Origin: Candidatus Kaiserbacteria bacterium CG10_big_fil_rev_8_21_14_0_10_49_17 | GTDB taxonomy: Bacteria; Patescibacteriota; Minisyncoccia; Phycocordibacterales; JABMNX01 | DNA length: 64,000 bases | Reading direction: 5' to 3' | NCBI GenBank assembly: GCA_002778575.1 | Contig: PFBJ01000003.1 | Location: 11,057 to 75,056 of the forward strand | Shown: positions 1 to 64,000 of the stretch, piece after piece | Numbering within the stretch: position 1 is the first letter of the stretch | Layout: each line of letters begins with the position of its first letter | Position numbers and translations under genes: made by a program | Notes under the pieces: model-generated | Seen by the model: the letters and a program-made list of their open reading frames with translations, nothing else | Told to the model about the DNA's origin: nothing | Databases searched by the model: none

Positions 1-104
1 TCATCCGCCTTTTTAGGACGCTCAATAAGGCGGGTGGAGCCACTCTCATCAAGGCGAATGAGCAACGCTTTTCCGGAAGCTGATTTCGGATACGAAATGT
101 TCAT
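1..104 (-). CDS. hypothetical protein, N-terminal fragment running off window (MNISYPKSASGKALLIRLDESG...)
   Basis: ATG at 102-104 one nt after aspS stop; reading frame open to window edge; no homology recognised. Confidence 0.3.
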   Translation of the reverse strand, partial: MNISYPKSASGKALLIRLDESGSTRLIERPKKAD

Positions 105-105
105 A

Positions 106-1437
106 TTATTCAGAGAGCTGTGTATCAATACGATTCATGTCACGCGGGAACAGTGTTGCCTCCTTAACATTTCGTATTCCCAGCATTTTGGCCGTCAGCC
201 GTTCAAGACCTGTTGCGCATCCTCCATGCGGTGGCATGCCGAACGCAAACGCTTGAAGGTAGAAACGAAAGGCATTCGGGTCGAGATTCCACTTTTGCAT
301 ATTCTTAAGTAATTGCTCGTATGAATGGATGCGCTGGCCGCCGGTTGTTATCTCTACGCCTCGGAAAAGGAGATCGAAACTTTTTGTAAAACCGGGGGTT
401 GATTCATCTTCATACGTGTAAAACGGCCGTTTTGACACCGGGTAGTGCGTCACGTAGATGAAGTCGGAGTTATGCTTTTCTCGTGCATACTCACATAGAG
501 CCTCTTCGTGTGCGGGTGAGAGATCAGGCTCACCGACACAGTCCTCATCAGTACGCTCCGTAACAATTTCCTGACCTTCAGCAAGCGTAACCACCGGAAT
601 GTCATCAGGAATGGCAGGAGCAGAGACATTGAAACGCTCTAAAACATCGCTGTGTCGCTCAACAAGTGCATTTCGGTACGCGCGGATAAGCTCCGTCAAA
701 ATCGCCATAACATCGCGATGGTCTTCTATAAAGCCAAGCTCAAAATCAAGAGATGAGTACTCATTTAGGTGTCGACTCGTTGCGTGCGGCTCAGCGCGGA
801 ATACTTTTGGGGTGGCAAAAACCCGCTCATAAATACCTACCAGTATTTGCTTGTAAAGCTGTGGGGATGTTGCAAGATATGCACTTCGATCATTGAAGTA
901 ATCAAGTCGAAAAACGTTGGCACCACCCTCAGCGTCCCCGCCAACAATTGCCGGAGCCTGGAATTCTGTAAAGTCGCGCGCGCGGAGTTGTGTGCGGAAT
1001 GTCTCGATGAGGGTTTCCTGCACTTTAAAAATGTCGCGCCCTCGCTGTGTTCGAAGTGTTAAGGGGAGGTAGTTGAGATATGTATCGATGTTTAGCTCTG
1101 CGTCAATGTCAAAGGGAAGCTCGGCTGCCTCGGAAAGTACGGTAATGTTCATAACCTCAAGTTCCAAGTGCCCTAATGCCGCATCCGGATGTATCATTTT
1201 TTCAGGTCGCTCATTCACCTTTGCGGTAACTGTAATGACCCACTCGGGACGAATGGTATCTGCAAGTGTGTGCGCCTCTGTATGATTTGGAAGTGCTACT
1301 GCTTGCACCTCCCCGCTTCTATCCCGCAAATCAAAAAAAATAAGTTTGCCATGATCACGACGGGTGGAAACCCATCCGGCAACAGTGACCTCCTTACCGA
1401 TATGTTCGCCAATGTCTTTGATACGTATTCGTTCCAT
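106..1437 (-). CDS. aspS: aspartate--tRNA ligase, archaeal/eukaryal-type class II (Asp/Asn-RS family)
   Basis: FFDLRDRSG anticodon-binding region, TSPQLYKQ, class II motif 3 GMPPHGGCATGLERL; start moved to internal MERIRIKDIGEH (1437) to avoid 38-nt overlap with trpS. Confidence 0.85.
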   Translation of the reverse strand: MERIRIKDIGEHIGKEVTVAGWVSTRRDHGKLIFFDLRDRSGEVQAVALPNHTEAHTLADTIRPEWVITVTAKVNERPEKMIHPDAALGHLELEVMNITVLSEAAELPFDIDAELNIDTYLNYLPLTLRTQRGRDIFKVQETLIETFRTQLRARDFTEFQAPAIVGGDAEGGANVFRLDYFNDRSAYLATSPQLYKQILVGIYERVFATPKVFRAEPHATSRHLNEYSSLDFELGFIEDHRDVMAILTELIRAYRNALVERHSDVLERFNVSAPAIPDDIPVVTLAEGQEIVTERTDEDCVGEPDLSPAHEEALCEYAREKHNSDFIYVTHYPVSKRPFYTYEDESTPGFTKSFDLLFRGVEITTGGQRIHSYEQLLKNMQKWNLDPNAFRFYLQAFAFGMPPHGGCATGLERLTAKMLGIRNVKEATLFPRDMNRIDTQLSE

Positions 1438-1441
1438 ACAG

Positions 1442-2416
1442 TTATGCAAGCCCCACACCAACCTTTTTTCGAACATCATTTAGTTTTGCTGCGGCTAGCG
1501 GGCGCGCTTGCTCAGCTCCTCGTTGGAGCACCTCTCTGATTTGCGCTCTGTTTTCCATCAATTCAGTATACGCCTCACGCATTGGTGTGATGAATGCTTT
1601 CATATTTTCAAGTAGTATCTCCTTGGACTCCTTATATCCAATACCTCCCTCTCGATATCGTTTTTCCAATTCCGGCAACTGTTCCCTGCTAAATAAACGA
1701 TGGTATGCAAACACAGTGTCCGTATCAGGGTCTTTGGGTTCATGGACGTCCTTCGAGTCAGTGACAATGCCTTTCACTAACTTCTCAAGCTCAGAGTCAA
1801 AAGCAAACAGCGGAATAGTATTTCCATAACTTTTACTCATTTTTTGACCATCCGTTCCGATAAGCGTGGCCACCTCTTCAGGGATGATACCCTTTGGGGT
1901 TGCGAATGTTTCGCCGTACATCCGGTTAAACTTTTCTGCAATATCCCGAGCGTATTCAATATGCTGCTGCTGATCTTTTCCAACCGGAACAACAGTGGCA
2001 TCGTACATAAGTATGTCAGCCGCCATAAGTATTGGGTAGTCAAATGTGCCAACGCTAATTTCCTTATTCTTTGCTTCAGCATCCTTAAACGCGTGGGCGC
2101 GCATCAGATACGGCATTGTGGTAATGCAATTGAATATCCACGCAAGCTCCATATGTTCAGGTATATCCGATTGTTTAAATAGTATTGTCTTTTCAGGATT
2201 AATACCTGCCGCAAGGTATCCTGCCGCAACGTGGTAGATGCTCTCCCGGAGCCGTTCAGCATCATACGTCGTTGTTAGTGAATGGTAGTCTGCAATAAAA
2301 ATGAAGCTCTCATACTCCTCCTGGAGAGCTAATTGCTGTTGCATAGCTCCAAAGTAGTTGCCTATATGCAACGTGCCGGTTGATTTAATACCCGAAACAA
2401 GGCGTTTCTTCCCCAT
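1442..2416 (-). CDS. trpS: tryptophan--tRNA ligase
   Basis: class I HIGH-like TLHIGNY and KMSKS motifs, TrpRS-specific N-terminus. Confidence 0.9.
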   Translation of the reverse strand: MGKKRLVSGIKSTGTLHIGNYFGAMQQQLALQEEYESFIFIADYHSLTTTYDAERLRESIYHVAAGYLAAGINPEKTILFKQSDIPEHMELAWIFNCITTMPYLMRAHAFKDAEAKNKEISVGTFDYPILMAADILMYDATVVPVGKDQQQHIEYARDIAEKFNRMYGETFATPKGIIPEEVATLIGTDGQKMSKSYGNTIPLFAFDSELEKLVKGIVTDSKDVHEPKDPDTDTVFAYHRLFSREQLPELEKRYREGGIGYKESKEILLENMKAFITPMREAYTELMENRAQIREVLQRGAEQARPLAAAKLNDVRKKVGVGLA

Positions 2417-2505
2417 AGTCGCTTTATCGTACCAGAGAAAAAGGCCGAATTAAAGGCCACGGTTGGTACGACCTCGCCTGCCACACTCTCTGCACAGTAT
2501 TAGGA

Positions 2506-2540
2506 TATATCAAAACACTGTGCACTTCGAAAAGAAGTGC
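2506..2540 (-). terminator. putative rho-independent terminator downstream of histidine kinase
   Basis: GCACTTC-gaaaa-GAAGTGC hairpin followed on minus strand by CAGTGTTTTG. Confidence 0.4.
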
Positions 2541-2560
2541 GAAACAGTAAGAGCGTACTA

Positions 2561-4180
2561 TTAGGACACCAGAGGTAATTCGAAACAGAAGCGCGAGCCC
2601 TTCCCTTCTCCATCGGATTCAGCCCAGATCTTTCCTTTGTGCGCCTCTATCATTTCTTTCGCAACGTAGAGCCCGAGGCCGGTACCAGAGACATTTACCT
2701 CATGCGCATTCCGCGCGCGAACAAATTTATCAAAAAGCTTCAGGCCGGTCTCGTGTGAAAAGCCGATACCGGTATCAGATATAATGACACGCGCGGTTCG
2801 GCCGGTACTAAGCCTGCATACTGATACACTAATAGATCCCTTTGACGTATATTTTATCGCATTGTCAATCAAGTTCGTGAGCACGTGCTTTATTTTCCCA
2901 AGGTCGGCACGTACTGTATATGGCCCGGTATCGTCAGTTTGGAATGTGAGTGTCAGATTCTTATTCTTCGCGACAGGTATTTGCTCCTCAACAGATTTCT
3001 TCGACAAATCCGCCAAATCAAAATCTTGCATCTCATACTTCATACGGCCTTGTTCGATTCGAGACACATTAAGGAAATCCTCGACCGATTCGGCCATAAG
3101 CCATCCAGACTCGTATATTCGTTCAACCGCCTCTCGCACCCCTTCGCTTACTTTTCCGTATGTTCCTTCAAGAATCATAGAGGCATAGCCCGTCATAGAC
3201 GTGAGAGGACTGCGAAGTTGGTGGCTTGCGATTGAGACAAATTCACTCTTTAGCCTATCGAGTTCACGGAGTCGCACATTTGCTTTCTCAAGCTGTTTTG
3301 TAAGCCGTTCCAATTCCTCCCGCTGTTCAACTTCACGGTACACACTCCTCATCAACAGGTATCCGAGAATAGCAACAAGAGCAATCAGAACAACCCGAAG
3401 AATTAGCTGCGTAGTCGTCTCCGCTAGGAATAGCTCAACGACCAGGAATGAGAGAATAGCAAATGCGAAAACTTCCGTCGCAATGAGTTTTAAGTTAAAT
3501 AATTTAAAGCGGACAATGGCATAAAAGATAAATCCAACGTAGAAAAAGGTGGAAAAATTCGCGAGCCAGTTGATTTTAAAATATCCAAACCACGGAAGGA
3601 TAAGGTTGCTTACCATTCCAATTGAAGATGCGATAAGAACACCGAGAAACAGCGTGAGTGTCCGTTTTCGAAACGCTGGATTTCTTGATTTCAGATACGC
3701 AAAGAAAAGAAGTGAAAGTGCAATGGAGAAAAAAATTAAAAAGTGTGACGCGTATAGTAAGTACCCGTACCCAAACACCACAACCTTCTCGCCAACTGGC
3801 GGTACCGAAACCGCAACAACTACAGATGCGGTAAAATACGTCAGAAGCCCCAATGCGCACGCCGAACCGTACGCAAGGAGCGGAATGATGCGCGTAACTG
3901 AGACAATCTCTCGTACGTACTGCGTGACAAAGTGGAGAAAAAAGACTGGAATAAAAAGCGCTGCTATGTGGTGAAGACGCGTCAGTGCGAGCAAGTGCTC
4001 AACGTCCTGAAGATAGCGGTAGTAGATAATACCCGCGGACCACGTCACTATAGCAACTACAATCAATGTGAACGTGCGATTGGCTGGCGCAGAGTGTGAG
4101 GTTCGCTGAAAAAATACAGCGAGCGCCAAAAATATATTTAAGACGATAATACTCGTCAGTAAAATGTTTATTATGTCCAT
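2561..4180 (-). CDS. sensor histidine kinase with N-terminal multi-TM (about 7 TM) sensor domain
   Basis: HisKA H-box SHQLRSPLTSMTGYAS, HATPase_c N/G boxes (NLIDNAIKYT, DTGIGF, GTGLGL); paralog of 56368-58443. Confidence 0.9.
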   Translation of the reverse strand: MDIINILLTSIIVLNIFLALAVFFQRTSHSAPANRTFTLIVVAIVTWSAGIIYYRYLQDVEHLLALTRLHHIAALFIPVFFLHFVTQYVREIVSVTRIIPLLAYGSACALGLLTYFTASVVVAVSVPPVGEKVVVFGYGYLLYASHFLIFFSIALSLLFFAYLKSRNPAFRKRTLTLFLGVLIASSIGMVSNLILPWFGYFKINWLANFSTFFYVGFIFYAIVRFKLFNLKLIATEVFAFAILSFLVVELFLAETTTQLILRVVLIALVAILGYLLMRSVYREVEQREELERLTKQLEKANVRLRELDRLKSEFVSIASHQLRSPLTSMTGYASMILEGTYGKVSEGVREAVERIYESGWLMAESVEDFLNVSRIEQGRMKYEMQDFDLADLSKKSVEEQIPVAKNKNLTLTFQTDDTGPYTVRADLGKIKHVLTNLIDNAIKYTSKGSISVSVCRLSTGRTARVIISDTGIGFSHETGLKLFDKFVRARNAHEVNVSGTGLGLYVAKEMIEAHKGKIWAESDGEGKGSRFCFELPLVS

Positions 4181-4183
4181 ACG

Positions 4184-5341
4184 TTACAGAGCACGTAGCG
4201 TTCGGGCAGTTGCAATGTGCTCCTTGGTGTACTGAAGTCGGTAGTTTTGGAACTCTCCGGTTGAGAAGCCTAACTGCGTTGCGAGCGACGCGAGTCGCTC
4301 TACTTCATTAAAATCGATTTTCATCAATTCTCCTACATTGTAATGGTCTTTTGCATTACTTGCAGTAAGAATTATCACCTCCGCAAGACAACTGTAAATA
4401 TCTGTTCGGTGCTGTAAACCGATGTTTATGTTTACCTGTACTGATTCTGTGTGTACCGCTCCACCCTCAAGCACCAGAATATCCGGGCGCGATTCAATTA
4501 CTTTTGGATCAACATTAACCGGTTTTGCATCATCAACTACCAGTGCCCCGTGTTTAATGTGTTCAGATTTTAGAAAAGCGTCTGTCCTGTTTGTTGCTAT
4601 AACGATTATTTCAGATTGTGAAGCGGATTCTACCTCAGTGGAAATCTCAACTGACACACCATTTTGTATCTCATTGAGGTACGTCTTTAGCGCCGTTAAG
4701 CGACTCTCTTTTCGTGCAAGGTCAACCAAGTTGAATTTCGTGCACCCCCGATGCGCAAGAATTTGTGCAGTAGCAGAGCCGATTGATCCAGCTGCACCAA
4801 TTATAGAAATATGGGCGTTTTTTGCATCAATTTCGAGTGCCTCAGCACCGCGCATAACCAAATCAGAGACATTATGAGCGGTAAAAAGCCGTCCGGTGAC
4901 AATGTGGGCTTTTGTGTGTCCAATCAAGTCCTTTCCACCGCGTGTTAAAGAAGCTGAAAGAGCACCGAGGCCGACGTACTGTGCTCCTCGTTTCTCAGCT
5001 AACCGAACAGCTCGAATGAAGCTTTTCCGAGCAGCCTCACGATTATTCACCAGCATATCCGGCGTTATTGGTGAAGAAATCATCCACCCATTAAGCGGCA
5101 CGCCATCACTAAGTGTGCGAGCCCCGGTGATATTGGTAATAGTTACCGGCCAGAAAATGTAAAGCAAAAAAAACTTAACAACTGCGGCAGGTAATAGACG
5201 CATAAACGGGTACATGGTGTACACATCATTGATGTCCCGCGGATGGATGATGAATGCAAATCCCGTTCTCTTTTTCCCAGGAAGAAAACGCTCAAGCAGA
5301 AGGTCATAAAAAGCGCGCGGAATGTGTAGCATTTTTTTCAT
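4184..5341 (-). CDS. NAD(P)-dependent oxidoreductase of the acyl-ACP reductase (AAR)/shikimate-DH-like family
   Basis: Rossmann GAAGSIGS; FAFIIHP, VGLGALSAS, IVTGRLFTAH, EGGAVHT blocks align with cyanobacterial AAR FGLIGH, ISALGGFTS, TTGNTHTA, DGGYPKN. Confidence 0.65.
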   Translation of the reverse strand: MKKMLHIPRAFYDLLLERFLPGKKRTGFAFIIHPRDINDVYTMYPFMRLLPAAVVKFFLLYIFWPVTITNITGARTLSDGVPLNGWMISSPITPDMLVNNREAARKSFIRAVRLAEKRGAQYVGLGALSASLTRGGKDLIGHTKAHIVTGRLFTAHNVSDLVMRGAEALEIDAKNAHISIIGAAGSIGSATAQILAHRGCTKFNLVDLARKESRLTALKTYLNEIQNGVSVEISTEVESASQSEIIVIATNRTDAFLKSEHIKHGALVVDDAKPVNVDPKVIESRPDILVLEGGAVHTESVQVNINIGLQHRTDIYSCLAEVIILTASNAKDHYNVGELMKIDFNEVERLASLATQLGFSTGEFQNYRLQYTKEHIATARTLRAL

Positions 5342-5353
5342 ACACGAGTGTTA

Positions 5354-6052
5354 TTACTGAATCTCATTTGGGGATTCAAGGGCATAGATTGCTTTTACTA
5401 ATCTCTCCGACACTTCACGATACTCCTTGACTCCAAGAGTGTTTGGCATGCCGGTTAGGAAGTAACGTGCCGGCCTTGGTTTTCCAAAATGAACAGACAC
5501 CCTGTGCTTCCGTGAGAAAAATCTGCCTGGGCTCATTCCTGCAGAATTTTTAACATAGACAGGGACTACGGTTGGGCGTACTGCGGCAATCAGGTACCCG
5601 ATACCGCCACGCGCTTTTGCACTCTTTCCATCAAATTTATCATCTCCGGCCTGCGGGAAAACACAAAACGTATACCCCCTCTTTAGCAATAAAACGTGGT
5701 CAGATAATGTTTTTGAATAATTCTGGAGTCCGCCGGGCGCGACTGGCGCTCCCCAAAAACGAAAGAACGGCTCAGAGAGCACATACTTTCTCCACCCTTT
5801 CCACTGATAAACGCTTTGACTGCGCGAAATCCAAAGTAGCGGATTGTGACGCGATACCATCGGAAATGCGCCCCGTATAAATACCGGATCAAACTGATTT
5901 GGATGATTCGAAACAAATATCGTTGGTTTTTCTACGCCCCGAATATTCTCGCGGCCGTAAACCGTAAAGTGAGTAAAGAAATAAATGAGAATTCGCCCCG
6001 GTATCCATGCAAGAGCTTGGACAACCCCAGGCACTATCCCGTAGAGACTCAT
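5354..6052 (-). CDS. plsC: 1-acyl-sn-glycerol-3-phosphate acyltransferase (lysophospholipid acyltransferase)
   Basis: acyltransferase motif I SNHPNQFDP, motif III FPQAGDD; start placed at internal Met giving TAATG overlap with upstream gene (alternative start 6094). Confidence 0.8.
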   Translation of the reverse strand: MSLYGIVPGVVQALAWIPGRILIYFFTHFTVYGRENIRGVEKPTIFVSNHPNQFDPVFIRGAFPMVSRHNPLLWISRSQSVYQWKGWRKYVLSEPFFRFWGAPVAPGGLQNYSKTLSDHVLLLKRGYTFCVFPQAGDDKFDGKSAKARGGIGYLIAAVRPTVVPVYVKNSAGMSPGRFFSRKHRVSVHFGKPRPARYFLTGMPNTLGVKEYREVSERLVKAIYALESPNEIQ

Positions 6053-6522
6053 TAAATGAAAAACAGACTTACCAATGGGAGTAAAAAGAGCCACCGACCG
6101 TACGCTTCCGCTGAAAACACCCCATCAATAGTGGTACCAAAATCGTAAATATCACCTAATGGCACAGCAACATAGCTTACTGTAATGAGAGCAATGCTAA
6201 TTGTTGCCCCTAAAATTGCTGCGGTCATTACTCGCCGATTCCCACTTTCAAGAGCCAAACCAAATGCCCGCTTTAACAACCAGTAAAAAGCTCCGAGTGT
6301 CACTGCGAAAAGCGCCGGGTATGCGTATGCTCCGAGTGAATCGGTAATAATCGTCAGCGGGCCAAGAACATACGCAAATATAGCGGCCGCGTAAACGCTC
6401 ACGAGGAGCAAAATGCCGCGATTCCGGCCAAACTTCCACACAAACGCCGCGGCAAGCAAAAAAACACCGGCAATAACGATACTGTCCGATGATACTCCCA
6501 ACATTTCCGCGAGCGCATTCAT
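6052..6522 (-). CDS. hypothetical integral membrane protein (4-5 TM)
   Basis: hydrophobic throughout; translationally coupled between dnaJ and plsC. Confidence 0.55.
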   Translation of the reverse strand: MNALAEMLGVSSDSIVIAGVFLLAAAFVWKFGRNRGILLLVSVYAAAIFAYVLGPLTIITDSLGAYAYPALFAVTLGAFYWLLKRAFGLALESGNRRVMTAAILGATISIALITVSYVAVPLGDIYDFGTTIDGVFSAEAYGRWLFLLPLVSLFFI

Positions 6523-6523
6523 A

Positions 6524-7588
6524 CTAGATTCCTTCCTCCTTCAAATCTTCGATGAGTTTTTTTGCCCGTTTCGACAATTTTTTCGGCATTGAAACTCGTA
6601 TACGGACTAGTATATCACCTCGACCAACTCTATTAGGAACTCCTTTTCCACGCACGCGCAACACATCACCAACTGAAACCCCCGCTGGAATCTTTAGGTT
6701 AACGACACCATCAAGAGTCTGGAGTGAATATTCGCCTCCGAGGAGCGCATCTGATAATTTTACGGAGAGGTCCGTGTATAGGTTGTTTCCCTCCTTGCGG
6801 AATGTCGGATGCGGCTCGACGTGCACCTTGACGTACAAATCTCCTGTCGCTCCTCCGGCGATTGCTTCACCCATGCCTGAGAGCCTGATCATTTCTCCAT
6901 CATTAATACCTGCTGGAATTGAGACGGTTATTTTTTCCTCCTTTCGATGCGCGCCCTCACCATGACATGTTTCGCATTTTTCCTTTGGCACCTCACCTTT
7001 CCCGTGGCACTTCGGACACAGTCTCGTGCTTGTAAATGTCCCGAGAATAGATGAGCGAGTTTCGTGCAATTGCCCCTTTCCATTACATGTTGCACACTCC
7101 ACCATTGCACTTCCCTCTTTTGCTCCGCTTCCCGCGCACGTCTGACAAAGTGATGTCTTTGTAATCAGCACAGTCCTCTCCGCGCCAAATACCGCATCCT
7201 TAAATGGGATAGATATATCTATTGAGATGTCATGTCCGCGTGACTCGCGACGCCGACCTCCGCCGAAAAATTCTCCAAAAATGTCTCCGAGATCGAATTC
7301 AACACCGCCGTGCCCGCCAAAACCGGAAAAATCAAAACCGCCGAAGCCGCCGTGAGACTGAGCTCCTGTTCCGCCAGCGAAAACGTGTCCGTATGCATCG
7401 TACTCTGAACGCCGCTTTTCATCTGAAAGCACCGCGTACGCCTCGCTTACTTCTTTAAATTTTCCTTCATCACCCTCTTTCTTATCAGGGTGATACTGGT
7501 GTGCGAGTTTTCGAAATGCTTTTTTTATCTCCTCTTTGCTTGCGGTACGATTAACGCCAAGAATTTTGTAGTAGTCCTTTTGGTTCAT
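6524..7588 (-). CDS. dnaJ: molecular chaperone DnaJ
   Basis: J-domain HPD (YHPDKK), G/F-rich linker, four CxxCxGxG zinc repeats. Confidence 0.95.
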
Positions 7589-7625
7589 GCTCTCCTATTG
7601 TACGGAGAAGTTGTTGCTTGGCAAC

Positions 7626-9524
7626 CTAGTCACTTCCTTTCTCGTCATCCTTCTTCTCTTCCGTACTGTCTGCGTCGCTCACTGATCCCTCTCCTGCTGA
7701 ATTTTCTGACGCAGTATTTGTCTGTGTGTGCCCCATGCTCTCGCCGATTTTCTGCATTGCTGCTGAGAGAGCCTCGGTTTTACTCTTTATTGCCGTTATA
7801 TCTTCTCCCTCTTTTACTCCTGTCAGTTCAGTGATGCATGATTCGACATCACTTTTTACATCTGAGGAAAGTTTTTCTCCCGCGTCTGATAGAGCACGCT
7901 TTGCAGTGTAGATGAGCTGTTCTGCAAGATTACGCGCCTCCGCAAGCTCTTTCTTTTTGGAATCCTCGCCCGCGTGCTCCTCGGCGTCCTTCTGCATTCG
8001 TTCAATATCTTCTTCACTGAGTCCTGAGGATGCCTCGATTCGAATAGATTGCTCTTTACCGCTGGTCTTATCCTTTGCAGTAACATTGAGAATTCCATTT
8101 GCGTCAATGTCAAATGAGACATCAACTTGCGGGGTACCGCGCGGTGCCGGTGGAATACCATCGAGAATAAACCGACCGAGGCTTTTATTGTCAGCCGCCA
8201 TCGCGCGTTCACCCTGAACAATGTGCACTTCGACACTCGTTTGGTTGTCTGCAGCTGTTGAAAATGTCTGAGATTTGCTCGTTGGGATGGTCGTATTGCG
8301 CTCAATGAGTTTCGTTGCAACTCCTCCCATAGTTTCAATGCCGAGAGAAAGCGGAATAACATCAAGCAAGAGAATGTCCTTTACGTCTCCCTGTAAAATT
8401 CCCGCCTGAATTGCGGCTCCAAGCGCCACCACCTCATCTGGGTTAATTGACTTGTTCGGCTCTTTCCCAAACAACTCCTTTACGCGCGAAACAATTACAG
8501 GCATTCGCGTTTGGCCGCCAACAAGAATAATCTCATCAATATCGCCAATGGAGAACGGTGACGCCTCAATTGCGCGTTTTGTTATCTCAATTGAACGGTC
8601 AATGTACTCCTTTGCAAGTTCCTCAAGTTTTGCGCGCGTAAGCTTCAGAAGGAGGTGTTTTGGTCCGTCTGCATCTGAGGTGATAAATGGAATATTAATC
8701 TCGCTTTCAGTTGCCGTTGAAAGTTCGATTTTCGCCTTTTCCGCGGCTTCATCGAGTCGTTGCAGTGCAAGCGGATCTTTTGAAATGTCGATCCCACTCT
8801 CCTTTTTAAATTCTTCGATAATCCACTTTACGACATGCTGGTCAATGTCGCGTCCTCCCATGTGGCTATCGCCGTCAGTGGACTTCACCTCAATAACATC
8901 ATCGCCAACTTCAAGCACCGAGACGTCAAACGTCCCGCCGCCGAAGTCGTAGACAACAATCTGCTCGTCTTTTTTCTTATTGAATCCATACGCAAGCGCG
9001 GCGGCAGTTGGCTCATTAATAATGCGCTTGACGTCAAGACCGGCAATTTTACCTGCGTCTTTTGTGGCATTTCGCTGGGCATCATTGAAGTATGCGGGCA
9101 CGGTAATAACTGCTTCTGTGATCTTCTCGCCAAGTTTTGCTTCCGCATCGCTTTTAAGCTTCTGTAAAATCATTGCGGACACTTCTTCAGGACGATAGGT
9201 CTTGCCACCGAGTGTAATTTCAACACCGCCGCCTGATGCCTCAGCAATCTCATACGGGACAGTCTCGCGGTCTCGAACCACAGCCGCATCATCGAAGCGA
9301 TGCCCCATAAATCGTTTGATGCCGTAAATAGTGTTCTTAGGATTTGTCACTGCTTGGCGACGCGCCAGGACACCAACGAGTCGTTCCCCTGTCTTTGAGA
9401 CAGCAACAACCGACGGAGTTGTCCGATTACCTTCCGCATTTTCAATAATTGTTGGTTCGCCTGCACTGACAGCTGCCATTGCAGAATTGGTTGTTCCAAG
9501 GTCAATTCCAAGTATTTTTCCCAT
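7626..9524 (-). CDS. dnaK: molecular chaperone DnaK (Hsp70)
   Basis: [16 protein letters not shown], full-length Hsp70 with acidic C-terminus. Confidence 0.97.
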
Positions 9525-9525
9525 A

Positions 9526-10113
9526 TTATTTACTTACACCAATAATGACTTGTGCTGGACGCAGTACACTCTCTCCCATCACATATCCCTTCTTTAAAAC
9601 TGAAACAACTGTGTTCTCCTGCTCACTCGGGACACTTTGGCTTGAGAGCGCTTCGTGCAGCGAGGTGTCAAATTTATCGCCCACCTCCCCGTATGGCGCG
9701 ACATTGTACAGAGCGAGCGTTGTCGTAAGCAGAGAGTGGATATGTTCCACACCAGCTCGCCACGCACCGTCAACTGAATGCCACGCTTCACTGTTAATCG
9801 CCATATCAAAGGCATCAAGCGCAGGAAGAAATGAAAGCAGTACGTCTTGTACTATTCGCTCTCTTTCCTTTTCCTTGGCTAACACTTCAGCCTTTCTGGC
9901 ATTGACGACCTCCGCTTGAATCCTCTGCCATCCATCGAGGTACTCTGCTCGTTCTTTTTGGCACTCCTTTAGTTTTTTTCGCAGTTTCCGGAGCGTATCT
10001 GCAGCAGATTCCCCTTCTTCTTCGAAATGTATGTCATCATTATGCACTACCTCCTCTTCTGTGTCAATTTTTTTGTTTATCTTCTTTTTGTCCATACGAT
10101 ATAAACAGACCAC
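9526..10113 (-). CDS. grpE: nucleotide exchange factor GrpE
   Basis: GrpE coiled-coil plus C-terminal beta domain; directly upstream of dnaK. Confidence 0.85.
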
Positions 10114-10160
10114 ATGCCACGTATAGTGACTTGATTAGAAATGAAGCACCGATGCACTCT

Positions 10161-10550
10161 TTACCGCTTGCTCCACTGAGGCGCTCTGCGCGCTTTTCGC
10201 AAGCCAAATTTCTTTCGCTCCTTCATGCGCGGATCCCGCTTGAGGTACCCCGCAAGTTTAAGCTCCTTTCGAAGCTCGGCATCATACTTTAGAAGCGCCC
10301 GAGCAATACCGTGCCGGATAGCTTCAGCTTGCGCTGAGATACCGCCGCCAAAAACTTTCGCAGAAACGCTAAAATGCGCATCGGTTTTCTGAAATGGCTG
10401 AAGGACTGTCGTCATAAGCTCTGCGGTTGGCAAATACTCCGCAAGCGGCTTCCCATTTATCAGCACTTCAGATTTTTTTGCAGGCGTAATACGCACGCGC
10501 GCTATTGCGGTTTTTCGTCGTCCTACTGCTTCTAGATATTTCTCTGCCAT
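10161..10550 (-). CDS. rpsI: 30S ribosomal protein S9
   Basis: GGGISAQAEAIRHGIARAL...RRAPQWSKR C-terminus. Confidence 0.95.
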   Translation of the reverse strand: MAEKYLEAVGRRKTAIARVRITPAKKSEVLINGKPLAEYLPTAELMTTVLQPFQKTDAHFSVSAKVFGGGISAQAEAIRHGIARALLKYDAELRKELKLAGYLKRDPRMKERKKFGLRKARRAPQWSKR

Positions 10551-10551
10551 A

Positions 10552-10968
10552 TTATTCAGTGATTGTAAGTCGCTTCATGCGCGGCTTTCGTAGTCGGTTC
10601 CCTGGGAGCATACCGTAGACGGCACGCTTGAGCAATTCACTGTGCCCGCGCCGTGCAGCAAGTTTTGCCGCGCTCTCTTTGCGCAAGCCTCCCGGGAAGC
10701 CTGTGTAGCGGGTATAGATTTTTCCATCGGCCTTTCGCTGAGGGAGATCAATTTTTGAGACATTCGTAACTGTCACCTCAACGTCTGCAACAACATGCTT
10801 TTCAAAATCTGGCATATTTTTGCCCATGAGAATATGCGCTATCTCTGTAGCGAGGCGCCCAACCTTTCTACCTGTCGCATCAATTTCATACTTCACACCA
10901 GTAGAAGACGCTCCGGTTGCGTCTCGGGTCTTACTATCATTTTTGCTGTTTGTGTTTGTTTCTGTCAT
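10552..10968 (-). CDS. rplM: 50S ribosomal protein L13
   Basis: GRLATEIAHILMGK, GFPGGL; short N-terminal extension. Confidence 0.92.
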   Translation of the reverse strand: MTETNTNSKNDSKTRDATGASSTGVKYEIDATGRKVGRLATEIAHILMGKNMPDFEKHVVADVEVTVTNVSKIDLPQRKADGKIYTRYTGFPGGLRKESAAKLAARRGHSELLKRAVYGMLPGNRLRKPRMKRLTITE

Positions 10969-11010
10969 ATACGTATCGTGCGCACAAGTTTCTAATGGCT
11001 AGTGTGTTTC

Positions 11011-11364
11011 TTATACAAACTCAATAATTGCCTCAGAGCGAGCATCTGAACCGCTGGCACCGAGCTTTGTAATGCGCGTGTACCCGCCTGAGCGATCAGC
11101 ATACTTCGGTGCCACTGTTTCAACAAGCCTTACAACCGCATCGGACTCGCCTCCGAGTCGTTTCGCTACAAGTCGGCGAGAAAAGAGTGAGTTTTTATTG
11201 GCAAGCGTAATAAGACGTTCAATGAATGGTCGGAGCTCCTTTGCTTTTGCTTCGGTTGTCTTTATCCTCTCTTGGAGAATCAGAGCACGAGAAAGAGAAC
11301 GTAAAAGTGCCGTGCGTTGTTTACGCACTCGCCCAAATACACGTCCTTTCTTATGGTGCTTCAT
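11011..11364 (-). CDS. rplQ: 50S ribosomal protein L17
   Basis: MKHHKKGRVFGR...TTEAKAKELRP. Confidence 0.93.
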   Translation of the reverse strand: MKHHKKGRVFGRVRKQRTALLRSLSRALILQERIKTTEAKAKELRPFIERLITLANKNSLFSRRLVAKRLGGESDAVVRLVETVAPKYADRSGGYTRITKLGASGSDARSEAIIEFV

Positions 11365-11369
11365 ATGGC

Positions 11370-12344
11370 TTATCGTAGCGTTACTCCGAAGTTTGAAAGT
11401 GAACGCTTAATTTCCTGGAGCCCTTTTTGCCCAAGACCTTCAAGCGCAAGGATGTCCTCCTCTCGTTTGCGAACAAGACCGCCGACTGTACGGATATTCG
11501 CATCAGTAAGCGCGTTGACGGTACGCGTTGAGAGCTCTAGTGAGTCTATACGCGTCTTGAGGAACTCCTTATCTATTTCCTGCGGGCGTTCCTCCTGCGA
11601 GCTTGCAATTGCCTCTTTCTCGTCTTCATCCTGCGGCAATTCGATTTCCTCCTCTTTAAAGCCGACAATTGCGCGCAGCTGATGAATCATAATATCGATT
11701 GAACGCTCGAGTGCTTCCTTTGAAGTGAGGGTTCCATCCGTCTCGATAAAAATACGGAGGCGATTAAAGTCAGTTCGGTCGCCAACACGCATGTTTTCAA
11801 CTTCGTAATTCACGCGACGAATAGGTGTAAAGACCGCATCAAGTGCAATTGCCCCGATATCGACTCGGTCCTTCTGGAGAATCTCTTTTGCGACATACCC
11901 GAGCCCTTGTTCAACCGTTAATTCCATTTCAAATGGAGTACCCTTTCCGGTCACCTCAACAATGTGCTGATCAGGATTAAGTATTTCAACTTGGCCCGGC
12001 GCATCTATATCTCCTGCTGTAACAGTTTTCGGTCCTTTAACTGAAAGCTTAAGCACTGCCGGCTCATCAGTGTTCATCTTAATGCGCACCTTTTTAAGGT
12101 TAAGAAGGATTGTTATCACGTCCTCCTTCACGCCTTCTATGGTTGAAAACTCGTGAGCGACACCCTCGATCTTAACTGAAGTAATCGCTGCGCCTGGAAG
12201 AGATGAGAGGATAATTCGGCGAAGCGAATTACCGAGTGTGTGGCCATATCCAGAGTGAAGGCCGTCAATCTCATACGTGCCAGAAAAGTCCTCTTCTGAC
12301 ACGATGCGTGGCTTGGATGGGAGCGCTACATTATAGTCCGACAT
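11370..12344 (-). CDS. rpoA: DNA-directed RNA polymerase subunit alpha
   Basis: alpha NTD dimerisation region and CTD (LELSTRTVNALT HhH). Confidence 0.93.
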   Translation of the reverse strand: MSDYNVALPSKPRIVSEEDFSGTYEIDGLHSGYGHTLGNSLRRIILSSLPGAAITSVKIEGVAHEFSTIEGVKEDVITILLNLKKVRIKMNTDEPAVLKLSVKGPKTVTAGDIDAPGQVEILNPDQHIVEVTGKGTPFEMELTVEQGLGYVAKEILQKDRVDIGAIALDAVFTPIRRVNYEVENMRVGDRTDFNRLRIFIETDGTLTSKEALERSIDIMIHQLRAIVGFKEEEIELPQDEDEKEAIASSQEERPQEIDKEFLKTRIDSLELSTRTVNALTDANIRTVGGLVRKREEDILALEGLGQKGLQEIKRSLSNFGVTLR

Positions 12345-12371
12345 AATAATTATATTAAAAGTGAATAAATA

Positions 12372-12986
12372 TTAACGACTGTAATACTCAAGTACTTGCG
12401 TAAGGTCAAAATGCGTATCTGGAGCGCTGTATTGTGGAAGCTCCTTGACGGACCCCGTTAACTTCTTTGCGTCAAATGAAACCCATGACGGCGCACTGTA
12501 ATCAGCAAGGCGCTCATGAAGTCCTGCAAAAACGGTTTTCTGAGCGCTGCCTGAACGAACGGTAATTGTCTCACCGGTACGGGTTGAATATGATGGAATA
12601 GTTACCTTTCGGCCGTTTACGCAAATGTGTCCGTGCGAGACAAGCTGGCGAGCCATACGCCGCGTCGGTGCAAGTCCAAGACGATACACAACCGAATCAA
12701 GACGCATCTCAAGCTTCCGGTAAAGTGTGGTGAGCGGGTCAGTACCGCGCGTTTTCAGCGCCTCAGTGACATACCGAGTAAGCTGCTTTTCAGAAATACC
12801 ATAGGTGTACCGCACCTTCTGCTTTTCAAGCAACTGCCTGCCGAAGTCTGAAAGAGCCCGCGGGCGTCGGCCGGTGCGTGCATTTTTTCGGCGTGCCTCT
12901 GAGAGCGCAAACTTTTGACTCTGTGTTTTTTCAAACACTTCCGCTCCCAGACGTTTCGCAATTTTATATTTTGATTTAACTATCAT
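12372..12986 (-). CDS. rpsD: 30S ribosomal protein S4
   Basis: S4 domain [31 protein letters not shown]; start moved to MIVKSKYK to abut rpsK. Confidence 0.9.
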
Positions 12987-12990
12987 ATTT

Positions 12991-13425
12991 CTATACTCGT
13001 CGCGGCTTCGGCGGTCGCGGACCGTTAAACGGTACAGGTGTTGTGTCCTGAATCTTAGTAACTCCGATACCCTTCCCCGCGAAACCTCGCAATGCTGACT
13101 CGCGGCCAGACCCCACACCCTTAATAACAACCTCTACATTCTTTACTCCTATTGAAGCGGCTTTTTCACCAACGAGCTCGCCAACCTTTGCCGCTGCAAA
13201 CGGGGTACCCTTTCGGGCGCCCTTAAATCCAAGAGCGCCGCTTGATGACCACGCAACGGCGCCTCCAGCCGTGTCAGTGAGAACTACTTTCGTATTATTG
13301 TATGTTGCCTCAATATGAAGACGGCCGGTATCCATCTTTCGTTTTATTGTACGCGCCAACGATCGAGATTTTAGTCCCTCATTTACCTGGCCGCCGCTTT
13401 TTTTGATGATTCTCTTCTTTCCCAT
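12991..13425 (-). CDS. rpsK: 30S ribosomal protein S11
   Basis: TPFAA...GRESALR...[15 protein letters not shown]. Confidence 0.93.
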
Positions 13426-13426
13426 A

Positions 13427-13807
13427 CTACTTCTTCTCTACCTTACGGCGTCCGGATGTCATAGTCTTTCGAACATTTCCTCGAACGGTGCGAGAATTTG
13501 TCTTCGTTCGCTGGCCGCGGCTTGGGAGCTGTCGTGCATGCCGTGAGCCACGGTACGCGGCTATGTCTTTCAACCGTTTTATATTTCCACTTTTCTCGCG
13601 CTTCAGTTCTCCTTCAATCGTAAAACTCTCTACCCGCTCTCGAATTGCATTCTCCTCGTCTGTGGAAAGGTCTTTTGGACGCTTTCCAGCATCAATATGT
13701 AAACTATTAAGAATTTCAAGCGCACGCGGGCGGCCAACACCGTATAGTGCGGTGAGACCTATTTCCAGACGCTTGTCCTCCGGGATTGTAATTCCAGCAA
13801 TGCGCAT
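13427..13807 (-). CDS. rpsM: 30S ribosomal protein S13
   Basis: MRIAGITIP...YRGSRHARQLP. Confidence 0.93.
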   Translation of the reverse strand: MRIAGITIPEDKRLEIGLTALYGVGRPRALEILNSLHIDAGKRPKDLSTDEENAIRERVESFTIEGELKREKSGNIKRLKDIAAYRGSRHARQLPSRGQRTKTNSRTVRGNVRKTMTSGRRKVEKK

Positions 13808-13809
13808 AC

Positions 13810-13923
13810 TTATCCTTGCCGCTGTTTATGCCGAGGGTTACTGCACAATACATAGAGCCGCCCTTTGCGGCGTACTGTCTTGCAATTGCTGCAGATTGGC
13901 TTAACAGATGCTTTAACTTTCAT
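13810..13923 (-). CDS. rpmJ: 50S ribosomal protein L36 (37 aa, [37 protein letters not shown])
   Basis: hand-translated from minus strand; C-x2-C...C-x4-H zinc ribbon; sits in canonical infA-rpmJ-rpsM position; below ORF-track length cutoff. Confidence 0.88.
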
Positions 13924-13980
13924 ATGACAAACAGAAAAAAGCGCTGTATGCGTAGAGGGCCTAGAACTCAATCGTAATCT

Positions 13981-14199
13981 CTACAAGCGCCTCACGATAC
14001 GACCTTTTCCGCCGTACGGCTCGAGCTCCACTGCTACTGTGTCGCCAACGAGCACTTTAATTCGATGCATCCGCATCTTTCCTGAAAGGTAGGTGAGGAT
14101 TTGCTCCCCATTTTCAAGTGTCACCCGAAAAAGCGTATTCGGCAGGGCCTCGTCGACCGTACCGTTGACTGCTTCGGGTTTGCTTTTATCCTCTACCAT
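13981..14199 (-). CDS. infA: translation initiation factor IF-1
   Basis: S1-like OB fold [13 protein letters not shown]...GKMR...GRIVRR; start set to MVEDKSK (72 aa). Confidence 0.9.
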
Positions 14200-14243
14200 C
14201 AGGCTCTCGTATCCTACCAGCGCTCTTTCCAATCGTCAAGTCG

Positions 14244-15497
14244 CTACTTGGTTAATTCAAGCGTTATGTCCGATGGATCATCAGGAAATGTTCCTCGCCA
14301 AAACGGGCGGAGGATAACCTCAGCTTTCTCAATACTTGGGTAACCTGAAAGAATAGTCGGCAGAGCCCCTTTCGCTTTCCCAGCAAGATCACGCAGAAGT
14401 TGGTCAGTATCAAATAGCCACGTTAGTGTTGTGTTGCCGGAAAGTGAAAAAGCAAACTCGTCAGCCTCCCACGGCTTTGCACCATCAGCAACTGTAAGAC
14501 TGAGCGCTGAAACGTCCGCACTGACCGAGTCGTCGCTTTTAAATTCAGCTATTGTATTCCGAGCAAGAAATGACGCGAATTCTCCCTCTGGGAAAAGTAC
14601 GGCATAGAGGGTGCCGCTTTGAATAAGACGCGCTCCATCGCCGTCAGCTACTGCCCGTGTTTCGGAATATTCAATCATCGTTGCGCCAGAAACCAATACA
14701 AATCCGTCTGGAATTTGATTCACGATTGATGAGAGGAGCGCCGACTCAAGTGCCTCCTTTAATTCCGCGGTCTTTGCTTCCTTCACGGATTCATCAACTA
14801 CCGCTTGCACACCGACAAATCCTCCAGTGATAGGCGTTTTGCTTCGGGCGTAGAAATGGTCGTATCGGTCATCACCTTTCAGTCCTGGAATTGTAAAATC
14901 AGTCAGTCCGGTGTTGTATTCCTCGCCGGGTTCGTCTGCAAATACTTCTACTTCAATACTTCCCGGCACAACAGCTCCGTTTTCGGTCTTCTGTCCCGGA
15001 ACTGTAACCGACTCTTCAATACGGTAAATACGCCCGTCTGGAGATTCAAATCGAGTGTTTTTTATCAATCGCTGTGGTGTTTTGCTGTAGTCATTGTAAA
15101 TAACGATAAAACCGCTGGCTTTATTCTCAACCTCTTCTTCGCCCGTTGCCTCCACAGTCACTGATTCCTCTTGTGTAATTGTGGCAATTTCATAACCTAA
15201 TTCCTCAAAGCCTGGGTTTTTATACGCACGAAACGTTCCTTCAACAAAACTGCTTCGCTCTTTTGGAGTTACGACAATTTTGGCTCCTGAAAATACATAT
15301 GAAAGGCCGAGCGCGAGCGCTGCCACAGAAATAAGCGCCACAAGCCAGAGACCCCATCGGCTTTTCCGCGCAGAATGCCCATTCGCACTGTCCGCGGCAA
15401 CTCTTTGTGCCCGCATCGGGCGGCGAGAGTCTGAAACTGTCACCTTTCGAATTGACCGCTTCTCTGGTGGTACGATATCTTCTGCATCATTCGCCAT
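14244..15497 (-). CDS. hypothetical bitopic membrane protein (basic cytoplasmic N-term, one TM, about 340-aa extracytoplasmic domain)
   Basis: single TM WGLWLVALISVAALALGLSYVF; immediately downstream of actin-like ATPase; start ambiguous (15497 or 15533). Confidence 0.6.
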   Translation of the reverse strand: MANDAEDIVPPEKRSIRKVTVSDSRRPMRAQRVAADSANGHSARKSRWGLWLVALISVAALALGLSYVFSGAKIVVTPKERSSFVEGTFRAYKNPGFEELGYEIATITQEESVTVEATGEEEVENKASGFIVIYNDYSKTPQRLIKNTRFESPDGRIYRIEESVTVPGQKTENGAVVPGSIEVEVFADEPGEEYNTGLTDFTIPGLKGDDRYDHFYARSKTPITGGFVGVQAVVDESVKEAKTAELKEALESALLSSIVNQIPDGFVLVSGATMIEYSETRAVADGDGARLIQSGTLYAVLFPEGEFASFLARNTIAEFKSDDSVSADVSALSLTVADGAKPWEADEFAFSLSGNTTLTWLFDTDQLLRDLAGKAKGALPTILSGYPSIEKAEVILRPFWRGTFPDDPSDITLELTK

Positions 15498-15507
15498 AGT
15501 CACTCTA

Positions 15508-16674
15508 CTATACCACAGGTTTATTTTTTTCAACCGCTCTTATTCGTTTGGCAAACAGGGCCCCAACCGCAAGAAATGGGTCTTCTTTTACGCTCTTACC
15601 CTTAAACGTGCAGAATTCACAGATCCGATTCGCTGTTAAAAGTTCCGGTGAAAATGCCTCACCAGTCAGTGTAAATGCTCCAAAATCAATTCGTGAGGTA
15701 AGTTCCGCCAACCACAACCCGATTGAGCCGTCACACGCCAGAAGCAGGAAATTTGGCAGTCGTTTTGTCTCTGAAAGCTTGCCGACTGATGACCCGAATT
15801 GCTTTATCCACTTCTGCGCGACTGTCTCGATGCTCTTTTGCACCGTAGAGTCTTCTTTCTGTGTTCCAGACACGCCAAGCGAGAGTCTCGATAGCGACTC
15901 TTCCGGAGTTGTTCCAAGAAGTTCTGCCAAATCGCGGGCAATTGAATGCTTGCCGTACGGAAATGTTACATAATTTGAAAGTATATCTCCGCGGACAACA
16001 CCGATATCCGACACCTCCCCCGTCACATCCATTAGTAGGAAGTCTGATTGCTCGAATACGTCTCGTGCGGTGAGGAAAAACGGGAGAATGAATGAATTGT
16101 AGGAAACAGCCGTCTCCCCAAACTGTTCATCAAATACCCGCTCAAGCGAAGAGTGAAATGCGGTGTCCATATACCCCACCGCAAGGGATAGCGCGATGTG
16201 TTTCGCTTTCTTCTTCTCGGGATTCGCCGTCGGGTATCCGTTTAGCAATACCTGCATCGAAAACTCTTCCGTCTGATCCACGCCGGCCGCAGTCTCTGCA
16301 GCTTTTTCAACGATTTCAGCGCGGGCGCTCTCCAGCAGGGTTTTAATATACGCATCAGTAATGTCTTTCGGCTCATCGTGCTTTGCTTCAATTGACGCTG
16401 TTTCAATGTGCACCCACGGCGACGCGGACATGCATACAATTCTTGAAAATTGATTCACCTGCTCATCGGCAAGCGCTTTGATAAGACGCTCTGATACCAC
16501 CCGGACTGTCTCTGCTGTCTTCTTTTCAAGCGTCTTTGCGTCAAGCACTTCAGTTAGCGTAAGCGGTACTCGTGTTGTGTATGTAATGTGCGGTTGTGTA
16601 TCACCGTCTAACACTACCAGTGCACCCGCGACCGAAGCGCTCCCAATATCAAATAATGCGACGTACTCTCGCAT
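15508..16674 (-). CDS. actin-like ATPase, FtsA/PilM family
   Basis: phosphate-1 FDIGSASVAG, phosphate-2 MDVTGEVSDIGVV, FPYGKHSIARDLAELLG and LLLACDGS adenosine motif; alternative start 16707. Confidence 0.7.
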   Translation of the reverse strand: MREYVALFDIGSASVAGALVVLDGDTQPHITYTTRVPLTLTEVLDAKTLEKKTAETVRVVSERLIKALADEQVNQFSRIVCMSASPWVHIETASIEAKHDEPKDITDAYIKTLLESARAEIVEKAAETAAGVDQTEEFSMQVLLNGYPTANPEKKKAKHIALSLAVGYMDTAFHSSLERVFDEQFGETAVSYNSFILPFFLTARDVFEQSDFLLMDVTGEVSDIGVVRGDILSNYVTFPYGKHSIARDLAELLGTTPEESLSRLSLGVSGTQKEDSTVQKSIETVAQKWIKQFGSSVGKLSETKRLPNFLLLACDGSIGLWLAELTSRIDFGAFTLTGEAFSPELLTANRICEFCTFKGKSVKEDPFLAVGALFAKRIRAVEKNKPVV

Positions 16675-16748
16675 TTCTTTTTTATTTCGGTGGAGAAACA
16701 CAAACATTCTCTACAGTATACGGTCTACGTATCGAATTGCACAGATAA

Positions 16749-18623
16749 TTATTCCAGTACTGCCTTTACGCGGCGCACGCCAGCTGACGATGATTCCTCC
16801 TTCACGATTTTAAATACGCCGGTAATTTCATTCGTATTTGATACATGCGGTCCACCGCAGAGCTCGCGAGACCACACCACCCCATTGGCGTCTCGTAGCG
16901 TATACACTTTAACTACCTCCGGATATTTCTCCCAGAAGCTCCCCTCGACGCCCTCAGCTTTTGCTTGTTCCTTTGGCATTTCCTCAATTGTCATTTCTGC
17001 CTGCGCCTTGATTGCGTCATTGACATACTGTTCAACCTTATCGAGCGTCTCTCGGTCTACTTTTTCAGGATACGTAAAGTCAAAACGCGTACGTTCGGTA
17101 GTAATATTTGATCCCGCCTGGTGCACATCCTCACCGAGGTATTTTCGCAGTCCTGCAAGCAGTAGGTGTGTTGCGCTGTGGTACATGGTTGTCTTCTCTC
17201 CGCCGTCGGCGAGTCCGCCCTTAAATTTCTGCTCCGCTCCCGCACGCGAGAGCGCTTGGTGCTTCTCCATTTCGCTGCGAAACCCCTCCATATCGACAGT
17301 GATGCCCCTCTCAGCAGCAAGCTCGAGCGTCAGTTCAATTGGAAAACCGTGTGTTGTAAAGAGAACAAACGCATCACGTCCAGAAATATTCTCACCGGAG
17401 CGCTTTTCAAATTCTTTAAGTCCGCGCTCGACTGTTTTTCTGAATCGCGCCTCTTCTTCTTCAATATTTTTCTGTATTACGTCTTTCTGCGCGCGCAGAT
17501 TTGGATACTGCGCTTCGTACTGCTGTATCACAATTGGCACGAGAGTGTGGAGCGTATGCGGCTCCATTTCGAGCGTATCCATCTTCAGTACAGCTCTCCG
17601 CAGTAGCCGTCGAACAAAATACCCTTGCTCTGTATTTGACGGAACGACACCGTCTCCAATCATAAATACCGCCCCGCGAAAGTGGTCCGCAACAATTCGA
17701 AATGCCGCGCTTTCTTCCTCATTTTCACCGTACACTTTACCGGAAAGCGATTCGATTTCAGTAATAATGCCGTAGAGAGAGTCAATGCAAAACACATCTG
17801 AGACATCATTCGCAGCTGCAACAATTCGCTCGAGCCCTCCGCCGAAATCGACATTTTGCTGTGGCAGCTTTTCAAATGAACCGTCGCTTTTTTTAATGTA
17901 CTCCATAAAAACAGAGTTGCCGATTTCCATAAAACGCCCGCAATCGCAATTCGGGTGGCAGTGCTCGCCGAATGCCGTGTCGTGTGCTGTTCCAAAGTCA
18001 TAAAAAACCTCGGAATCCGGACCACCGGGCTCCCCCGCCGGCATTTTCTCCGGAGTCCCAGAGCGACTCCACCAATTTTTCTTTGCCTCATAGGCAAATA
18101 TGCGCTCCCCTTCCCGCATGCCGCGCGCATACCCGTCTGCCTCAGTTCCTATATCGACGGCAATCGCGTCAATTCCCTCTTCCTTAAAGATGCGCTTCCA
18201 TATCTCAATTGATTCTTCATCTTTTGTTATGCCGAGTTTCTCATCGCCGCTAAATACCGTGACGTAAAGTTTTTGCGGGTCAAGACCGATTTCCTTTGTA
18301 AGAAATTCAAAAAACCACGGTAACTGTTCTGACTTGAAATAGTCACCGAGCGACCAGTTGCCAAGCATTTCAAAAAAGGTTGTGTGGCGATTGTCACCAA
18401 CCTCTTCTATATCTTCTGCTCGAAATGATTTTTGTGAATCAACAAGACGCACACCGGATGGATGTTTTTCTCCCAGTAGGTACGGCAGAAGCGGCTGCAT
18501 GCCGGAACTGGTGAAAAGTGTTGTCGGATCATTCTCCGGCACGAGCGGCGCTGACGGTATTTCACTATGCTCTCGCGCTTTAAAAAATTCGAGATATGTG
18601 TGGCGAACTTCCGCTGTTGTCAT
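16749..18623 (-). CDS. alaS: alanine--tRNA ligase, short form (catalytic plus editing domains, no C-Ala domain)
   Basis: N-terminal AlaRS block FTSSGMQ...FEMLGNWSLGDYFK, editing HxxxH...CGGPH; start at MTTAEV gives ATGA overlap with upstream small gene. Confidence 0.9.
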   Translation of the reverse strand: MTTAEVRHTYLEFFKAREHSEIPSAPLVPENDPTTLFTSSGMQPLLPYLLGEKHPSGVRLVDSQKSFRAEDIEEVGDNRHTTFFEMLGNWSLGDYFKSEQLPWFFEFLTKEIGLDPQKLYVTVFSGDEKLGITKDEESIEIWKRIFKEEGIDAIAVDIGTEADGYARGMREGERIFAYEAKKNWWSRSGTPEKMPAGEPGGPDSEVFYDFGTAHDTAFGEHCHPNCDCGRFMEIGNSVFMEYIKKSDGSFEKLPQQNVDFGGGLERIVAAANDVSDVFCIDSLYGIITEIESLSGKVYGENEEESAAFRIVADHFRGAVFMIGDGVVPSNTEQGYFVRRLLRRAVLKMDTLEMEPHTLHTLVPIVIQQYEAQYPNLRAQKDVIQKNIEEEEARFRKTVERGLKEFEKRSGENISGRDAFVLFTTHGFPIELTLELAAERGITVDMEGFRSEMEKHQALSRAGAEQKFKGGLADGGEKTTMYHSATHLLLAGLRKYLGEDVHQAGSNITTERTRFDFTYPEKVDRETLDKVEQYVNDAIKAQAEMTIEEMPKEQAKAEGVEGSFWEKYPEVVKVYTLRDANGVVWSRELCGGPHVSNTNEITGVFKIVKEESSSAGVRRVKAVLE

Positions 18624-18877
18624 TGAATAATTTCTATTAGCTGAAATGCGCCAGAGCTCCACGGCGTAAAGCCGTAAAAGAGAACCTCAAGCGTATACCC
18701 AAGTACCATAAACAAAATACCAAGAAGCGCCAAATTTCTCTCTCGCCGCATTTCATTGAGCACCTTCCGGTCTATTCTGTGCTCTTTTACAATGCGCCAG
18801 TGCACCATTACGACCGTAAGGCCGAGTATAATCTTTCCGACAGTGCCTATGGTAAGTCCCCAAAATAGCAGTGACAT
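18620..18877 (-). CDS. small membrane protein (2 TM, 85 aa)
   Basis: two hydrophobic helices; stop overlaps alaS start (ATGA) indicating coupling. Confidence 0.55.
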   Translation of the reverse strand: MSLLFWGLTIGTVGKIILGLTVVMVHWRIVKEHRIDRKVLNEMRRERNLALLGILFMVLGYTLEVLFYGFTPWSSGAFQLIEIIQ

Positions 18878-18883
18878 GTCTGC

Positions 18884-18918
18884 AGTATACCATTTTTAAC
18901 TGCACAAAATGGTATACT
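18884..18918. promoter_or_regulatory. 13-bp perfect inverted repeat AGTATACCATTTT-n9-AAAATGGTATACT containing divergent extended -10 elements (TGGTATACT on each strand)
   Basis: seen directly; each TATACT lies 7-10 nt upstream of the flanking start codons (18877 minus, 18928 plus), implying leaderless transcripts. Confidence 0.55.
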
Positions 18919-18927
18919 CGCCACTAT

Positions 18928-20193
18928 ATGATGCAATTACATTCAAAAACACTGCCAAACAAACTACGAATCCGAGTGGTCGAGATGCCAGGGAGCAACG
19001 CCGTCACATCGCTTGTTCTTGTCGGGGCGGGCTCGCGGTATGAAGAAAAGGAAATTTCCGGAATATCGCATTTTCTCGAGCACATGTTTTTTAAGGGCGG
19101 AGAAATATACACAACTCCAAAAATGGTAAGCGAGACTATAGACGCACTCGGCGCTGAATGTAACGCATTTACCAGTAAGGAATTCGTTGGGTATTACGTA
19201 AAGAGCGGAAAGCGCCATCTGGATACGAGCCTCGACGTGCTCAGTGACATGCTTATTTCCGCAAAGTTTCCTCCGGAAGAAATAGAAAAGGAGAGGGGCG
19301 TTATTCTTGAAGAAATGGCGATGTACCTTGATTTGCCTATGTATCAGGTCGGGTGGGATTTTGAAAATCTTCTTTTTGGAGACCAGCCTATCGGCCGAGA
19401 TGAAATCGGAACAAAAGAGCTTATCACAACTGTTACGCAACAGGACTTTTTTGACTATAAGAACGCGCTCTACACGCCTGAGAATACAGTCATTATTCTG
19501 GCGGGCGCTGTCACCGAATCCGATATCGCACGAATAGAAAAGCACTTTGCATTCGAAAATGGCGTACGGAGCAAAAATGCGCTTGCATACGATCCGGCTC
19601 TTGCGAGCGAGCGCTTCTCAATTCGGATACGCCCGACTGAGCAGTACCACCTCCACTTCGGCGTCGTTGGACTCTCTCTGCGCGACGAGCGGTATCCAGT
19701 GCAGCTTCTGCTTTCAACGATACTCGGCGGAAACATGTCCTCACGAATGTTCCAACACGTCCGTGAAGCGCTTGGTCTGTGCTACTCCATCCGCACCAGC
19801 TCAACTGGCTACACCGATGTCGGTGTTCTTACCACTCGTGCGGGCGTAAAACTTGGAAAAGTTCATGATGCTCTTGCGGCAATTCGGTACGAGTACGACC
19901 GCGCGGCGCAGGAAGGAGTTACAGAAGAAGAACTGCGAAAAGCGCAGAGCTACCTGTGCGGAAAAGAAGATCTTCAGACCGAGGACACGGAGCAGGTAGC
20001 ACTCCACTACGGGCTCAATCAGCTTCTTCATGAACGCGATGAAAGCTTCGAGGATTTAAAGAAAAAAATAAATGCGGTCACAACAGACCAGCTCAATAGT
20101 CTTGCCACGGAGTTATTTGCGCCAGAGCGTTACAATCTTGCACTTATTGGACCGGACATAGACGACGCCAAGGCCCGTGAAGCTATTTCCTAG
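18928..20193 (+). CDS. M16-family zinc metallopeptidase (pitrilysin/insulinase-like)
   Basis: inverted zincin motif HFLEHMFFKG plus downstream E; start placed at MMQLHSK rather than ORF-track 18871. Confidence 0.85.
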   Translation: MMQLHSKTLPNKLRIRVVEMPGSNAVTSLVLVGAGSRYEEKEISGISHFLEHMFFKGGEIYTTPKMVSETIDALGAECNAFTSKEFVGYYVKSGKRHLDTSLDVLSDMLISAKFPPEEIEKERGVILEEMAMYLDLPMYQVGWDFENLLFGDQPIGRDEIGTKELITTVTQQDFFDYKNALYTPENTVIILAGAVTESDIARIEKHFAFENGVRSKNALAYDPALASERFSIRIRPTEQYHLHFGVVGLSLRDERYPVQLLLSTILGGNMSSRMFQHVREALGLCYSIRTSSTGYTDVGVLTTRAGVKLGKVHDALAAIRYEYDRAAQEGVTEEELRKAQSYLCGKEDLQTEDTEQVALHYGLNQLLHERDESFEDLKKKINAVTTDQLNSLATELFAPERYNLALIGPDIDDAKAREAIS

Positions 20194-20612
20194 TGAAGCG
20201 TAATGAGGAGCGCTCCGGCTACCATAAGAAGTGCCCCAAGAAGCGCTTTCCACCCAAGCGCTTCACCCAGAAACAGTGCCGCAAGGAGTACGACAAAAAC
20301 AATTGAGAGCCGGTCAATAGCGACGACGCCTGTCGCTTGGCCTGTTTTTAATGCAAAGAAATAGAAAAGCCACGAAAGCGCACCCGCAATACCTGCCGCG
20401 AGTATAAGGAGCCACTCCCGCGAGCCAAGACCGATAATGGAAAAGCCGTCAAATTTTTTCAGAAACACACTGACAATGACAAGAAAGCCGGCCATGATAA
20501 TAGCCCGAATTGTCGTTGCAAGCGTCGAGTCAAGGTTTTGCAGCCCAAGTTTTGCAAAAATTGCAACCAGCGCCGCCATGAGTGCCGAGAGAAATGCATA
20601 GAGAAGCCACAT
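20190..20612 (-). CDS. EamA/DMT-superfamily small membrane transporter (single EamA domain, 4 TM)
   Basis: four TM helices, EamA-like pattern. Confidence 0.6.
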   Translation of the reverse strand: MWLLYAFLSALMAALVAIFAKLGLQNLDSTLATTIRAIIMAGFLVIVSVFLKKFDGFSIIGLGSREWLLILAAGIAGALSWLFYFFALKTGQATGVVAIDRLSIVFVVLLAALFLGEALGWKALLGALLMVAGALLITLH

Positions 20613-20621
20613 ATGTATATC

Positions 20622-21197
20622 TTATCGCAACGATTCAAGGAAACTCTTATACTCGTCGAATGTTTCGTTTAGACGGACTCGAAGCGGATGTTCGCCCAGT
20701 TTCTCAGAGATAATAGCAACGAGTGCGCCATATACGTATATTCTGTCATCAATGTTTCCTGAGAACTGATTCTTAAAATCATCGGGATGCCCGCTGAATT
20801 CCCTGATAGCATTTGAAAAATTATGTATCTTATCCGCTGCAGCGACAATAGCAGACTCCAGTGGGGCTTTTTGTAAATTTTCCCCATACGCTCGGCGGCT
20901 CTTTTCCCACTCAGTTGCGCCTATCGCTTGCGGAATCGTAACACCAAGTACGATGTTCTTCACTCGCGCGCCGAATTCTTCTTCTATCTCTTCAGGCAAA
21001 ATATTCGTGTCTTCCACTATGTCGTGGAGGAGCGCGGCAATAATGACATCTTCTTCAGTGCAGTATTCGCTCACTATCCACGCAACTGACACGAGGTGGG
21101 TGATGTAGGGGGTCTTCTTTTCTCCTTTCCTATACTGCCCCTCGTGCACTCTGGCAACTTTTTCAAGCGCTTTCTCAATTTCAGGAGTGAAATGCAT
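20622..21197 (-). CDS. HD-domain phosphohydrolase, (p)ppGpp-hydrolase-like (RelA/SpoT HD family)
   Basis: HxxxH...LLHDIVEDT metal-binding signature. Confidence 0.75.
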   Translation of the reverse strand: MHFTPEIEKALEKVARVHEGQYRKGEKKTPYITHLVSVAWIVSEYCTEEDVIIAALLHDIVEDTNILPEEIEEEFGARVKNIVLGVTIPQAIGATEWEKSRRAYGENLQKAPLESAIVAAADKIHNFSNAIREFSGHPDDFKNQFSGNIDDRIYVYGALVAIISEKLGEHPLRVRLNETFDEYKSFLESLR

Positions 21198-21223
21198 ATA
21201 TAGAGAGCATCATACCATACGCA

Positions 21224-21931
21224 ATGAATGACTTGAGAATGGTGTACACTGCCCGTATGGCACATGCCGACATAAAACTGGCTCCCGAGTGGAAGGTGCT
21301 TTTAGCCGCAGAATTTACTGCACCGTATTTTACAGAGTTGGCTGAGTTGGTTCGCGCAGAATACCTTACACATACGGTCTTTCCTCCTCCGAAATACATT
21401 TTCCGCGCACTTGATTTAGTGGCGCCGTCTGACGTAGCGGTAGTCATCCTTGGGCAAGACCCGTACCACACCCCTGGTGTCGCTGACGGACTCGCATTTT
21501 CAACAGGAAGCAAGAATCGCATTCCGCCATCACTTGCAAATATCTTTAAAGAAATAGAAAGCGAGTTTGCTGTGCCGTGCATACAGAATCCGGATCTAAC
21601 TCGGTGGGCGAACCAAGGAGTACTGCTTCTTAATGCGTCGCTCTCGGTACGCTCTGGCGAGGCAAATTCACACGCTCTGTACGGGTGGCACACATTTACC
21701 GATGCAATTATCAAATCCCTATCGGAAAATTACTCACATATTGTTTTTATGCTCTGGGGCACGTTTGCAGGGAAAAAAGAGGTGCTCATTGACTCACATA
21801 CGCACTTGGTATTGAAATCGGCTCACCCATCACCGCTCTCCGCGCATCGAGGTTTTTTTGGAAATGCGCACTTTACGCGGGCGAATGCCTATCTAATTAA
21901 AAACGGAAAGAAACCTATTGACTGGAGGTAA
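21224..21931 (+). CDS. ung: uracil-DNA glycosylase, family 1
   Basis: GQDPYH water-activating loop, HPSPLSA leucine-loop motif; true start may be internal (MAHADIK, about 21257). Confidence 0.9.
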   Translation: MNDLRMVYTARMAHADIKLAPEWKVLLAAEFTAPYFTELAELVRAEYLTHTVFPPPKYIFRALDLVAPSDVAVVILGQDPYHTPGVADGLAFSTGSKNRIPPSLANIFKEIESEFAVPCIQNPDLTRWANQGVLLLNASLSVRSGEANSHALYGWHTFTDAIIKSLSENYSHIVFMLWGTFAGKKEVLIDSHTHLVLKSAHPSPLSAHRGFFGNAHFTRANAYLIKNGKKPIDWR

Positions 21932-22175
21932 GTGCTCCTTCATTTCTTAGAAGCGTTGCTTTCTCGCCCCGCAGGCCATTGTAGCCGCCAAGTGTTCCAT
22001 TCGCGCGGATGACCCTATGACACGGCACACGTTTATCAGTATTGTTTTTCATTACCACCCCCACTGCTCGCGCCGCGCGCGGGCTTCCCGCACGTGCTGC
22101 CACCTCGCCATATGAGAGCGTCTTCCCTTCTGGAATCCCGCGCACTATTGCCACCACTCGCTCAGTAAAATCCAT
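21915..22175 (-). CDS. ogt: methylated-DNA--protein-cysteine methyltransferase DNA-binding domain protein (MGMT C-terminal domain only)
   Basis: PCHRV active-site motif, about 86 aa stand-alone domain. Confidence 0.8.
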   Translation of the reverse strand: MDFTERVVAIVRGIPEGKTLSYGEVAARAGSPRAARAVGVVMKNNTDKRVPCHRVIRANGTLGGYNGLRGEKATLLRNEGALTSSQ

Positions 22176-22176
22176 A

Positions 22177-23043
22177 TTAGAACAATGATCCAGTATCTGT
22201 GGCGCTGGACTGTGGCGGCACATCTAATTTTGGTTGCGCCGCGGAGTATCGCTCCTGGAGTTTTTTGCCAGCGTACTTTCGGTAGGTGCAGTAGTCACAC
22301 TCCGGGTGCGCGTCCGGTATATTCTCGCTATCAAGACACTCTTTAATGCGAAGCAGTGTTGGTTCTATCCATGATCCGTCTCCCGTATACGGAATGAGTG
22401 TTACCTCAAAAATGAGTTTTCCGTCGAATGCTTTCTCATCCTTGCTTGCATTCGCATAGACAAAGTAACCCGTATCAGAGACGCGAAAACCATTCTGCCT
22501 CAAAAGCCACTGGTATACTTCCATCTGGCGTTTGTAGCCGTCCTGCCAATCTTTATTTAACTCCTCAATTTTCTCATCCTTGCTCGTTGACTTGTAGTCA
22601 ACGACCAGCAATTCTTCTTCGGGGGTCACCCACACGTCATCCACCGCACCTGAAATAGTAAATCCGGTCTTTTTATGCGTGCACTCTATCCCCTTAAAAT
22701 TTTCCCGCCAAATGTCCAGCTTGCTATGAGCAAATGGAATTGCATGTATGCCGTACTGCTCCATGAGCGGGTGCGCCGTTTTATCCGCCCGGTGAATATC
22801 GAACTCTTTTTTAAGCAGTGCATCAACCGCGCTATTGAGTGCGAATGGGTACCCAGGCGGACGGGCGGTTCCGAGCTTATTGTCGAGGTAGAAGCACCGC
22901 GGACACTCAACAAAAAGATCAATCTTTGAACGGGAGAGGCGCCACCGAGGGCCGCCATAATTCCAATCCGCTTTCCTGTCGGGCTTGTAGTATGAACTCA
23001 TGCATCGCAGTATACCACTGCTCACACTCTCACAAAATCCCAA
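22177..23043 (-). CDS. PD-(D/E)xK nuclease with 4-Cys Fe-S cluster (Cas4/RecB-like exonuclease family), no CRISPR context
   Basis: N-terminal CPRC, core VVDYKS (D-x-K), C-terminal CDYCTYRKYAG three-Cys motif. Confidence 0.7.
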   Translation of the reverse strand: MGFCESVSSGILRCMSSYYKPDRKADWNYGGPRWRLSRSKIDLFVECPRCFYLDNKLGTARPPGYPFALNSAVDALLKKEFDIHRADKTAHPLMEQYGIHAIPFAHSKLDIWRENFKGIECTHKKTGFTISGAVDDVWVTPEEELLVVDYKSTSKDEKIEELNKDWQDGYKRQMEVYQWLLRQNGFRVSDTGYFVYANASKDEKAFDGKLIFEVTLIPYTGDGSWIEPTLLRIKECLDSENIPDAHPECDYCTYRKYAGKKLQERYSAAQPKLDVPPQSSATDTGSLF

Positions 23044-23046
23044 CCG

Positions 23047-23547
23047 CTACTCGCCCTCTTCCTCTTCAATCCGCACAGGCGTTTTCTTTGCAGAGTCTGT
23101 CCACGCTTTCAGTCTGTCTTCAATAAACCAAAGCGCTGTGAAGGCCAAGAGCGCGAGGAGTGCTGAGAAAATGGCGATCGCATAGAGTCCAAAACCAATA
23201 GCAATACCGATTCCTGACGCAACCCATAACCCCGCCGCGGTCGTGAGCCCCCTGAGCTCATCTCCTCGGAAGATAATGATTCCCGCTCCGATAAATCCGA
23301 TACCGGTAATAATCCCAGCAACAACACGCATCGGGTCGAAATTTACCAGACCCAAGTACGAATGCGTTACTTGAATTCCAATAACCGTAAAGAGGCATGA
23401 GCCGAGAGAGACCAGTGCAAATGTTCGCGAGCCGGCCCGTTTCCCTGCGACAACAGAGCGTTCTGTTCCCAGCAAGAGGCCGAGCAGGAGCGCGAGGCTA
23501 AGCTGGCCAAAGACGATGAGTAACGAAGCCGGTACGAATGGTTCCAT
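23047..23547 (-). CDS. mgtC: MgtC/SapB-family membrane protein
   Basis: MgtC N-terminal signature LLGLLLGTER, 4-5 TM. Confidence 0.8.
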   Translation of the reverse strand: MEPFVPASLLIVFGQLSLALLLGLLLGTERSVVAGKRAGSRTFALVSLGSCLFTVIGIQVTHSYLGLVNFDPMRVVAGIITGIGFIGAGIIIFRGDELRGLTTAAGLWVASGIGIAIGFGLYAIAIFSALLALLAFTALWFIEDRLKAWTDSAKKTPVRIEEEEGE

Positions 23548-23565
23548 TACGGAAAGTATAGCATA

Positions 23566-23594
23566 TTGACTCCCGTCAACCTGATTTGTATGTT
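23566..23594 (+). promoter_or_regulatory. sigma-70-type promoter: -35 TTGACT, 17-bp spacer, -10 TATGTT with upstream TG
   Basis: near-consensus hexamers 30-55 nt upstream of ATG 23623, followed by AAGGAG RBS. Confidence 0.6.
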
Positions 23595-23622
23595 TAAAAC
23601 GGCATAGAAGAAGGAGTGCGTG

Positions 23623-23982
23623 ATGAAAATCCGCTTAACTGAAGAAAATCAAGGCGACTTTTGCGGTTGGAAAATCGTACTGATGGAATCCGGAGGCGCC
23701 ACGCGTGGTGAATTTGGCGGACTGAAGGAGGGAATGCTTGGGGCGAAAATCCTTTCTTACAAACCCGGAACCAAGGAGCTGTACAACGAGGTGACGGGAA
23801 AGTGGGAGCCGGCAGAGTGTATCCTCAATGACTTCGAGGGTCCCGCAACAAGCTCTATGCTTGAGTTTCATCAGGGCGATGGTGGAATTCTCTGTATGGG
23901 CATTCCGTATATCGGTCCCTGCTACCTCGTGCCTCCCGACGTAGAACTTTCTCTCCCCTCGCGAAAGATGTTCTGCGATTAG
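23623..23982 (+). CDS. hypothetical small protein (120 aa), orphan plus-strand gene
   Basis: strong promoter, AAGGAG RBS 6 nt upstream, double terminator downstream; no recognisable domain. Confidence 0.6.
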   Translation: MKIRLTEENQGDFCGWKIVLMESGGATRGEFGGLKEGMLGAKILSYKPGTKELYNEVTGKWEPAECILNDFEGPATSSMLEFHQGDGGILCMGIPYIGPCYLVPPDVELSLPSRKMFCD

Positions 23983-23987
23983 AGCTA

Positions 23988-24012
23988 AAGGCGCCCTCTG
24001 GGCGTCTTTTTG
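23988..24012 (+). terminator. rho-independent terminator
   Basis: AGGCGCCC-tct-GGGCGTCT hairpin followed by TTTTT. Confidence 0.75.
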
Positions 24013-24015
24013 TAT

Positions 24016-24055
24016 AAAAAAATCGACTCAGTCAGGTGACTGAGTCGATTTTTTG
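24016..24055. terminator. bidirectional rho-independent terminator
   Basis: A7 - ATCGACTCAGTC-aggt-GACTGAGTCGAT (12-bp perfect stem) - T6. Confidence 0.8.
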
Positions 24056-24074
24056 GGCTCATATAAGCCGTTTT

Positions 24075-24638
24075 CTAATTTGTTCGAAATGCACTCATAA
24101 GAGGAGCTCCGCCGGCCCCAAGAGCTGGGAAATCTGTATCGAGTGAGAATTCTCTATCGCCATTGTCTTGGTAAATGACGGCAAAATAGAGAGCATTTGC
24201 TGTTGTGCCGCGAAGCAACTCAACAACGACGTTTTCATGCACTCCCGCCTCAAGACGTGCCGCTCCGAGAGCATTACCGATTTGATTATCACTGCCTTCA
24301 TGAATGACAACCCATCCGGTTTCTTGTAATTCAACCTTTCGGACAGTAACGCTCATACCCGCAGGTTGATTTGAAACTGCGATCGCGGAATTACTTGTCA
24401 GCACTGGCGCTGACCCGCTTCCTGAATCTGTATCTCCTGATACATCGGGATTCACACCTGAGCCAATGAGCCCTGAATCACCTGATTTTATGTCACTATC
24501 ATCATCAATTACCGCGGTATCATCTGTGCGGCTCTCTGCGCTTTCGCTCTTTGGGCCAAGGTAAAGCCACGTAAGCGCTGATCCGATGAGAAGACCAGTG
24601 ACGAATAGCGCACCAAATTTGACATACTGATTATTCAT
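24075..24638 (-). CDS. hypothetical secreted/membrane-anchored protein (N-terminal TM, acidic Ser/Asp-rich linker)
   Basis: signal-anchor FGALFVTGLLIGSALTWLYLG; no known domain. Confidence 0.55.
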   Translation of the reverse strand: MNNQYVKFGALFVTGLLIGSALTWLYLGPKSESAESRTDDTAVIDDDSDIKSGDSGLIGSGVNPDVSGDTDSGSGSAPVLTSNSAIAVSNQPAGMSVTVRKVELQETGWVVIHEGSDNQIGNALGAARLEAGVHENVVVELLRGTTANALYFAVIYQDNGDREFSLDTDFPALGAGGAPLMSAFRTN

Positions 24639-24681
24639 GTTCTTTTCTGATTTTTATTACTTACAAAAAAGTTGGCCTATT

Positions 24682-25533
24682 TTACATTGCTACACCGCTT
24701 GTGCACAAGTCCTGAGCTTCTCGCATTGCTTCCGCGGCTTTCTCGGGTGTTATGCCGTGCTCCGTAAGAACACTTGCGCCCGCCTTAATTGAGCGACACA
24801 GAACAAGTTTGTCTTCAAGTAGTCGCTGTTTTTCCGACTCTGAGAGCGTTGTGAGGCACGTAATAGGGTGCAGACCTGTTTCTGAAACAAGATCCTGTAA
24901 ATTGCCGCTTTCCGGGTAATTCCAGCCGATAAGCGTCAGCCCGACACACTTTCCGTATTCAATTGCATTACCGGTAAATTTTGTATTCGTAATGAGCATC
25001 CCGCGCTCAATGTGCGCTTCTCCCTCTACTTTCGGAGCTTCGGCTAAATCAATAAAGCGCGCCCGCACGTACAGCGCTACCTTTAGGTCGGTTTTCATCC
25101 CGGGACTGTTATGAAATTTTACCTCGGCACCAAATGCATCATCAGCTGACGTCGCGATAAGATCCACCTCGTGTTCAGCGCACTTTCCGTTTGTGATAAC
25201 TCCCGTCATGACGTCGTAGCCTTTCGCGCGGAAAATTTCACTTACGAAATCCTCAAACGGAAAACCGGACGGGCCGAGCGCTAGGATTGCCCGCTTCAGT
25301 GAATAGCGTGCCGCAACGGGACGCACCTCTTTCTCCCGTAAATAATTAAATGCTCGTGAGTAAATTTCTTGAGTCGACATGCCGTCTTTCATTTCAGAAA
25401 CCACCTGCGTTGTTATTTCCGCAATAGTTTTCTCTCCCGCGCCTGCCCGGGTAAGAGAGCGCTTGAGCTTTTCCGGATCAAACGGCTCCCGCTCTCCATC
25501 AGCTTTAACAATTGTGACGCTTTTTTTCTCCAT
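24682..25533 (-). CDS. ATP-cone domain fused to Mrr-type PD-(D/E)xK restriction-endonuclease-like domain
   Basis: N-terminal ATP-cone (VTIVKADGEREPFDPEKLKRSL...), then FEDFVSEIFRAKGYDV...EVDLIA...AEVKF (D...ExK) matching Mrr_cat. Confidence 0.65.
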   Translation of the reverse strand: MEKKSVTIVKADGEREPFDPEKLKRSLTRAGAGEKTIAEITTQVVSEMKDGMSTQEIYSRAFNYLREKEVRPVAARYSLKRAILALGPSGFPFEDFVSEIFRAKGYDVMTGVITNGKCAEHEVDLIATSADDAFGAEVKFHNSPGMKTDLKVALYVRARFIDLAEAPKVEGEAHIERGMLITNTKFTGNAIEYGKCVGLTLIGWNYPESGNLQDLVSETGLHPITCLTTLSESEKQRLLEDKLVLCRSIKAGASVLTEHGITPEKAAEAMREAQDLCTSGVAM

Positions 25534-25546
25534 ATGTGTATCTTAT

Positions 25547-26623
25547 CTAATGTCTCGTTGTATCACTAGTCGCAATTATGCCTCCACCGAGACACTCACC
25601 GTCTTTGTAGAGTACTAACGACTGTCCCGGGGAGGGTTTCTCTGCGGATTCAGCAAGCGAAACAGACGAGTCCTCTATAACTGCCCTCCGGAGCGCTCCT
25701 CGATGCCGGGTACGCGCGTCTGCCTCTCCGTGCGGTACCTCGCGAATCCAATGCGTATTTTCAAGTGTAATGCTTTCTGCTGCTGTCTCTTCAGGAGACC
25801 CACTTCGGACCGTAATGGTATTTTTTTCAATATCTTTCGCGATAACGAAATGAGCGCGCTCATCTGTCTTTTGCGACGTGACCGTAAAGCCGTGCCGCTG
25901 CCCGTACGTATAGAGTATTGCCCCTTCGTGCTCCCCAATAACAGCTCCGGCTTCATTTAAAACAGCTCCGCTATTCGTGGGAATATACTGTCGTATGAAG
26001 TCTCGTATTTCCACATCTCCAATAAAACAGAGACCTTGGCTTTCAGAACGCGTGGCACTGGGAAGTCTGTGTTCTACTGCGTACGCACGCACTTCATCCT
26101 TTGTCATTGCGTAGAGTGGAAAGAGCGAACGAGAGAGCTGCTGCTGCGTAAGTGTCCACAGAAAGTACGTCTGGTCCTTTGTTTTATCCTTTGGTTGTAA
26201 AAGCGCATACGCGCCTTCTTTTTCCTCAACTGCCCCATAGTGGCCAGTTGCTATGGCATCCGCGCCTTCTGCAAGCGCATAGTCAAGAAAAGCTCCGAAT
26301 TTAACCGACCGGTTGCACATCACATCAGGATTTGGAGTGCGTCCCGCGGTGTATTCAGCTATCAGGTAATCTATAACTTCTTTTTTGTACACATCGGAGA
26401 GATCGAGTGTTTGAAATGGGATTTCAAGGTGTGCGGCACTGCGAAGAGCAGCCGCTCTATCTTCTTCCCATGTGCAGTGTATAAACTCCGGTTGCCAAAT
26501 TTTGATAAAAACGCCCACAACCGCGTATCCCTGATTTTTGAGAATGTGCGCGGCAACAGAAGAATCGACCCCGCCCGAGAGTCCGACAAAAATTGTTTTC
26601 TGTGTATCACTCATCACTGCCAC
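25547..26623 (-). CDS. mnmA: tRNA-specific 2-thiouridylase MnmA
   Basis: PP-loop VGLSGGVDSSV, catalytic Cys residues. Confidence 0.92.
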   Translation of the reverse strand: MAVMSDTQKTIFVGLSGGVDSSVAAHILKNQGYAVVGVFIKIWQPEFIHCTWEEDRAAALRSAAHLEIPFQTLDLSDVYKKEVIDYLIAEYTAGRTPNPDVMCNRSVKFGAFLDYALAEGADAIATGHYGAVEEKEGAYALLQPKDKTKDQTYFLWTLTQQQLSRSLFPLYAMTKDEVRAYAVEHRLPSATRSESQGLCFIGDVEIRDFIRQYIPTNSGAVLNEAGAVIGEHEGAILYTYGQRHGFTVTSQKTDERAHFVIAKDIEKNTITVRSGSPEETAAESITLENTHWIREVPHGEADARTRHRGALRRAVIEDSSVSLAESAEKPSPGQSLVLYKDGECLGGGIIATSDTTRH

Positions 26624-26646
26624 AATACACGAGAGCGTGGCAAATG

Positions 26647-27660
26647 CTAATTAACATAGAGTGCCTTCTTTCTTTTATGCTCCTCAAACGTTCGAGAAAA
26701 GTACGTCACACCGTTTCTATCAGCCAAGTAGTAGAGGTAGTTACTCTCAATCGGCTCAGCTGCGGCAATAATCGATTCGATAGACGGACTGCCGATCGGC
26801 GTCGGTGGGAGCCCTTTGTGCTGGTATGTGTTATACGGCGACGAGGCGTCAGCGAGCTCGGCTTTGGTAATATCGTATGTACCCTTCCCGTTTATGTAAC
26901 GGAATGTCGCGTCAACCTGAAGCGCCATATCAATATCCAACCGATTCCATAACACGCTGGCTATACGTCGCTTTACCTCAAAATCATGCGCCTCTCGTTC
27001 AAGTATTGACGCCATTATGACAATATCCTCCACGGAGCGCCCTGAAGCTCCAAGCCGCAATGCAATATCTTCAATGCGCGCGAAGAACGTACCGCGCAAA
27101 ACCGAGACGACTTCATCTGCCGTAGTGCTTGGCAGAAAGTGGTACGTATCAGGGTAGAGGTACCCCTCAAATTGCGTGGCAATCTGCGTAAAGCGTTCCG
27201 CGTCGAAGCGAGGCAGTACACTCTGTAACTGTTGCGCCATCTCTGCCACTGTTGACCCCTCTTCAATCCTCACTGTAATGGTATCAAGCCCGTACTCTCC
27301 GCGATTCATTCTCCACGCAAGCGCAAGTACGTTTTCCCTTGTGTCGAGATAGTAATCTCCTGCTATGACTTTTCCTCCGAAAAGAAGTGCGGCTGCTTTA
27401 AACACCGTAGCTGACTGGATAATGCCGTTTTCTTTCAGTAGTGATGCAGTACTGCCAATTGTCCCGCCGCTTTTAACGGTAATGACGTGTTGCGTAGGAA
27501 ATGTATGCGGCGGCGCAATGAGCGTTGAATATGTCAGTGAGATAAGAAAAAGAACCGCAACTGCAAAAAGTGCGGCAGTTTCTCTATTGCGATTGTGTCG
27601 CATCCATGTATGAAGTCGCTCATGCCTTGAGCGCATTTTTTCTATTAGCACGCGCATCAT
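26647..27660 (-). CDS. mltG: endolytic murein transglycosylase MltG (YceG-like)
   Basis: N-terminal TM, YceG domain, conserved YYLADRNGVTYFSRTFEEH region. Confidence 0.82.
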   Translation of the reverse strand: MMRVLIEKMRSRHERLHTWMRHNRNRETAALFAVAVLFLISLTYSTLIAPPHTFPTQHVITVKSGGTIGSTASLLKENGIIQSATVFKAAALLFGGKVIAGDYYLDTRENVLALAWRMNRGEYGLDTITVRIEEGSTVAEMAQQLQSVLPRFDAERFTQIATQFEGYLYPDTYHFLPSTTADEVVSVLRGTFFARIEDIALRLGASGRSVEDIVIMASILEREAHDFEVKRRIASVLWNRLDIDMALQVDATFRYINGKGTYDITKAELADASSPYNTYQHKGLPPTPIGSPSIESIIAAAEPIESNYLYYLADRNGVTYFSRTFEEHKRKKALYVN

Positions 27661-28988
27661 GTCGGGAGATTTGTGGGCGCGCCGCCGGTCGTGCTTGGGA
27701 TACGGCGAAGTGCGGGGGCCGATACAGCCTCGCCAGGGAAGTGATAGAGAGTCGCAAGCTCTTCCGTATTAAGCACGAAGTGCGGAGTCTCGTACGGCGG
27801 GTAAAACCACGAACGCCGTTTATACGCGTCAATGATTGCCGCTTTCATTTTGTTTTTCTTTCTATCCTTATAGTCCTGCCACGGATAGCTGAATGCCGTA
27901 AACCACCCCGTCGGAGCAAACCCATTGAGTAAATCATCATTTAATTGCTTTAGTGAGATGGTAAGCGCAGGAATATTCGAAGCATTGAAATTCTCCTTCT
28001 TTGCAATATAAATACCACGAATACCCGCATCAAAACCGGGCTTGCTGATACTCCGTTCGATTGCCTCGAGTTGCAGTTTCTGGCCGAATGTAGGATTTGG
28101 AAAACCTGGAAATTCTTGCCCTGGATATTGCGGAGAAGATTCTTCACGAATTTTCTGAATCATCGCTTTCGCCTCGTCCTTCCATGACACATACCCGCCA
28201 AACGGCCCCCACCCAGCATCTTTTTTAAAGCGTTTGTCTTCCGATAGCTTGTCTTTATTTTGACGAATCAGTATCTGAAACCACAGCTGCTCCCCGGGCC
28301 CCATTCGGCCGAGAAATTCGAAGAAACCGGCCATTGGGTCAATTTTATATTCTTCTTTCGGATCTTTATCGAGACCGTAGTCAACGTACGTACGAATCGG
28401 GAGGGCGTCTTCTTTGGTGAGTTTAAAATCGCACCCCCACACATTCATCGTTTCAACATTAAATTCTACGAATTTTGTATAGTCCTCAACTTCAGTTATC
28501 TGCACGTTCGGGTACTGCCCGTATATTTGCGCCTCAACAATGTCTTGTAAGAAACGCCGAGTCCAAATAAAGAAATGAATTTCTCCTTCAATGGAAGCTA
28601 TTTCAAGCGAGAACCACGGACGCACTCTTCCCTCCAGCCATCTGTTGATAAATGTTGCCTCTCCCATGCCAAGATGAAAATTGGTGAGGACCGTTTCCAT
28701 TGCTTTTGGTGATTTTGAAATTTCCTGGGGAAGCCGGATCTCCAGCAATACGTATTCCTGAGAGTTGATAAATTTCGTTCGAATGTATGTTTTCCACATT
28801 CCCCAAAACACAAACAGCAGCACTACCGGAAGCCATAACGGAGAGAGCGCGAGTATGCCGCGAAAGACGGAACCGAGGAGCGACGGGGAGAGGTACGTAA
28901 TAACCGAGAGTATGATGACAAGCACCGGTACCAAGACGGTAGTCGGTGAAAACCCGAATTTATCTGCAAGGTTAACGAGCCATTGCAT
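27657..28988 (-). CDS. hypothetical membrane protein (3 N-terminal TM plus about 330-aa soluble domain)
   Basis: 4-nt overlap with mltG start suggests co-transcription/coupling; no known domain. Confidence 0.55.
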   Translation of the reverse strand: MQWLVNLADKFGFSPTTVLVPVLVIILSVITYLSPSLLGSVFRGILALSPLWLPVVLLFVFWGMWKTYIRTKFINSQEYVLLEIRLPQEISKSPKAMETVLTNFHLGMGEATFINRWLEGRVRPWFSLEIASIEGEIHFFIWTRRFLQDIVEAQIYGQYPNVQITEVEDYTKFVEFNVETMNVWGCDFKLTKEDALPIRTYVDYGLDKDPKEEYKIDPMAGFFEFLGRMGPGEQLWFQILIRQNKDKLSEDKRFKKDAGWGPFGGYVSWKDEAKAMIQKIREESSPQYPGQEFPGFPNPTFGQKLQLEAIERSISKPGFDAGIRGIYIAKKENFNASNIPALTISLKQLNDDLLNGFAPTGWFTAFSYPWQDYKDRKKNKMKAAIIDAYKRRSWFYPPYETPHFVLNTEELATLYHFPGEAVSAPALRRIPSTTGGAPTNLPT

Positions 28989-29057
28989 ATTGCATCAATA
29001 ATACAGCATTGCCTGCTCTTTGGCTTCTCTTTACTGACCCCTCAGTGGGAATAGCTA

Positions 29058-30092
29058 TTAGGCGAGAGTGTAACGGCCGTCTTTGCCGCGCGCAAAAACA
29101 CTCGAATCCTGAAGATTCACAAGAATTGTATTGTCCTTCACGTATCGCTCCTTTCGAACGCGGTCAATAATTTCATCGCGAGTCAGTGGCCCTTCATTCT
29201 TCAAAATCTCACGGATAACTTCCTTTACAACGCCAGTCGAATAGCCCCACTCAGAAAGTGCGTAAAGTCCGCGGCCGACAAGTACAAAACGGTCGTCTTT
29301 AATAAGTTCATTGTGGCACGTAGCCGTATGTGCTCGACGATTGAAGAGTTCATTGATAGCCTTTGCAACCTCTGTAAAGTGCATCGGTGAGCCGTGTCGC
29401 TTAATTGCCAAGTATGCGTAGTCCCGCATGCCTTTTGCACGGACGTTCGGACTTGCCGCAAGCCCCCACTCCCCGAGCGGGTTTTGCCCAATACCCTTTG
29501 ACAGCGAGAGCCATCGGCGAAGTATTTCTTCATCGCGGTAACGTTGGTTAAGATCGCGAAGTTCTGAAAGAAATGTATCGAACAGTTCGGACTCCGGAAT
29601 TAAATCGTCATCACCAAGATTTTTGTATACCGAGCGGAGTGCGTTTTGGACTTGCTCTGCCAATTTTTCATCCGTGTACCAACGGTGTGCAAATTCTGAA
29701 TCTTCCTTTTTTCGAGTAAATTGATTCCCAAGCACTAGAAGAAAGTGTATGTGATTCCGTGTGCTCTCATCCTTTGCGACGGATGCGAGGAGGCTTTCCT
29801 CTGAAATGACGCCTCCGAGGGAGTCAACATACTCCGCCAGTGCCGCAAATGCTGCCGCTTCATTTTCAAATGCCTCGGATTTCTGGATTGTCGCAATAGC
29901 GTAATTTTCAATCTGTCGTACTCGCTCACGCGTAATGCCGTACCGCTTGCCAATCGCTTCAAGCGTGAGGGGATCGGTCTTATCTCCAAGACCGTAGCGC
30001 GCAATGAGTACTTCTCGGGCACGGTCCGGTAGAGCGGCGAGGAGTCGCTTCGTTACCGCTTTTGGTTTAAGTGATGAAATTACGGTTGCCAT
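29058..30092 (-). CDS. DNA-binding protein with N-terminal sigma-70 region-4-like HTH and two C-terminal HARE-HTH domains
   Basis: LTLEAIGKRYGITRERVRQIE (sigma r4.2-like); RFVLVGRGLYALSEWGY and a second PLTRDEIIDRV...SVFARGKDGRYTL winged-helix matching HARE-HTH RFVRVGRGxFALxEW. Confidence 0.6.
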   Translation of the reverse strand: MATVISSLKPKAVTKRLLAALPDRAREVLIARYGLGDKTDPLTLEAIGKRYGITRERVRQIENYAIATIQKSEAFENEAAAFAALAEYVDSLGGVISEESLLASVAKDESTRNHIHFLLVLGNQFTRKKEDSEFAHRWYTDEKLAEQVQNALRSVYKNLGDDDLIPESELFDTFLSELRDLNQRYRDEEILRRWLSLSKGIGQNPLGEWGLAASPNVRAKGMRDYAYLAIKRHGSPMHFTEVAKAINELFNRRAHTATCHNELIKDDRFVLVGRGLYALSEWGYSTGVVKEVIREILKNEGPLTRDEIIDRVRKERYVKDNTILVNLQDSSVFARGKDGRYTLA

Positions 30093-30151
30093 TGCGCATC
30101 TAATTAATATGTACTCCCATTTGTATCACTTACTTTCACCCCCGTCAAGCC

Positions 30152-32533
30152 TTAGACGACAAAATTTATCAATCGTCCGGCGACAAAAACTGTCCGTTTT
30201 ATTTCTTTGCCATTTAGGTACGCGGCAACATTACTTACTGCCTTCGCTTGCTCTATCGCCTCTTGCTCGCTTACCCCGCTTTTAAGCGTTATGGTCCCTC
30301 GAACCTTCCCATTCACCTGGACTGCGTACGGCGCGCTTTCTTGCGCGAAGGCATCGGCGTCATACTGAGGCCACGGCGCAGAGTGGATTGAGCCTTCCTC
30401 TCCGATTTTCTCCCACAATTCTTCAGTCATGTGTGGGGCAAACGGAGCAAGAATACGGATGAAGGTACTCCATTGCGCGCGCGATAGAGGCGCGCTCTGT
30501 AGCGCGTTGAGGCAAATCATTAACTGGCTGATTGCTGTATTAAATTTTTGCGACTCAATATCGTCGCCGACCTTTTTTACTGTATAGTGCAGCACACTAT
30601 CAGCAGTGGCATTTGCTTCATCTCCAACTGATGCCTGCAAACGCCACACTTTTTCAAGAAAACGCCGTACACCCGAAATATTTTGCGTGCTCCACGGCTT
30701 CATGTCCGCAAGCGGTCCCATAAACATCTCATACATGCGTACCGCGTCTGCCCCGTACTGGTCAACGACGTCATTCGGATTTACAACATTGTTAAGTGAC
30801 TTGCTCATCTTGCGTCCGTCTTCCGCAAGAATGGTTCCTGGATGGCGAAGTTTCAAAAAAGGCTCTGAAAATGAAATATACCCGAGGGTATGTAGCACCT
30901 TTGTAAAAAAACGGGCATAGAGGAGATGCAGTACTGTGTGTTCCGCCCCACCTACGTAGAGATCAACTGGCAGCCATTTTTTTATTTGTTCTGCTGATGC
31001 AAATGCCTGCTCATTATGCGGGTCGGCAAAGCGGAAAAAGTACCATGAAGAACACACAAACGTATCCATTGTATCTACTTCCGGGGTCCACCCCGTACCA
31101 AATATCTTTTCCGTACGTGCATGCAATTCTTTTGAGCGCGAAAGCGGCGAATACCCTTTCGGCTCAAAATCGACATCAGTGGGAAGCAGCCACGGCAAAT
31201 GCTCTTCCGGTATTGGATGCGGATTGCCCTCAGGATCGTAGACAATAGGAATGGGCGCACCCCAGTATCGCTGACGACCAATGAGCCAGTCGCGCAGGCG
31301 ATACGTTGTCTTCATGTGTCCACCCACCATCTCGGTAATGGCAGATTTCGCTTGAAGCGACTCCATTCCACTACATGTTCCCGAATTCTTTAGTATTCCA
31401 TTTCCGGTAAATGGAGCAGGCGCGTCTGTGCGCTCAATAACTTCCCGAATTGCGCAATTATACTTTTTTGCAAATTCCCAATCGCGTTCGTCGTGAGCCG
31501 GCACCGCCATAATTGCACCTGTACCGTAGTGTCCAAGCACATAGTCGGCAATAAAAATGGGTATTTCTTCCTTCGTGGCGGGATTTATTGCCATTACTCC
31601 CTCAAGCCGTACGCCGCTTTTCTCTTTGCCCTCAGCAGAGCGTTCTATGTCAGACTTGCTTGCCGACTCCTTTACATATGCCGCTACTTCATTCCAATTT
31701 GTTATGTCACCCTTCAGTAGATCAAGAAGCGGGTGCTCGGGCGCCATGACCATATAGGTTGCACCATAGAGCGTATCAGGCCGTGTTGTAAAAACCGTAA
31801 TGACCTCCGTTTCTTTGCCGACAATTGGGAACTGCAGCTCAGCTCCCTCGCTTTTCCCAATCCAATTGCGCTGGTTCGTAATTGTTGATTCCGGCCAGTC
31901 AACCAAATCAAGGTCCGCATCAAGCGCTTCAGCGTAGTCGGTAATCTTAAAGAACCACTGCATCATGTTGCGCTTCTCAACAACTGCACCGGAGCGTTCC
32001 GCCGTACCGTCGGCGAGCACCTGTTCATTGGCAAGCACTGTCTGGTCAATTGGATCCCAGTTAACCGGTGCGTCCTTTTTGTATGCAAGATTATTTTTAT
32101 ACAGCAACAAGAAAAACCACTGTGTCCACTTATAGTACTCCGGCGTATGTGTGCCTATTTCCCTGCTCCAGTCGTATGAAAGACCGAGTCGTTTAATCTG
32201 CTCAATAAAATTTTTTATCGATGAATCTGTCGTCTCCTTCGGATGAATTCCTGTTTTGACTGCATAATTTTCCGCGGGCAACCCGAATGCGTCCCACCCT
32301 ATTGGGTGGAGGACATTGTAGCCGCGCATTCGCAGGTAACGGGTATAGATATCTGTCGCTGTGTAGCCTTCGACATGACCGACATGGAGACCCGCGCCCG
32401 ATGGGTACGGGTACATATCAAGCACGTACCGCTTCTCTTTTTCCGAATCCTCGTCAGCCGCGTAGAGCTGTTCTTCTTCCCACCGCTGCTGCCACTTCGA
32501 CTCTACACCGCTATGGTCGTATGAATTCTTCAT
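30152..32533 (-). CDS. leuS: leucine--tRNA ligase
   Basis: HVGHVEGY (HIGH), KMSKS, CP1 editing insertion. Confidence 0.95.
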   Translation of the reverse strand: MKNSYDHSGVESKWQQRWEEEQLYAADEDSEKEKRYVLDMYPYPSGAGLHVGHVEGYTATDIYTRYLRMRGYNVLHPIGWDAFGLPAENYAVKTGIHPKETTDSSIKNFIEQIKRLGLSYDWSREIGTHTPEYYKWTQWFFLLLYKNNLAYKKDAPVNWDPIDQTVLANEQVLADGTAERSGAVVEKRNMMQWFFKITDYAEALDADLDLVDWPESTITNQRNWIGKSEGAELQFPIVGKETEVITVFTTRPDTLYGATYMVMAPEHPLLDLLKGDITNWNEVAAYVKESASKSDIERSAEGKEKSGVRLEGVMAINPATKEEIPIFIADYVLGHYGTGAIMAVPAHDERDWEFAKKYNCAIREVIERTDAPAPFTGNGILKNSGTCSGMESLQAKSAITEMVGGHMKTTYRLRDWLIGRQRYWGAPIPIVYDPEGNPHPIPEEHLPWLLPTDVDFEPKGYSPLSRSKELHARTEKIFGTGWTPEVDTMDTFVCSSWYFFRFADPHNEQAFASAEQIKKWLPVDLYVGGAEHTVLHLLYARFFTKVLHTLGYISFSEPFLKLRHPGTILAEDGRKMSKSLNNVVNPNDVVDQYGADAVRMYEMFMGPLADMKPWSTQNISGVRRFLEKVWRLQASVGDEANATADSVLHYTVKKVGDDIESQKFNTAISQLMICLNALQSAPLSRAQWSTFIRILAPFAPHMTEELWEKIGEEGSIHSAPWPQYDADAFAQESAPYAVQVNGKVRGTITLKSGVSEQEAIEQAKAVSNVAAYLNGKEIKRTVFVAGRLINFVV

Positions 32534-32656
32534 ATAGTAATTGACAGATACTCGCAGTTACTTCTGCATACGGAGCAAAAACCATCTCTTGTCCCGTAGC
32601 CACTCGTCCGCAGACGAGTGTGGTACTGGGATGGTCATACCGCTCTTCCATAGCAT

Positions 32657-33601
32657 CTAGTCCTTAAATACCGGAAATTTTTCTGGGTCAATAGTTCGAG
32701 TAAAGCACTGGAGTCCTGCGTCATGCATCCAGAACTCACTCTCAAATGAGTACCGTGCCACGGAGAGTAACACCGGCTTAACGGCGCCCTCTTGAAATCC
32801 CGTGCTTTGCTGATTGAATGTTGCGCACAGTTTAAATTCAAGCGCTCCGACTTTTTCATATGTGTACGCAAATCCATCTTTTGCTTGTGGGTCCGTTGGC
32901 ACAATGGAGCCGACGAGCGGATCTTCAAGCGCTTCGAGCGTCTCCGGAAGCACTTTCTTTTGCTGATAGTAATTGAGTACTTGGTACTGAATATTTTGCA
33001 GATCATTTACCTTCTGCGAATCATAACGGAGTTCGCGCTGTGTTGCTGGGGTTCCCATGATAAAGAACCCTCCAATAACCGAAGCGAGAATGACAGCCGA
33101 GACAATCCACATAATGAGCTTTGAGTACCCTTCATTCCTCTCCCAGACGCCTCGCATATCAAGGAAGTAGTAAACAAAAATGTCACCGATAACCACAAAT
33201 ACTGCGAGCACCTTAAGGAGAAAGCCTGCCGTGAGTTCTTCACCCCCAAGAAACGCATTAATGAGGACTATGAGATCAATGATAATAGTGGCTCCAGCAA
33301 CAAAGAGCGTAATGAATATGAGCCACCGACGAATACCGAGATCGCGTTTCGCGGGATTTTTTCGAATGTCCTGATTAAGTACCCGCGTGAGAAGAATGTA
33401 AACTGGAAAGAGCACCACAAGTGCCGCTATCGCGAGGCGAATGCCGGTTGAATAGGGGTCAGAGTAAGCAAGCGGATCCTTAAAGGCAACGTCAATATAC
33501 TCAAAATAAAGAGCAAGGAGGCTGATGGTACTCACATAGAGTGTCACCATTGCAGCGAGCCAGAGAAAGAAATCTTTCGGAGACATTTTTATTTTTTCCA
33601 T
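32657..33601 (-). CDS. hypothetical integral membrane protein (about 6 TM plus C-terminal soluble region)
   Basis: hydropathy only. Confidence 0.55.
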   Translation of the reverse strand: MEKIKMSPKDFFLWLAAMVTLYVSTISLLALYFEYIDVAFKDPLAYSDPYSTGIRLAIAALVVLFPVYILLTRVLNQDIRKNPAKRDLGIRRWLIFITLFVAGATIIIDLIVLINAFLGGEELTAGFLLKVLAVFVVIGDIFVYYFLDMRGVWERNEGYSKLIMWIVSAVILASVIGGFFIMGTPATQRELRYDSQKVNDLQNIQYQVLNYYQQKKVLPETLEALEDPLVGSIVPTDPQAKDGFAYTYEKVGALEFKLCATFNQQSTGFQEGAVKPVLLSVARYSFESEFWMHDAGLQCFTRTIDPEKFPVFKD

Positions 33602-33636
33602 ACGCCGATTCTACAATGATTTCGTACGATTGTACA

Positions 33637-34734
33637 TCAAATGCGAAATTCAATTACATCCCCGTCTTTGACACAGTAGGTCTTGCCCTCGGTACGGACC
33701 CACCCCTTCTCTCTCGCCGCGGCGTATGAGCCTGCCTCAAGAAGTTTCTCGCAATGAATCACTTCTGCGCGAATGAATGTATCGCGAAAATCAGAATGAA
33801 TGGCGGCGCCCGCAGTCGGCGCGCTGCTGCCTCTCTTTACAGTCCACGCGCGCGTCTCTGTCTTGCCAGTTGTAAAGAATGTAATGAGATCAAGCAATTC
33901 GTACCCGCTGCGAATAAGCGTATCAATACCGTCATCCATCACGCCGAACTCCCGCCTGAATGTTTGCTTTTCTTCACTCCCGACGTCTGAAAGCTCGTGC
34001 TCTACCCCCGCGTCAACGGCAACCCATTTCGCATTCATGCGCTTCAAAAAATCGGTTAGCCGCTTCATGCGTTCCCCCGCCTCATCGTCGATATTTAAGG
34101 AACCGCTTTTTTTATTTAGTACATAGAGAATCGGCTTCATCGAAAGGAGGTGCAGTGACCGCACAATCGGAAGCTCTTCTTTGGAAAATTCAATACTCGA
34201 CGCCAGCTTGCCTGACTCAAGGGTCTGGCTGAGCCGCGTAAGGACGTCTTCTTCGGCACGTGCGTTTTTATCCCCTTTCTTAAGGTCGCCTTTAATATTC
34301 TCGTACCGCTTCGATACGGTGGCAAAATCGGCCATAATAAGCTCGAGATTGATGACTTCAATATCATTTGTCGGCTCAACCTCGCCGTGCACATGCGTAA
34401 TGTCGGTGTCATCAAAAATCCGCACAACCTCTGCTATTGCATCGACTTCACGAATATTTGCAAGAAATTGATTACCAAGCCCCTCACCTTCTGACGCGCC
34501 CTTGACAAGGCCGGCAATGTCAACAAATTCGATTGCTGTCGGAATGGTTTTTTCTGACTTGGAAAATTCGCTTAACTGGTTAAGACGCGCATCAGGCACG
34601 GCAACAACGCCAACCGAAGGGTCAATGGTACAAAAGGGAAAGTTTTCCGCCGGAACTGCTTTTTTTGTAAGCGCGTTAAACAGCGTGGATTTCCCCACAT
34701 TCGGCAAACCAACAATTCCTATGGATAACGACAT
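33637..34734 (-). CDS. ychF: redox-regulated ATPase YchF (Obg-family GTPase)
   Basis: G1 GLPNVGKST, TGS domain at C-terminus. Confidence 0.93.
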   Translation of the reverse strand: MSLSIGIVGLPNVGKSTLFNALTKKAVPAENFPFCTIDPSVGVVAVPDARLNQLSEFSKSEKTIPTAIEFVDIAGLVKGASEGEGLGNQFLANIREVDAIAEVVRIFDDTDITHVHGEVEPTNDIEVINLELIMADFATVSKRYENIKGDLKKGDKNARAEEDVLTRLSQTLESGKLASSIEFSKEELPIVRSLHLLSMKPILYVLNKKSGSLNIDDEAGERMKRLTDFLKRMNAKWVAVDAGVEHELSDVGSEEKQTFRREFGVMDDGIDTLIRSGYELLDLITFFTTGKTETRAWTVKRGSSAPTAGAAIHSDFRDTFIRAEVIHCEKLLEAGSYAAAREKGWVRTEGKTYCVKDGDVIEFRI

Positions 34735-34791
34735 ATTGACGCACTGATACTACTGTGTTTCTCTTCAATCAGCAATGCTCTTACTACGGGG

Positions 34792-35121
34792 GTGGTGATG
34801 CTTTCACCGAATGCCGAGTGGGTCACTCGACGAAGCCAATTTTGGTTTCGAGGATTTATCGCGCTGACACTCTTCTATTTTCTTCTCAGCGGAGGCGTGG
34901 TTATGTGTGCGCCCGTTCGTGAGATGTTTTCGATTCTCTCAATGGCAACAACCGCTCTTGCTGTCGCATACGGAGCGCTCTCATCGGTACTCCGTGACGC
35001 GTACAGGAAAAACGCTCTCCCTGTCTATCTGGAAGATGAGCTTGAAATGCCGGAAGCCATGTCCATTAGCTTCGCTGTCGTGACAGTCATTCTCATTGCA
35101 TTTGCATTTCTTGCTTCATAG
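34792..35121 (+). CDS. small hypothetical membrane protein (3 TM)
   Basis: hydropathy; followed by GC-rich hairpin. Confidence 0.45.
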   Translation: MVMLSPNAEWVTRRSQFWFRGFIALTLFYFLLSGGVVMCAPVREMFSILSMATTALAVAYGALSSVLRDAYRKNALPVYLEDELEMPEAMSISFAVVTVILIAFAFLAS

Positions 35122-35139
35122 GCCCCGCACTGCGGGGCC
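35121..35139. terminator. GC-rich hairpin GGCCCCG-cactg-CGGGGCC between convergent genes
   Basis: 7-bp perfect GC stem; weak T-tract. Confidence 0.45.
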
Positions 35140-35143
35140 TTGC

Positions 35144-35734
35144 CTATTCTCCCGCACGCCCCAGCTGGTGTACTTCGCGTTGCCACAAATCGCGCTTTGC
35201 ATCACTCACTCGCTCTGACGGCCCTAAGCAGGTAATCTTCACTGGCGAGAAGCCGGCAAATTCAAGAATTCCCTTGCGGATTTCATTGCTGTAATCACCG
35301 TACTTAAGCCGTGTCTCCATACCACTGTGCGATCCGGCAACGATAATGACTCGCGCGCTTTTTCCTTTAAGGTGCTGGATACGTTTTTTAGTCTCTTTGT
35401 CGAAATTAAATGCAAATCCAGGAATCCATGCTCTATCAAAAAAACCTTTCAGAAGGGCAGGCATCGTATTCCACCAATTCGGATAGACAATAACAAAGTG
35501 GTCAGCCCACTGTATGTTCTTCTGTATCGTAATCAGATCCGGCTCCAGTTCCTGTATTACCTTATAGCCCTTATGGAGAATTGGATCGAATGTTATATCA
35601 CCGAGATTAACCCGACGCACTTCATGCCCTGCCTCTTTCGCCCCCTCTTCATAAGCCTTTGCAAGAGATTCTGAATATGTTTCAGAATCAGGGTTGCCGA
35701 GGAGTATAAAAATTTTCTTTTTCTTTTTTGCCAT
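35144..35734 (-). CDS. NAD(P)H-dependent FMN oxidoreductase, flavodoxin-like fold (quinone reductase/KefF-like)
   Basis: KIFILLGNPDSETYS, NWWNTMPALLKGFFDR pattern of Flavodoxin_2 family; start moved to MAKKKKK. Confidence 0.75.
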   Translation of the reverse strand: MAKKKKKIFILLGNPDSETYSESLAKAYEEGAKEAGHEVRRVNLGDITFDPILHKGYKVIQELEPDLITIQKNIQWADHFVIVYPNWWNTMPALLKGFFDRAWIPGFAFNFDKETKKRIQHLKGKSARVIIVAGSHSGMETRLKYGDYSNEIRKGILEFAGFSPVKITCLGPSERVSDAKRDLWQREVHQLGRAGE

Positions 35735-35833
35735 GGTCACACTGTTATGAGTAAGTCTCTGTAGTGTACCATGCATGAAAAACGGGACCGTAGCCCCGTT
35801 TTTCATTACACACCTACCCGAGTATAGAGACGC

Positions 35834-36343
35834 TTACCGCGGGTATTTCTTACGAAAGCGAAGCCGGAGCAATTCAAGCACGCCGGCAACTATAAAAATC
35901 GCGACGATGTACCCAAGAAGTGCCTCAGTAAATGAAATTGGTGCATGCCTCCATGCTCCGAGGATTGTCGCTCCCCACCAGGAAGTAAATGAGATGGCGG
36001 AACCAAGCCAAAATGGAATGAGGCGACGCGTCAGCAGGACTGCATTGATAACGATTGCAAGGACCATAATATCCTTCACCCATACTTTTCCGGAGGTAAG
36101 CGGCCATATATTTCCCTCGACGAATACCCACCACGCAACAAGAGCAAAACCGGAGAGAAGAACGAGTAACGTTCCAATGCGAATCATAAAGTAATTCGCA
36201 TGCATCATCCGCTTTTCATCTGCTGAAACGACGCCGTCCTTAAGCGCGGTGAAAGAAAATATCTCCGCGAGCGTGGCACCACCTGTACCGAGGACTGCTC
36301 CGATAATATGTACCCACACGAGTAGTATATGGAGGTCTGGCAT
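35834..36343 (-). CDS. hypothetical membrane protein (5 TM)
   Basis: hydropathy only. Confidence 0.5.
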   Translation of the reverse strand: MPDLHILLVWVHIIGAVLGTGGATLAEIFSFTALKDGVVSADEKRMMHANYFMIRIGTLLVLLSGFALVAWWVFVEGNIWPLTSGKVWVKDIMVLAIVINAVLLTRRLIPFWLGSAISFTSWWGATILGAWRHAPISFTEALLGYIVAIFIVAGVLELLRLRFRKKYPR

Positions 36344-36358
36344 GTTTCGTATTATACC

Positions 36359-36586
36359 CTACTGAGACAGTGCTTTTGAGAGCTCTTCCTTGTGCGACTG
36401 CATAACCTCCATCATTGCGCTCATTTGATCTTTCCCTGTCGCGGTTTTTGCTTGAATCTCTTTCGCAATTGTTTCAAATAATTCCGGATTTGCTTCAATT
36501 GCTTTAATGAATTGCTCCTGCTGTTCCTTTGGCACCCCTTTCATTTTTGAGGCAACCATTTTACGAATGAAAAATTCTTTAAACAT
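36359..36586 (-). CDS. small hypothetical helical protein
   Basis: ORF only; start uncertain. Confidence 0.35.
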   Translation of the reverse strand: MFKEFFIRKMVASKMKGVPKEQQEQFIKAIEANPELFETIAKEIQAKTATGKDQMSAMMEVMQSHKEELSKALSQ

Positions 36587-36648
36587 ATAAAAGTAGTGTA
36601 GTACGCAAAAGTAGAAATGGAAAATGCCACCCGGAGGTGACACTTTCC

Positions 36649-36684
36649 AGTGTAGTCACCGGAGCAAGCTCCAATGACTACACT
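36649..36684. promoter_or_regulatory. 10-bp perfect inverted repeat AGTGTAGTCA-n16-TGACTACACT upstream of efflux operon
   Basis: seen directly; core AGTGTAGT/ACTACACT shared with hairpin at 48170-48207. Confidence 0.45.
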
Positions 36685-36820
36685 CCAAACGTATCATGCA
36701 CAGTATCGTTTTGCAAGAGTTTGCAAAGGTGCTGTGGATAAATGCGATCCTAATCCGAATAATTCCCTCTACAAAGCCAATTTTGACAAATTGTGTATTT
36801 TAATGTACTTTTATCCAGCT

Positions 36821-38476
36821 ATGTTGAAGAAAATCCTTACCTACCCGCGGGCAGGGCTCCGTTTTATACGGAACAATAAAAAAGTATCACTACCCGCTAT
36901 CGGACTTATTGTAATTCTCATAATTGCCGGACTTGTATCTGGCGGGACTCACGCAGACGTACCGAATGGAAAGGTTATTAAACGATCTGTCGAAGTTCGA
37001 TCAGTAGCTGAACTCTCAAATGACAAGACGCCTCTCTCCCTCACCGGTCGCGTACGCTCCCAAACTGAGGCAAATCTCTACACCGAGCGCTCGGGTGAAG
37101 TCACCGGCGTTTACCGTACTGTTGGTGATTTTGTATACGCCGGAACAGTTATAGCTGAGATTTCCAATACGTCTGAACGGGCAGCTGTTTTTCAAGCCGA
37201 AGGTGCGGTCGAGCAAGCACAAGCCGCGCTCCAAAAGGTTCAAAGCGGCGCTCGGTCTGAAGAAATTTCTATTCTTGAAATTAATCTGCGCAATGCGAAT
37301 GAGTCATACCAAACTGCCTTGACTAGCGCTCTTAATACTCTCCTTTCCGCGTACGCCACAATTGACGACGCTATTTTGCGCCGTTCTGACCAGGCATTCT
37401 CAAATCCGCGCCTGAGCAATCCAACATTTAATCCTCCTCTCCCCGATTCACAACTCGCAATTACGCTTGCCAATGACCGACTTGCCATTCAATCCATTCT
37501 TGCGCGCCACGCAGTAGCCAGCGCGACTATTTCTGGTGATGAGAGCATAGAAGGTGAATTGGCTAAAACAGCTGAAGATGCCCGTTTTGTTAAGGGATTT
37601 CTTGACGATTTGGTGTATGCTCTTAACCGAGCTATCACATCCTCATCCGTAAGCAGCACTGACATCGACGCATTTCTTGCAGATGCAACGACTGCGCGTA
37701 GTAACGTACAGTCAGTACTAAGTGCGCTTTCAACGGCGCAGTCGACAATCGAGACAAAACGCGCCCTGCTTGAGGTTGCGGAAAAAAACCGCGACCAGGC
37801 AATTAGCGGTGCCCGCAGTGAAGACATTGCAAGTGCTGAGGCTACGTTAAAGCAGGCGCTTGGGACGCTGCGTGTTGCTCAGGCAAACCTTGCAAAAACA
37901 CTGATACGCACGCCAATTAGCGGAACGCTTAATACGCTTTCGATTCAGCAGGGCGACTTCGTGTCCGCGCAGGTTCCTGCCGCAACTGTTTCAAATAACT
38001 CTGCTTTAGAGATACAGACATATATCACCCACGCTGACCGAGAAGACATTGCCGTAGGGTCGGACGTAACCATTGAGGGACGCTACAAGGGGGTTGTAAC
38101 CAGCATCGCGCCGGGCCTTGACCCGATTACCCGTAAAATTGAAGTGCGTATTGGCCTCTCTGATACTGAAACCGAACTAGTGCACGGAGATTCGGTTCGT
38201 ATGTCAGTAAGCCGCGCCGCGAAAGTTGCCGATGCAAGAGAGAGCACTACAGCTGATCAATTTAGTATCCCAATTTCAGCGCTGAAAGTTGAAACTGATC
38301 GAGTTCTCGTATTTACCGTGGATGAAGACCGAACACTCGTTGAGCATACCGTTAAGGAGGGAGCTCTTCTGGGGGAGAAAGTGATTATTCTTGAAGGTCT
38401 TTCCCCTGAAATGGAAATTGTACTGGATGCCCGCGGTCTTGTTGCCGGAGATAGCGTCGTCCTAGTAGAGCGGTAA
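36821..38476 (+). CDS. efflux transporter periplasmic adaptor subunit (HlyD/membrane-fusion protein family) with long coiled coil
   Basis: N-terminal TM, extended coiled coil, beta-barrel/MP domains; start set at MLKKILTYP preceded by AT-rich region. Confidence 0.8.
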   Translation: MLKKILTYPRAGLRFIRNNKKVSLPAIGLIVILIIAGLVSGGTHADVPNGKVIKRSVEVRSVAELSNDKTPLSLTGRVRSQTEANLYTERSGEVTGVYRTVGDFVYAGTVIAEISNTSERAAVFQAEGAVEQAQAALQKVQSGARSEEISILEINLRNANESYQTALTSALNTLLSAYATIDDAILRRSDQAFSNPRLSNPTFNPPLPDSQLAITLANDRLAIQSILARHAVASATISGDESIEGELAKTAEDARFVKGFLDDLVYALNRAITSSSVSSTDIDAFLADATTARSNVQSVLSALSTAQSTIETKRALLEVAEKNRDQAISGARSEDIASAEATLKQALGTLRVAQANLAKTLIRTPISGTLNTLSIQQGDFVSAQVPAATVSNNSALEIQTYITHADREDIAVGSDVTIEGRYKGVVTSIAPGLDPITRKIEVRIGLSDTETELVHGDSVRMSVSRAAKVADARESTTADQFSIPISALKVETDRVLVFTVDEDRTLVEHTVKEGALLGEKVIILEGLSPEMEIVLDARGLVAGDSVVLVER

Positions 38477-38477
38477 T

Positions 38478-41400
38478 ATGTATTATTTTTGGAGTTTTTT
38501 CCTGAAGAAACGCAGCTTCTCATATCTTTTTATAGCGGCGCTCGTTGTCTTCGGCAGTGCGGCTGTTTTTACGATTCCAAAGGAAAATGCTCCGGAGGTA
38601 AAGGTGCCCATTGCAATTGTCTCAACAATACTCCCTGGAGCAACCGCAGAGACTGTAGAGAAACTGGTTACAAACAAAATTGAGGACGCAATTGCAAACC
38701 TCGAGGATATTAAGTCAATCACATCAACTTCCCGAGAGGGCATTTCTGGCATCGTAGTTGAATTTGACGCAAAGGCTGACATCGAGACATCGGTGCAGGA
38801 CCTTAAGAATGAAGTTGATACCGTGGCACCGCAACTGCCAAATGAAGCTGAAGACTCAACAGTTACGAAGCTCTCCTTTGTGGACCAGCCGGTCCTCACC
38901 GTTGCTATTTCTGGCGACTTGCCTGCACCTGAATTTTTTGCATTAGCCGATTCGCTTGAACGTGAGTTAAAAGCGCTCGCCGGCGTCTCTGACGTACACA
39001 TAGCAGGTAAGCGTGAGCGTGAAGTGCAGGTAATCGTAAGCAAAGAAGCGCTTGCCACCTACGGCCTCACGCTTTCGCAGGTGACCGCTGCAATTGCAGG
39101 TGCTAATACGACACTCCCTATCGGCAGTATTACCGTTAATGATATTGAATACAACGTAGAATTTGCGAGCGACGTTACGGATCCTTCAGAAATCGCTGAC
39201 CTTGCAATCCTTTCCACTCCAAATGGTAGTCCTATTTATGTCCGCGATGTCGCATTTGTTTCAGACAGTTTCGAGAAGACCCGCACATTCTCACGTATCT
39301 CAATTGACGGCTCTCCGAGTGAAAACGCTCTTTCATTTAATATTTTCGCGAAGTCAGGTGGAGATATTACAGACGTTTCCGCACACGTTCGCGCGCACCT
39401 TACCGCACTACAGGAGCCTGGGAGCCTTCTTGAGGGAGTCACTGTCCTTGTCGTTTTTGATGCAGGAGAATTTCTAAAGCGAGACCTCCTCACGCTCGTT
39501 TTCTCCGGCCTTCAAACAGTAGCACTTGTTATGATTATTCTCTTCCTCACAATCGGGTGGCGTGAAGCGCTCGTCGCCGGTGCCGCAATTCCTCTTTCAT
39601 TTCTCATTGCATTTATTGCTCTGGAGGCAACCGGAAACACAATAAACTTTGTTTCTCTTTTCTCGCTCATTTTAGCAGTGGGTATCTTGGTTGACTCCGC
39701 AATTGTAATTGTCGAGGGCATACATACCAGAATGAAGCTTCAAATGGACAAAAAGGAAGCGGCGTATGAGACGATCAAGGAATTTTACCTTCCGCTGACA
39801 TCTGGGACTCTCACGACCGTTGCCGTATTTGCCCCGCTCTTTTTGATTTCAGGCATTACAGGCGAATTTATCGCAAGCATTCCGTTTACGATTATTTTCG
39901 TGCTTATGGCTTCGCTCCTTGTCGCGCTCGGTTTTATTCCGCTTATTGCCTCTATCGTCCTGCGGCGGCGCAACATGAGTCGTCTTGAGGAGAGTCAGGA
40001 ACAGTTCACTTCACGACTCCAAAAATGGTACCGGAACGTGCTCGATTCATTTCTTGAGAATAGAAAGAAGCAACGAACGCTCTTTATTTCACTGTCTGTT
40101 GCATTTGTTGTCGCCCTTTCCTTCCCTATTGTTGGAGTCGTACCGGTTATCTTCTTTCCACAGGAAGATATAGATTTCATTGTCGCTGATGTAGAAATGC
40201 CGCAGGGCTCGATTCTCGAGCGAACTGATTTTGAAGCGCGGAAGGTTGAGGAGATTCTGTACGAGGAGCCTGCAATCGATTCATTTGTAACCACAGTCGG
40301 ACAAGCGAGTTCCTTTGGACTTGAGGGGGGCACGACAGAGAAACGTTTTGCCAATGTATTTATTAACCTGCGGACTGACAGAAGCGACACAAGTACCGAA
40401 ATCGTTAATAGGCTTAGGGAATCAACTACTGACATCCACACAGCAAAGGTGAGCGTCTCTCAGCCGTCAAACGGCCCGCCGGGAGGCGCGCCAGTGTCGA
40501 TTTCATTCCTTGGGGATAATCTCGACGATCTTGATCGCGTCGCAAAGCGGGCCGCACAGCTTCTTGAAAGCATCCCCGGAACTGCTGATGTCGCAACCGG
40601 AGCCCGTAACAGCACGACAGAATTTGTACTGACTATCGACAAAGCAAAGGCGACCGAGCTTGGTCTTGATCCACGAACAGTTGCAGAGACACTTCGGACA
40701 GCGGTGTATGGAACAACTGCCACAACGATAAAAAATCAGGAGGGTGACATTGACGTAGTCGTTCGTCTTGATCTTAATGCTGATTTTATTAATCCGCACG
40801 ATACAAACCGCGCGACTATTGATGATATTCGCCAACTCGCAATTGAAACTGCGCGTGGCCCGATACTGCTCGGATCAGTTCTCACCGGCAGTATTAAGAA
40901 AGGCAACCCGACAATTGCTCACGACGACCGCAAGCGCGTTACCACCGTGACCGCACAGCTTGCTGAAGGTGGAAATGCGCTTGCGATTGTTTCAGAGTTC
41001 CAGGACCGCATCGCTGAGCTTTCGCTTGGCGAAGGTATAGTTGCTGATTTTGGCGGAGAGAATGAAGACGTTCAACAGTCATTCCAGGATATGTTCTACG
41101 CCCTCATCATCGGCATGCTGTCAATGTTTGCTATTCTTGTCTTGCAATTTAACTCATTCCGGCATGCGGGATACGTGCTCTCTATTGTTCCGCTTGCACT
41201 TATCGGCATTTTTGCCGGACTCGCTATTACCGGAAAGGCCCTTTCGTTCCCGTCAATTATGGGATTTATAGCGCTTGCAGGAATTGTTGTTAATAACTCA
41301 ATTATCCTCATTGATGTTATTAACACGCTGCGCGCTAAAAATGACGGCGTCGTAACAAAGGAGATTATCATTACCGGTGCAACGGCACGCTTGCGCCCAA

Positions 41401-41576
41401 TTCTCCTTACTGCGCTTACGACTGTCATCGGAATTACACCGCTCATCTTTGCGGCGGAACTCTGGGCGCCACTTGCCTTCTCTATAATGTTTGGCCTTAC
41501 ATTCTCAGTTATTATTACACTCCTCCTTATTCCGGTTATTTACTACCGATGGCCAGGAAACGTCTCTCGTGAATAA
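38478..41576 (+). CDS. RND-superfamily efflux permease (AcrB/HAE family), 12 TM
   Basis: 1032 aa, two large periplasmic loops, conserved RND TM4/TM10 regions. Confidence 0.9.
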   Translation: MYYFWSFFLKKRSFSYLFIAALVVFGSAAVFTIPKENAPEVKVPIAIVSTILPGATAETVEKLVTNKIEDAIANLEDIKSITSTSREGISGIVVEFDAKADIETSVQDLKNEVDTVAPQLPNEAEDSTVTKLSFVDQPVLTVAISGDLPAPEFFALADSLERELKALAGVSDVHIAGKREREVQVIVSKEALATYGLTLSQVTAAIAGANTTLPIGSITVNDIEYNVEFASDVTDPSEIADLAILSTPNGSPIYVRDVAFVSDSFEKTRTFSRISIDGSPSENALSFNIFAKSGGDITDVSAHVRAHLTALQEPGSLLEGVTVLVVFDAGEFLKRDLLTLVFSGLQTVALVMIILFLTIGWREALVAGAAIPLSFLIAFIALEATGNTINFVSLFSLILAVGILVDSAIVIVEGIHTRMKLQMDKKEAAYETIKEFYLPLTSGTLTTVAVFAPLFLISGITGEFIASIPFTIIFVLMASLLVALGFIPLIASIVLRRRNMSRLEESQEQFTSRLQKWYRNVLDSFLENRKKQRTLFISLSVAFVVALSFPIVGVVPVIFFPQEDIDFIVADVEMPQGSILERTDFEARKVEEILYEEPAIDSFVTTVGQASSFGLEGGTTEKRFANVFINLRTDRSDTSTEIVNRLRESTTDIHTAKVSVSQPSNGPPGGAPVSISFLGDNLDDLDRVAKRAAQLLESIPGTADVATGARNSTTEFVLTIDKAKATELGLDPRTVAETLRTAVYGTTATTIKNQEGDIDVVVRLDLNADFINPHDTNRATIDDIRQLAIETARGPILLGSVLTGSIKKGNPTIAHDDRKRVTTVTAQLAEGGNALAIVSEFQDRIAELSLGEGIVADFGGENEDVQQSFQDMFYALIIGMLSMFAILVLQFNSFRHAGYVLSIVPLALIGIFAGLAITGKALSFPSIMGFIALAGIVVNNSIILIDVINTLRAKNDGVVTKEIIITGATARLRPILLTALTTVIGITPLIFAAELWAPLAFSIMFGLTFSVIITLLLIPVIYYRWPGNVSRE

Positions 41577-41608
41577 AAAACAACGGACCAGTTTCTGACC
41601 GGCCCGTT
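41572..41608 (-). terminator. rho-independent terminator for NYN/RNHCP/arginine-kinase transcript (overlaps RND stop codon)
   Basis: AACGGACC...GGCCCGTT hairpin followed on minus strand by TTGTTTTTTA. Confidence 0.55.
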
Positions 41609-41669
41609 AGATAATTCCAACCATATTTCTTCCGTTTGGAATTGAGTGTGTTGGAATGTTGAGACTGTT

Positions 41670-42173
41670 TCAAATCGAATTGACTCGTAAACCAAATACA
41701 CGAAACGCAACACCTTCAAAAGTCGCCAGGACCCGCTCAGCCGTTCGAGCAAAATCTCCATCGCCTGAGACAATAATTACTTCGAGTTTGATATCGCCGC
41801 TGTACACAGTGCGATGGTTCGTGACAGTATACCAGATGTCATCAACTATGAGCCGGTCAACGTCCTTGGCCTGCTCAACAATGAGCGTGAATTCCGCTTC
41901 CTCCGCTTCAAGCACATTGCGTTTTGTAAGGACATCCGCAATGACGTAATTTGGACAGTAGACTCCTGCATGCACAACTTCCGGTTCACATTTTCTTTCC
42001 TTTCGGAGTGTCCGAATAATGTGGTCAAAAAGATTTAGCCAATTGACATCGACAATATCCGTCTTGTCGTGATCTGCTATTGAGAGGCCATCGCGAATGG
42101 AAAGTAGAATGTTCGGTGCATCAACAAAGATCGCCACAGGAAGAACCTGCGGCGGTTTAGCATTTCCGTCCAT
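41670..42173 (-). CDS. NYN-domain (LabA-like, PIN-fold) putative ribonuclease
   Basis: VAIFVDAPNI...IIVSGDGDF acidic residues characteristic of NYN/LabA. Confidence 0.7.
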   Translation of the reverse strand: MDGNAKPPQVLPVAIFVDAPNILLSIRDGLSIADHDKTDIVDVNWLNLFDHIIRTLRKERKCEPEVVHAGVYCPNYVIADVLTKRNVLEAEEAEFTLIVEQAKDVDRLIVDDIWYTVTNHRTVYSGDIKLEVIIVSGDGDFARTAERVLATFEGVAFRVFGLRVNSI

Positions 42174-42235
42174 GTGTTCCTCCGTGTATATGCTATGTGG
42201 AGTAAAACCCAAAACTCATATCAAGTCAACCAATA

Positions 42236-42529
42236 CTACTCCTCTGAGAGGGCGAGTGCGGCATCGTAGTCATCGTTTGGCGCTAGCTTATTCGGCAATG
42301 CATGCCCGCACCGGACACAGCGGTGAATAAGTCTGTGCACACCTGCTTTCTGCTCTAGCGCAATAGGCTCCATCAGCCCGCCGCAATCAGATGCCCTGTC
42401 TCCTGGATGCACGTCAACATGTTTACTCCACAGACACGATGGGCAGTGATTCGTAAAACCGCTGCCAATAACACTTTCACCACAATGCTCACAGATGAAA
42501 TTTTCAACTGTTTTTGTAAAGCGCTTCAT
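42236..42529 (-). CDS. RNHCP-domain zinc-ribbon protein
   Basis: FTNHCPSCLWSKHVD plus CxxC...CxxC. Confidence 0.65.
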   Translation of the reverse strand: MKRFTKTVENFICEHCGESVIGSGFTNHCPSCLWSKHVDVHPGDRASDCGGLMEPIALEQKAGVHRLIHRCVRCGHALPNKLAPNDDYDAALALSEE

Positions 42530-42592
42530 ACTGCAATACTAGCCTTTCAATATGCTGAACAAAAAGGTCGCACACTGTGCGACCTTCTGAAA

Positions 42593-43615
42593 TTATTTTC
42601 GTAACTCCTCCTCTGTAGCTAACCGACGAGCTCCGACATGGAGACCCACGATTGCATCTCTTTCGGAAAGTCCGAGACGCCGTTTGTTGGAAATGTCGTA
42701 GACCCCCCCAACACTCTCGGAATGCTCCCCGTGAATGCCTCGAACCGAAAGTCCGAGGAGTTTTGCGAAATCATCAAGTTCGCCACTTTTCTCGAGCGCA
42801 GGGAGTTTCATATGGAAGCTCGCACGCATTGCCGTTCCAAGGTTTGTTGGACAACTTGAGAGGTATCCAAGCTGTTGTGTGTAGGCAAATGGGACGTTCT
42901 TTTCGATTTCAGAAATCGCACGTACCAGCCTGCTATAGACAGAGAGCAGGTCACCTCCCTGCTCAAGAGAGATAATACGAAGGTGATCTTCCTCATTCAC
43001 CCACACAATGAACTTCTTATCGTTTGAAAGAAAAATGCCGCGTCCTGCCGGCCAGTCCCGATTGACTCCTGCGCTCTCAAGGAAACGATCCCCTTGCTTG
43101 AAGAGCACGTGGTCTTCAATCAGTTTATTTCGTGTTTCCTCATCGAGATCTGCAAGCGAGTGATACGTGCCTGCCAAATCATCAGGAAGCTTTGAGAGAG
43201 CATCAACAACTCGCCGCTCAACTTCCAGACGCTCGTCTAGAGACATTCCTGGCGTTAGCGCAAAACCGTCAAGATTTCGCCCAACACGCGCGCGCGTTGA
43301 GATAACACGATCACGGTAAAGCTCAGCTCCGGTAAACTGCCCCGGCTTGATCGTCATATCCTGCGGGTGTGCAAGAGAATCAACATTTTCAATGTTGTGG
43401 TACTCCGCAATAATGGGACCAAAAAGACCCCAAAACACCTCGTACGATTCAGCATCCGGCGCATAGACGCCGATACTGCTGTCCGGATTTTCAACTCCAG
43501 AGCGTGTAATATCATCAAGGCTAAAGCCTCGATTCGTCTTCGCTCTTCGCAATTCGGATGCAACATCCTCGGTAAAATGCTTGGCTAGAAGTGATTGCTT
43601 GACTGGCATGTGCAT
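42593..43615 (-). CDS. ATP:guanido phosphotransferase, full-length arginine kinase-like (phosphagen kinase with N-terminal helical domain)
   Basis: active-site CPTNLGT, VWVNEEDHLRIIS, N-domain ESYEVFWGLFGPIIAEYH matching metazoan AK not McsB. Confidence 0.85.
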   Translation of the reverse strand: MHMPVKQSLLAKHFTEDVASELRRAKTNRGFSLDDITRSGVENPDSSIGVYAPDAESYEVFWGLFGPIIAEYHNIENVDSLAHPQDMTIKPGQFTGAELYRDRVISTRARVGRNLDGFALTPGMSLDERLEVERRVVDALSKLPDDLAGTYHSLADLDEETRNKLIEDHVLFKQGDRFLESAGVNRDWPAGRGIFLSNDKKFIVWVNEEDHLRIISLEQGGDLLSVYSRLVRAISEIEKNVPFAYTQQLGYLSSCPTNLGTAMRASFHMKLPALEKSGELDDFAKLLGLSVRGIHGEHSESVGGVYDISNKRRLGLSERDAIVGLHVGARRLATEEELRK

Positions 43616-43736
43616 AGGTTTTTTCCTTCTGATAAGTGACCACCGAAGAGTGTACAGTGTATGTGTCTATTTTTCAACTAAGCATCACTAAAATTAAAAA
43701 CCGCTCATGGTGGTGAGATGGGGATTTCTATTCCTC

Positions 43737-44414
43737 TTATTTAACCGCGCTTTCCTTTACCGAGGTGTAGAGAAAATACATGTATGCGACACTAAATGGC
43801 ACCACAAGTATTTGGATAACCACAGAGATTACCTGACCAAGTGCCGCATCCTTCGATGAGAAGAATGCACCAATTCCTCCAAGAATTCCCGATATAAGAA
43901 TAATTACAAGCATTCGGCCAAACACTGCCCACCACCGTCCTTTTACGTATGAATGGCTCTTTTTAAGGGCATCGACGCCTCGCTCACTTTCAAAGAGCAC
44001 AATAAAGACCGCGAGACTAAGATACACTGAGATAATAATTCCTGGAATAATAAGGAGAATAAATCCAACAACCTCAAGAAACCCTACAAGTATAGAAACC
44101 CATAGGAACGAAAGGAAAAGCGGAAATGCCTCTCTAAAATACGTAGTAATTTCTCTCTTCTCGCTATCTCCCACTGCTCGTATAATGGCGATACCTGCGA
44201 GAATCTGCAGAAACGCAAGTGCGAATACCCCGAGTACTGCAAAGAGAGTTATTGTACCTTTACCGCTCGGAAGAGTGACGCTCCCGAAACCAATAACAAG
44301 GGAGAGAAATGCCGGAATGGCAATAATGCCAATAAGAGTCCACAGACGCTCCCGAAACAGAAAAAGTGCTTGGCGCACGAGGTCGCGTACTGAAATTACA
44401 TTACTTTTTCCCAT
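43737..44414 (-). CDS. hypothetical integral membrane protein (6 TM)
   Basis: hydropathy; start moved to MGKSNV to avoid overlap. Confidence 0.5.
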   Translation of the reverse strand: MGKSNVISVRDLVRQALFLFRERLWTLIGIIAIPAFLSLVIGFGSVTLPSGKGTITLFAVLGVFALAFLQILAGIAIIRAVGDSEKREITTYFREAFPLFLSFLWVSILVGFLEVVGFILLIIPGIIISVYLSLAVFIVLFESERGVDALKKSHSYVKGRWWAVFGRMLVIILISGILGGIGAFFSSKDAALGQVISVVIQILVVPFSVAYMYFLYTSVKESAVK

Positions 44415-44463
44415 ACACTTTAGTATAACAAAAAAAGCACCCCGCGCTACGCGCGGGGCTATG

Positions 44464-45279
44464 CTATTTGGGAACAAAAAGTTTTTGGAATTCGCAAAAC
44501 GGCATACCGTAATTGAAGCCGGGGTCAAAGTCTTGCAGACGTTTTTCTCTATCGTTGTATCTGACATTCTGATTGAAGTCGATGAATGCAACGAGCGCAA
44601 AACGGCCATTTTGAGCACTGTGCGGTGTCGGTCGCACGCAGTGGCACAGTGCCTTTAGTGCGCCGCCGGAGCGGTACTGCAATCCCATGCTTGGAAAAAT
44701 GACTGTTTTTTCTCCAGAGAGCGTCCACGGGTGCCAGTGCCGATCAAATCCGTAATATTCCCCTCCTTCCTGATTTTCATAAAGATGCAAGGTAAAATCG
44801 CCTCGATCCACATGCGGGTACGCAAGCATTGCCTCGCCGAAATAGTGAAGGTAGCGAAACGTCCAGCGCTTGTGGGAGGCACGCACTTCACTTTCAAAGC
44901 CAGAAAGATTGAATTCCTTCTCGACTGCATGCGCAAATTCCCCAACAAGCGGTACCGACTCTCTAATGAGGTTAGAGACGGCATCAATGAAGCGGAACCC
45001 CCTTTTCTCATGAACTCCGTCGGCACAGCTCCACAAAACCGGCAACTGCTCCTCAACAACGTGGAACATCTCTTTCGAGTCAGAGCGCGTTCCTGCATCA
45101 TTGCGGAGCATATACCCAAAGTCGTTGGCTCGATCACCCTTAGAAAACTGGCGCTTTTTCTCTTCGGGCAATGTGCAGAAAGCCTGCCACGAAGCGACCG
45201 CCTCTTCAACCGAAGCGCGGAGTGCTGTGGGGTACGGTACCTCCACCATCCCCTTCGTTGCCAAAGCAGACACATCCAT
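44464..45279 (-). CDS. 2-oxoglutarate/Fe(II)-dependent oxygenase, IPNS/PcbC-like
   Basis: HVD...H facial triad (YPHVDRGDF, LCHCV) and RFALVAF (RxS-like); strong GGAGGA RBS before MDVSAL. Confidence 0.6.
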   Translation of the reverse strand: MDVSALATKGMVEVPYPTALRASVEEAVASWQAFCTLPEEKKRQFSKGDRANDFGYMLRNDAGTRSDSKEMFHVVEEQLPVLWSCADGVHEKRGFRFIDAVSNLIRESVPLVGEFAHAVEKEFNLSGFESEVRASHKRWTFRYLHYFGEAMLAYPHVDRGDFTLHLYENQEGGEYYGFDRHWHPWTLSGEKTVIFPSMGLQYRSGGALKALCHCVRPTPHSAQNGRFALVAFIDFNQNVRYNDREKRLQDFDPGFNYGMPFCEFQKLFVPK

Positions 45280-45398
45280 TTTTTCCTCCACTGCTGATTT
45301 TCTTTTTGTAGAGTACCAAAATACGCGATGGAAAGAAGATTGACACAAATGAAAGATGGCGTACTCTTCTCATGGATACCAACTACTGGAGAGTAAAG

Positions 45399-46118
45399 AT
45401 GGGTTTTCGTTTGCAGTTGCCGATTTACCTTCCGACTCAGGGAGATGTATTGCCGTCAACACATCTGGCGAAACACGAGTTCTATGTCTGGCAACTTATT
45501 CGCTCACTAAGCGGAGCTGTGCGGTGGCCTGGAGCACACGGCGACTCACCAACACCGTCACAGACAGCAGACAATTGTATGTTTTCCTGGATACTGGGAA
45601 AATATCAAGAGATGTTGCAAAGCATTACTCGAGATGACATTGCGCCTCCGTTTCGCATTGATATCAAACCAAAGCCTCACGAATATAATGACCGGAGCTT
45701 AAAGGAGTTGTATGCTCAGTCGGTACGAGTGCTTATGCACGCCGGTTACTCTGGATGCATTGACCCTGTTCGCATCGGGACAGAAGATACATATCCAATG
45801 CCTGATGTAATGCTTGATCACAACCAAGCACTCGAGCAACTTGATTGGAAGCGGCTGCGCTTCGCCTACCGCTTCAGCAATGCTCCAGCATTTACTGATG
45901 ATCTGCCATTACTGTGGGTGCCAACTCGGCGCGTTGCCCGATGGTGGGAAGAAATGATTGATGGGAAACCATCAAAAACGCAAGAAATTCTAAAGTCAGA
46001 TGCACTGTCCTTACGAATTGCTCGCGCCAGACTCGCCTACATGAAAGAGTGGGGTAAAGTTAGAGCCCGTGTTCTTCTCGATTTTCATCCGATTTTCACC
46101 CTCTGTATGGTGCCCTAA
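45399..46118 (+). CDS. hypothetical protein
   Basis: ORF with GGAG RBS at second ATG (alternative start 45372); strong terminator downstream. Confidence 0.5.
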   Translation: MGFRLQLPIYLPTQGDVLPSTHLAKHEFYVWQLIRSLSGAVRWPGAHGDSPTPSQTADNCMFSWILGKYQEMLQSITRDDIAPPFRIDIKPKPHEYNDRSLKELYAQSVRVLMHAGYSGCIDPVRIGTEDTYPMPDVMLDHNQALEQLDWKRLRFAYRFSNAPAFTDDLPLLWVPTRRVARWWEEMIDGKPSKTQEILKSDALSLRIARARLAYMKEWGKVRARVLLDFHPIFTLCMVP

Positions 46119-46129
46119 AAATATTCTAG

Positions 46130-46159
46130 ATCAGCCCGCATTCAGCGGGCTGATTTTTT
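46130..46159 (+). terminator. rho-independent terminator
   Basis: ATCAGCCCGC-attca-GCGGGCTGAT 10-bp stem plus T6. Confidence 0.8.
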
Positions 46160-46250
46160 CTGCACTCACGCATCACCTTAACGTTGCGTCGAGATGTGCC
46201 CGACAGCCTGCGCAGGCATCTTGCAAAATACCCCTGCCTCACATCACTAC

Positions 46251-46283
46251 AAAAACATCACACTATTTCTGTGTGATGTTTTT
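46251..46283. terminator. bidirectional terminator hairpin
   Basis: AAAACATCACAC-tatttct-GTGTGATGTTTT 12-bp perfect stem flanked by A and T runs; terminates the minus-strand tRNA transcript. Confidence 0.7.
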
Positions 46284-46292
46284 GTGACGATG

Positions 46293-46329
46293 TGGACCAA
46301 ACCGGAATTGAGCCAGCGACCTCCTGAGT
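46293..46329 (-). pseudogene. tRNA 3'-half remnant (anticodon-loop position 37 to discriminator), 31/37 identical to 3' half of adjacent tRNA-Ala
   Basis: ACTCAGGAGGTCGCTGGCTCAATTCCGGTTTGGTCCA; no 5' half or foldable anticodon stem. Confidence 0.6.
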
Positions 46330-46330
46330 A

Positions 46331-46376
46331 ATTGCACCCTAACAAAATGAGATGATCGAGTTTGATTACACTGTGG
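46331..46376. repeat. left arm of about 46-bp imperfect inverted repeat flanking tRNA-Ala
   Basis: reverse complement of 46449-46496 with two substitutions and a short indel. Confidence 0.6.
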
Positions 46377-46447
46377 ACCCGACTGGAATCGAACCAGCGA
46401 CCTCCTGAGTGCAAAACAGGTGCTCTAGCCAACTGAGCTACGGGCCC
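46374..46447 (-). tRNA. tRNA-Ala (anticodon UGC)
   Basis: cloverleaf folds; anticodon loop UUUGCAC; G3:U70 alanine identity pair; TTCGATT T-loop; no encoded CCA. Confidence 0.9.
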
Positions 46448-46448
46448 A

Positions 46449-46496
46449 CACTGCAATCAAACAATTTTGTTCATCTCATTTTGTTAATGTGCAACG
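46449..46496. repeat. right arm of inverted repeat flanking tRNA-Ala (also the tRNA leader region)
   Basis: CACACTGCAATCAAAC...CATCTCATTTTGTTAATGTGCAA. Confidence 0.6.
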
Positions 46497-46506
46497 CAAA
46501 ACGTTC

Positions 46507-46586
46507 GACAGTCTCCCGGACTGTCTCACCCCTAGCCAATGAAGCCACGGGCCATCTACATAAATGAACTTACAACACGTAAGTTC
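46507..46586 (-). other. two perfect hairpins (GACAGTC-tcccg-GACTGTC; GAACTTAC-aacac-GTAAGTTC) plus TATAAT box between ddl and tRNA-Ala
   Basis: seen directly; possible ddl terminator plus tRNA promoter/leader structure. Confidence 0.4.
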
Positions 46587-46605
46587 ACACGAGTGAAATT
46601 ATACC

Positions 46606-47574
46606 CTACTTCCCCCTTCTGGCAAGTACAATGACATGCTCGAGCAATTCAGGGAGCGAGCTTCCTGCTGCAGTGAGCGCTTGTACAAGCGGCGCCTCTT
46701 GGGAAAGTGACGGAAGCGTGTTGGTCTCCAAAAAATACACTCCTCGCGGGGAGACGATAAAATCTGATCGGGAGTAATGCCGGGCGCCGAGCGCGCGATG
46801 TATGCAAAGTGCCGCATCCTGCAGTTCTTGTTTTATGCCGTGTGAAAATGTGCTTGGACAGTGTCCAATTGCCAAGCCGCAGCCTTTAAGCTCTGGTGTG
46901 ATTATCATCTCTCCCTGCGGGCGCACAATTTCAACCGGAAGCGTTTGGTAGTACTCCTCACCTCGAAAACCATCAATGACGCCCACGGTTGCCTCCGGAC
47001 CTCGGATATACTCCTCAATCAGCACCTGATTTGAGTGCGTGAAGGCCCGCGCAATACTCTCTGCCAGATCGGTATACCCGTAGGCAACTGAAGTACCTAT
47101 AGATGATCCGCGAGCAACCGGTTTTACCACCACCGGCATTGGGAAACTTCGAAATAAATCAAGTAGTCGCTTTTCATAGTCTTCTGAGACTCGAAATACG
47201 ATACACTGTGGTGTCCGCAACCCCGCTTCTACCGCACACTCTTTTGCCCGCACCTTGTGCATTGCTAGTGCTGATGCAAATGCATCCGAGCCGGTATATG
47301 GTACAGAAAGCTTTTCAAGAATTCGCTGTACAGTCCCATCCTCCCCGTATTCACCACAAAGAGCATTGAGCGCAACATCAACACCATGAAGTGCCCGCTC
47401 TGGAGTAGTTGGCACGCCGCGCATATGCCACACACCATCTCGGTCAATAAAGATATCGCGTACCTGATACCAATCGGTAGTAAGTGAACGGAGTACGTGC
47501 GCACCGCTTCGAAGCGACGTATCGTATTCACTTGAAGGTCCTCCTCGAAGAACGCCTACAGAGAGCTTTGCCAT
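46606..47574 (-). CDS. ddl: D-alanine--D-alanine ligase
   Basis: ATP-grasp; N-terminal VGVLRGGPSSEY; start moved to MAKLSV. Confidence 0.9.
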   Translation of the reverse strand: MAKLSVGVLRGGPSSEYDTSLRSGAHVLRSLTTDWYQVRDIFIDRDGVWHMRGVPTTPERALHGVDVALNALCGEYGEDGTVQRILEKLSVPYTGSDAFASALAMHKVRAKECAVEAGLRTPQCIVFRVSEDYEKRLLDLFRSFPMPVVVKPVARGSSIGTSVAYGYTDLAESIARAFTHSNQVLIEEYIRGPEATVGVIDGFRGEEYYQTLPVEIVRPQGEMIITPELKGCGLAIGHCPSTFSHGIKQELQDAALCIHRALGARHYSRSDFIVSPRGVYFLETNTLPSLSQEAPLVQALTAAGSSLPELLEHVIVLARRGK

Positions 47575-47628
47575 TACATACAGTATACCAAAGCAAAGCC
47601 CGCCGTGCGTGTGCACGGCGGGTGGGAA

Positions 47629-48066
47629 TCACCAATCCTTGAGTACTTTTCCAATACTCTGGGTTATCTCTAGAAATTGTGAGACCACTGTTGTGTAGGC
47701 ATCTTCGATTTCGGCCTCAATATACTCAGAAATAGTCTCTTCCCGTAACTGATCTTCGGAAAGAACAAGATAACGTTCTCTCTGTGGGACTCCCGCAATT
47801 ATTCCCTTGGCCGGGGAGTATAAATCCTCATCAAGCCCATAATTCGGTGGATGCGGAATAAGACTTTGCAAGCTCACGACAACCTTAAACTCCCAATGTG
47901 ACGCCCAATCAGACCAATGCTGCCGATCCGGGCGACGAATGTGGATCACCTCTACGCTTTTGCTTTTCGTTTCTGGAATACACGCAAGCGCATCCCCCGC
48001 GGCTGCAAAACAAATGCCGGGAAATTCGCTTTTTCGCTCCCACTCCACAACGATTTTCGCACTCAT
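47629..48066 (-). CDS. hypothetical protein
   Basis: ORF only. Confidence 0.45.
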   Translation of the reverse strand: MSAKIVVEWERKSEFPGICFAAAGDALACIPETKSKSVEVIHIRRPDRQHWSDWASHWEFKVVVSLQSLIPHPPNYGLDEDLYSPAKGIIAGVPQRERYLVLSEDQLREETISEYIEAEIEDAYTTVVSQFLEITQSIGKVLKDW

Positions 48067-48169
48067 CAGGAACTCCCTTCACTTGAGGTCCCAGACCTCT
48101 GTCATTGCTGCCGCCACCCACGACAACAGCTGCCTGGAGAATATCAACTCGTAAACAATTCTGCAACTA

Positions 48170-48207
48170 CTTCCACTACACTGGAAGCATTTTCAGTGTA
48201 GTGGAAG
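48170..48207. promoter_or_regulatory. 14-bp perfect inverted repeat CTTCCACTACACTG-n10-CAGTGTAGTGGAAG
   Basis: seen directly between uvrC and downstream gene; shares AGTGTAGT core with 36649-36684. Confidence 0.45.
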
Positions 48208-48234
48208 TGAATAATTGATTCTGCCGAGGTAGTG

Positions 48235-49464
48235 CTACGAGCGCCTTCGCAAGCGCGTGCGATGCCAATTAATCGCAAAACGGTGCGCCTCGCTGTTTGC
48301 TAAAAGCACCGCCCTTTCATGCTCGCGCGCGAGCGCGCGATTTCCCTGAAACTCGCGCGGGCGGTGCCGCTCGTCTTTTACAACGCCAACTACCGGAATG
48401 CCAATTCCGTACTGTTTTAATACCGCTTGAGCCGCATGTACTTGCGCCTTCCCGCCATCTACCACAATCAGTTTCGGAAATGGCCACTCACTGTGCCCCA
48501 ATCGCCGAAGAAGCACTTCAGTGAGTCCCGCGACATCGTTGTTCACATCACGGCTGATTTTAAATTTTCGATACTCGCTCTTTTTCGCTTCACCACCCTC
48601 AACTACCGCCATGACGCCCACAACCTCTGCACCAGACGTGTGCGCAATATCATACGCTTCAATGCGATAGTCGCTTCCCGCTTTCCCGTATTCCTTAAAT
48701 TCATTTTTTATGAGCGATACGTCTTGAATATGTGAAAGGACGAATATCTGCCGCTTTAGCGCCTCCGCGTTCTCAAACTGCTCATTCTTTGCGTATGCGT
48801 TCATCTCCTTTTCAAGCTCAGCGAGAAGCTTCTTCTTTTTCCCGGAAAGAAATAGCGCAAGGTGCTTGATCGTTTTGCGGTACGCACGTTTATTCAACTC
48901 ACGCGGGTACACACCAATTTGCTGATTAAATACGAGTTTTTTTCTTTGCCGATCGCTCATATCGCTATCAATCGGAAACGGAGTGTCGAAATACGGGAAC
49001 AATTTCCGGATTATTTTCATCGCTTCCTTAAATTGCAATCCGTGCGGGTATGGACCAAAAAGATGTGTTGCCCCTACTTCTGCCACTTTCTTTTCAAGTT
49101 CCTTCCCGCGAACCGCAAGCACGCGGGGAAACTCTTCACCAGTAATGACAATGTAGTTGAAGCTCTTATCGTCTTTGTCCCGCGTATTGTACGGTGGCAG
49201 ATATCGCTTAATAAGATTTGCTTCGAGAATGAGTGCCTCGAGAACAGAATCAGTCTCCACGTATTCAACACTTTTTGCCTCTGCTACCATCTTCACGATA
49301 GCCGGCCCCCGTGTCTCAATAAGGTCTTTTGAAAAGTAAGAGCGAACGCGACTCTTAAGCGATGTGGCTTTCCCGACATAGAGGAGTTTTCTGCGCGCAC
49401 CGCGAAAGAGGTACACGCCCGGTGCATCAGGTAATGAAAACTGCTCCAGTTCCTCTTTCAGCAT
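48235..49464 (-). CDS. uvrC: excinuclease ABC subunit C, short form lacking C-terminal (HhH)2 domain
   Basis: GIY-YIG GVYLFRG...LYVGKA, UVR domain, RNase-H-like endonuclease VVDGGKAQ. Confidence 0.85.
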   Translation of the reverse strand: MLKEELEQFSLPDAPGVYLFRGARRKLLYVGKATSLKSRVRSYFSKDLIETRGPAIVKMVAEAKSVEYVETDSVLEALILEANLIKRYLPPYNTRDKDDKSFNYIVITGEEFPRVLAVRGKELEKKVAEVGATHLFGPYPHGLQFKEAMKIIRKLFPYFDTPFPIDSDMSDRQRKKLVFNQQIGVYPRELNKRAYRKTIKHLALFLSGKKKKLLAELEKEMNAYAKNEQFENAEALKRQIFVLSHIQDVSLIKNEFKEYGKAGSDYRIEAYDIAHTSGAEVVGVMAVVEGGEAKKSEYRKFKISRDVNNDVAGLTEVLLRRLGHSEWPFPKLIVVDGGKAQVHAAQAVLKQYGIGIPVVGVVKDERHRPREFQGNRALAREHERAVLLANSEAHRFAINWHRTRLRRRS

Positions 49465-49498
49465 AGAATGAGCGTACTGTCTTCAAGAGAGAATGCAA

Positions 49499-50980
49499 CT
49501 ATCGTTTCTTTTGAATTAGATTTTGAAAGTTTATTCCCTTCCGTCGCAGTACGATTCCGGCGCCAATCACAAGGAGTACCAGACAGCTAAGGGTGATTAA
49601 GACGCTTTGCGCAAATGGACTGAAAATACTGACACTCGTAGAACACGGCGCCCCCACAAGCGACTCGCACCGGTATGTATTAAACAGCTCTACTGGTTCA
49701 TGTCCCTCATTTTTGAGTTTTGCGTATACACCGAATGACTGCAGTCCTGAGACACCGTTAAGCAGTTCGATAAATTCCTTCATAGGCGACGGAATCACCT
49801 CCCGAATGCGCACGGTATCACGCACTCGCCCATCCGGCTCTGAAATCGCAATGTCCACGGTTGTAAACCCGGTCGGCTCGCCGCGCTGCTCCAGACACAC
49901 CACGACATTGCTTTTTGCGGTTAGTGGGTAAGAGTCGACGCCGAGGTAGCGTATCGCGGGATATGCGCCGCGGTATTGGTAAAACCGAACAATGTAAAGC
50001 GAGTGCGCCCCTCCCCACGAAACATCAAAAACAATTGAGTGCAATCCCGGTGCTCGAGTGCTTACTGAAATAGTCTGATTCGCATGCGCGTCAGGTCCTA
50101 AAAGTAAATTGCTAGGCCCGTCAGACGCATCAAGCAGGTACGTTGTTCCAAATGTGCCGCCACTGTAGTGCTTCCACGACACGCTAACCTCCTGCGATTC
50201 GTTACTAGTAAGCGTATTGTCGATCGGAATAGTAACGGTTACCTCTTCTTGCTCCGGCGCTTCAACTACAGCACCCACGCCCGCATACGGCTCACCTGCA
50301 AGGGTTACAGTACTTCTATCTACATACACACCGCGCGAAGGACCAGAAATCTTAAACGGCACATACCCAACTGAAGAATTGTCCGAATACGGAGTGCCGA
50401 TAATGTGAAATGCTCCTGAGGCAATGAGCTCAACTGCCGTGTAGTAGTCTCCCGCCACAGTTCCCCGCGGGACTACCCAAAGAAATGAAAGTGATTCAGA
50501 CTCTCCGTGTTGTAGTGAAAAATTTTTGGGCAAGTACCACTCCTCAACTATATGATCTCCGAAACGTCGTCGCATATTCTCATCCGGCTCTTTCCTGAAT
50601 ATCCGAATGCGAATGTGTGAGTCCGGAATCGGGTACGGACTGTGATTCTGTATACTTCCGGAAAATGAAATGCTCTCGTACGGCTCATACACGTCCTTCT
50701 CCGTTTGCAGGTCAACCGAGACAGCGCGCCAGTCTTCTGTGCATGCCCGTACCGGACTATTCTTTTCAGCTGTTGCTGTGTGCGGGACAATATCAATACG
50801 CTCTTCCGCGCTCTTAGGAATAATGAAACCCCGTCCTTCAAAAAGCTCAACTGGATACTGGAGTGCCCCGCGTGGCGGGACAGGTGCCCCGTCTTTTATT
50901 TCAAGCGGGGGCAGTGTCTCTTGCGCGTGCACAGCTGTTGCAAAGACAAGGAAAGGAATGATAAGGAGAAATTTTTTCAT
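49499..50980 (-). CDS. secreted cell-surface protein with cleavable signal peptide and C-terminal TM anchor plus basic tail
   Basis: MKKFLLIIPFLVFATAVHAQE signal; C-terminal LITLSCLVLLVIGAGIVLRRKG. Confidence 0.6.
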   Translation of the reverse strand: MKKFLLIIPFLVFATAVHAQETLPPLEIKDGAPVPPRGALQYPVELFEGRGFIIPKSAEERIDIVPHTATAEKNSPVRACTEDWRAVSVDLQTEKDVYEPYESISFSGSIQNHSPYPIPDSHIRIRIFRKEPDENMRRRFGDHIVEEWYLPKNFSLQHGESESLSFLWVVPRGTVAGDYYTAVELIASGAFHIIGTPYSDNSSVGYVPFKISGPSRGVYVDRSTVTLAGEPYAGVGAVVEAPEQEEVTVTIPIDNTLTSNESQEVSVSWKHYSGGTFGTTYLLDASDGPSNLLLGPDAHANQTISVSTRAPGLHSIVFDVSWGGAHSLYIVRFYQYRGAYPAIRYLGVDSYPLTAKSNVVVCLEQRGEPTGFTTVDIAISEPDGRVRDTVRIREVIPSPMKEFIELLNGVSGLQSFGVYAKLKNEGHEPVELFNTYRCESLVGAPCSTSVSIFSPFAQSVLITLSCLVLLVIGAGIVLRRKGINFQNLIQKKR

Positions 50981-50981
50981 A

Positions 50982-52751
50982 CTAAAATTCTTCAAAATCT
51001 GGAATCAACCCTACCGTTATCGAATCTGACACGTCCCCTTGGGCGCTTTCGCACACAATAGTAAACGTACTTTTTTGGTCAACGCGAACGCTTGTCGTCC
51101 CGTCCCACTGCGTAAGATTGTTTGACTGCCGACGCACGATACCAGGTCCGCTTAATTCGCAAGAATTTTTTGTAATATCGACTGCCGACCACGACAAGAC
51201 AATACTGTCACCAGCTCGTATGAGCGAATCCGCCGGAATGACCGCTATATCAACGGTCGGCGAGGCCACATACACCTCAACCGAATCTTCTGCCGGCGAC
51301 CCAATACCGGAGCACAGAATTCGATACACCGTACTCGGAGCACTTGGTACTACAACAAGCCCTGTACTGTTATGCGTCTGTCCGCCGGTTGAGAATCCTG
51401 CTCCGCTGCAGCTGCTTGCATTGTTGCTGCTCCACGTAAGCAGCGCGGATTCTCCGTCAGATACAGTCGCAGAGTTTTCACCGTTCACACGAAGGTCAAC
51501 CGAAACAGGCAGAGCCGGATTGATAGTAATGTTGTGCGTACTCCACGCTGAACGGTTCCCTATTTCATCCTCTGCAAGCGCCTGAAACGTGTAAGAGCCG
51601 GCGGATCCCCACCCGTATGAACTGTCTCCACTTGACCCAGATGAGACATACCCACTTGAGGGGACCCACTCATCAACTGAAGCGTTCTCGTCCCAGTCGA
51701 TACCGTATCGCAGCGTGTCTCCATCCGGGTCGGTTGAAAGAAACGTAAACTGTGTCAGTACCGACGGGTAACTGCTTGCCGCGCCGCTAATGACTGGTGG
51801 TGTCGGTGCGCTATTTGGCGTTTTCGCGTCACCGACGAACACAATACTCTGCGCGGGCACTGCGACTGAAAAAGCGCCGGATTCTCCAACGCGCCGCATC
51901 GGAGTATTGCTTCCCGCACAAAATGGATTGTTGACTGTCTCTGAGTATGTGCCAACCGGTATGGTAACGTCCCAAAAACGAATGGTCAGACGCTTTGTGA
52001 TTATGTCTCTGCTGTCATAGCGATAGTAAAAGTGTCCATCGACTGGCTCAAAGGTGAATCGAGACTCAATTGACCCTGGGCTGGTAACAGTACAAACAAA
52101 ACCAGTCGAATCGCACGAAAGCCCCGCACTGCCATTATGCTCAACACTCATGACCGGCTCATCGAGTGAAAGAGACGCATACACATCGCGACCTCTGGTA
52201 GTACCGAGGTATTCACTGGCAGGACATGTACTGTCTGCTTTCTCCTGTGCTGTTGATTGGCGAGGAGACGGCGGATTTAGCCACACAGTGTAGTAGAGAT
52301 TGTACTCAACACCCACAAAGTTGTCCGGTCCGGCATATGGAGTATTAAATGTTGAATCAATGACCGCTCTGGGTTCCCAATGCCCATTGAAGGTGCCTGG
52401 AACACTACTACTGGACCAGGTAATGTTTGAATCTGACAGCGGGCGAGGACGAAATTCTATAACCTGTCCAACAGAAACATCAGCATTTTGCGGAAGCGGC
52501 TGCTGTGTCGCGGTATCGATAACATCAACGTAGTACTGAACTGAGACAGTCGGACTGGTCAGGAAATCTGCAGTCTGCCATCCGCCGGGGTATGTTGTTG
52601 CATTCCAAATCTGATACCAATAATAAATTGGGTTTTCAAATTGAATTGAGCCGGGAATTGTACTGCTCCAAGAAGCAGAGAGAGCGTGCGCAGAAAATGG
52701 CGCAGAAAAAAGCAGTACGCATAAAACTAAACCGCGCCACACTGTTTGCAT
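50982..52751 (-). CDS. secreted protein with PKD/Ig-like repeat(s)
   Basis: signal peptide VLCVLLFSAPFSAHA; DPDGDTLRYGIDWDENAS PKD-like motif; 1-nt spacing to downstream surface-protein gene. Confidence 0.6.
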   Translation of the reverse strand: MQTVWRGLVLCVLLFSAPFSAHALSASWSSTIPGSIQFENPIYYWYQIWNATTYPGGWQTADFLTSPTVSVQYYVDVIDTATQQPLPQNADVSVGQVIEFRPRPLSDSNITWSSSSVPGTFNGHWEPRAVIDSTFNTPYAGPDNFVGVEYNLYYTVWLNPPSPRQSTAQEKADSTCPASEYLGTTRGRDVYASLSLDEPVMSVEHNGSAGLSCDSTGFVCTVTSPGSIESRFTFEPVDGHFYYRYDSRDIITKRLTIRFWDVTIPVGTYSETVNNPFCAGSNTPMRRVGESGAFSVAVPAQSIVFVGDAKTPNSAPTPPVISGAASSYPSVLTQFTFLSTDPDGDTLRYGIDWDENASVDEWVPSSGYVSSGSSGDSSYGWGSAGSYTFQALAEDEIGNRSAWSTHNITINPALPVSVDLRVNGENSATVSDGESALLTWSSNNASSCSGAGFSTGGQTHNSTGLVVVPSAPSTVYRILCSGIGSPAEDSVEVYVASPTVDIAVIPADSLIRAGDSIVLSWSAVDITKNSCELSGPGIVRRQSNNLTQWDGTTSVRVDQKSTFTIVCESAQGDVSDSITVGLIPDFEEF

Positions 52752-52816
52752 GTGTTTTAGTATACCGCAGAGGTACGCTGTCATAGCTATTTCTGTGGGA
52801 AAAGAAACACCCGCCG

Positions 52817-53131
52817 CTATGCGGCAGGTGTTTTGATTTCCCCGTTTTGGACTGCAACCCACAGTCGCTTTACACGATACGAGAGAATGCCCGTCTGACA
52901 AAAAAATTGATACTCGTTTCTTATTTTTGAACGTGTTGAGGAATTGCGCAGTGCACTCATACCGATAACATGCCCTTCAGCCGCTATAAATATACCGAGT
53001 GTGCTCTTTACCTGAGGACAGAGGTGTTTTCGAACAATACGAAGCACACTATAAGCTCGTGAGGTATACTCCCCAAACTCTCCAAAAGTTTGCTTCGCAA
53101 TGAGCGCGCGCAACGGTGGTTTCTTTCTCAT
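52817..53131 (-). CDS. small basic hypothetical protein
   Basis: ORF with AAAGGGG RBS; no homology. Confidence 0.3.
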   Translation of the reverse strand: MRKKPPLRALIAKQTFGEFGEYTSRAYSVLRIVRKHLCPQVKSTLGIFIAAEGHVIGMSALRNSSTRSKIRNEYQFFCQTGILSYRVKRLWVAVQNGEIKTPAA

Positions 53132-53176
53132 GGTACCCCTTTACACTGGAGAACTTCTCTAAAGCGTAATGATACC

Positions 53177-55774
53177 CTACTTCGCTCTTTTAGTTTTCCC
53201 CAACATTTTTTTCAAATACGTTCCGGTGTATGAGTGCGTAACGTTTGCAATTTCTTCTGGTGTCCCTTTCGCGACCACTGTCCCGCCACCGACTCCCCCT
53301 TCCGGACCAATATCAATGCAGTAATCAGCGCTTTTTATAACATCGAGATTGTGCTCTATCACCACGACAGTATTTCCGCGCCGGACAAGCTCTTGGAGAA
53401 TTTCAATAAGTTTCGCCACATCCTCATAGTGAAGACCGATTGTTGGCTCATCAAGCAAGTATATGCTTTTTTGCACGTGCGGGCGGTACAGCTCAGATGC
53501 GATTTTTACGCGCTGTGCTTCCCCGCCAGAGAGCGTCGTCGCGCTCTGCCCAAGCTCAAGATAGCCAAGCCCTACATCGCATAGCGTCCGCAATCGGTCC
53601 GATATGGCGGGAATGTCATTGAAGAACTCGAGCGCTTCCTCAATTGTCATGTGGAGCACTTCATGTATATTCTTCTTGCGGTATGTCACTTCAAGGGTTT
53701 CTTTAGTAAACCGCTTTCCATTGCAGACGTCACACTCCACATAGACGGTTGGGAGAAAGTGCATTTCAACTGCAATCATTCCATTTCCTTGGCACGCCTC
53801 ACATCGCCCGCCTTTTACATTGAAGGAAAATCTCCCCGGCTTCCATCCGCGGGCACGCGCTTCAGAGCTTGCCGCGAAAAGGTCCCGAATATGGGTAAAA
53901 GCCCCTGTGTAGGTAGCAGGGTTTGAGCGCGGTGTGCGTCCGATTGGCGACTGGTCAATCAGTATCGCGCGCCCGAGGTACTCTGTCCCTTCAAAACGGG
54001 CACAGTTGAATGTCTTATTGTTTTTGTATTTCCTGTCAAACCGCGCACGAAGGTTTTTATGGAGAATCTCGTACATAAACGATGATTTCCCGGAACCGGA
54101 AACCCCAGTAATCGCAACGAGGCGGTTTAGTGGGACATCAACATTCATGTTTTTAATATTGTAAATTCCCCCTCCGCGAATTTTTATGGCACCTTTCGGA
54201 CTCGTTCGTCGCTCGTCCGGAATTTCAATTTCTCTATCCCCCCGTAAATAATCAAGTGTCACGGAGCCGGATGTATTTTTCTTTGCGGTTAGTAGCTTCT
54301 CGAGCCAATCTGCGACAACTATTTCTCCCCCGTGCACCCCTGCTCCTGGGCCAATGTCAACGAGATAATCTGACGCGTAAATCGTGTCCTCGTCATGCTC
54401 AACAATGACAATGGTATTCCCCAAATCACGCAAGTTGGTAAGTGTTTTGATAAGCAAATCATTGTCTCGCTGGTGGAGGCCAATAGTCGGCTCATCGAGC
54501 ACATAGAGCGCTCCTACCAAGCCGCTGCCAAGCTGGCTTGCAAGACGAATACGTTGTGCCTCTCCGCCAGAGAGCGTATTTGCCCGCCGATTTAATGTCA
54601 GATACTCAATACCGACATCAAGCATAAACTGCAAACGGCTTTCAATTTCACGCACTATTGCGGCAGAAATTTCTTTCTGTTTTTTTGTGAGCTTCAGTCC
54701 CTTAAGGAATGCGTGGGCTTCAGCTATTGAGAGGTCAGTGAACTGAACAATATTTTTCCCGTGTTGCGGATCGCCGCCAAGGTATACCCGCAGCGCTTCC
54801 GGTCGCAGACGCGCACCGCCGCACACATCGCACACTTCACTGCCGAAGTAGTGCTTGGTGCCAAGCCCGTTGCATTCCGGACACGCACCGTACGGCGAGT
54901 TGAAGGAAAAGAGTCGCGGTTCTACTTCCGGAAAAGAAGAACCGTCTTCCGGGCAAATAAACTTTGCCGAGAATACTTTCTCGATTCCATCCGCGCCCTC
55001 TATCTTTACGAGACCGTCACTCTCTTTAAGAGCCAATTCTATTGCCTCAGAGAGCCGCTCCCGCGCACTTTGCTTATCCTTTTCAAATTCACTGAGAAAA
55101 ATTTCATCAACGATTATATCAATATCGTGCTTTTTTGTTTTTGCAATCGTGATCCGTTCGCGGAGTCTCTGTTCAGCTCCATCAATCTTCACTTTCTCGT
55201 ACCCTCGACCAAGGAAGTCATAGAGCAGTTGGTAGTACTCTCCTTTCCGACCCACCACAACCGGAGCGAGCACCTTTAGCTTCTGCACTGAGTATTTTGC
55301 TCCAAGTATCTCTTTTTCGCTCTTATTTAAATTGTCTTTCTCGATCGTGGAGAGGATGCTGTTCATTATTTCTTCATGGGAAAGCTTCTCGATTGGCGTG
55401 TCATGATAAAGACAGTACGGTTGGCCGACTCGCGCGTAAAGTATGCGGAGGTAGTCATATATTTCAGTAATAGTTGCAACGGTTGAGCGGGGATTATTTG
55501 ACCGGCTTTTCTGGTCAATAGAAATTGCTGGAGAGAGACCGGAAATTTCATCAACATCCGGCTTTTGCATCTGACGAAGAAATTGCCGCGCATAGGACGA
55601 CAGTGATTCTACGTATTTCCGCTGCCCTTCAGCAAAAATGGTATCAAATGCCAATGAGGATTTACCGGAACCAGAAAGACCAGTAAAAACCACCATCTTA
55701 TTGCGTGGTATTTCCAGATCAACATTTTTTAGATTGTGGGTCTTTGCCCCTTTAATGCGTATTGATTCCTCCAT
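53177..55774 (-). CDS. uvrA: excinuclease ABC subunit A
   Basis: two ABC ATPase modules ([19 protein letters not shown]), zinc fingers CxxC, signature LSGGEAQR. Confidence 0.97.
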
Positions 55775-55952
55775 CTCACTAGAGATAGGTTGCCCTTAAG
55801 CAACCGTTTACATAAGCACTTATTGAATATATTCCTTATTCTTTTAGCAATGGTCTGTGTGACCCCCGCGCAACCATCGCATGTAATGGGCCACGCAAGC
55901 CTTCGACCCCTGCGTGGTGGTAGGGGGTTGTGTATGGAGTATAGCAGAGAGG

Positions 55953-56384
55953 CTACGCACTGTCTCTAAGCGCTTTGCTATCTGTCTCTGCCGGCATTTC
56001 TTCGGATTGTGCCGAAAGTTCACTCTCGATGGTACGGACAACATCATCGAGAGTAAGTGTTGCTTTAATCAAAAACTTTTTTGCTCCCAATTCTTTTCCT
56101 TTTTCCAGATCGCTTTCCTGCCCAAGGTTCGAAAGGACAATGACTGGAATTTGCTTGAGTATCGGACTGCTTTTTACCTGCCGTAAGACTTCAAAACCGT
56201 CAACTCCCGGGAGCAGAATATCAAGCAGTATGACATCGGGCTTATTATCCTTGAGTATTTCAAGCGCCTCCTCACCAGTGCGTGCATGCATGACGTAATA
56301 CGAGCTGCCGCCAAGCTTGCGCAGCAAGAGGTCAGAGAGAAGCTTATCGTCTTCTACAACGAGTATGTTATTCCGGCTTGCCAT
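55953..56384 (-). CDS. stand-alone response regulator receiver (CheY-like)
   Basis: DD...D57 (ILLDILLPGVDG)...T...K receiver residues; no output domain. Confidence 0.85.
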   Translation of the reverse strand: MASRNNILVVEDDKLLSDLLLRKLGGSSYYVMHARTGEEALEILKDNKPDVILLDILLPGVDGFEVLRQVKSSPILKQIPVIVLSNLGQESDLEKGKELGAKKFLIKATLTLDDVVRTIESELSAQSEEMPAETDSKALRDSA

Positions 56385-58443
56385 TTGGGTTAAGTGGAAG
56401 GGTTACTGAGAATGTGGTCCCGACGCCTTCCTCAGAGTGTACCACAATTGTGCCGTTATGATTATCTACAACGCTTTTCGTAATGAAAAGTCCGAGCCCT
56501 GAACCGTCTGTAAACATTTGTGTCGCTTTTCTAGAGCGGAAAAATTTTTCAAAAAGGCGCTTCTGTTCTTCCTTGGGAATACCAATACCGCTGTCAGTTA
56601 CCGAAATTCCAATGCCACCTTTTTCCTTTGAAACTGAAAGCGAGACCATGCCACCCTTTTGGGTGTATTTAATAGCATTATCAACAAGGTTGTTGAGCAG
56701 GATTGAGATTTTTTCCGGATCGAACATAAATTCCGGCACATCCGCATCAACAGTTGCGCTGAATTTAACACCTTTTTGCTCAGCAACTCCCGCAAAGCCG
56801 TTTCGCACCGACTCAACCAGCGGGTGTATATCTCCTTTACTAAACTGGTAATCAAAGCGTTCATCTGAAATGCGCGCGACATTGAGGAAGTCATTTACCA
56901 GCTGCACCATTTCCGCCGCGCGCGCATCACCGCTTTCAACAACCTCTTTCTGGTCTTTATTGAGTTTTCCCAGCTCTCCGCTGCGCAGAATGTTAAATAC
57001 CCAGCGCAAACCTGAAACTGGCGTGCGGAGCTGGTGAGCGGCGATTGTAATAAATTCGTTTTTTGAACGCTCTATTGCTTTTTCCCGTGTCACATCACGA
57101 ATAAGCACCAGTTCACCTTTTCGCGTTCCTAATTTAAACGGTAACCTCTGAACTTGAATTTCCCTTTCATGGGGATAGGTAATAGTAAGCTCAGCGCTGC
57201 CGCTTGCGGGGAGGGGTTCCGCCGCGCTTTCTCTCTCCTCTTTTGGTTTTGCGGAGAGCGCCGCCGCCAAAGACTGGTACGCTTTTTCTTTTCCCCACTC
57301 GGCAACCTTTTTCCCCGTGACCTCCTCTCTCGTAATACCGAGCAAAATCTCTGCCGTGCTGTTTATTCGCTCTATCACCTCGCCGGCAGAAAGCTCAATA
57401 ATACCGACGGGGAGATTCTCAATTATTGTTTCAACGTGAATCTTTTCATCCGCAAGCTCCCCCGTTCGTTCCGCCACTTTCTCTTCCAATGTCTCATTCA
57501 AATCACGTAAATTCGCTGACACCCGCTCAAGTTCTTCTCGCTGCGTTACTTCATGCAAGACAGAACGAATAAGAAAAATCCCGAGAACAATCGTCGCGAC
57601 CAAAAGTGCGATATCGGGAAGGGCATCGGTAAGCGTCGGGGCAAGTAGTACTCGGAAAAACAGCAAACCCCAAAGAGCAAAAATGAAGACCTGCGTCGCA
57701 ATAAGGCGAATATTGAAAAGCTGGTGGCGCAGGATTGCGTAGGTCACGCCAAAAGCAAATATCGGCCCGGTGAGAAAAGTGACGAAGAGCGACACGTAGT
57801 CATTCGCACCGTACCCATACCACGGTCCGTACCCGGCAAGCCGTGTCATGACAGGTATCTCAAGCGCAAGGATCATCAGGAGTCCCATTATTCTCGCTTC
57901 TTTGCTCTTGCCGGTTCGCCACAAGAGGAACATCACAAAAAACGAAAAGAGCACGGCAACAACAAAGAAACCGATAAAGTAAATGAGGTACGGCCCTGCT
58001 TCAGGTGTGAGCTGTATCGCCGGGGACTCGGTAAGCTTTCCGATAAGGTAATTCGTACCGGTAATATCGCTTAGAAACGGCAAAAGAAAGAGCGCATCAA
58101 TCGCAACAAGCGCGTACGCAATATCGCGCATGACCTTATTAGCCGGCTTAAACTTCTCGTATACAACAATTGAAAAGAGAATCAGCGCAGCAATAAATGG
58201 AATACTGAATGCTTGTGAGACAGTACGGTAGAGGAGCGCGAGCCACAGATCGTCCGTCGTACTGTAAAGAAATGCGAAAAGGTTTATGAGGCCTCCAAAT
58301 AGCGCGAGAGTTGCATAACGTCTTGCAATCGGGTCCCGATACGCCGTGGTTACGAGGAAGAAGAATGCAATTGCAAGGACAAAGAAAAGAAAGCCAAATG
58401 AAATGGCTTGTATATCAGCAGGAGTAAGGTTTAAGAAACTCAT
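56368..58443 (-). CDS. sensor histidine kinase, multi-TM sensor plus PAS plus HisKA plus HATPase_c
   Basis: H-box AAHQLRTPVSGL, N/G1/G2 boxes; N-terminal TM region paralogous to 2561-4180 kinase. Confidence 0.9.
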   Translation of the reverse strand: MSFLNLTPADIQAISFGFLFFVLAIAFFFLVTTAYRDPIARRYATLALFGGLINLFAFLYSTTDDLWLALLYRTVSQAFSIPFIAALILFSIVVYEKFKPANKVMRDIAYALVAIDALFLLPFLSDITGTNYLIGKLTESPAIQLTPEAGPYLIYFIGFFVVAVLFSFFVMFLLWRTGKSKEARIMGLLMILALEIPVMTRLAGYGPWYGYGANDYVSLFVTFLTGPIFAFGVTYAILRHQLFNIRLIATQVFIFALWGLLFFRVLLAPTLTDALPDIALLVATIVLGIFLIRSVLHEVTQREELERVSANLRDLNETLEEKVAERTGELADEKIHVETIIENLPVGIIELSAGEVIERINSTAEILLGITREEVTGKKVAEWGKEKAYQSLAAALSAKPKEERESAAEPLPASGSAELTITYPHEREIQVQRLPFKLGTRKGELVLIRDVTREKAIERSKNEFITIAAHQLRTPVSGLRWVFNILRSGELGKLNKDQKEVVESGDARAAEMVQLVNDFLNVARISDERFDYQFSKGDIHPLVESVRNGFAGVAEQKGVKFSATVDADVPEFMFDPEKISILLNNLVDNAIKYTQKGGMVSLSVSKEKGGIGISVTDSGIGIPKEEQKRLFEKFFRSRKATQMFTDGSGLGLFITKSVVDNHNGTIVVHSEEGVGTTFSVTLPLNPNGKPE

Positions 58444-58562
58444 CTATGCCTCTAGTATAGGCGTAAATACGCTGAGGTGTGGCATGGACTGTGGACATGC
58501 GACTCGTTTCAATTCAGCAATGTATGTACACTTAAGGCACTAGTAAATTAATTATTTTCAAC

Positions 58563-58763
58563 ATGTTACGAATGAACCATCGCTTTTTCGTACTAATTGC
58601 AGGACTGATCTTCCTTGGTGTGGGCATCTTGCATGGAGCACGAATTTTCTACGGATGGAGCGCTATGATTGGTCCGTGGGTTGTGCCAATATGGGTCTCA
58701 ATGCTCGCGGTCTTTATCGGCTTTATTATGGCAATTGCAGCCATCCGAGACTTTTTGCGATAA
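58563..58763 (+). CDS. small membrane protein (2 TM, 66 aa)
   Basis: ORF only. Confidence 0.3.
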   Translation: MLRMNHRFFVLIAGLIFLGVGILHGARIFYGWSAMIGPWVVPIWVSMLAVFIGFIMAIAAIRDFLR

Positions 58764-58813
58764 GACGTTACCGCAAAGCAAGGAGTAACCGCGCCAATAG
58801 GCGCGGTTACTCA

Positions 58814-59050
58814 TTACCTCTTACCGGCAATGTTTTCTCTGCCGAGAACATCTTCACTGAATTCTGTAAAACACGTATCGCAGGACACGGAGGTGGTAAA
58901 AATATACTCAGGCGGTCCGCCAATCTTTGTGCTAAAATCAAACGCTTTTAGCTGCGGGGTAGACCGAGTGACTATGTAGCCGTCACAGTGTACATGCGGA
59001 CACGGAATATCCGTGGTTTTCACAATTGGAGAGAGGTTTGAAGATTTCAT
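58814..59050 (-). CDS. small Cys/His-rich hypothetical protein
   Basis: CPHVHCDG...CDTC possible zinc site. Confidence 0.3.
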   Translation of the reverse strand: MKSSNLSPIVKTTDIPCPHVHCDGYIVTRSTPQLKAFDFSTKIGGPPEYIFTTSVSCDTCFTEFSEDVLGRENIAGKR

Positions 59051-59097
59051 GCATATCTCCTCTCAAAGATTCTGCCTGCAGGAAGTGTAGCAATTGC

Positions 59098-61104
59098 TTA
59101 TTTTTCTTCAAGCGCGCGGATTTCATCACGAATAATGGCCGCGGTTTCAAAATCAAGCACCTTCACCGCTTCTTCCATTTGTCGGCGTTTTTCCTTTATA
59201 AACTTCTTTGGGGCTTTTTTGTACAGCTCCCTCTCGACTGACAGAAGCGTGGTGACAGCTTTTTGGTGCTCGCTCTTAAGTTGCTCTGTTATATCTTTGA
59301 TCGCCTTCTTAATCGTCGTTGGTGTGATGCCGTGCTCTTTATTGTATGCAATCTGTTTCTCCCGCCGCCTATTTGTCTCTTCTATTGCCCGTTCCATCGA
59401 ACCGGTCATTTCATCCGCGTATAAAATGACCCTGCCCTTCACATTGCGCGCCGCCCGCCCAATGGTTTGCAAGAGGCTTGTCTGTGAGCGCAGGAACCCC
59501 TCCTTATCAGCATCGAGTATTCCAACCAGTTCCACTTCAGGAAGATCGAGGCCTTCGCGCAAGAGGTTCACGCCGACGAGCACGTCAAAATGCCCCTTGC
59601 GAAAATCAGTCAAAATAGTGATGCGGTCTATGGTTGTAATATCACTGTGAAGGTACTCTGCCTTTATATCTCTCTCTTTCAGAAAATCTGCTAAATCTTC
59701 GGCCATTTTCTTTGTGAGCGTTGTAGTGAGCACTCGTCCGCCGCCACGCACTGTTTTTACCGCCTCCTCAATAAAGTCCTCAACTTGACCAGGGTATGAA
59801 CTCGAACCAATTACTGGTCGTATATCAATTTCCGGATCAATGAGACCGGTCGGTCGAATGATTTGCTCTACCGGTGTGCCTGAGTGCTCTAATTCATACG
59901 GTCCGGGGGTTGCGGAGGTGTAAATGCACTCCCCGATTCGCGCTTCAAATTCATCAAACTGCAGCGGCCGGTTATCAACTGCAGACGGCAAACGAAAGCC
60001 GTGCAGAACAAGCGTCTCTTTACGCGAGCGGTCACCTGCATACATGCCGCCCAGCTGCGGAATGGTCACATGCGATTCATCAATAACAGTGAGAAAGTCA
60101 GGCTTTCCGTCTTTTGTATGTGGAAAATAGTCAATCAGTGTATACGGCGGCTCGCCCGGTTTGCGCCTATCGAAGTGCCGGGAGTAATTCTCAATACCAT
60201 TACAGTAGCCGATCTCCCGAATGAGCGCTAAATCGTGATTCGTGCGGCGCTTCAGTCGCTCCGCCTCAAGCACGTTCCCCATTTTCTCCAAATCCGCCAA
60301 ACGTTCCTTTAATTCAGCCTGTATGTCTTTCATTGCAACATCGCGTTCTTCCTCGGGCGTGACATAGTGTTTTGCGGGAAAAAGAAAGAAAGTATCGTGC
60401 TCACCGACAACTGCACGCGATATGCCATCAATTTCGGTGATGTGTGCGATTTTTCCGTCAATAAGTTCAATGCTGTAAATAACCTTTTCATTTGTCGGCA
60501 TTATTTCAATTCGATTTCCAACCGCCCGAAAGGTGCCGGGAGTAAGGTCGGCATTTGTTCTCTCAAAGTAAATGTTGACGAGTCGCCGTAAAAAGTCAGA
60601 CCGAGGGAGGTCTGCGCCTTTTTCGATTCTCATGTGTACACGTTCATACTCCTCAGGAGAGCCGAGGCCGTAAATGCACGACACTGACGCAACGACAATG
60701 ACATCCTCTCGCGTGAGAAGTGCTTGTGTGGTGGCGTGGCGAAGGCGCTCTATCTCCTCATTTATCTGCGCTTCTTTTTCAATATAGGTGTCCGAAACCG
60801 GTAAATATGCTTCCGGTTGATAGTAGTCGTAGTAAGAAACAAAGTAGTGCACTGCTGCGTCGGGGAAAAATTCTCGATACTCTTGCGCAAGCTGTGCGGC
60901 GAGCGTTTTATTGTGTGCAATAACGAGCGTTGGCTTCCCAATTTGTTCAATAACATTTGCAATAGAAAAAGTCTTTCCGGTGCCCGTTGCACCCAAAAGT
61001 GTTTGGTGGCGCCTGCCAGCCTCTACCCCTTTAACGAGCGCCTCTATTGCCTTTGGCTGATCCCCTTGGGGCGTAAATTCTGATTTGATTTTAAGCTTTG
61101 CCAT
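59098..61104 (-). CDS. uvrB: excinuclease ABC subunit B
   Basis: helicase motifs GATGTGKT, DESH; beta-hairpin; C-terminal UVR domain; start at MAKLKIK. Confidence 0.96.
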   Translation of the reverse strand: MAKLKIKSEFTPQGDQPKAIEALVKGVEAGRRHQTLLGATGTGKTFSIANVIEQIGKPTLVIAHNKTLAAQLAQEYREFFPDAAVHYFVSYYDYYQPEAYLPVSDTYIEKEAQINEEIERLRHATTQALLTREDVIVVASVSCIYGLGSPEEYERVHMRIEKGADLPRSDFLRRLVNIYFERTNADLTPGTFRAVGNRIEIMPTNEKVIYSIELIDGKIAHITEIDGISRAVVGEHDTFFLFPAKHYVTPEEERDVAMKDIQAELKERLADLEKMGNVLEAERLKRRTNHDLALIREIGYCNGIENYSRHFDRRKPGEPPYTLIDYFPHTKDGKPDFLTVIDESHVTIPQLGGMYAGDRSRKETLVLHGFRLPSAVDNRPLQFDEFEARIGECIYTSATPGPYELEHSGTPVEQIIRPTGLIDPEIDIRPVIGSSSYPGQVEDFIEEAVKTVRGGGRVLTTTLTKKMAEDLADFLKERDIKAEYLHSDITTIDRITILTDFRKGHFDVLVGVNLLREGLDLPEVELVGILDADKEGFLRSQTSLLQTIGRAARNVKGRVILYADEMTGSMERAIEETNRRREKQIAYNKEHGITPTTIKKAIKDITEQLKSEHQKAVTTLLSVERELYKKAPKKFIKEKRRQMEEAVKVLDFETAAIIRDEIRALEEK

Positions 61105-62314
61105 AATACTTTGTAAGGAATTCTTGCCGGTACTCTCGGAATGTACCATCTAGCAGTGAGGCGCGAATGCGAGCCAGTAACTGCATCATGAAAAACAGAT
61201 TATGTTCTGACGCCAGCACCGCACCGAGCATTTCACGACTGCGAAAAAGGTGCGCGAGGTATGCCTTTGAGTACGTTTTCCCTACTTCGCTTCCGGTCTC
61301 TTCATCAAGCAGCGTATGGTCAGTACGATACCGCGCATTCAGTATATGTATTTCGCCTCGCGCAGTATAGAGAGTGCCGGTACGCGCAAGTCGAGTCGGC
61401 GCGACGCAGTCAAATGTATCTATACCGTGTTCGACTCCGTCAAAGAGGTCTCTCGGTTCGCTGCCGATACCGAGAAGGTGTCGCGGCTTTTCCATCGGGA
61501 GGATGGTATTAACACGCGCTAGTGACGCGTCGAGGTCTTTCTTTGAAAATGAACCGCCGATACCGAATCCATCAAAATCCATGCCGGCAATTACTTTTGC
61601 GCTCTCTTCGCGCAAGTGAGCAAACCTGCCGCCTTGGACAATACCAAAAAGCGCCTGTCTTCGCGCGGAATCAATATTCCTTTTATGCGAGAGGAGCGAG
61701 CGTTTTGCCCAGCGGTGCGTGCGCTCCATTGCTTCTTTTTGGTACGCCTCATCAGCTGTCGGTGACGTGCACTCATCAAATGCAAAAATAATATCGGCTC
61801 CAAGCGCGTGTTGGATTTCCATGGAGCGCTCTGGGGTAAAGCGGTGTAGTGAGCCGTCGAGGTGTGAGGTAAACGACACCCCGTCTTCATCAATAATGGC
61901 AAGTTTGCCGTGACTCTGCGCCAGTTCCTTGTTGTATGGCACGAGTGCCTCATCCGCGTCGACGTCTCTTTCAAATTTATTTATTCCTTTTCCAAATCCT
62001 GCGCCAAGCGAGAATACTTGGAATCCTCCCGAGTCGGTAAATGTCGGGCCGCTCCAATTCATAAATGAACCTATGCCGCCCGCCTCTGCTACAACTTTCT
62101 CACCCGGCTCTAGGTAGAGGTGGTAGGTATTACCGAGCACTGCCTGCACGCCAATGCGCGAAAGCGTTTCCGTCGAGAGGCCTTTGACTGTCGCTTTTGT
62201 CCCGACGGCAATAAACGCCGGCGTTTTAATGGTGCCACGGGCAGTCGAAAGCTCCCCGGCACGCGCACGCGTGCCGTGGAGCGTTTCCACTATCTCGAAG
62301 GAAAACGAGCTCAT
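61091..62314 (-). CDS. tgt: queuine tRNA-ribosyltransferase
   Basis: TIM-barrel Tgt, zinc site CxCxxC...H, catalytic Asp region. Confidence 0.92.
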   Translation of the reverse strand: MSSFSFEIVETLHGTRARAGELSTARGTIKTPAFIAVGTKATVKGLSTETLSRIGVQAVLGNTYHLYLEPGEKVVAEAGGIGSFMNWSGPTFTDSGGFQVFSLGAGFGKGINKFERDVDADEALVPYNKELAQSHGKLAIIDEDGVSFTSHLDGSLHRFTPERSMEIQHALGADIIFAFDECTSPTADEAYQKEAMERTHRWAKRSLLSHKRNIDSARRQALFGIVQGGRFAHLREESAKVIAGMDFDGFGIGGSFSKKDLDASLARVNTILPMEKPRHLLGIGSEPRDLFDGVEHGIDTFDCVAPTRLARTGTLYTARGEIHILNARYRTDHTLLDEETGSEVGKTYSKAYLAHLFRSREMLGAVLASEHNLFFMMQLLARIRASLLDGTFREYRQEFLTKYYGKA

Positions 62315-62349
62315 TCCCTCAAGCGTAACTATTTTACAACTCTTGGCAA

Positions 62350-62823
62350 CTACTCTATGCCAAGCAATTCCACTTCAAAGACAAGGGTTTCTTTTTGTAG
62401 CGGATGTCCGGCTACCGCGCTGTAGGCAAGCGATGAAGGAATAACAAGCTTGCGTACGCCACCAACCTTCATACCAACAACGCCTTGCTCCCACCCTGCG
62501 ATCACGCTTCCTGTGCCCAGAGTAAATGAGAAGGGTTCCCCGCGGTCCTTCGAGCTGTCGAACTTCTGTCCGTTTGTAAGTGTACCGACATAGTGAACTG
62601 AGACGGTGTCTCCGGCTTTCGCCTCGCTACCGGTTCCCTCCTGTATGTCAGTTATGTGCAGCTGATTTACAGTTGCACTGTTTTCTTCTGTATCTACCAT
62701 AGGTGCTTCAGTTACGGTTGTACCAGCTGACCGCATCTGTGCTCGCAAAAGCGCGAAGCCAAAAACAATAACAACCAATACAAGCGCTCCAATCAATAGT
62801 AATCGTCGTGCCGAATCGGACAT
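62350..62823 (-). CDS. FKBP-type peptidyl-prolyl cis-trans isomerase, membrane-anchored
   Basis: GDTVSVHYVGTLTNGQKFDSS...GWEQGVVGMKVGGVRKLVIP. Confidence 0.9.
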   Translation of the reverse strand: MSDSARRLLLIGALVLVVIVFGFALLRAQMRSAGTTVTEAPMVDTEENSATVNQLHITDIQEGTGSEAKAGDTVSVHYVGTLTNGQKFDSSKDRGEPFSFTLGTGSVIAGWEQGVVGMKVGGVRKLVIPSSLAYSAVAGHPLQKETLVFEVELLGIE

Positions 62824-62824
62824 A

Positions 62825-63280
62825 TTACTCCGCTACCACGCGCGTGTAGGTTAGTACCCCGCCGCGATCAAGGTAAATAAGTGCGAGCGAGCCTGCGGTC
62901 ACTTCCGCAATTGAGAAGTAATACGCCTCTTCACCGTCAACGATCTTCAGGTATATCGCTCCGGGAATAGCCGGCACGGGTTCATTGCCAACTTCGGTAA
63001 AGACGTTCCAGCTGCCGCCGGAAATTTCCTCGCCGTCATACACTTCAGAAAGCGTTCCATCAGCATTGAAAATGCGTACCGACTTTTCGTCATCGGTTGA
63101 CTGCCACGCTCCGACAAGCCCGGCTTCGATCGCTTCAGTCGACTGTTCAGTATCTGCGCTCGTATCACTCGCTGCTGGAGCGGCTACGTTCTGACTTCCC
63201 CCAGGAATGCCAAAGTATAGAAACCCGACTGCCGCAATAGCGATAAGCACAATAACAATAAGAATTGGATGTGTTTTCAT
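62825..63280 (-). CDS. hypothetical secreted/anchored protein
   Basis: N-terminal TM/signal; acidic domain. Confidence 0.5.
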   Translation of the reverse strand: MKTHPILIVIVLIAIAAVGFLYFGIPGGSQNVAAPAASDTSADTEQSTEAIEAGLVGAWQSTDDEKSVRIFNADGTLSEVYDGEEISGGSWNVFTEVGNEPVPAIPGAIYLKIVDGEEAYYFSIAEVTAGSLALIYLDRGGVLTYTRVVAE

Positions 63281-63330
63281 ATCTATTACTAAGACTGCTA
63301 ATTAATCGGAGTATACCGTTAAACGGAGTC

Positions 63331-63417
63331 TTAGAAAAGGTGTAGCGCGACACCGAAAAAGAGGTAGAACACAAGAAAGACAACGACAAGGAGGACGATA
63401 ATAGGTGGATGTTTCAT
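63331..63417 (-). CDS. putative 28-aa hydrophobic micropeptide (MKHPPIIVLLVVVFLVFYLFFGVALHLF)
   Basis: hand-translated; ATG immediately follows TspO stop (TAAATG). Confidence 0.3.
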   Translation of the reverse strand: MKHPPIIVLLVVVFLVFYLFFGVALHLF

Positions 63418-63822
63418 TTAATTGAGAAAGAAAATTGTAATTTGAAGCACTGTTGCAAATGTACCCCACAGGAGGTACGGGAGAAGAAGAATGAAGAGCA
63501 GCTTAGACACTCGCCACGCGTACCACTGAAGAAGCGCCACTGTGGCAAGCACAAAGAGAATATCAAGTGACGCCCACAACTCGCCTGGAAGCAACAATTG
63601 CAACGGCGTGAAGACAATGTTGCCTATCATATTAAGAACAAGAATAAGAAAGAGCTTCCAGTCTGCGCGTTTTTTATATACGAGGTAGAGGATGTATACG
63701 GCGGCAAGCGCGATAAGCGGGTAGATAATCCCCCACGCAAGTCCAAATACCCATTCCGGCGGTGCAAAAAATGGCTTGGTAATGGCTGTGTAGTATTCTT
63801 GGTACCCCATTGCGTATTCCAT
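63418..63822 (-). CDS. tspO: TspO/MBR family tryptophan-rich sensory protein
   Basis: FFAPPEWVFGLAWGIIY and PYLLWGTFATVLN TspO signature helices. Confidence 0.8.
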   Translation of the reverse strand: MEYAMGYQEYYTAITKPFFAPPEWVFGLAWGIIYPLIALAAVYILYLVYKKRADWKLFLILVLNMIGNIVFTPLQLLLPGELWASLDILFVLATVALLQWYAWRVSKLLFILLLPYLLWGTFATVLQITIFFLN

Positions 63823-63823
63823 G

Positions 63824-64000
63824 TTAGCTCGTTTTATTTTTGAACTCCTCGGTAAAAATATCCGCAAGCGTTACGAGCGGGAAAGTAACACTCTGCACTC
63901 CCGCCGCATACGGCGCAACGTGGTACGGAGAGAAAAAGAACTGTATTGTATCTCCTGAAATAACGAAGCCTTCAAAGTTCTCTTGCACCGGTTCCGTACC
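63824..64000 (-). CDS. hypothetical protein, C-terminal fragment entering window (..PYHVAPYAAGVQSVTFPLVTLADIFTEEFKNKTS)
   Basis: open frame from window edge to TAA at 63824-63826, 1 nt before tspO start. Confidence 0.35.
   Translation of the reverse strand, partial: GTEPVQENFEGFVISGDTIQFFFSPYHVAPYAAGVQSVTFPLVTLADIFTEEFKNKTS

Follow-up and report, generated by a model that had tools for sequence, protein, structure and literature searches.

A complete two-domain arginine kinase in Candidatus Kaiserbacteria groups with a CPR-rich clade of bacterial enzymes

The kinase locus and its surroundings

The window, as we call the whole 64-kb stretch of DNA that was analysed, contains bacterial housekeeping genes: DnaK/DnaJ, RpoA, AlaRS, LeuRS, AspRS/LysRS-type and Trp/Tyr-type synthetases, UvrA/B/C and Ddl, and further MnmA, Tgt, histidine kinases and one tRNA-Ala. 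Its minus strand carries an open reading frame in which the motifs ESYEVFWGLFGPIIAEYH, VWVNEEDHLRIIS and CPTNLGT are all present (Table 1); some gene callers choose the second ATG (43609) as the start, which gives a variant of 338 aa (P0001). The original prediction had placed a kinase with these motifs at exactly these coordinates, on a bacterial chromosome and in a reduced genome, and was correct on all three points, the host being Candidatus Kaiserbacteria (CPR/Patescibacteria), an ultra-small groundwater bacterium; the LeuRS of the window matches that of Candidatus Kaiserbacteria bacterium CG10_big_fil_rev_8_21_14_0_10_49_17 at 100% identity. It had further called a phosphoarginine energy buffer here unexpected, which was not supported; an exact-sequence look-up in NCBI and UniRef returned an identical public protein (PIT91441.1 / UniRef100_A0A2M6WF58) that both databases already annotate as 'arginine kinase'.

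Table 1. Features of the arginine kinase locus, in window coordinates
Feature	Position	Strand	Details	Basis
Arginine kinase CDS	42593..43615	-	340 aa; stop codon included	ORF list, Pfam, exact protein match
N-terminal helical domain, ATP-gua_PtransN (PF02807)	43409..43600	-	residues 6-69	Pfam
C-terminal catalytic domain, ATP-gua_Ptrans (PF00217)	42605..43225	-	residues 131-337	Pfam, Foldseek
Guanidino-specificity loop D45-S-S-I-G-V-Y51	43463..43483	-	= Limulus D62-S63-G64-V65-G66-I67-Y68	residue map
NEEDHLR block	42977..42997	-	residues 207-213; E209 = E225, catalytic base candidate; R213 = R229	
Active-site Cys motif C255-P-T-N-L-G-T261	42833..42853	-	C255 = Limulus C271	sequence, residue map
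Shine-Dalgarno-like AGGA	43624..43627	-	8 nt before ATG 43615	sequence reading
Sigma-70-like promoter candidate TTGAAA-17 nt-TACACT	43649..43677	-	34 nt upstream of start codon	consensus scan
Intrinsic-terminator-like hairpin	42562..42588	-	12-bp stem, 3-nt loop; starts 5 nt past stop codon	

The hairpin that follows the stop codon (-18.2 kcal/mol, z = -4.6, 0/200 shuffles as good) overlaps a U-run, and the U-run continues after it. Together with the AGGA ahead of the start codon, this strong hairpin suggests that the kinase gene is probably transcribed alone, from its own ribosome-binding site and to its own terminator. The promoter candidate carries little weight, as shuffled sequences contain at least as many sites of this kind as the region does. 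As to detection, the hairpin was not listed by the consensus terminator scan and was clear on RNA folding.

The kinase gene is flanked by a gene for a UPF0259-type membrane protein upstream and by genes for RNHCP and NYN-domain proteins downstream. A functional gene cluster or an operon partner was considered and rejected; when 13 window neighbours were compared by tblastn with 80 bacterial arginine kinase (AK) loci, RNHCP, NYN and UPF0259 were found beside none of the other AKs, and RND pumps, YchF and DUF5671 lay near them only sporadically. As no neighbour recurs beside the AKs of other phyla, the genomic context is silent on function. Among the approximately 40 ORFs scanned in the 64-kb window, there were no genes of arginine uptake or metabolism or of energy metabolism.

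Since the source is a metagenome-assembled genome, the gene could in principle be eukaryotic or other foreign DNA that reached a CPR genome through faulty assembly or binning. However, four independent assemblies (from ENA, Logan and JGI samples) carry exactly the same kinase gene and neighbours; the recurrence of the same junctions in assemblies from different samples excludes an assembly chimera. The gene is also interior on a contig of 95.6-106.8 kb, with CPR-typical and housekeeping genes on its flanks, and two related contigs are syntenic (see below). Its composition is ordinary for the window: GC is 0.500 against 0.483+-0.018, GC3 is 0.466 against 0.471+-0.033, and its codon-usage distance from the window average ranks 26th among 36 genes. 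The probability that the gene is an artefact of this kind is, in our estimate, negligible.

Domain architecture, active site and fold

Pfam recognised both domains of a phosphagen kinase. The N-terminal helical domain matched PF02807 with E=8.4e-24 (84 bits vs a cut-off of 25.7) over profile positions 3-66 of 67, and the catalytic domain matched PF00217 with E=7.1e-71 (238 bits vs a cut-off of 22.4) over profile positions 1-201 of 203; the proposal that this is a full-length phosphagen kinase with its N-terminal domain was thereby confirmed. When PDB sequences were searched, arthropod and cnidarian AKs covered residues 7-329 or more of the query at E ~1e-99, the Limulus enzyme aligning to residues 7-329 with E=6e-99. 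Over 315 aligned residues, the query and Limulus AK are 50.2% identical, which matches the 45-50% identity to arthropod AKs that had been estimated by eye.

In order to compare active sites, residues 24-346 of Limulus AK were used as the reference for residue mapping; the mapped residues are the established arginine kinase catalytic set, known from the 1BG0 transition-state structure. The residues of the Limulus arginine-binding loop, D62, S63 and Y68, are kept in the query as D45, S46 and Y51, and R193, which in Limulus is the partner of D62 in bridging the domains, is kept as R177. All five phosphate-binding arginines (R124, R126, R229, R280 and R309) are present as R108, R110, R213, R264 and R292; the guanidinium-flanking glutamates E225 and E314 correspond to E209 and E297, with E224/E225 falling on E208/E209, and the reactive cysteine C271 is kept as C255. 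The catalytic residues mapped from Limulus AK are invariant across 19 bacterial-type homologues (alignment A1), as are the entire NEEDHLR block, the CPTNLGT motif and, within the specificity loop, D45, S46, G49 and Y51. By its sequence, the protein is a complete two-domain phosphagen/arginine kinase that is apparently active.

Limulus polyphemus AK (1BG0 / 1M15), the monomeric reference, shares the two-domain architecture of the query at near-equal length and with a TM of 0.84-0.86. It differs in its N-terminus, which is ~17 residues longer, at G64->S47 and V65->I48 of the specificity loop and at R312->H295, in a single residue that is deleted from the query before the R309 position, and in that the query belongs to a bacterial host. 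The top PDB match, by sequence and by fold, was the two-domain AK of Anthopleura japonica (4RF6-4RF9), each domain of which aligns to the entire query (333-336 bits). The Anthopleura enzyme is however a tandem duplication (~715 aa), and its catalytic loop contains three inserted residues (G-EDA-G); the query has neither feature and is only 49-51% identical to it.

The substitutions relative to Limulus (G64->S, V65->I and R312->H) raise the alternative that the query is a phosphagen kinase for another guanidino substrate (D-arginine, agmatine-like or taurocyamine-like), in which case it would maintain no phosphoarginine pool. Specificity can indeed shift within the family, as a trematode taurocyamine kinase is close to AKs (41-42% identity). 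The loop of that taurocyamine kinase (NAYNPGALL-PRSCDLNAY) is nonetheless quite unlike that of the query, which has the length of the Limulus AK loop, aligns to it without gaps and retains D62, S63, G66 and Y68. The Ser at the G64 position also occurs in domain 2 of the Anthopleura AK, which was crystallised with L-arginine and has a DSS-x-GVY loop as well (DSSCGVY), and the guanidinium-positioning residues E225, C271 and E314 are kept. We therefore regard a substrate other than arginine as improbable.

An AlphaFold2 model, built from the 19-homologue alignment, reached a mean pLDDT of 86.7 and a pTM of 0.86. Confidence was low only at the N-terminus and in two loops, one of which (residues ~291-300) aligns to Limulus 309-318. 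The N-domain helices of the model span residues 9-13, 16-22, 33-42, 55-60 and 62-72. Solved arginine kinases, the best PDB matches in Foldseek, matched the model over its full length with a TM of 0.83-0.89; AK, CK and TK structures superimpose on it within this same TM range over 332-346 columns.

The catalytic domain of McsB (PDB 6FH1, 8WTB and 6TV6) is homologous to that of the query, and some JGI records label homologues of the query 'protein-arginine kinase'. On this basis the query might be a McsB-like kinase, which would tag proteins for degradation or regulate a repressor and would not act on free arginine. McsB, which targets protein arginines, has however no phosphagen-kinase N-domain, whereas the query carries this domain, which closes over free arginine. 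The McsB chains 6FH1 and 8WTB aligned only to query residues 102-337 (E ~1e-29 in the PDB sequence search), and beyond the catalytic domain the query has no match to them; it stops at residue 340, without the additional C-terminal dimerisation / pArg-binding domain. All five NCBIfam equivalog models for McsB / protein-arginine kinase, in alignments that begin at about residue 100, scored far under their cut-offs, the best at 160.9 bits vs 385 and the others at 148 vs 500, 104 vs 471, 90 vs 381 and 71 vs 679. The scanned genes near the kinase included no mcsA, clpC or ctsR. A McsB-like role is accordingly very improbable. The original prediction had set the protein apart from McsB and had named McsB-clade best hits or a failing N-domain alignment as what would overturn it; the N-domain alignment holds and the McsB scores are far lower.

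Distribution, phylogeny and synteny

When 185,579 species-representative genomes were scanned by pattern and tblastn, relatives of the kinase appeared at no fewer than 394 loci (~0.2%). Reviews confine full-length bacterial AKs to 'a few' Proteobacteria (PMC6429109, PMC11492440), and the original prediction had likewise taken such kinases to be known from only a few bacteria, an assumption that the count of at least 394 loci contradicts. The best 80 of the 394 loci are mostly from Campylobacterota (Sulfurovum, Sulfurimonas, Sulfurospirillum, Arcobacter and Nitratifractor), and include Desulfobacterota, Gammaproteobacteria (among them Moritella PE36 and a Shewanella), Bacteriovoracaceae and one spirochaete; ten are from CPR genomes (six Paceibacterota, three Saccharibacteria and one Brennerbacteria). 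One CPR kinase locus sits on a 653-kb contig, and an additional CPR arginine kinase is PIR69364.1 of Candidatus Niyogibacteria. In the searchable literature, arginine kinase or phosphoarginine is nowhere mentioned together with Patescibacteria, the candidate phyla radiation or Parcubacteria.

The annotated AKs of CPR and other bacteria (PIR69364.1, those of Paceibacterota, Saccharibacteria and Brennerbacteria MAGs, and those of Bacteriovoracaceae) share with the query its clade, its length and its invariant catalytic residues, and are 55-59% identical to it. They differ in that they come from other species and, outside the query's own lineage, have no gene neighbourhood in common with it. The AKs named in a 2019 review, from Desulfotalea, Myxococcus, Moritella and Sulfurovum, have an origin that the review calls 'still debated' (PMC6429109). 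These proteobacterial enzymes (Desulfotalea psychrophila, Sulfurovum lithotrophicum, Myxococcus xanthus and Moritella sp. PE36) are likewise full-length and possess all catalytic residues, and those of Desulfotalea, Sulfurovum and Myxococcus are described as characterised, real arginine kinases (PMC11492440; PMC6429109); enzymatic activity and, for M. xanthus, a developmental/stress role are reported. The Moritella PE36 and Sulfurovum relatives are 48-52% identical to the query. Among the 120 matches listed for the search with the Desulfocapsaceae member L037, no Desulfotalea protein appeared by name.

An unrooted NJ tree (193 sequences, 335 columns kept, 200 bootstraps) was computed from full-length kinase domains extracted from 80 bacterial loci, 108 database homologues, which included 36 marine-eukaryote transcripts and four named animals, and four PDB-derived animal sequences. 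Three groups were apparent: a CPR-rich clade A, a eukaryotic group and a Campylobacterota-dominated clade C, which is split from the rest at 92% bootstrap and thereby parts the Moritella and Sulfurovum AKs from the query. The query lies in clade A (72 sequences, bootstrap 82%), in which every named member is bacterial and no eukaryote occurs. Clade A holds all 12 CPR sequences of the tree, along with Bacteriovoracaceae, Moraxellaceae, two Gammaproteobacteria, a Desulfocapsaceae MAG and 52 unnamed metagenomic proteins; it is poorly resolved inside, with the immediate sister of the query at a bootstrap of 19%. The 30 sequences nearest to the query are 55-59% identical to it, ~340 aa in length, single-domain and bacterial wherever named; identity is 40-51% for the named eukaryotes and 41-47% for the 36 marine-eukaryote proteins.

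Two related CPR contigs, L085 and L087, which carry kinases from the sub-neighbourhood of the query, have their genes in the same order as the window. On L085, the gene order is kinase (60% identity), a convergent RND pump (48%), an HlyD-like gene (42%), a flavodoxin-like gene (62%) and YchF; on L087, it is kinase (58%), RNHCP (49%), an unknown of 169 aa (59%), a flavodoxin-like gene (60%), YchF (66%) and DUF5671 (60%). The divergence of the kinase (58-60% identity) is close to that of YchF (66%) and of the flavodoxin-like gene (60-62%). That the kinase is about as diverged as the housekeeping genes beside it fits co-inheritance from a common ancestor, and orthologues that have diverged to 58-60% at the same chromosomal position speak against its having been captured recently from a eukaryote. 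With protein identity of only 58-60%, the synonymous sites of the syntenic orthologues are saturated. The kinase is absent from the equivalent stretch of a third relative, L088 (LeuRS 66%, YchF 66%, RNHCP 55%), which indicates that the lineage can do without the gene and carries it patchily; the contigs of two other relatives end before the syntenic site.

These observations bear directly on the idea, put forward in the original prediction, that the kinase was acquired from a eukaryotic host. A recent horizontal capture of a eukaryotic AK, from a host or a neighbour, by a reduced symbiont would account for the 50% identity of the query to arthropod and cnidarian AKs, and transfer from eukaryotes is discussed in the literature as a possible origin of bacterial AKs (PMC6429109; PMC11492440). 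The 30 nearest sequences (55-59%) are however bacterial wherever named, in comparison with 40-51% identity for the named eukaryotes, and all eukaryotes fall outside the clade with 82% bootstrap. Orthologues stand in conserved order on related CPR contigs, where they have diverged like YchF and the flavodoxin-like gene, and neither GC, GC3 nor codon usage is anomalous. CPR bacteria are, moreover, known as episymbionts of prokaryotes and not of eukaryotes. Recent capture is thus highly unlikely, and the suggestion of a eukaryotic host as donor was not sustained. Synteny, matched divergence and ordinary composition together argue for a long residence of the kinase in the lineage and against its recent acquisition from a eukaryotic host; from its sequence relationships, the kinase looks bacterial by inheritance.

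A more distant eukaryotic source is a separate matter. If the gene passed in ancient times from a eukaryote to a bacterium and then spread to other bacteria, the CPR-rich clade as a whole would be secondarily bacterial. This would agree with a tree in which clade A, the eukaryotes and clade C are joined without a root, and with the patchy occurrence of the gene in bacteria (at least 394 loci in 185,579 species genomes, ~0.2%); moreover, as summarised in PMC11492440, Suzuki et al. 2013 suggested that bacterial clusters falling with ciliates or invertebrates arose by horizontal transfer. The direction of transfer is, however, unreadable from an unrooted tree without an outgroup. The bacterial clades are broad, extending over several phyla and hundreds of species, and clade A is deep (~55% identity within it); both features suit an old bacterial presence or a transfer from bacterium to eukaryote just as well. 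We consider an ancient transfer a real possibility, although a somewhat doubtful one.

Proposed function and meaning

The best explanation of the locus, and one that we consider likely, is that it encodes a catalytically competent, monomer-type AK (EC 2.7.3.3) that serves as a temporal energy buffer, from a solo gene that belongs to a CPR-rich bacterial clade and is a long resident of its lineage. The analysis itself shows the domain architecture, the fold, the conservation of the catalytic and arginine-binding residues, the bacterial surroundings in the tree, the synteny and the ordinary composition; we infer that arginine is the actual substrate, that the enzyme is active and that it has an energy-buffering role. 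The kinase would catalyse the reversible reaction Mg-ATP + L-arginine <-> Mg-ADP + N-phospho-L-arginine. If it works like other phosphagen systems, high-energy phosphate would be stored as phosphoarginine when ATP is plentiful, and ATP would be quickly regenerated from phosphoarginine when its supply falls. Because a very small cell would probably gain little from spatial buffering, temporal buffering of ATP is the plausible role, and a phosphoarginine energy buffer is, on this analogy, the most plausible function. Alternatively, the kinase may contribute to stress or dormancy tolerance, by analogy with the Myxococcus enzyme; the AK of M. xanthus is reported to be needed for fruiting-body and spore formation (PMC11492440).

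A further-reaching reading extends the bacterial inheritance of the kinase to a subset of the CPR, namely Kaiserbacteria, Niyogibacteria, other Paceibacterota, Saccharibacteria and Brennerbacteria, whose cells are ultra-small, fermentative and host-dependent. In these, AK would be old and vertically kept, phosphoarginine would serve as a battery for host-free periods, and clade A would form a branch of the phosphagen kinases that is bacterial and perhaps ancestral. We put this forward tentatively, as it is rather unlikely to hold.

Teaching usually presents phosphagen systems as the way in which eukaryotes, mostly animals and protists, meet bursts of energy demand. The finding is incremental: public databases already give the protein its correct name, its reaction is textbook chemistry, and the more striking idea of capture from a eukaryotic host found no support. 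Mildly new are the CPR-rich clade of full-length AKs and the stable placement of the gene in the Kaiserbacteria-like lineage, both absent from the searchable AK literature. The census extends full-length AK to at least 394 loci in species-representative genomes of bacteria, a dozen or more CPR genomes among them, and in the Kaiserbacteria-like lineage the kinase has been kept at one chromosomal location across deep divergence. Should an old vertical CPR lineage prove true, it would shift the debate over bacterial AKs as eukaryotic imports. If active, the kinase would be one of a small number of energy-management devices that can be identified in organisms of minimal metabolism, and, as one soluble enzyme, it offers a simple, testable handle on CPR physiology.

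Accessory region around the arginine kinase gene

The gene for the full-length arginine kinase is followed directly after its stop codon by a clear hairpin with a U-run. The consensus terminator scan missed it, an example of the false negatives that the scan produces; the structure was spotted on visual inspection of the sequence, and folding bore it out. Downstream lie genes for an RNHCP-domain and an NYN-domain protein (table). RNHCP was found again in the same variable region of two related CPR contigs, one with a syntenic kinase (L087) and one without (L088), and its recurrence even where the kinase is absent indicates that the stretch from Ddl to the flavodoxin-like gene acts as an accessory region of changing content, where genes for the RND pump, SLT, kinase and NYN are present in some relatives and missing from others.

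Features of the window (all on the minus strand)
Feature	Position	Length	Remark
Alanyl-tRNA synthetase ORF	16749-18662	637 aa	
ATP-cone and Mrr-type restriction-endonuclease domain fusion	24682-25533	283 aa	
Sigma-70 region 4, HARE-HTH and DUF3320 segments only	29058-30092	344 aa	
NYN-domain gene	41670-42212	180 aa	downstream of kinase, with RNHCP gene
RNHCP-domain gene	42236-42529	97 aa	directly downstream of kinase
Hairpin with U-run	42562-42588		
Unassigned ORF	49499-50995	498 aa	between UvrC and UvrA
Unassigned ORF	50982-52901	639 aa	between UvrC and UvrA

Kinase homologues in other genomes

One of the 80 bacterial arginine kinase loci listed (the best 80 of 394), L038 (CAYSAI010000003.1), is labelled uncultured Gammaproteobacteria; a few hundred bases from its kinase lies a DUF5671-like gene (about 4738-5644), 24-31% identical to window positions 32657-33601. 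Since DUF5671 was otherwise encountered in this analysis on CPR contigs only, this MAG may be taxonomically mislabelled or misbinned.

Six arginine-kinase homologues of 466-507 aa, five in the Campylobacterota-dominated clade C (P0013, P0024, P0057, P0082 and P0117) and one in the CPR-rich clade A of the window kinase (P0106), carry 120-170 extra residues; they come from short metagenomic contigs, and group with the bacterial-type clades, not with two-domain eukaryote proteins.

Unassigned and lineage-conserved genes

The two large ORFs between UvrC and UvrA adjoin with a slight overlap; neither gave a Pfam match at E<=0.001, and both were likewise without annotation in a second listing. At only 637 aa, the alanyl-tRNA synthetase ORF stops just behind tRNA_SAD (residues 584-632), its second additional domain, so that the C-terminal extension usual for this enzyme is apparently missing.

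The sigma-70 region 4/HARE-HTH/DUF3320 gene, an unusual and conserved gene resembling one for a transcription factor, is the next gene downstream of LeuRS both in the window and in each of the three relatives examined (L088-L090). The ATP-cone/Mrr fusion gene occupies an identical position in the same three CPR contigs, and is therefore a conserved feature of the lineage.

Follow-up and report, generated by a model that had tools for sequence, protein, structure and literature searches.

An intact tRNA-Ala gene lies between inverted arms, nested in the anticodon loop of an older copy, at the ddl locus of a Candidatus Kaiserbacteria genome

How did a tRNA-Ala gene of a Candidatus Kaiserbacteria bacterium come to stand between two long inverted repeats, with half of a second tRNA behind it, and do these repeats act on the DNA or on the transcript? 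A sequence-only reading of the 64,000-nt stretch of DNA analysed here (the window) regarded the arrangement as the footprint of an integrase, with a past inversion, an invertible segment or a cruciform-forming site as further options. The locus itself is simple in its core. ARAGORN finds a single tRNA within the window, a tRNA-Ala(UGC) at 46373-46447 on the minus strand, which Rfam places at 46374-46447 with 66.9 bits; the gene comprises 74 nt up to the discriminator A73, carries the G3.U70 pair and leaves its CCA end unencoded. Upstream lies ddl (46606-47574, minus), encoding a D-Ala-D-Ala ligase of 322 aa with a Pfam match and 100% identity to P0001. This gene is a conserved upstream neighbour of tRNA-Ala(UGC), found at most ~4 kb ahead of it in 11 of the 14 Patescibacteria loci checked. 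A sigma-70-type promoter (46598-46625, minus; TTGCCA, a 16-nt spacer, TATAAT) reaches into the end of ddl, agrees with the consensus at 11 of 12 positions and is followed by a 9-bp leader hairpin (46565-46587, minus; TGAACTTAC, loop GTGTT, GTAAGTTCA), which is present in the predicted minimum-free-energy fold. An assembly artefact is excluded, as the ENA (L062) and JGI (L063) assemblies are identical to the window over the entire structure and the architecture is common to a relative, L064, whose Ddl is 85% identical.

The inverted repeats around the tRNA are real and span ~46 nt, as had been proposed. A repeat search returned 46332-46367 against 46459-46494 (I1; 36 nt, 81%) and 46360-46381 against 46441-46462 (I3), which together form a single long arm pair extending into the acceptor stem. 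Repeats, fold and alignment place the leader arm, the 5' strand of a putative leader-trailer helix, at 46448-46494 and the trailer arm, its 3' strand, at 46330-46373, both on the minus strand. The local alignment of the leader with the reverse-complemented trailer scored 25.5, compared with a mean of 7.5 (sd 1.6) and a maximum of 17 among shuffled arms (n=2000). The differences between the arms had been undercounted as two substitutions and a short indel: four positions are substituted, of which two form G.U pairs in RNA and one each is an A/G and a G/G mismatch, beside an asymmetric internal loop of 8 nt versus 4 nt. In both the window and L064, the arms are predicted to form 37 pairs that stack on the acceptor stem and include a perfect 17-bp run; the arm core is TAACAAAATGAGATGA, and pairing in the trailer arm starts at A73 with U(-1). 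The precursor is predicted to fold into a long stem with the cloverleaf at its tip, z being -10.3 for the window and -7.3 for L064.

The half copy of the tRNA, said to run from the anticodon loop to the discriminator, was likewise borne out: 46291-46329 is identical to tRNA nt 37-73 plus CA at 34 of 39 positions, and blastn-short recovers it with E = 5e-5. This 3' remnant (46293-46329, minus; nt 37-73 of an older tRNA-Ala) lies 44 nt past the intact gene. No tool calls it as a tRNA, neither Rfam at E<=5 nor ARAGORN with introns allowed, so that the locus holds one complete tRNA by both programs and the sequence-only reading stands in treating the copy as a mere fragment. Two further pieces upstream of the leader arm, which that reading does not mention, resemble the other half. 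The 5' remnant (46532-46553, minus; repeat family D2) corresponds to tRNA nt 2-23, the acceptor 5' strand and the D arm, with 18 of 22 positions identical; an equally good alignment to the tRNA was reached by just 10 of ~3000 random window segments, and L064 has at this site GGGCCCGTAGCT, the same as tRNA nt 1-12. It begins 52 nt past the ddl stop, and in an outgroup, L065 (Ddl 56% identical), a plain tRNA-Ala begins 46 nt past it. The end of the 5' half is GTTTTGC (46496-46502, minus), one base ahead of the leader arm, which equals nt 30-36 of the tRNA (7/7 to the anticodon stem and loop) and is kept in L064. No further tRNA fragments were found elsewhere within the 64-kb window. Since the 5' piece stops at nt 36 and the 3' piece opens at nt 37, the arm-tRNA-arm cassette splits an ancestral tRNA-Ala in its anticodon loop, at the position right behind ddl that a plain tRNA-Ala occupies in other Patescibacteria.

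Past the 3' remnant, and overlapping its 3' end, lies a hairpin with 24-nt arms (46240-46263 / 46271-46294; inverted repeat I2, 88% complementary) whose A-tract/T-tract design matches hairpins found directly after tRNA-Ala in relatives. It is probably the ancestral tRNA-Ala gene's own terminator; of the bidirectional terminator that the sequence-only reading placed here, the hairpin is present, and the terminator scan made no call. The inner tRNA, the remnants and the tRNA-Ala of the outgroup have the GGCTAG D-loop and U31.U39 in common, and A41 is shared by the inner copy and the 3' remnant, where the outgroup has C41; judged by these positions, the inner tRNA is a local paralogue and not an import. 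That the outer halves still yield a working tRNA, by way of an intron or as a split gene, was rejected: their acceptor pairing is broken, ARAGORN with introns of up to 1 kb finds the inner tRNA only, and Rfam at E<=5 detects no intron family. A tandem triplication followed by decay was rejected as well, the arms being by eye unlike either tRNA half and their polarity (A-rich 5', T-rich 3') fitting a tRNA inside a hairpin and not one between two terminators.

The same arm-tRNA-arm architecture in L064 allows conservation to be set against a neutral level, which is low: four-fold degenerate sites of ddl and uvrC are 44-46% identical between the window and this relative. The tRNA-Ala is 100% identical, the leader arm 87% and the trailer arm 78%. 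Promoter and leader hairpin together reach 86%, with both promoter hexamers unchanged, as compared with only ~45% identity at neutral sites, the hairpin stem the same and its differences confined to loop bases. Sequence 3' of the trailer arm, including the region of the 3' remnant, is unconserved at 52%, the random level of such alignments. The 5' remnant and spacer are conserved at 75%, a value that a dead pseudogene would not explain. Third-position identity along ddl ranges from 0.33 to 0.57 per 30-codon window and climbs up to 0.65-0.70 in the last 10-20 codons, which contain the promoter; because it is flat except at this promoter-bearing end, recent transfer fails to explain the conservation. 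Recent horizontal transfer and homing co-conversion as the cause were both rejected on these third positions and on the patchiness of the non-coding conservation, which is high in the helix versus low in the internal loop.

Within the arms, the substitutions themselves follow the pairing. All 37 pairs are paired in both lineages (74/74 cells), and 6 of the 6 bases substituted in paired columns preserve pairing, through the compensatory double changes UA to CG and AU to GC and the changes UA to UG and GU to GC; the remaining differences all lie inside the internal loop. When the 3' partners were slid by 1-3 columns, just 33-44% of cells paired. The G.U pairs are on the tRNA strand, with zero A/C mismatches there. 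A covariation shuffle control, in which 113/500 shuffles reached the observed value, is uninformative, as the structure is known from two lineages only. Conservation well above the neutral level together with pairing-preserving substitutions suggests that the arm helix is maintained by selection. In a folding simulation, the mean pair probability of the acceptor stem was 0.99 with the native arms versus 0.68 with shuffled arms, which left it below 0.5 in 13 of 40 cases; random flanks yielded 0.37, worse than the real remnants. A role as a specific shield against the decoy halves is therefore unsupported, the shuffled flanks having disturbed the acceptor stem more than the remnants did. The helix is no general habit of the genome or phylum either, being absent at tRNA-Gln of the same genome and at >30 other Patescibacteria tRNA-Ala loci, and genome and metagenome scans for more orthologues of the nested structure, together with a look at the context of three further loci, returned only plain tRNA-Ala loci beyond L064. 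The nested structure is known from two lineages, at the same site in both.

We propose, at roughly even chances, that an ancestral tRNA-Ala was split by a ~170-bp arm-tRNA-arm cassette whose arms act in RNA as a selected leader-trailer helix. According to this model, the ancestral tRNA-Ala(UGC) gene followed closely on ddl and had a promoter and a terminator hairpin of its own. The cassette, in which inverted repeats of ~46 nt enclose a local paralogue of this tRNA, would have entered the gene between anticodon-loop nt 36 and 37. The outer halves would now be dead and the inner copy the working gene, transcribed from the old promoter into a precursor of ~350 nt. In this precursor the arms would pair into a 37-bp helix stacked on the acceptor stem, clamping both tRNA ends to secure correct folding within a long and cluttered transcript, and offering a double-stranded site for RNase III-type cleavage; the short pre-tRNA thereby released would pass to RNase P, 3' trimming and CCA addition. 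We infer such an RNA-level role as the probable one, with the helix serving as a clamp for processing or folding, as around rRNAs. A motif search detected no RNase III signature within the window, a result that is uninformative for the whole genome. Other points count against the model: the pairing of U(-1) with A73 and of G(-2) with the next base is expected to hinder RNase P until the helix opens, and the matched double changes could also stem from concerted repair of a DNA palindrome. As to the origin of the cassette, it may have arisen through double-strand-break repair at a site visited by GIY-YIG elements, and no mechanism is known to us by which a copy of a tRNA, newly provided with inverted flanks, would enter the anticodon loop of that very tRNA.

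The proposed helix is reminiscent of the leader-trailer helices of bacterial and archaeal pre-rRNA, in which complementary flanking segments likewise join the ends of a stable RNA by a helix of >20 bp; compensatory change maintains the pairing there and may do so here, as seen from two lineages. In E. coli, 30S biogenesis requires at least 17 bp of such a helix, also when RNase III is absent (PMC11404451). Unlike those helices, the present one encloses one 74-nt tRNA and not 16S or 23S rRNA, and it is lineage-specific with only putative cleavage, whereas they occur across phyla. Since the enclosed RNA is tRNA-Ala and no rRNA, we liken the arms to the rRNA-helix family and keep them outside it. 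A literature search found neither a bacterial tRNA leader-trailer helix nor a nested tRNA described.

That the locus is prone to rearrangement, as the sequence-only reading held, is supported in a different form: an intact tRNA is nested in a split older copy, a GIY-YIG element resides in L064, and two gene-sized indels separate the lineages of the window and L064. The element of L064 sits inside the 5' remnant and consists of a GIY-YIG ORF flanked by inverted repeats of 18 bp and direct repeats of 10 bp. Such ORFs occur at the ddl-tRNA-Ala locus in three Patescibacteria lineages and adjoin a partial tRNA-Ala-like copy in two of the loci (L003, L008); they are chromosomal, encode 84-111 aa with little beyond the catalytic domain and are bounded by conserved inverted repeats of ~20 bp. 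The window itself contains no GIY-YIG ORF by tblastn, so a causal link to the nested tRNA is one that we infer. These loci resemble those of the free-standing GIY-YIG homing endonuclease SegB of phages T4/T6 (PMC2330249), with an ORF at or in the tRNA genes of relatives and partial or duplicated tRNA copies around it, and SegB cuts within tRNA genes and drives segmental amplification (PMC13096335). Unlike the phage enzyme, the ORFs of the relatives are chromosomal, small and framed by inverted repeats, and the window has none. A phage origin was rejected, as nine viral-contig matches to an arm 16-mer were due to chance, with no adjacent similarity, and the neighbouring ORFs had no PHROG match.

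The GIY-YIG ORFs might also speak for another order of events, in which the leader-trailer helix came first and two partial duplications, each an event of its own, later supplied the 5' and the 3' fragment, for instance through segmental amplification and collapse after GIY-YIG endonuclease double-strand breaks. The ORFs in three lineages, two of them beside partial tRNA-Ala-like copies, and the precedent of the amplified tRNA locus cut by SegB (PMC13096335) would agree with this, and so would L064, which keeps the 5' remnant and has lost or degraded the 3' remnant, so that the histories of the two remnants differ. We nonetheless consider it unlikely: the two fragments complement each other to the nucleotide, one ending at nt 36 and the other opening at nt 37, and each abuts the outer end of an arm, for which one insertion suffices and two independent events need a coincidence, and the window itself lacks a GIY-YIG ORF. 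A single insertion could in turn have been that of a MITE-like non-autonomous element with 46-bp terminal inverted repeats and a tRNA-Ala cargo, which landed in the anticodon loop of the resident tRNA-Ala and survived there only because it brought a replacement tRNA. Its inverted ends would start exactly at the junctions (TTGCAC...GTGCAA), where a possible degenerate direct repeat of the anticodon-loop core can be discerned (TTTTGCG/TTGCAC ... GTGCAA/TT--ACTCAGG, junctions at the slashes), and a genuine element with terminal inverted repeats, around a GIY-YIG ORF, does exist at the L064 locus. However, the putative target duplication (TTGCA core) is too short, mutated and degenerate to score, the unit is single-copy with no second arm copy in the 64-kb window or in 90 loci, among them ~9 kb of the same strain (L086) that lie outside the window, and no transposase accompanies it. 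Moreover, both lineages have the same insertion site, the cargo is a local paralogue of its target, and the arms evolve so as to preserve pairing, via G.U intermediates, and not sequence; we therefore judge such an element improbable. Still more doubtful appears its extension to a self-complementing mobile palindromic cassette that targets tRNA-Ala anticodon loops and is tolerated because it carries the replacement tRNA wrapped in its own processing helix; if true, it would be a transposon-like counterpart to those integrative elements which restore the 3' end of a tRNA.

Classical att duplications are direct repeats that start in the anticodon loop and extend as far as the discriminator, and the presence of such a repeat downstream of tRNA-Ala invites the view of the 3' half copy as an attR-type scar of integrase insertion, with the kinase/oxygenase block as an island or its remains. 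The outgroup adds an exact 18-nt copy of the tRNA 3' end ~140 nt downstream of its tRNA-Ala, followed by a second terminator, which fits a decayed integrative element at tRNA-Ala. Nevertheless, the 3' remnant lies just 44 nt past the tRNA, and therefore no island is between them; a distal repeat is absent from the window, no integrase or recombinase is encoded among the ORFs scanned at 38.5-51 kb, and GC content is flat at about 0.47-0.50. Nor does the block at 41.6-46.3 kb behave as the insertion suggested earlier, since the oxygenase gene again follows tRNA-Ala in L064 (79% identity). No matching 5' remnant is expected from the action of an integrase, and the inverted arms go unexplained as well. 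The scar reading is thus largely refuted, and we hold it for very unlikely. Least credible of all is a role of the arms in the DNA itself, be it in the inversion of a segment or as a recombination site that extrudes a cruciform, even though such long inverted repeats, with their perfect 17-bp core, would suit it. A single orientation is seen throughout, in L064 and in the three full assemblies of the strain, no invertase gene was found nearby, and inversion would part the tRNA-Ala from its sole detected promoter. A central spacer of >75 nt disfavours cruciform extrusion, and here it exceeds that length; furthermore, the G.U-type arm positions mismatch in DNA, appearing as A/C on the other strand. 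We regard the locus as an unusual local rearrangement and not as the scar of an integrated island.

Our proposal of a split ancestral gene with a clamped inner copy can be delimited against further systems of tRNA and rRNA genes. With tRNA-targeted integrative elements the locus shares the direct repeat 3' of an intact tRNA; it differs in having neither integrase nor island, a 44-nt spacer and a matching 5' half upstream, and its intact gene is a complete nested copy, whereas theirs joins a 5' part from the host to a 3' part from the element. Another parallel is provided by rRNA intervening sequences and non-intron insertions, CPR bacteria included, where a helix-forming insertion likewise interrupts the gene for a structured RNA in a reduced genome; among insertions in the rRNA genes of CPR bacteria, only those that are neither group I nor group II introns encode GIY-YIG proteins (PMC11270868). 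Unlike these insertions, which are removed and leave a functional host RNA, the insert here would carry the functional RNA and the outer tRNA would be dead. Anticodon-loop group I introns are frequent in tRNA genes of Patescibacteria (PMC13011429), and like them the cassette interrupts the anticodon loop, at 36/37, with clean junctions. A 5' splice site typically follows U (10.1101/2020.01.27.920355), whereas the base before the present junction is C36, and no group I signature was found at E<=5. Distinct from archaeal bulge-helix-bulge introns, no bulge-helix-bulge motif was seen and the outer acceptor stem is unpaired.

For annotation, the locus implies that partial tRNA copies beside a tRNA gene, routinely taken as integrase scars, can have another route: here, a whole tRNA copy that lies with its inverted flanks in the predecessor's anticodon loop produces the same signature. 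If confirmed, the helix would provide a bacterial tRNA with the end-clamping design known from rRNA precursors and bear on tRNA processing by CPR bacteria with reduced RNase sets. Likewise, small GIY-YIG elements with terminal inverted repeats might repeatedly give rise to rearrangements at the junctions of structured RNAs and operons in Patescibacteria. As a case from two lineages, the nested tRNA is for now an interesting curiosity and no general principle.

Finally, the DNA beyond the terminator-like hairpin also distinguishes the window from L064, as a window-specific segment of about 45.33-46.29 kb (45335-46239, plus strand) lacks a counterpart there and homology picks up again only ~50 nt upstream of the oxygenase start. 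Its sole ORF (45372-46118, plus, opposite to tRNA-Ala) encodes 248 aa that matched nothing in Pfam, NCBIfam or PHROG. The same segment includes a GC-rich hairpin with a T-run at 46130-46161 (inverted repeat I6).

The window encodes a single tRNA in its whole 64 kb, a tRNA-Ala(UGC) called by ARAGORN and Rfam (46374-46447, minus strand; Rfam 66.9 bits), in which G3.U70 and A73 are present and CCA is not encoded. The sequence-only reading had placed this tRNA between inverted repeats, which was confirmed: two repeat pairs of an inverted-repeat search (I1 and I3) merge into a single long arm pair reaching into the acceptor stem, and the leader arm aligns to the reverse complement of the trailer arm with a score of 25.5, against a maximum of 17 among 2000 shuffles. 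The arms differ more than the two substitutions and short indel first reported, namely by four substituted positions and an internal loop of 8 nt versus 4 nt. The 3' half-copy of the tRNA starting in the anticodon loop is likewise present (46291-46329, minus strand; 34 of 39 positions identical to tRNA nt 37-73 plus CA) and, as expected of a remnant, was not called as a tRNA by any predictor run. Behind it, where a terminator had been postulated, the inverted-repeat search finds a hairpin (46240-46294), which the terminator scan does not flag. A feature absent from that reading is a 5' remnant at 46532-46553 (minus strand), which matches tRNA nt 2-23 at 18 of 22 positions, an alignment equalled by only 10 of ~3000 random window segments, and is followed, after ~29 bases unlike tRNA, by GTTTTGC (46496-46502, minus strand; tRNA nt 30-36) one base ahead of the leader arm. 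Upstream, the tRNA piece stops at nt 36; its downstream counterpart starts at nt 37, and each adjoins an outer arm end. On the minus strand, the order is promoter (46625-46598; TTGCCA-16-TATAAT, 11/12 consensus match), small conserved hairpin, 5' half, leader arm, intact tRNA, trailer arm, 3' half, and hairpin. Misassembly does not explain the nesting, since the whole region is identical in two other assemblies. One Logan contig from this strain (L061, window 42372-46398) terminates within the tRNA at 46398, in the stretch repeated by the 3' remnant; the repeat, or else strain heterogeneity, may have broken the assembly here.

All of these features would be accounted for by a single insertion, in which an arm-tRNA-arm cassette of ~170 bp entered the anticodon loop of a pre-existing tRNA-Ala gene. 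The window derives from a Candidatus Kaiserbacteria metagenome-assembled genome, and its Ddl is 100% identical to P0001, a protein annotated as belonging to 'Candidatus Kaiserbacteria bacterium CG10_big_fil_rev'. Of the 14 Patescibacteria genomes fetched via Ddl, 11 have a tRNA-Ala(UGC) no more than ~4 kb downstream of ddl, and this neighbourhood recurs in several metagenome loci as well as in three additional outgroups. From the ddl stop, the 5' remnant starts at 52 nt in the window, and the plain tRNA-Ala of the outgroup L065 at 46 nt. Furthermore, the hairpin behind the 3' remnant resembles those directly behind tRNA-Ala in relatives in its A-tract/stem/T-tract design, and its stem takes in the CCAC end of the tRNA. 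The inner tRNA has the GGCTAG D-loop and U31.U39 in common with the L065 tRNA-Ala, and A41 in common with the 3' remnant (C41 in L065); these shared bases mark the inner tRNA as a local paralogue. The pairing of ddl with tRNA-Ala(UGC), that is, of an alanine-ligating enzyme gene with an alanine tRNA gene, spans many Patescibacteria lineages whose Ddl are only ~45-55% identical (L001-L013, L034-L065, L088-L090).

The relative L064, with Ddl and UvrC 85% identical to those of the window, matches the window in promoter, 5' remnant, arms and tRNA. At four-fold degenerate sites of ddl and uvrC the two share only 44-46% identity, and neutral DNA is therefore near saturation; identity nevertheless reaches 100% in the tRNA, 87% in the leader arm, 78% in the trailer arm and 86% in the promoter plus leader hairpin, and falls to a random 52% in all sequence after the trailer arm. 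Recent transfer fails to account for this conservation, as the third-position identity of ddl is 0.33-0.57 across all 30-codon windows and climbs to 0.65-0.70 solely over its final 10-20 codons, the part carrying the promoter. All 37 arm pairs are retained in both lineages. Six substituted bases fall in paired columns and all preserve pairing, namely two compensatory double changes (UA to CG, AU to GC) and two further G.U/Watson-Crick switches; the arm differences outside paired columns all lie within the internal loop. Sliding the 3' partners by 1-3 columns lowered pairing to 33-44%, and in a covariation shuffle control, for which two sequences are too few to reach significance, 113 of 500 shuffles attained the observed value. 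From this substitution pattern we conclude that the arms are apparently maintained because they pair, most probably in RNA, as the G.U positions fall on the tRNA strand. The 5' remnant plus spacer (46496-46553), at 75% identity versus ~45% at neutral sites, includes a conserved block, GGGGTGAGA.AGTC.GGGAGAC, without resemblance to tRNA; such conservation is too high for a dead pseudogene, and the leader containing the remnant may have a function of its own.

Leader-trailer duplex z-scores are -6.5 (window) and -9.9 (L064), as against a range of -2.4 to +2.3 at 35 other tRNA loci, and no comparable helix was found at the tRNA-Gln of the window's strain; the helix is specific to the window/L064 lineage. 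Precursor folds compared with shuffles gave z = -10.3 (window) and -7.3 (L064), with the cloverleaf at the stem tip. In its presumed working, the helix comes closest to the leader-trailer helix of rRNA precursors, a clamp, cleaved by RNase III, that holds the two termini of the mature RNA (PMC11404451). By analogy, the arms could clamp the tRNA ends; in silico, the mean pair probability of the acceptor stem in a 356-nt transcript was 0.99 with native and 0.68 with shuffled arms, and the tRNA remnants showed no special hazard to it in the same simulation. The helix would be cut by an RNase III-type enzyme, followed by the action of RNase P and RNase Z and by CCA addition to the tRNA-Ala; a motif search of the 64-kb window revealed no RNase III signature. 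Taken this way, the locus unites two things, a leader-trailer helix of rRNA style placed around a tRNA and the nested self-replacement of a tRNA gene, and is documented in two lineages only.

Other origins of this arrangement have to be weighed. That the two halves arose as separate partial duplications beside a pre-existing helix seems unlikely, as the junctions at nt 36 and 37 would then be a coincidence. A MITE-like cassette with the tRNA as cargo would fit the inverted ends and what may be a degenerate duplication of the TTGCA core, but is quite improbable: it has no second copy in the window or the 90 loci fetched, is fixed in the window and L064 lineages, and is loaded with a local paralogue. 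That the repeats form an invertible segment or a cruciform, as had also been proposed, is hardly credible given one orientation in all assemblies, a long central spacer and arm positions that are mismatched as DNA. Neither an integrase (among the ORFs scanned at 38.5-51 kb), nor an island, nor a compositional shift was found, and the oxygenase downstream of the tRNA is syntenic in L064; the interpretation as an integrase scar, with 41.6-46.3 kb as the insertion, is therefore unsupported. Only ~45.33-46.29 kb is window-specific with respect to L064, containing a 248-aa ORF without family match (45372-46118) on the strand opposite to the tRNA, between tRNA-Ala and the oxygenase and absent at the L064 position. 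As for the source of the nested copy in the single insertion we favour, double-strand-break repair at a GIY-YIG-type site is plausible by analogy, because the phage GIY-YIG enzyme SegB cleaves within tRNA genes and drives segmental amplification (PMC13096335), GIY-YIG proteins in CPR rRNA genes occur only in non-intron insertions (PMC11270868), and GIY-YIG ORFs exist at this locus in other Patescibacteria. The window contains no GIY-YIG ORF. To our knowledge, no mechanism has been described that places new inverted flanks around a tRNA copy inside its own anticodon loop.

The ddl/tRNA-Ala locus is unstable, and the earlier notion of a hotspot holds for rearrangement, but not for integrase integration or an invertible segment. 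At 2276-2574, inside its 5' remnant, L064 carries an 89-aa GIY-YIG ORF framed by an inverted repeat of 18 bp together with a direct repeat of 10 bp, GGCCCGTAGC. Its homologues in other Patescibacteria (65-78% identical, across classes, ORFs of 84-111 aa) lie between housekeeping genes such as carA/carB, uvrB/murB and pyrD/glmS, with the genes in L075, L079 and L082 at about 1876-2211 and 2001-2279. The family ends are conserved ~20-bp inverted repeats, CCTGTACACACGAAATGACC ... GGTCATTTCGTGTGACAGG, the right one overlapping conserved C-terminal codons, and in two of three contexts examined (L079, L082) the element sits exactly at the downstream ATG start codon, with TATG on both sides. On sequence grounds, these small ORFs with inverted ends look like a mobile element family, of which no published description was found in the literature examined. 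More distant GIY-YIG ORFs, 40-45% identical to that of L064, occupy the ddl-tRNA-Ala loci of L008 (8003-7603, minus strand) and L003 (5079-5330), following a tRNA-Ala-like 5' fragment within 16 nt and immediately, respectively. This fragment (nt 1 to about 56, with an altered palindromic anticodon arm, TCCCGATGTRCATCGGGA) is nearly identical in these distant genomes, and the L008 ORF extends into a complete tRNA-Ala(UGC). In L065, 18 nt of the tRNA-Ala 3' end recur exactly (2409-2426) ~140 nt downstream of the gene, ahead of a second terminator hairpin, apparently the trace left by an integrative element that was small or has decayed. In L006 (5441-5668), the first 55 nt of tRNA-Ala precede a 100-N gap and a full tRNA stands behind it; scaffolding may have produced this, or the locus carries a genuine partial duplication here too.

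Elsewhere in the window, a 145-aa ORF without family match (47629-48066) lies between uvrC and ddl and is absent at the L064 position. A 340-aa ATP:guanido phosphotransferase (42593-43615, minus strand; N-terminal PF02807 and catalytic PF00217) is of the phosphagen/arginine-kinase type, not the McsB type; few bacteria have such enzymes, and one would not expect them in a CPR genome. The alanyl-tRNA synthetase (16749-18662, minus strand) is a short form of 637 aa, with its best NCBIfam match to PRK01584 (595 positions) as compared with the 847 positions of the standard bacterial alaS model.
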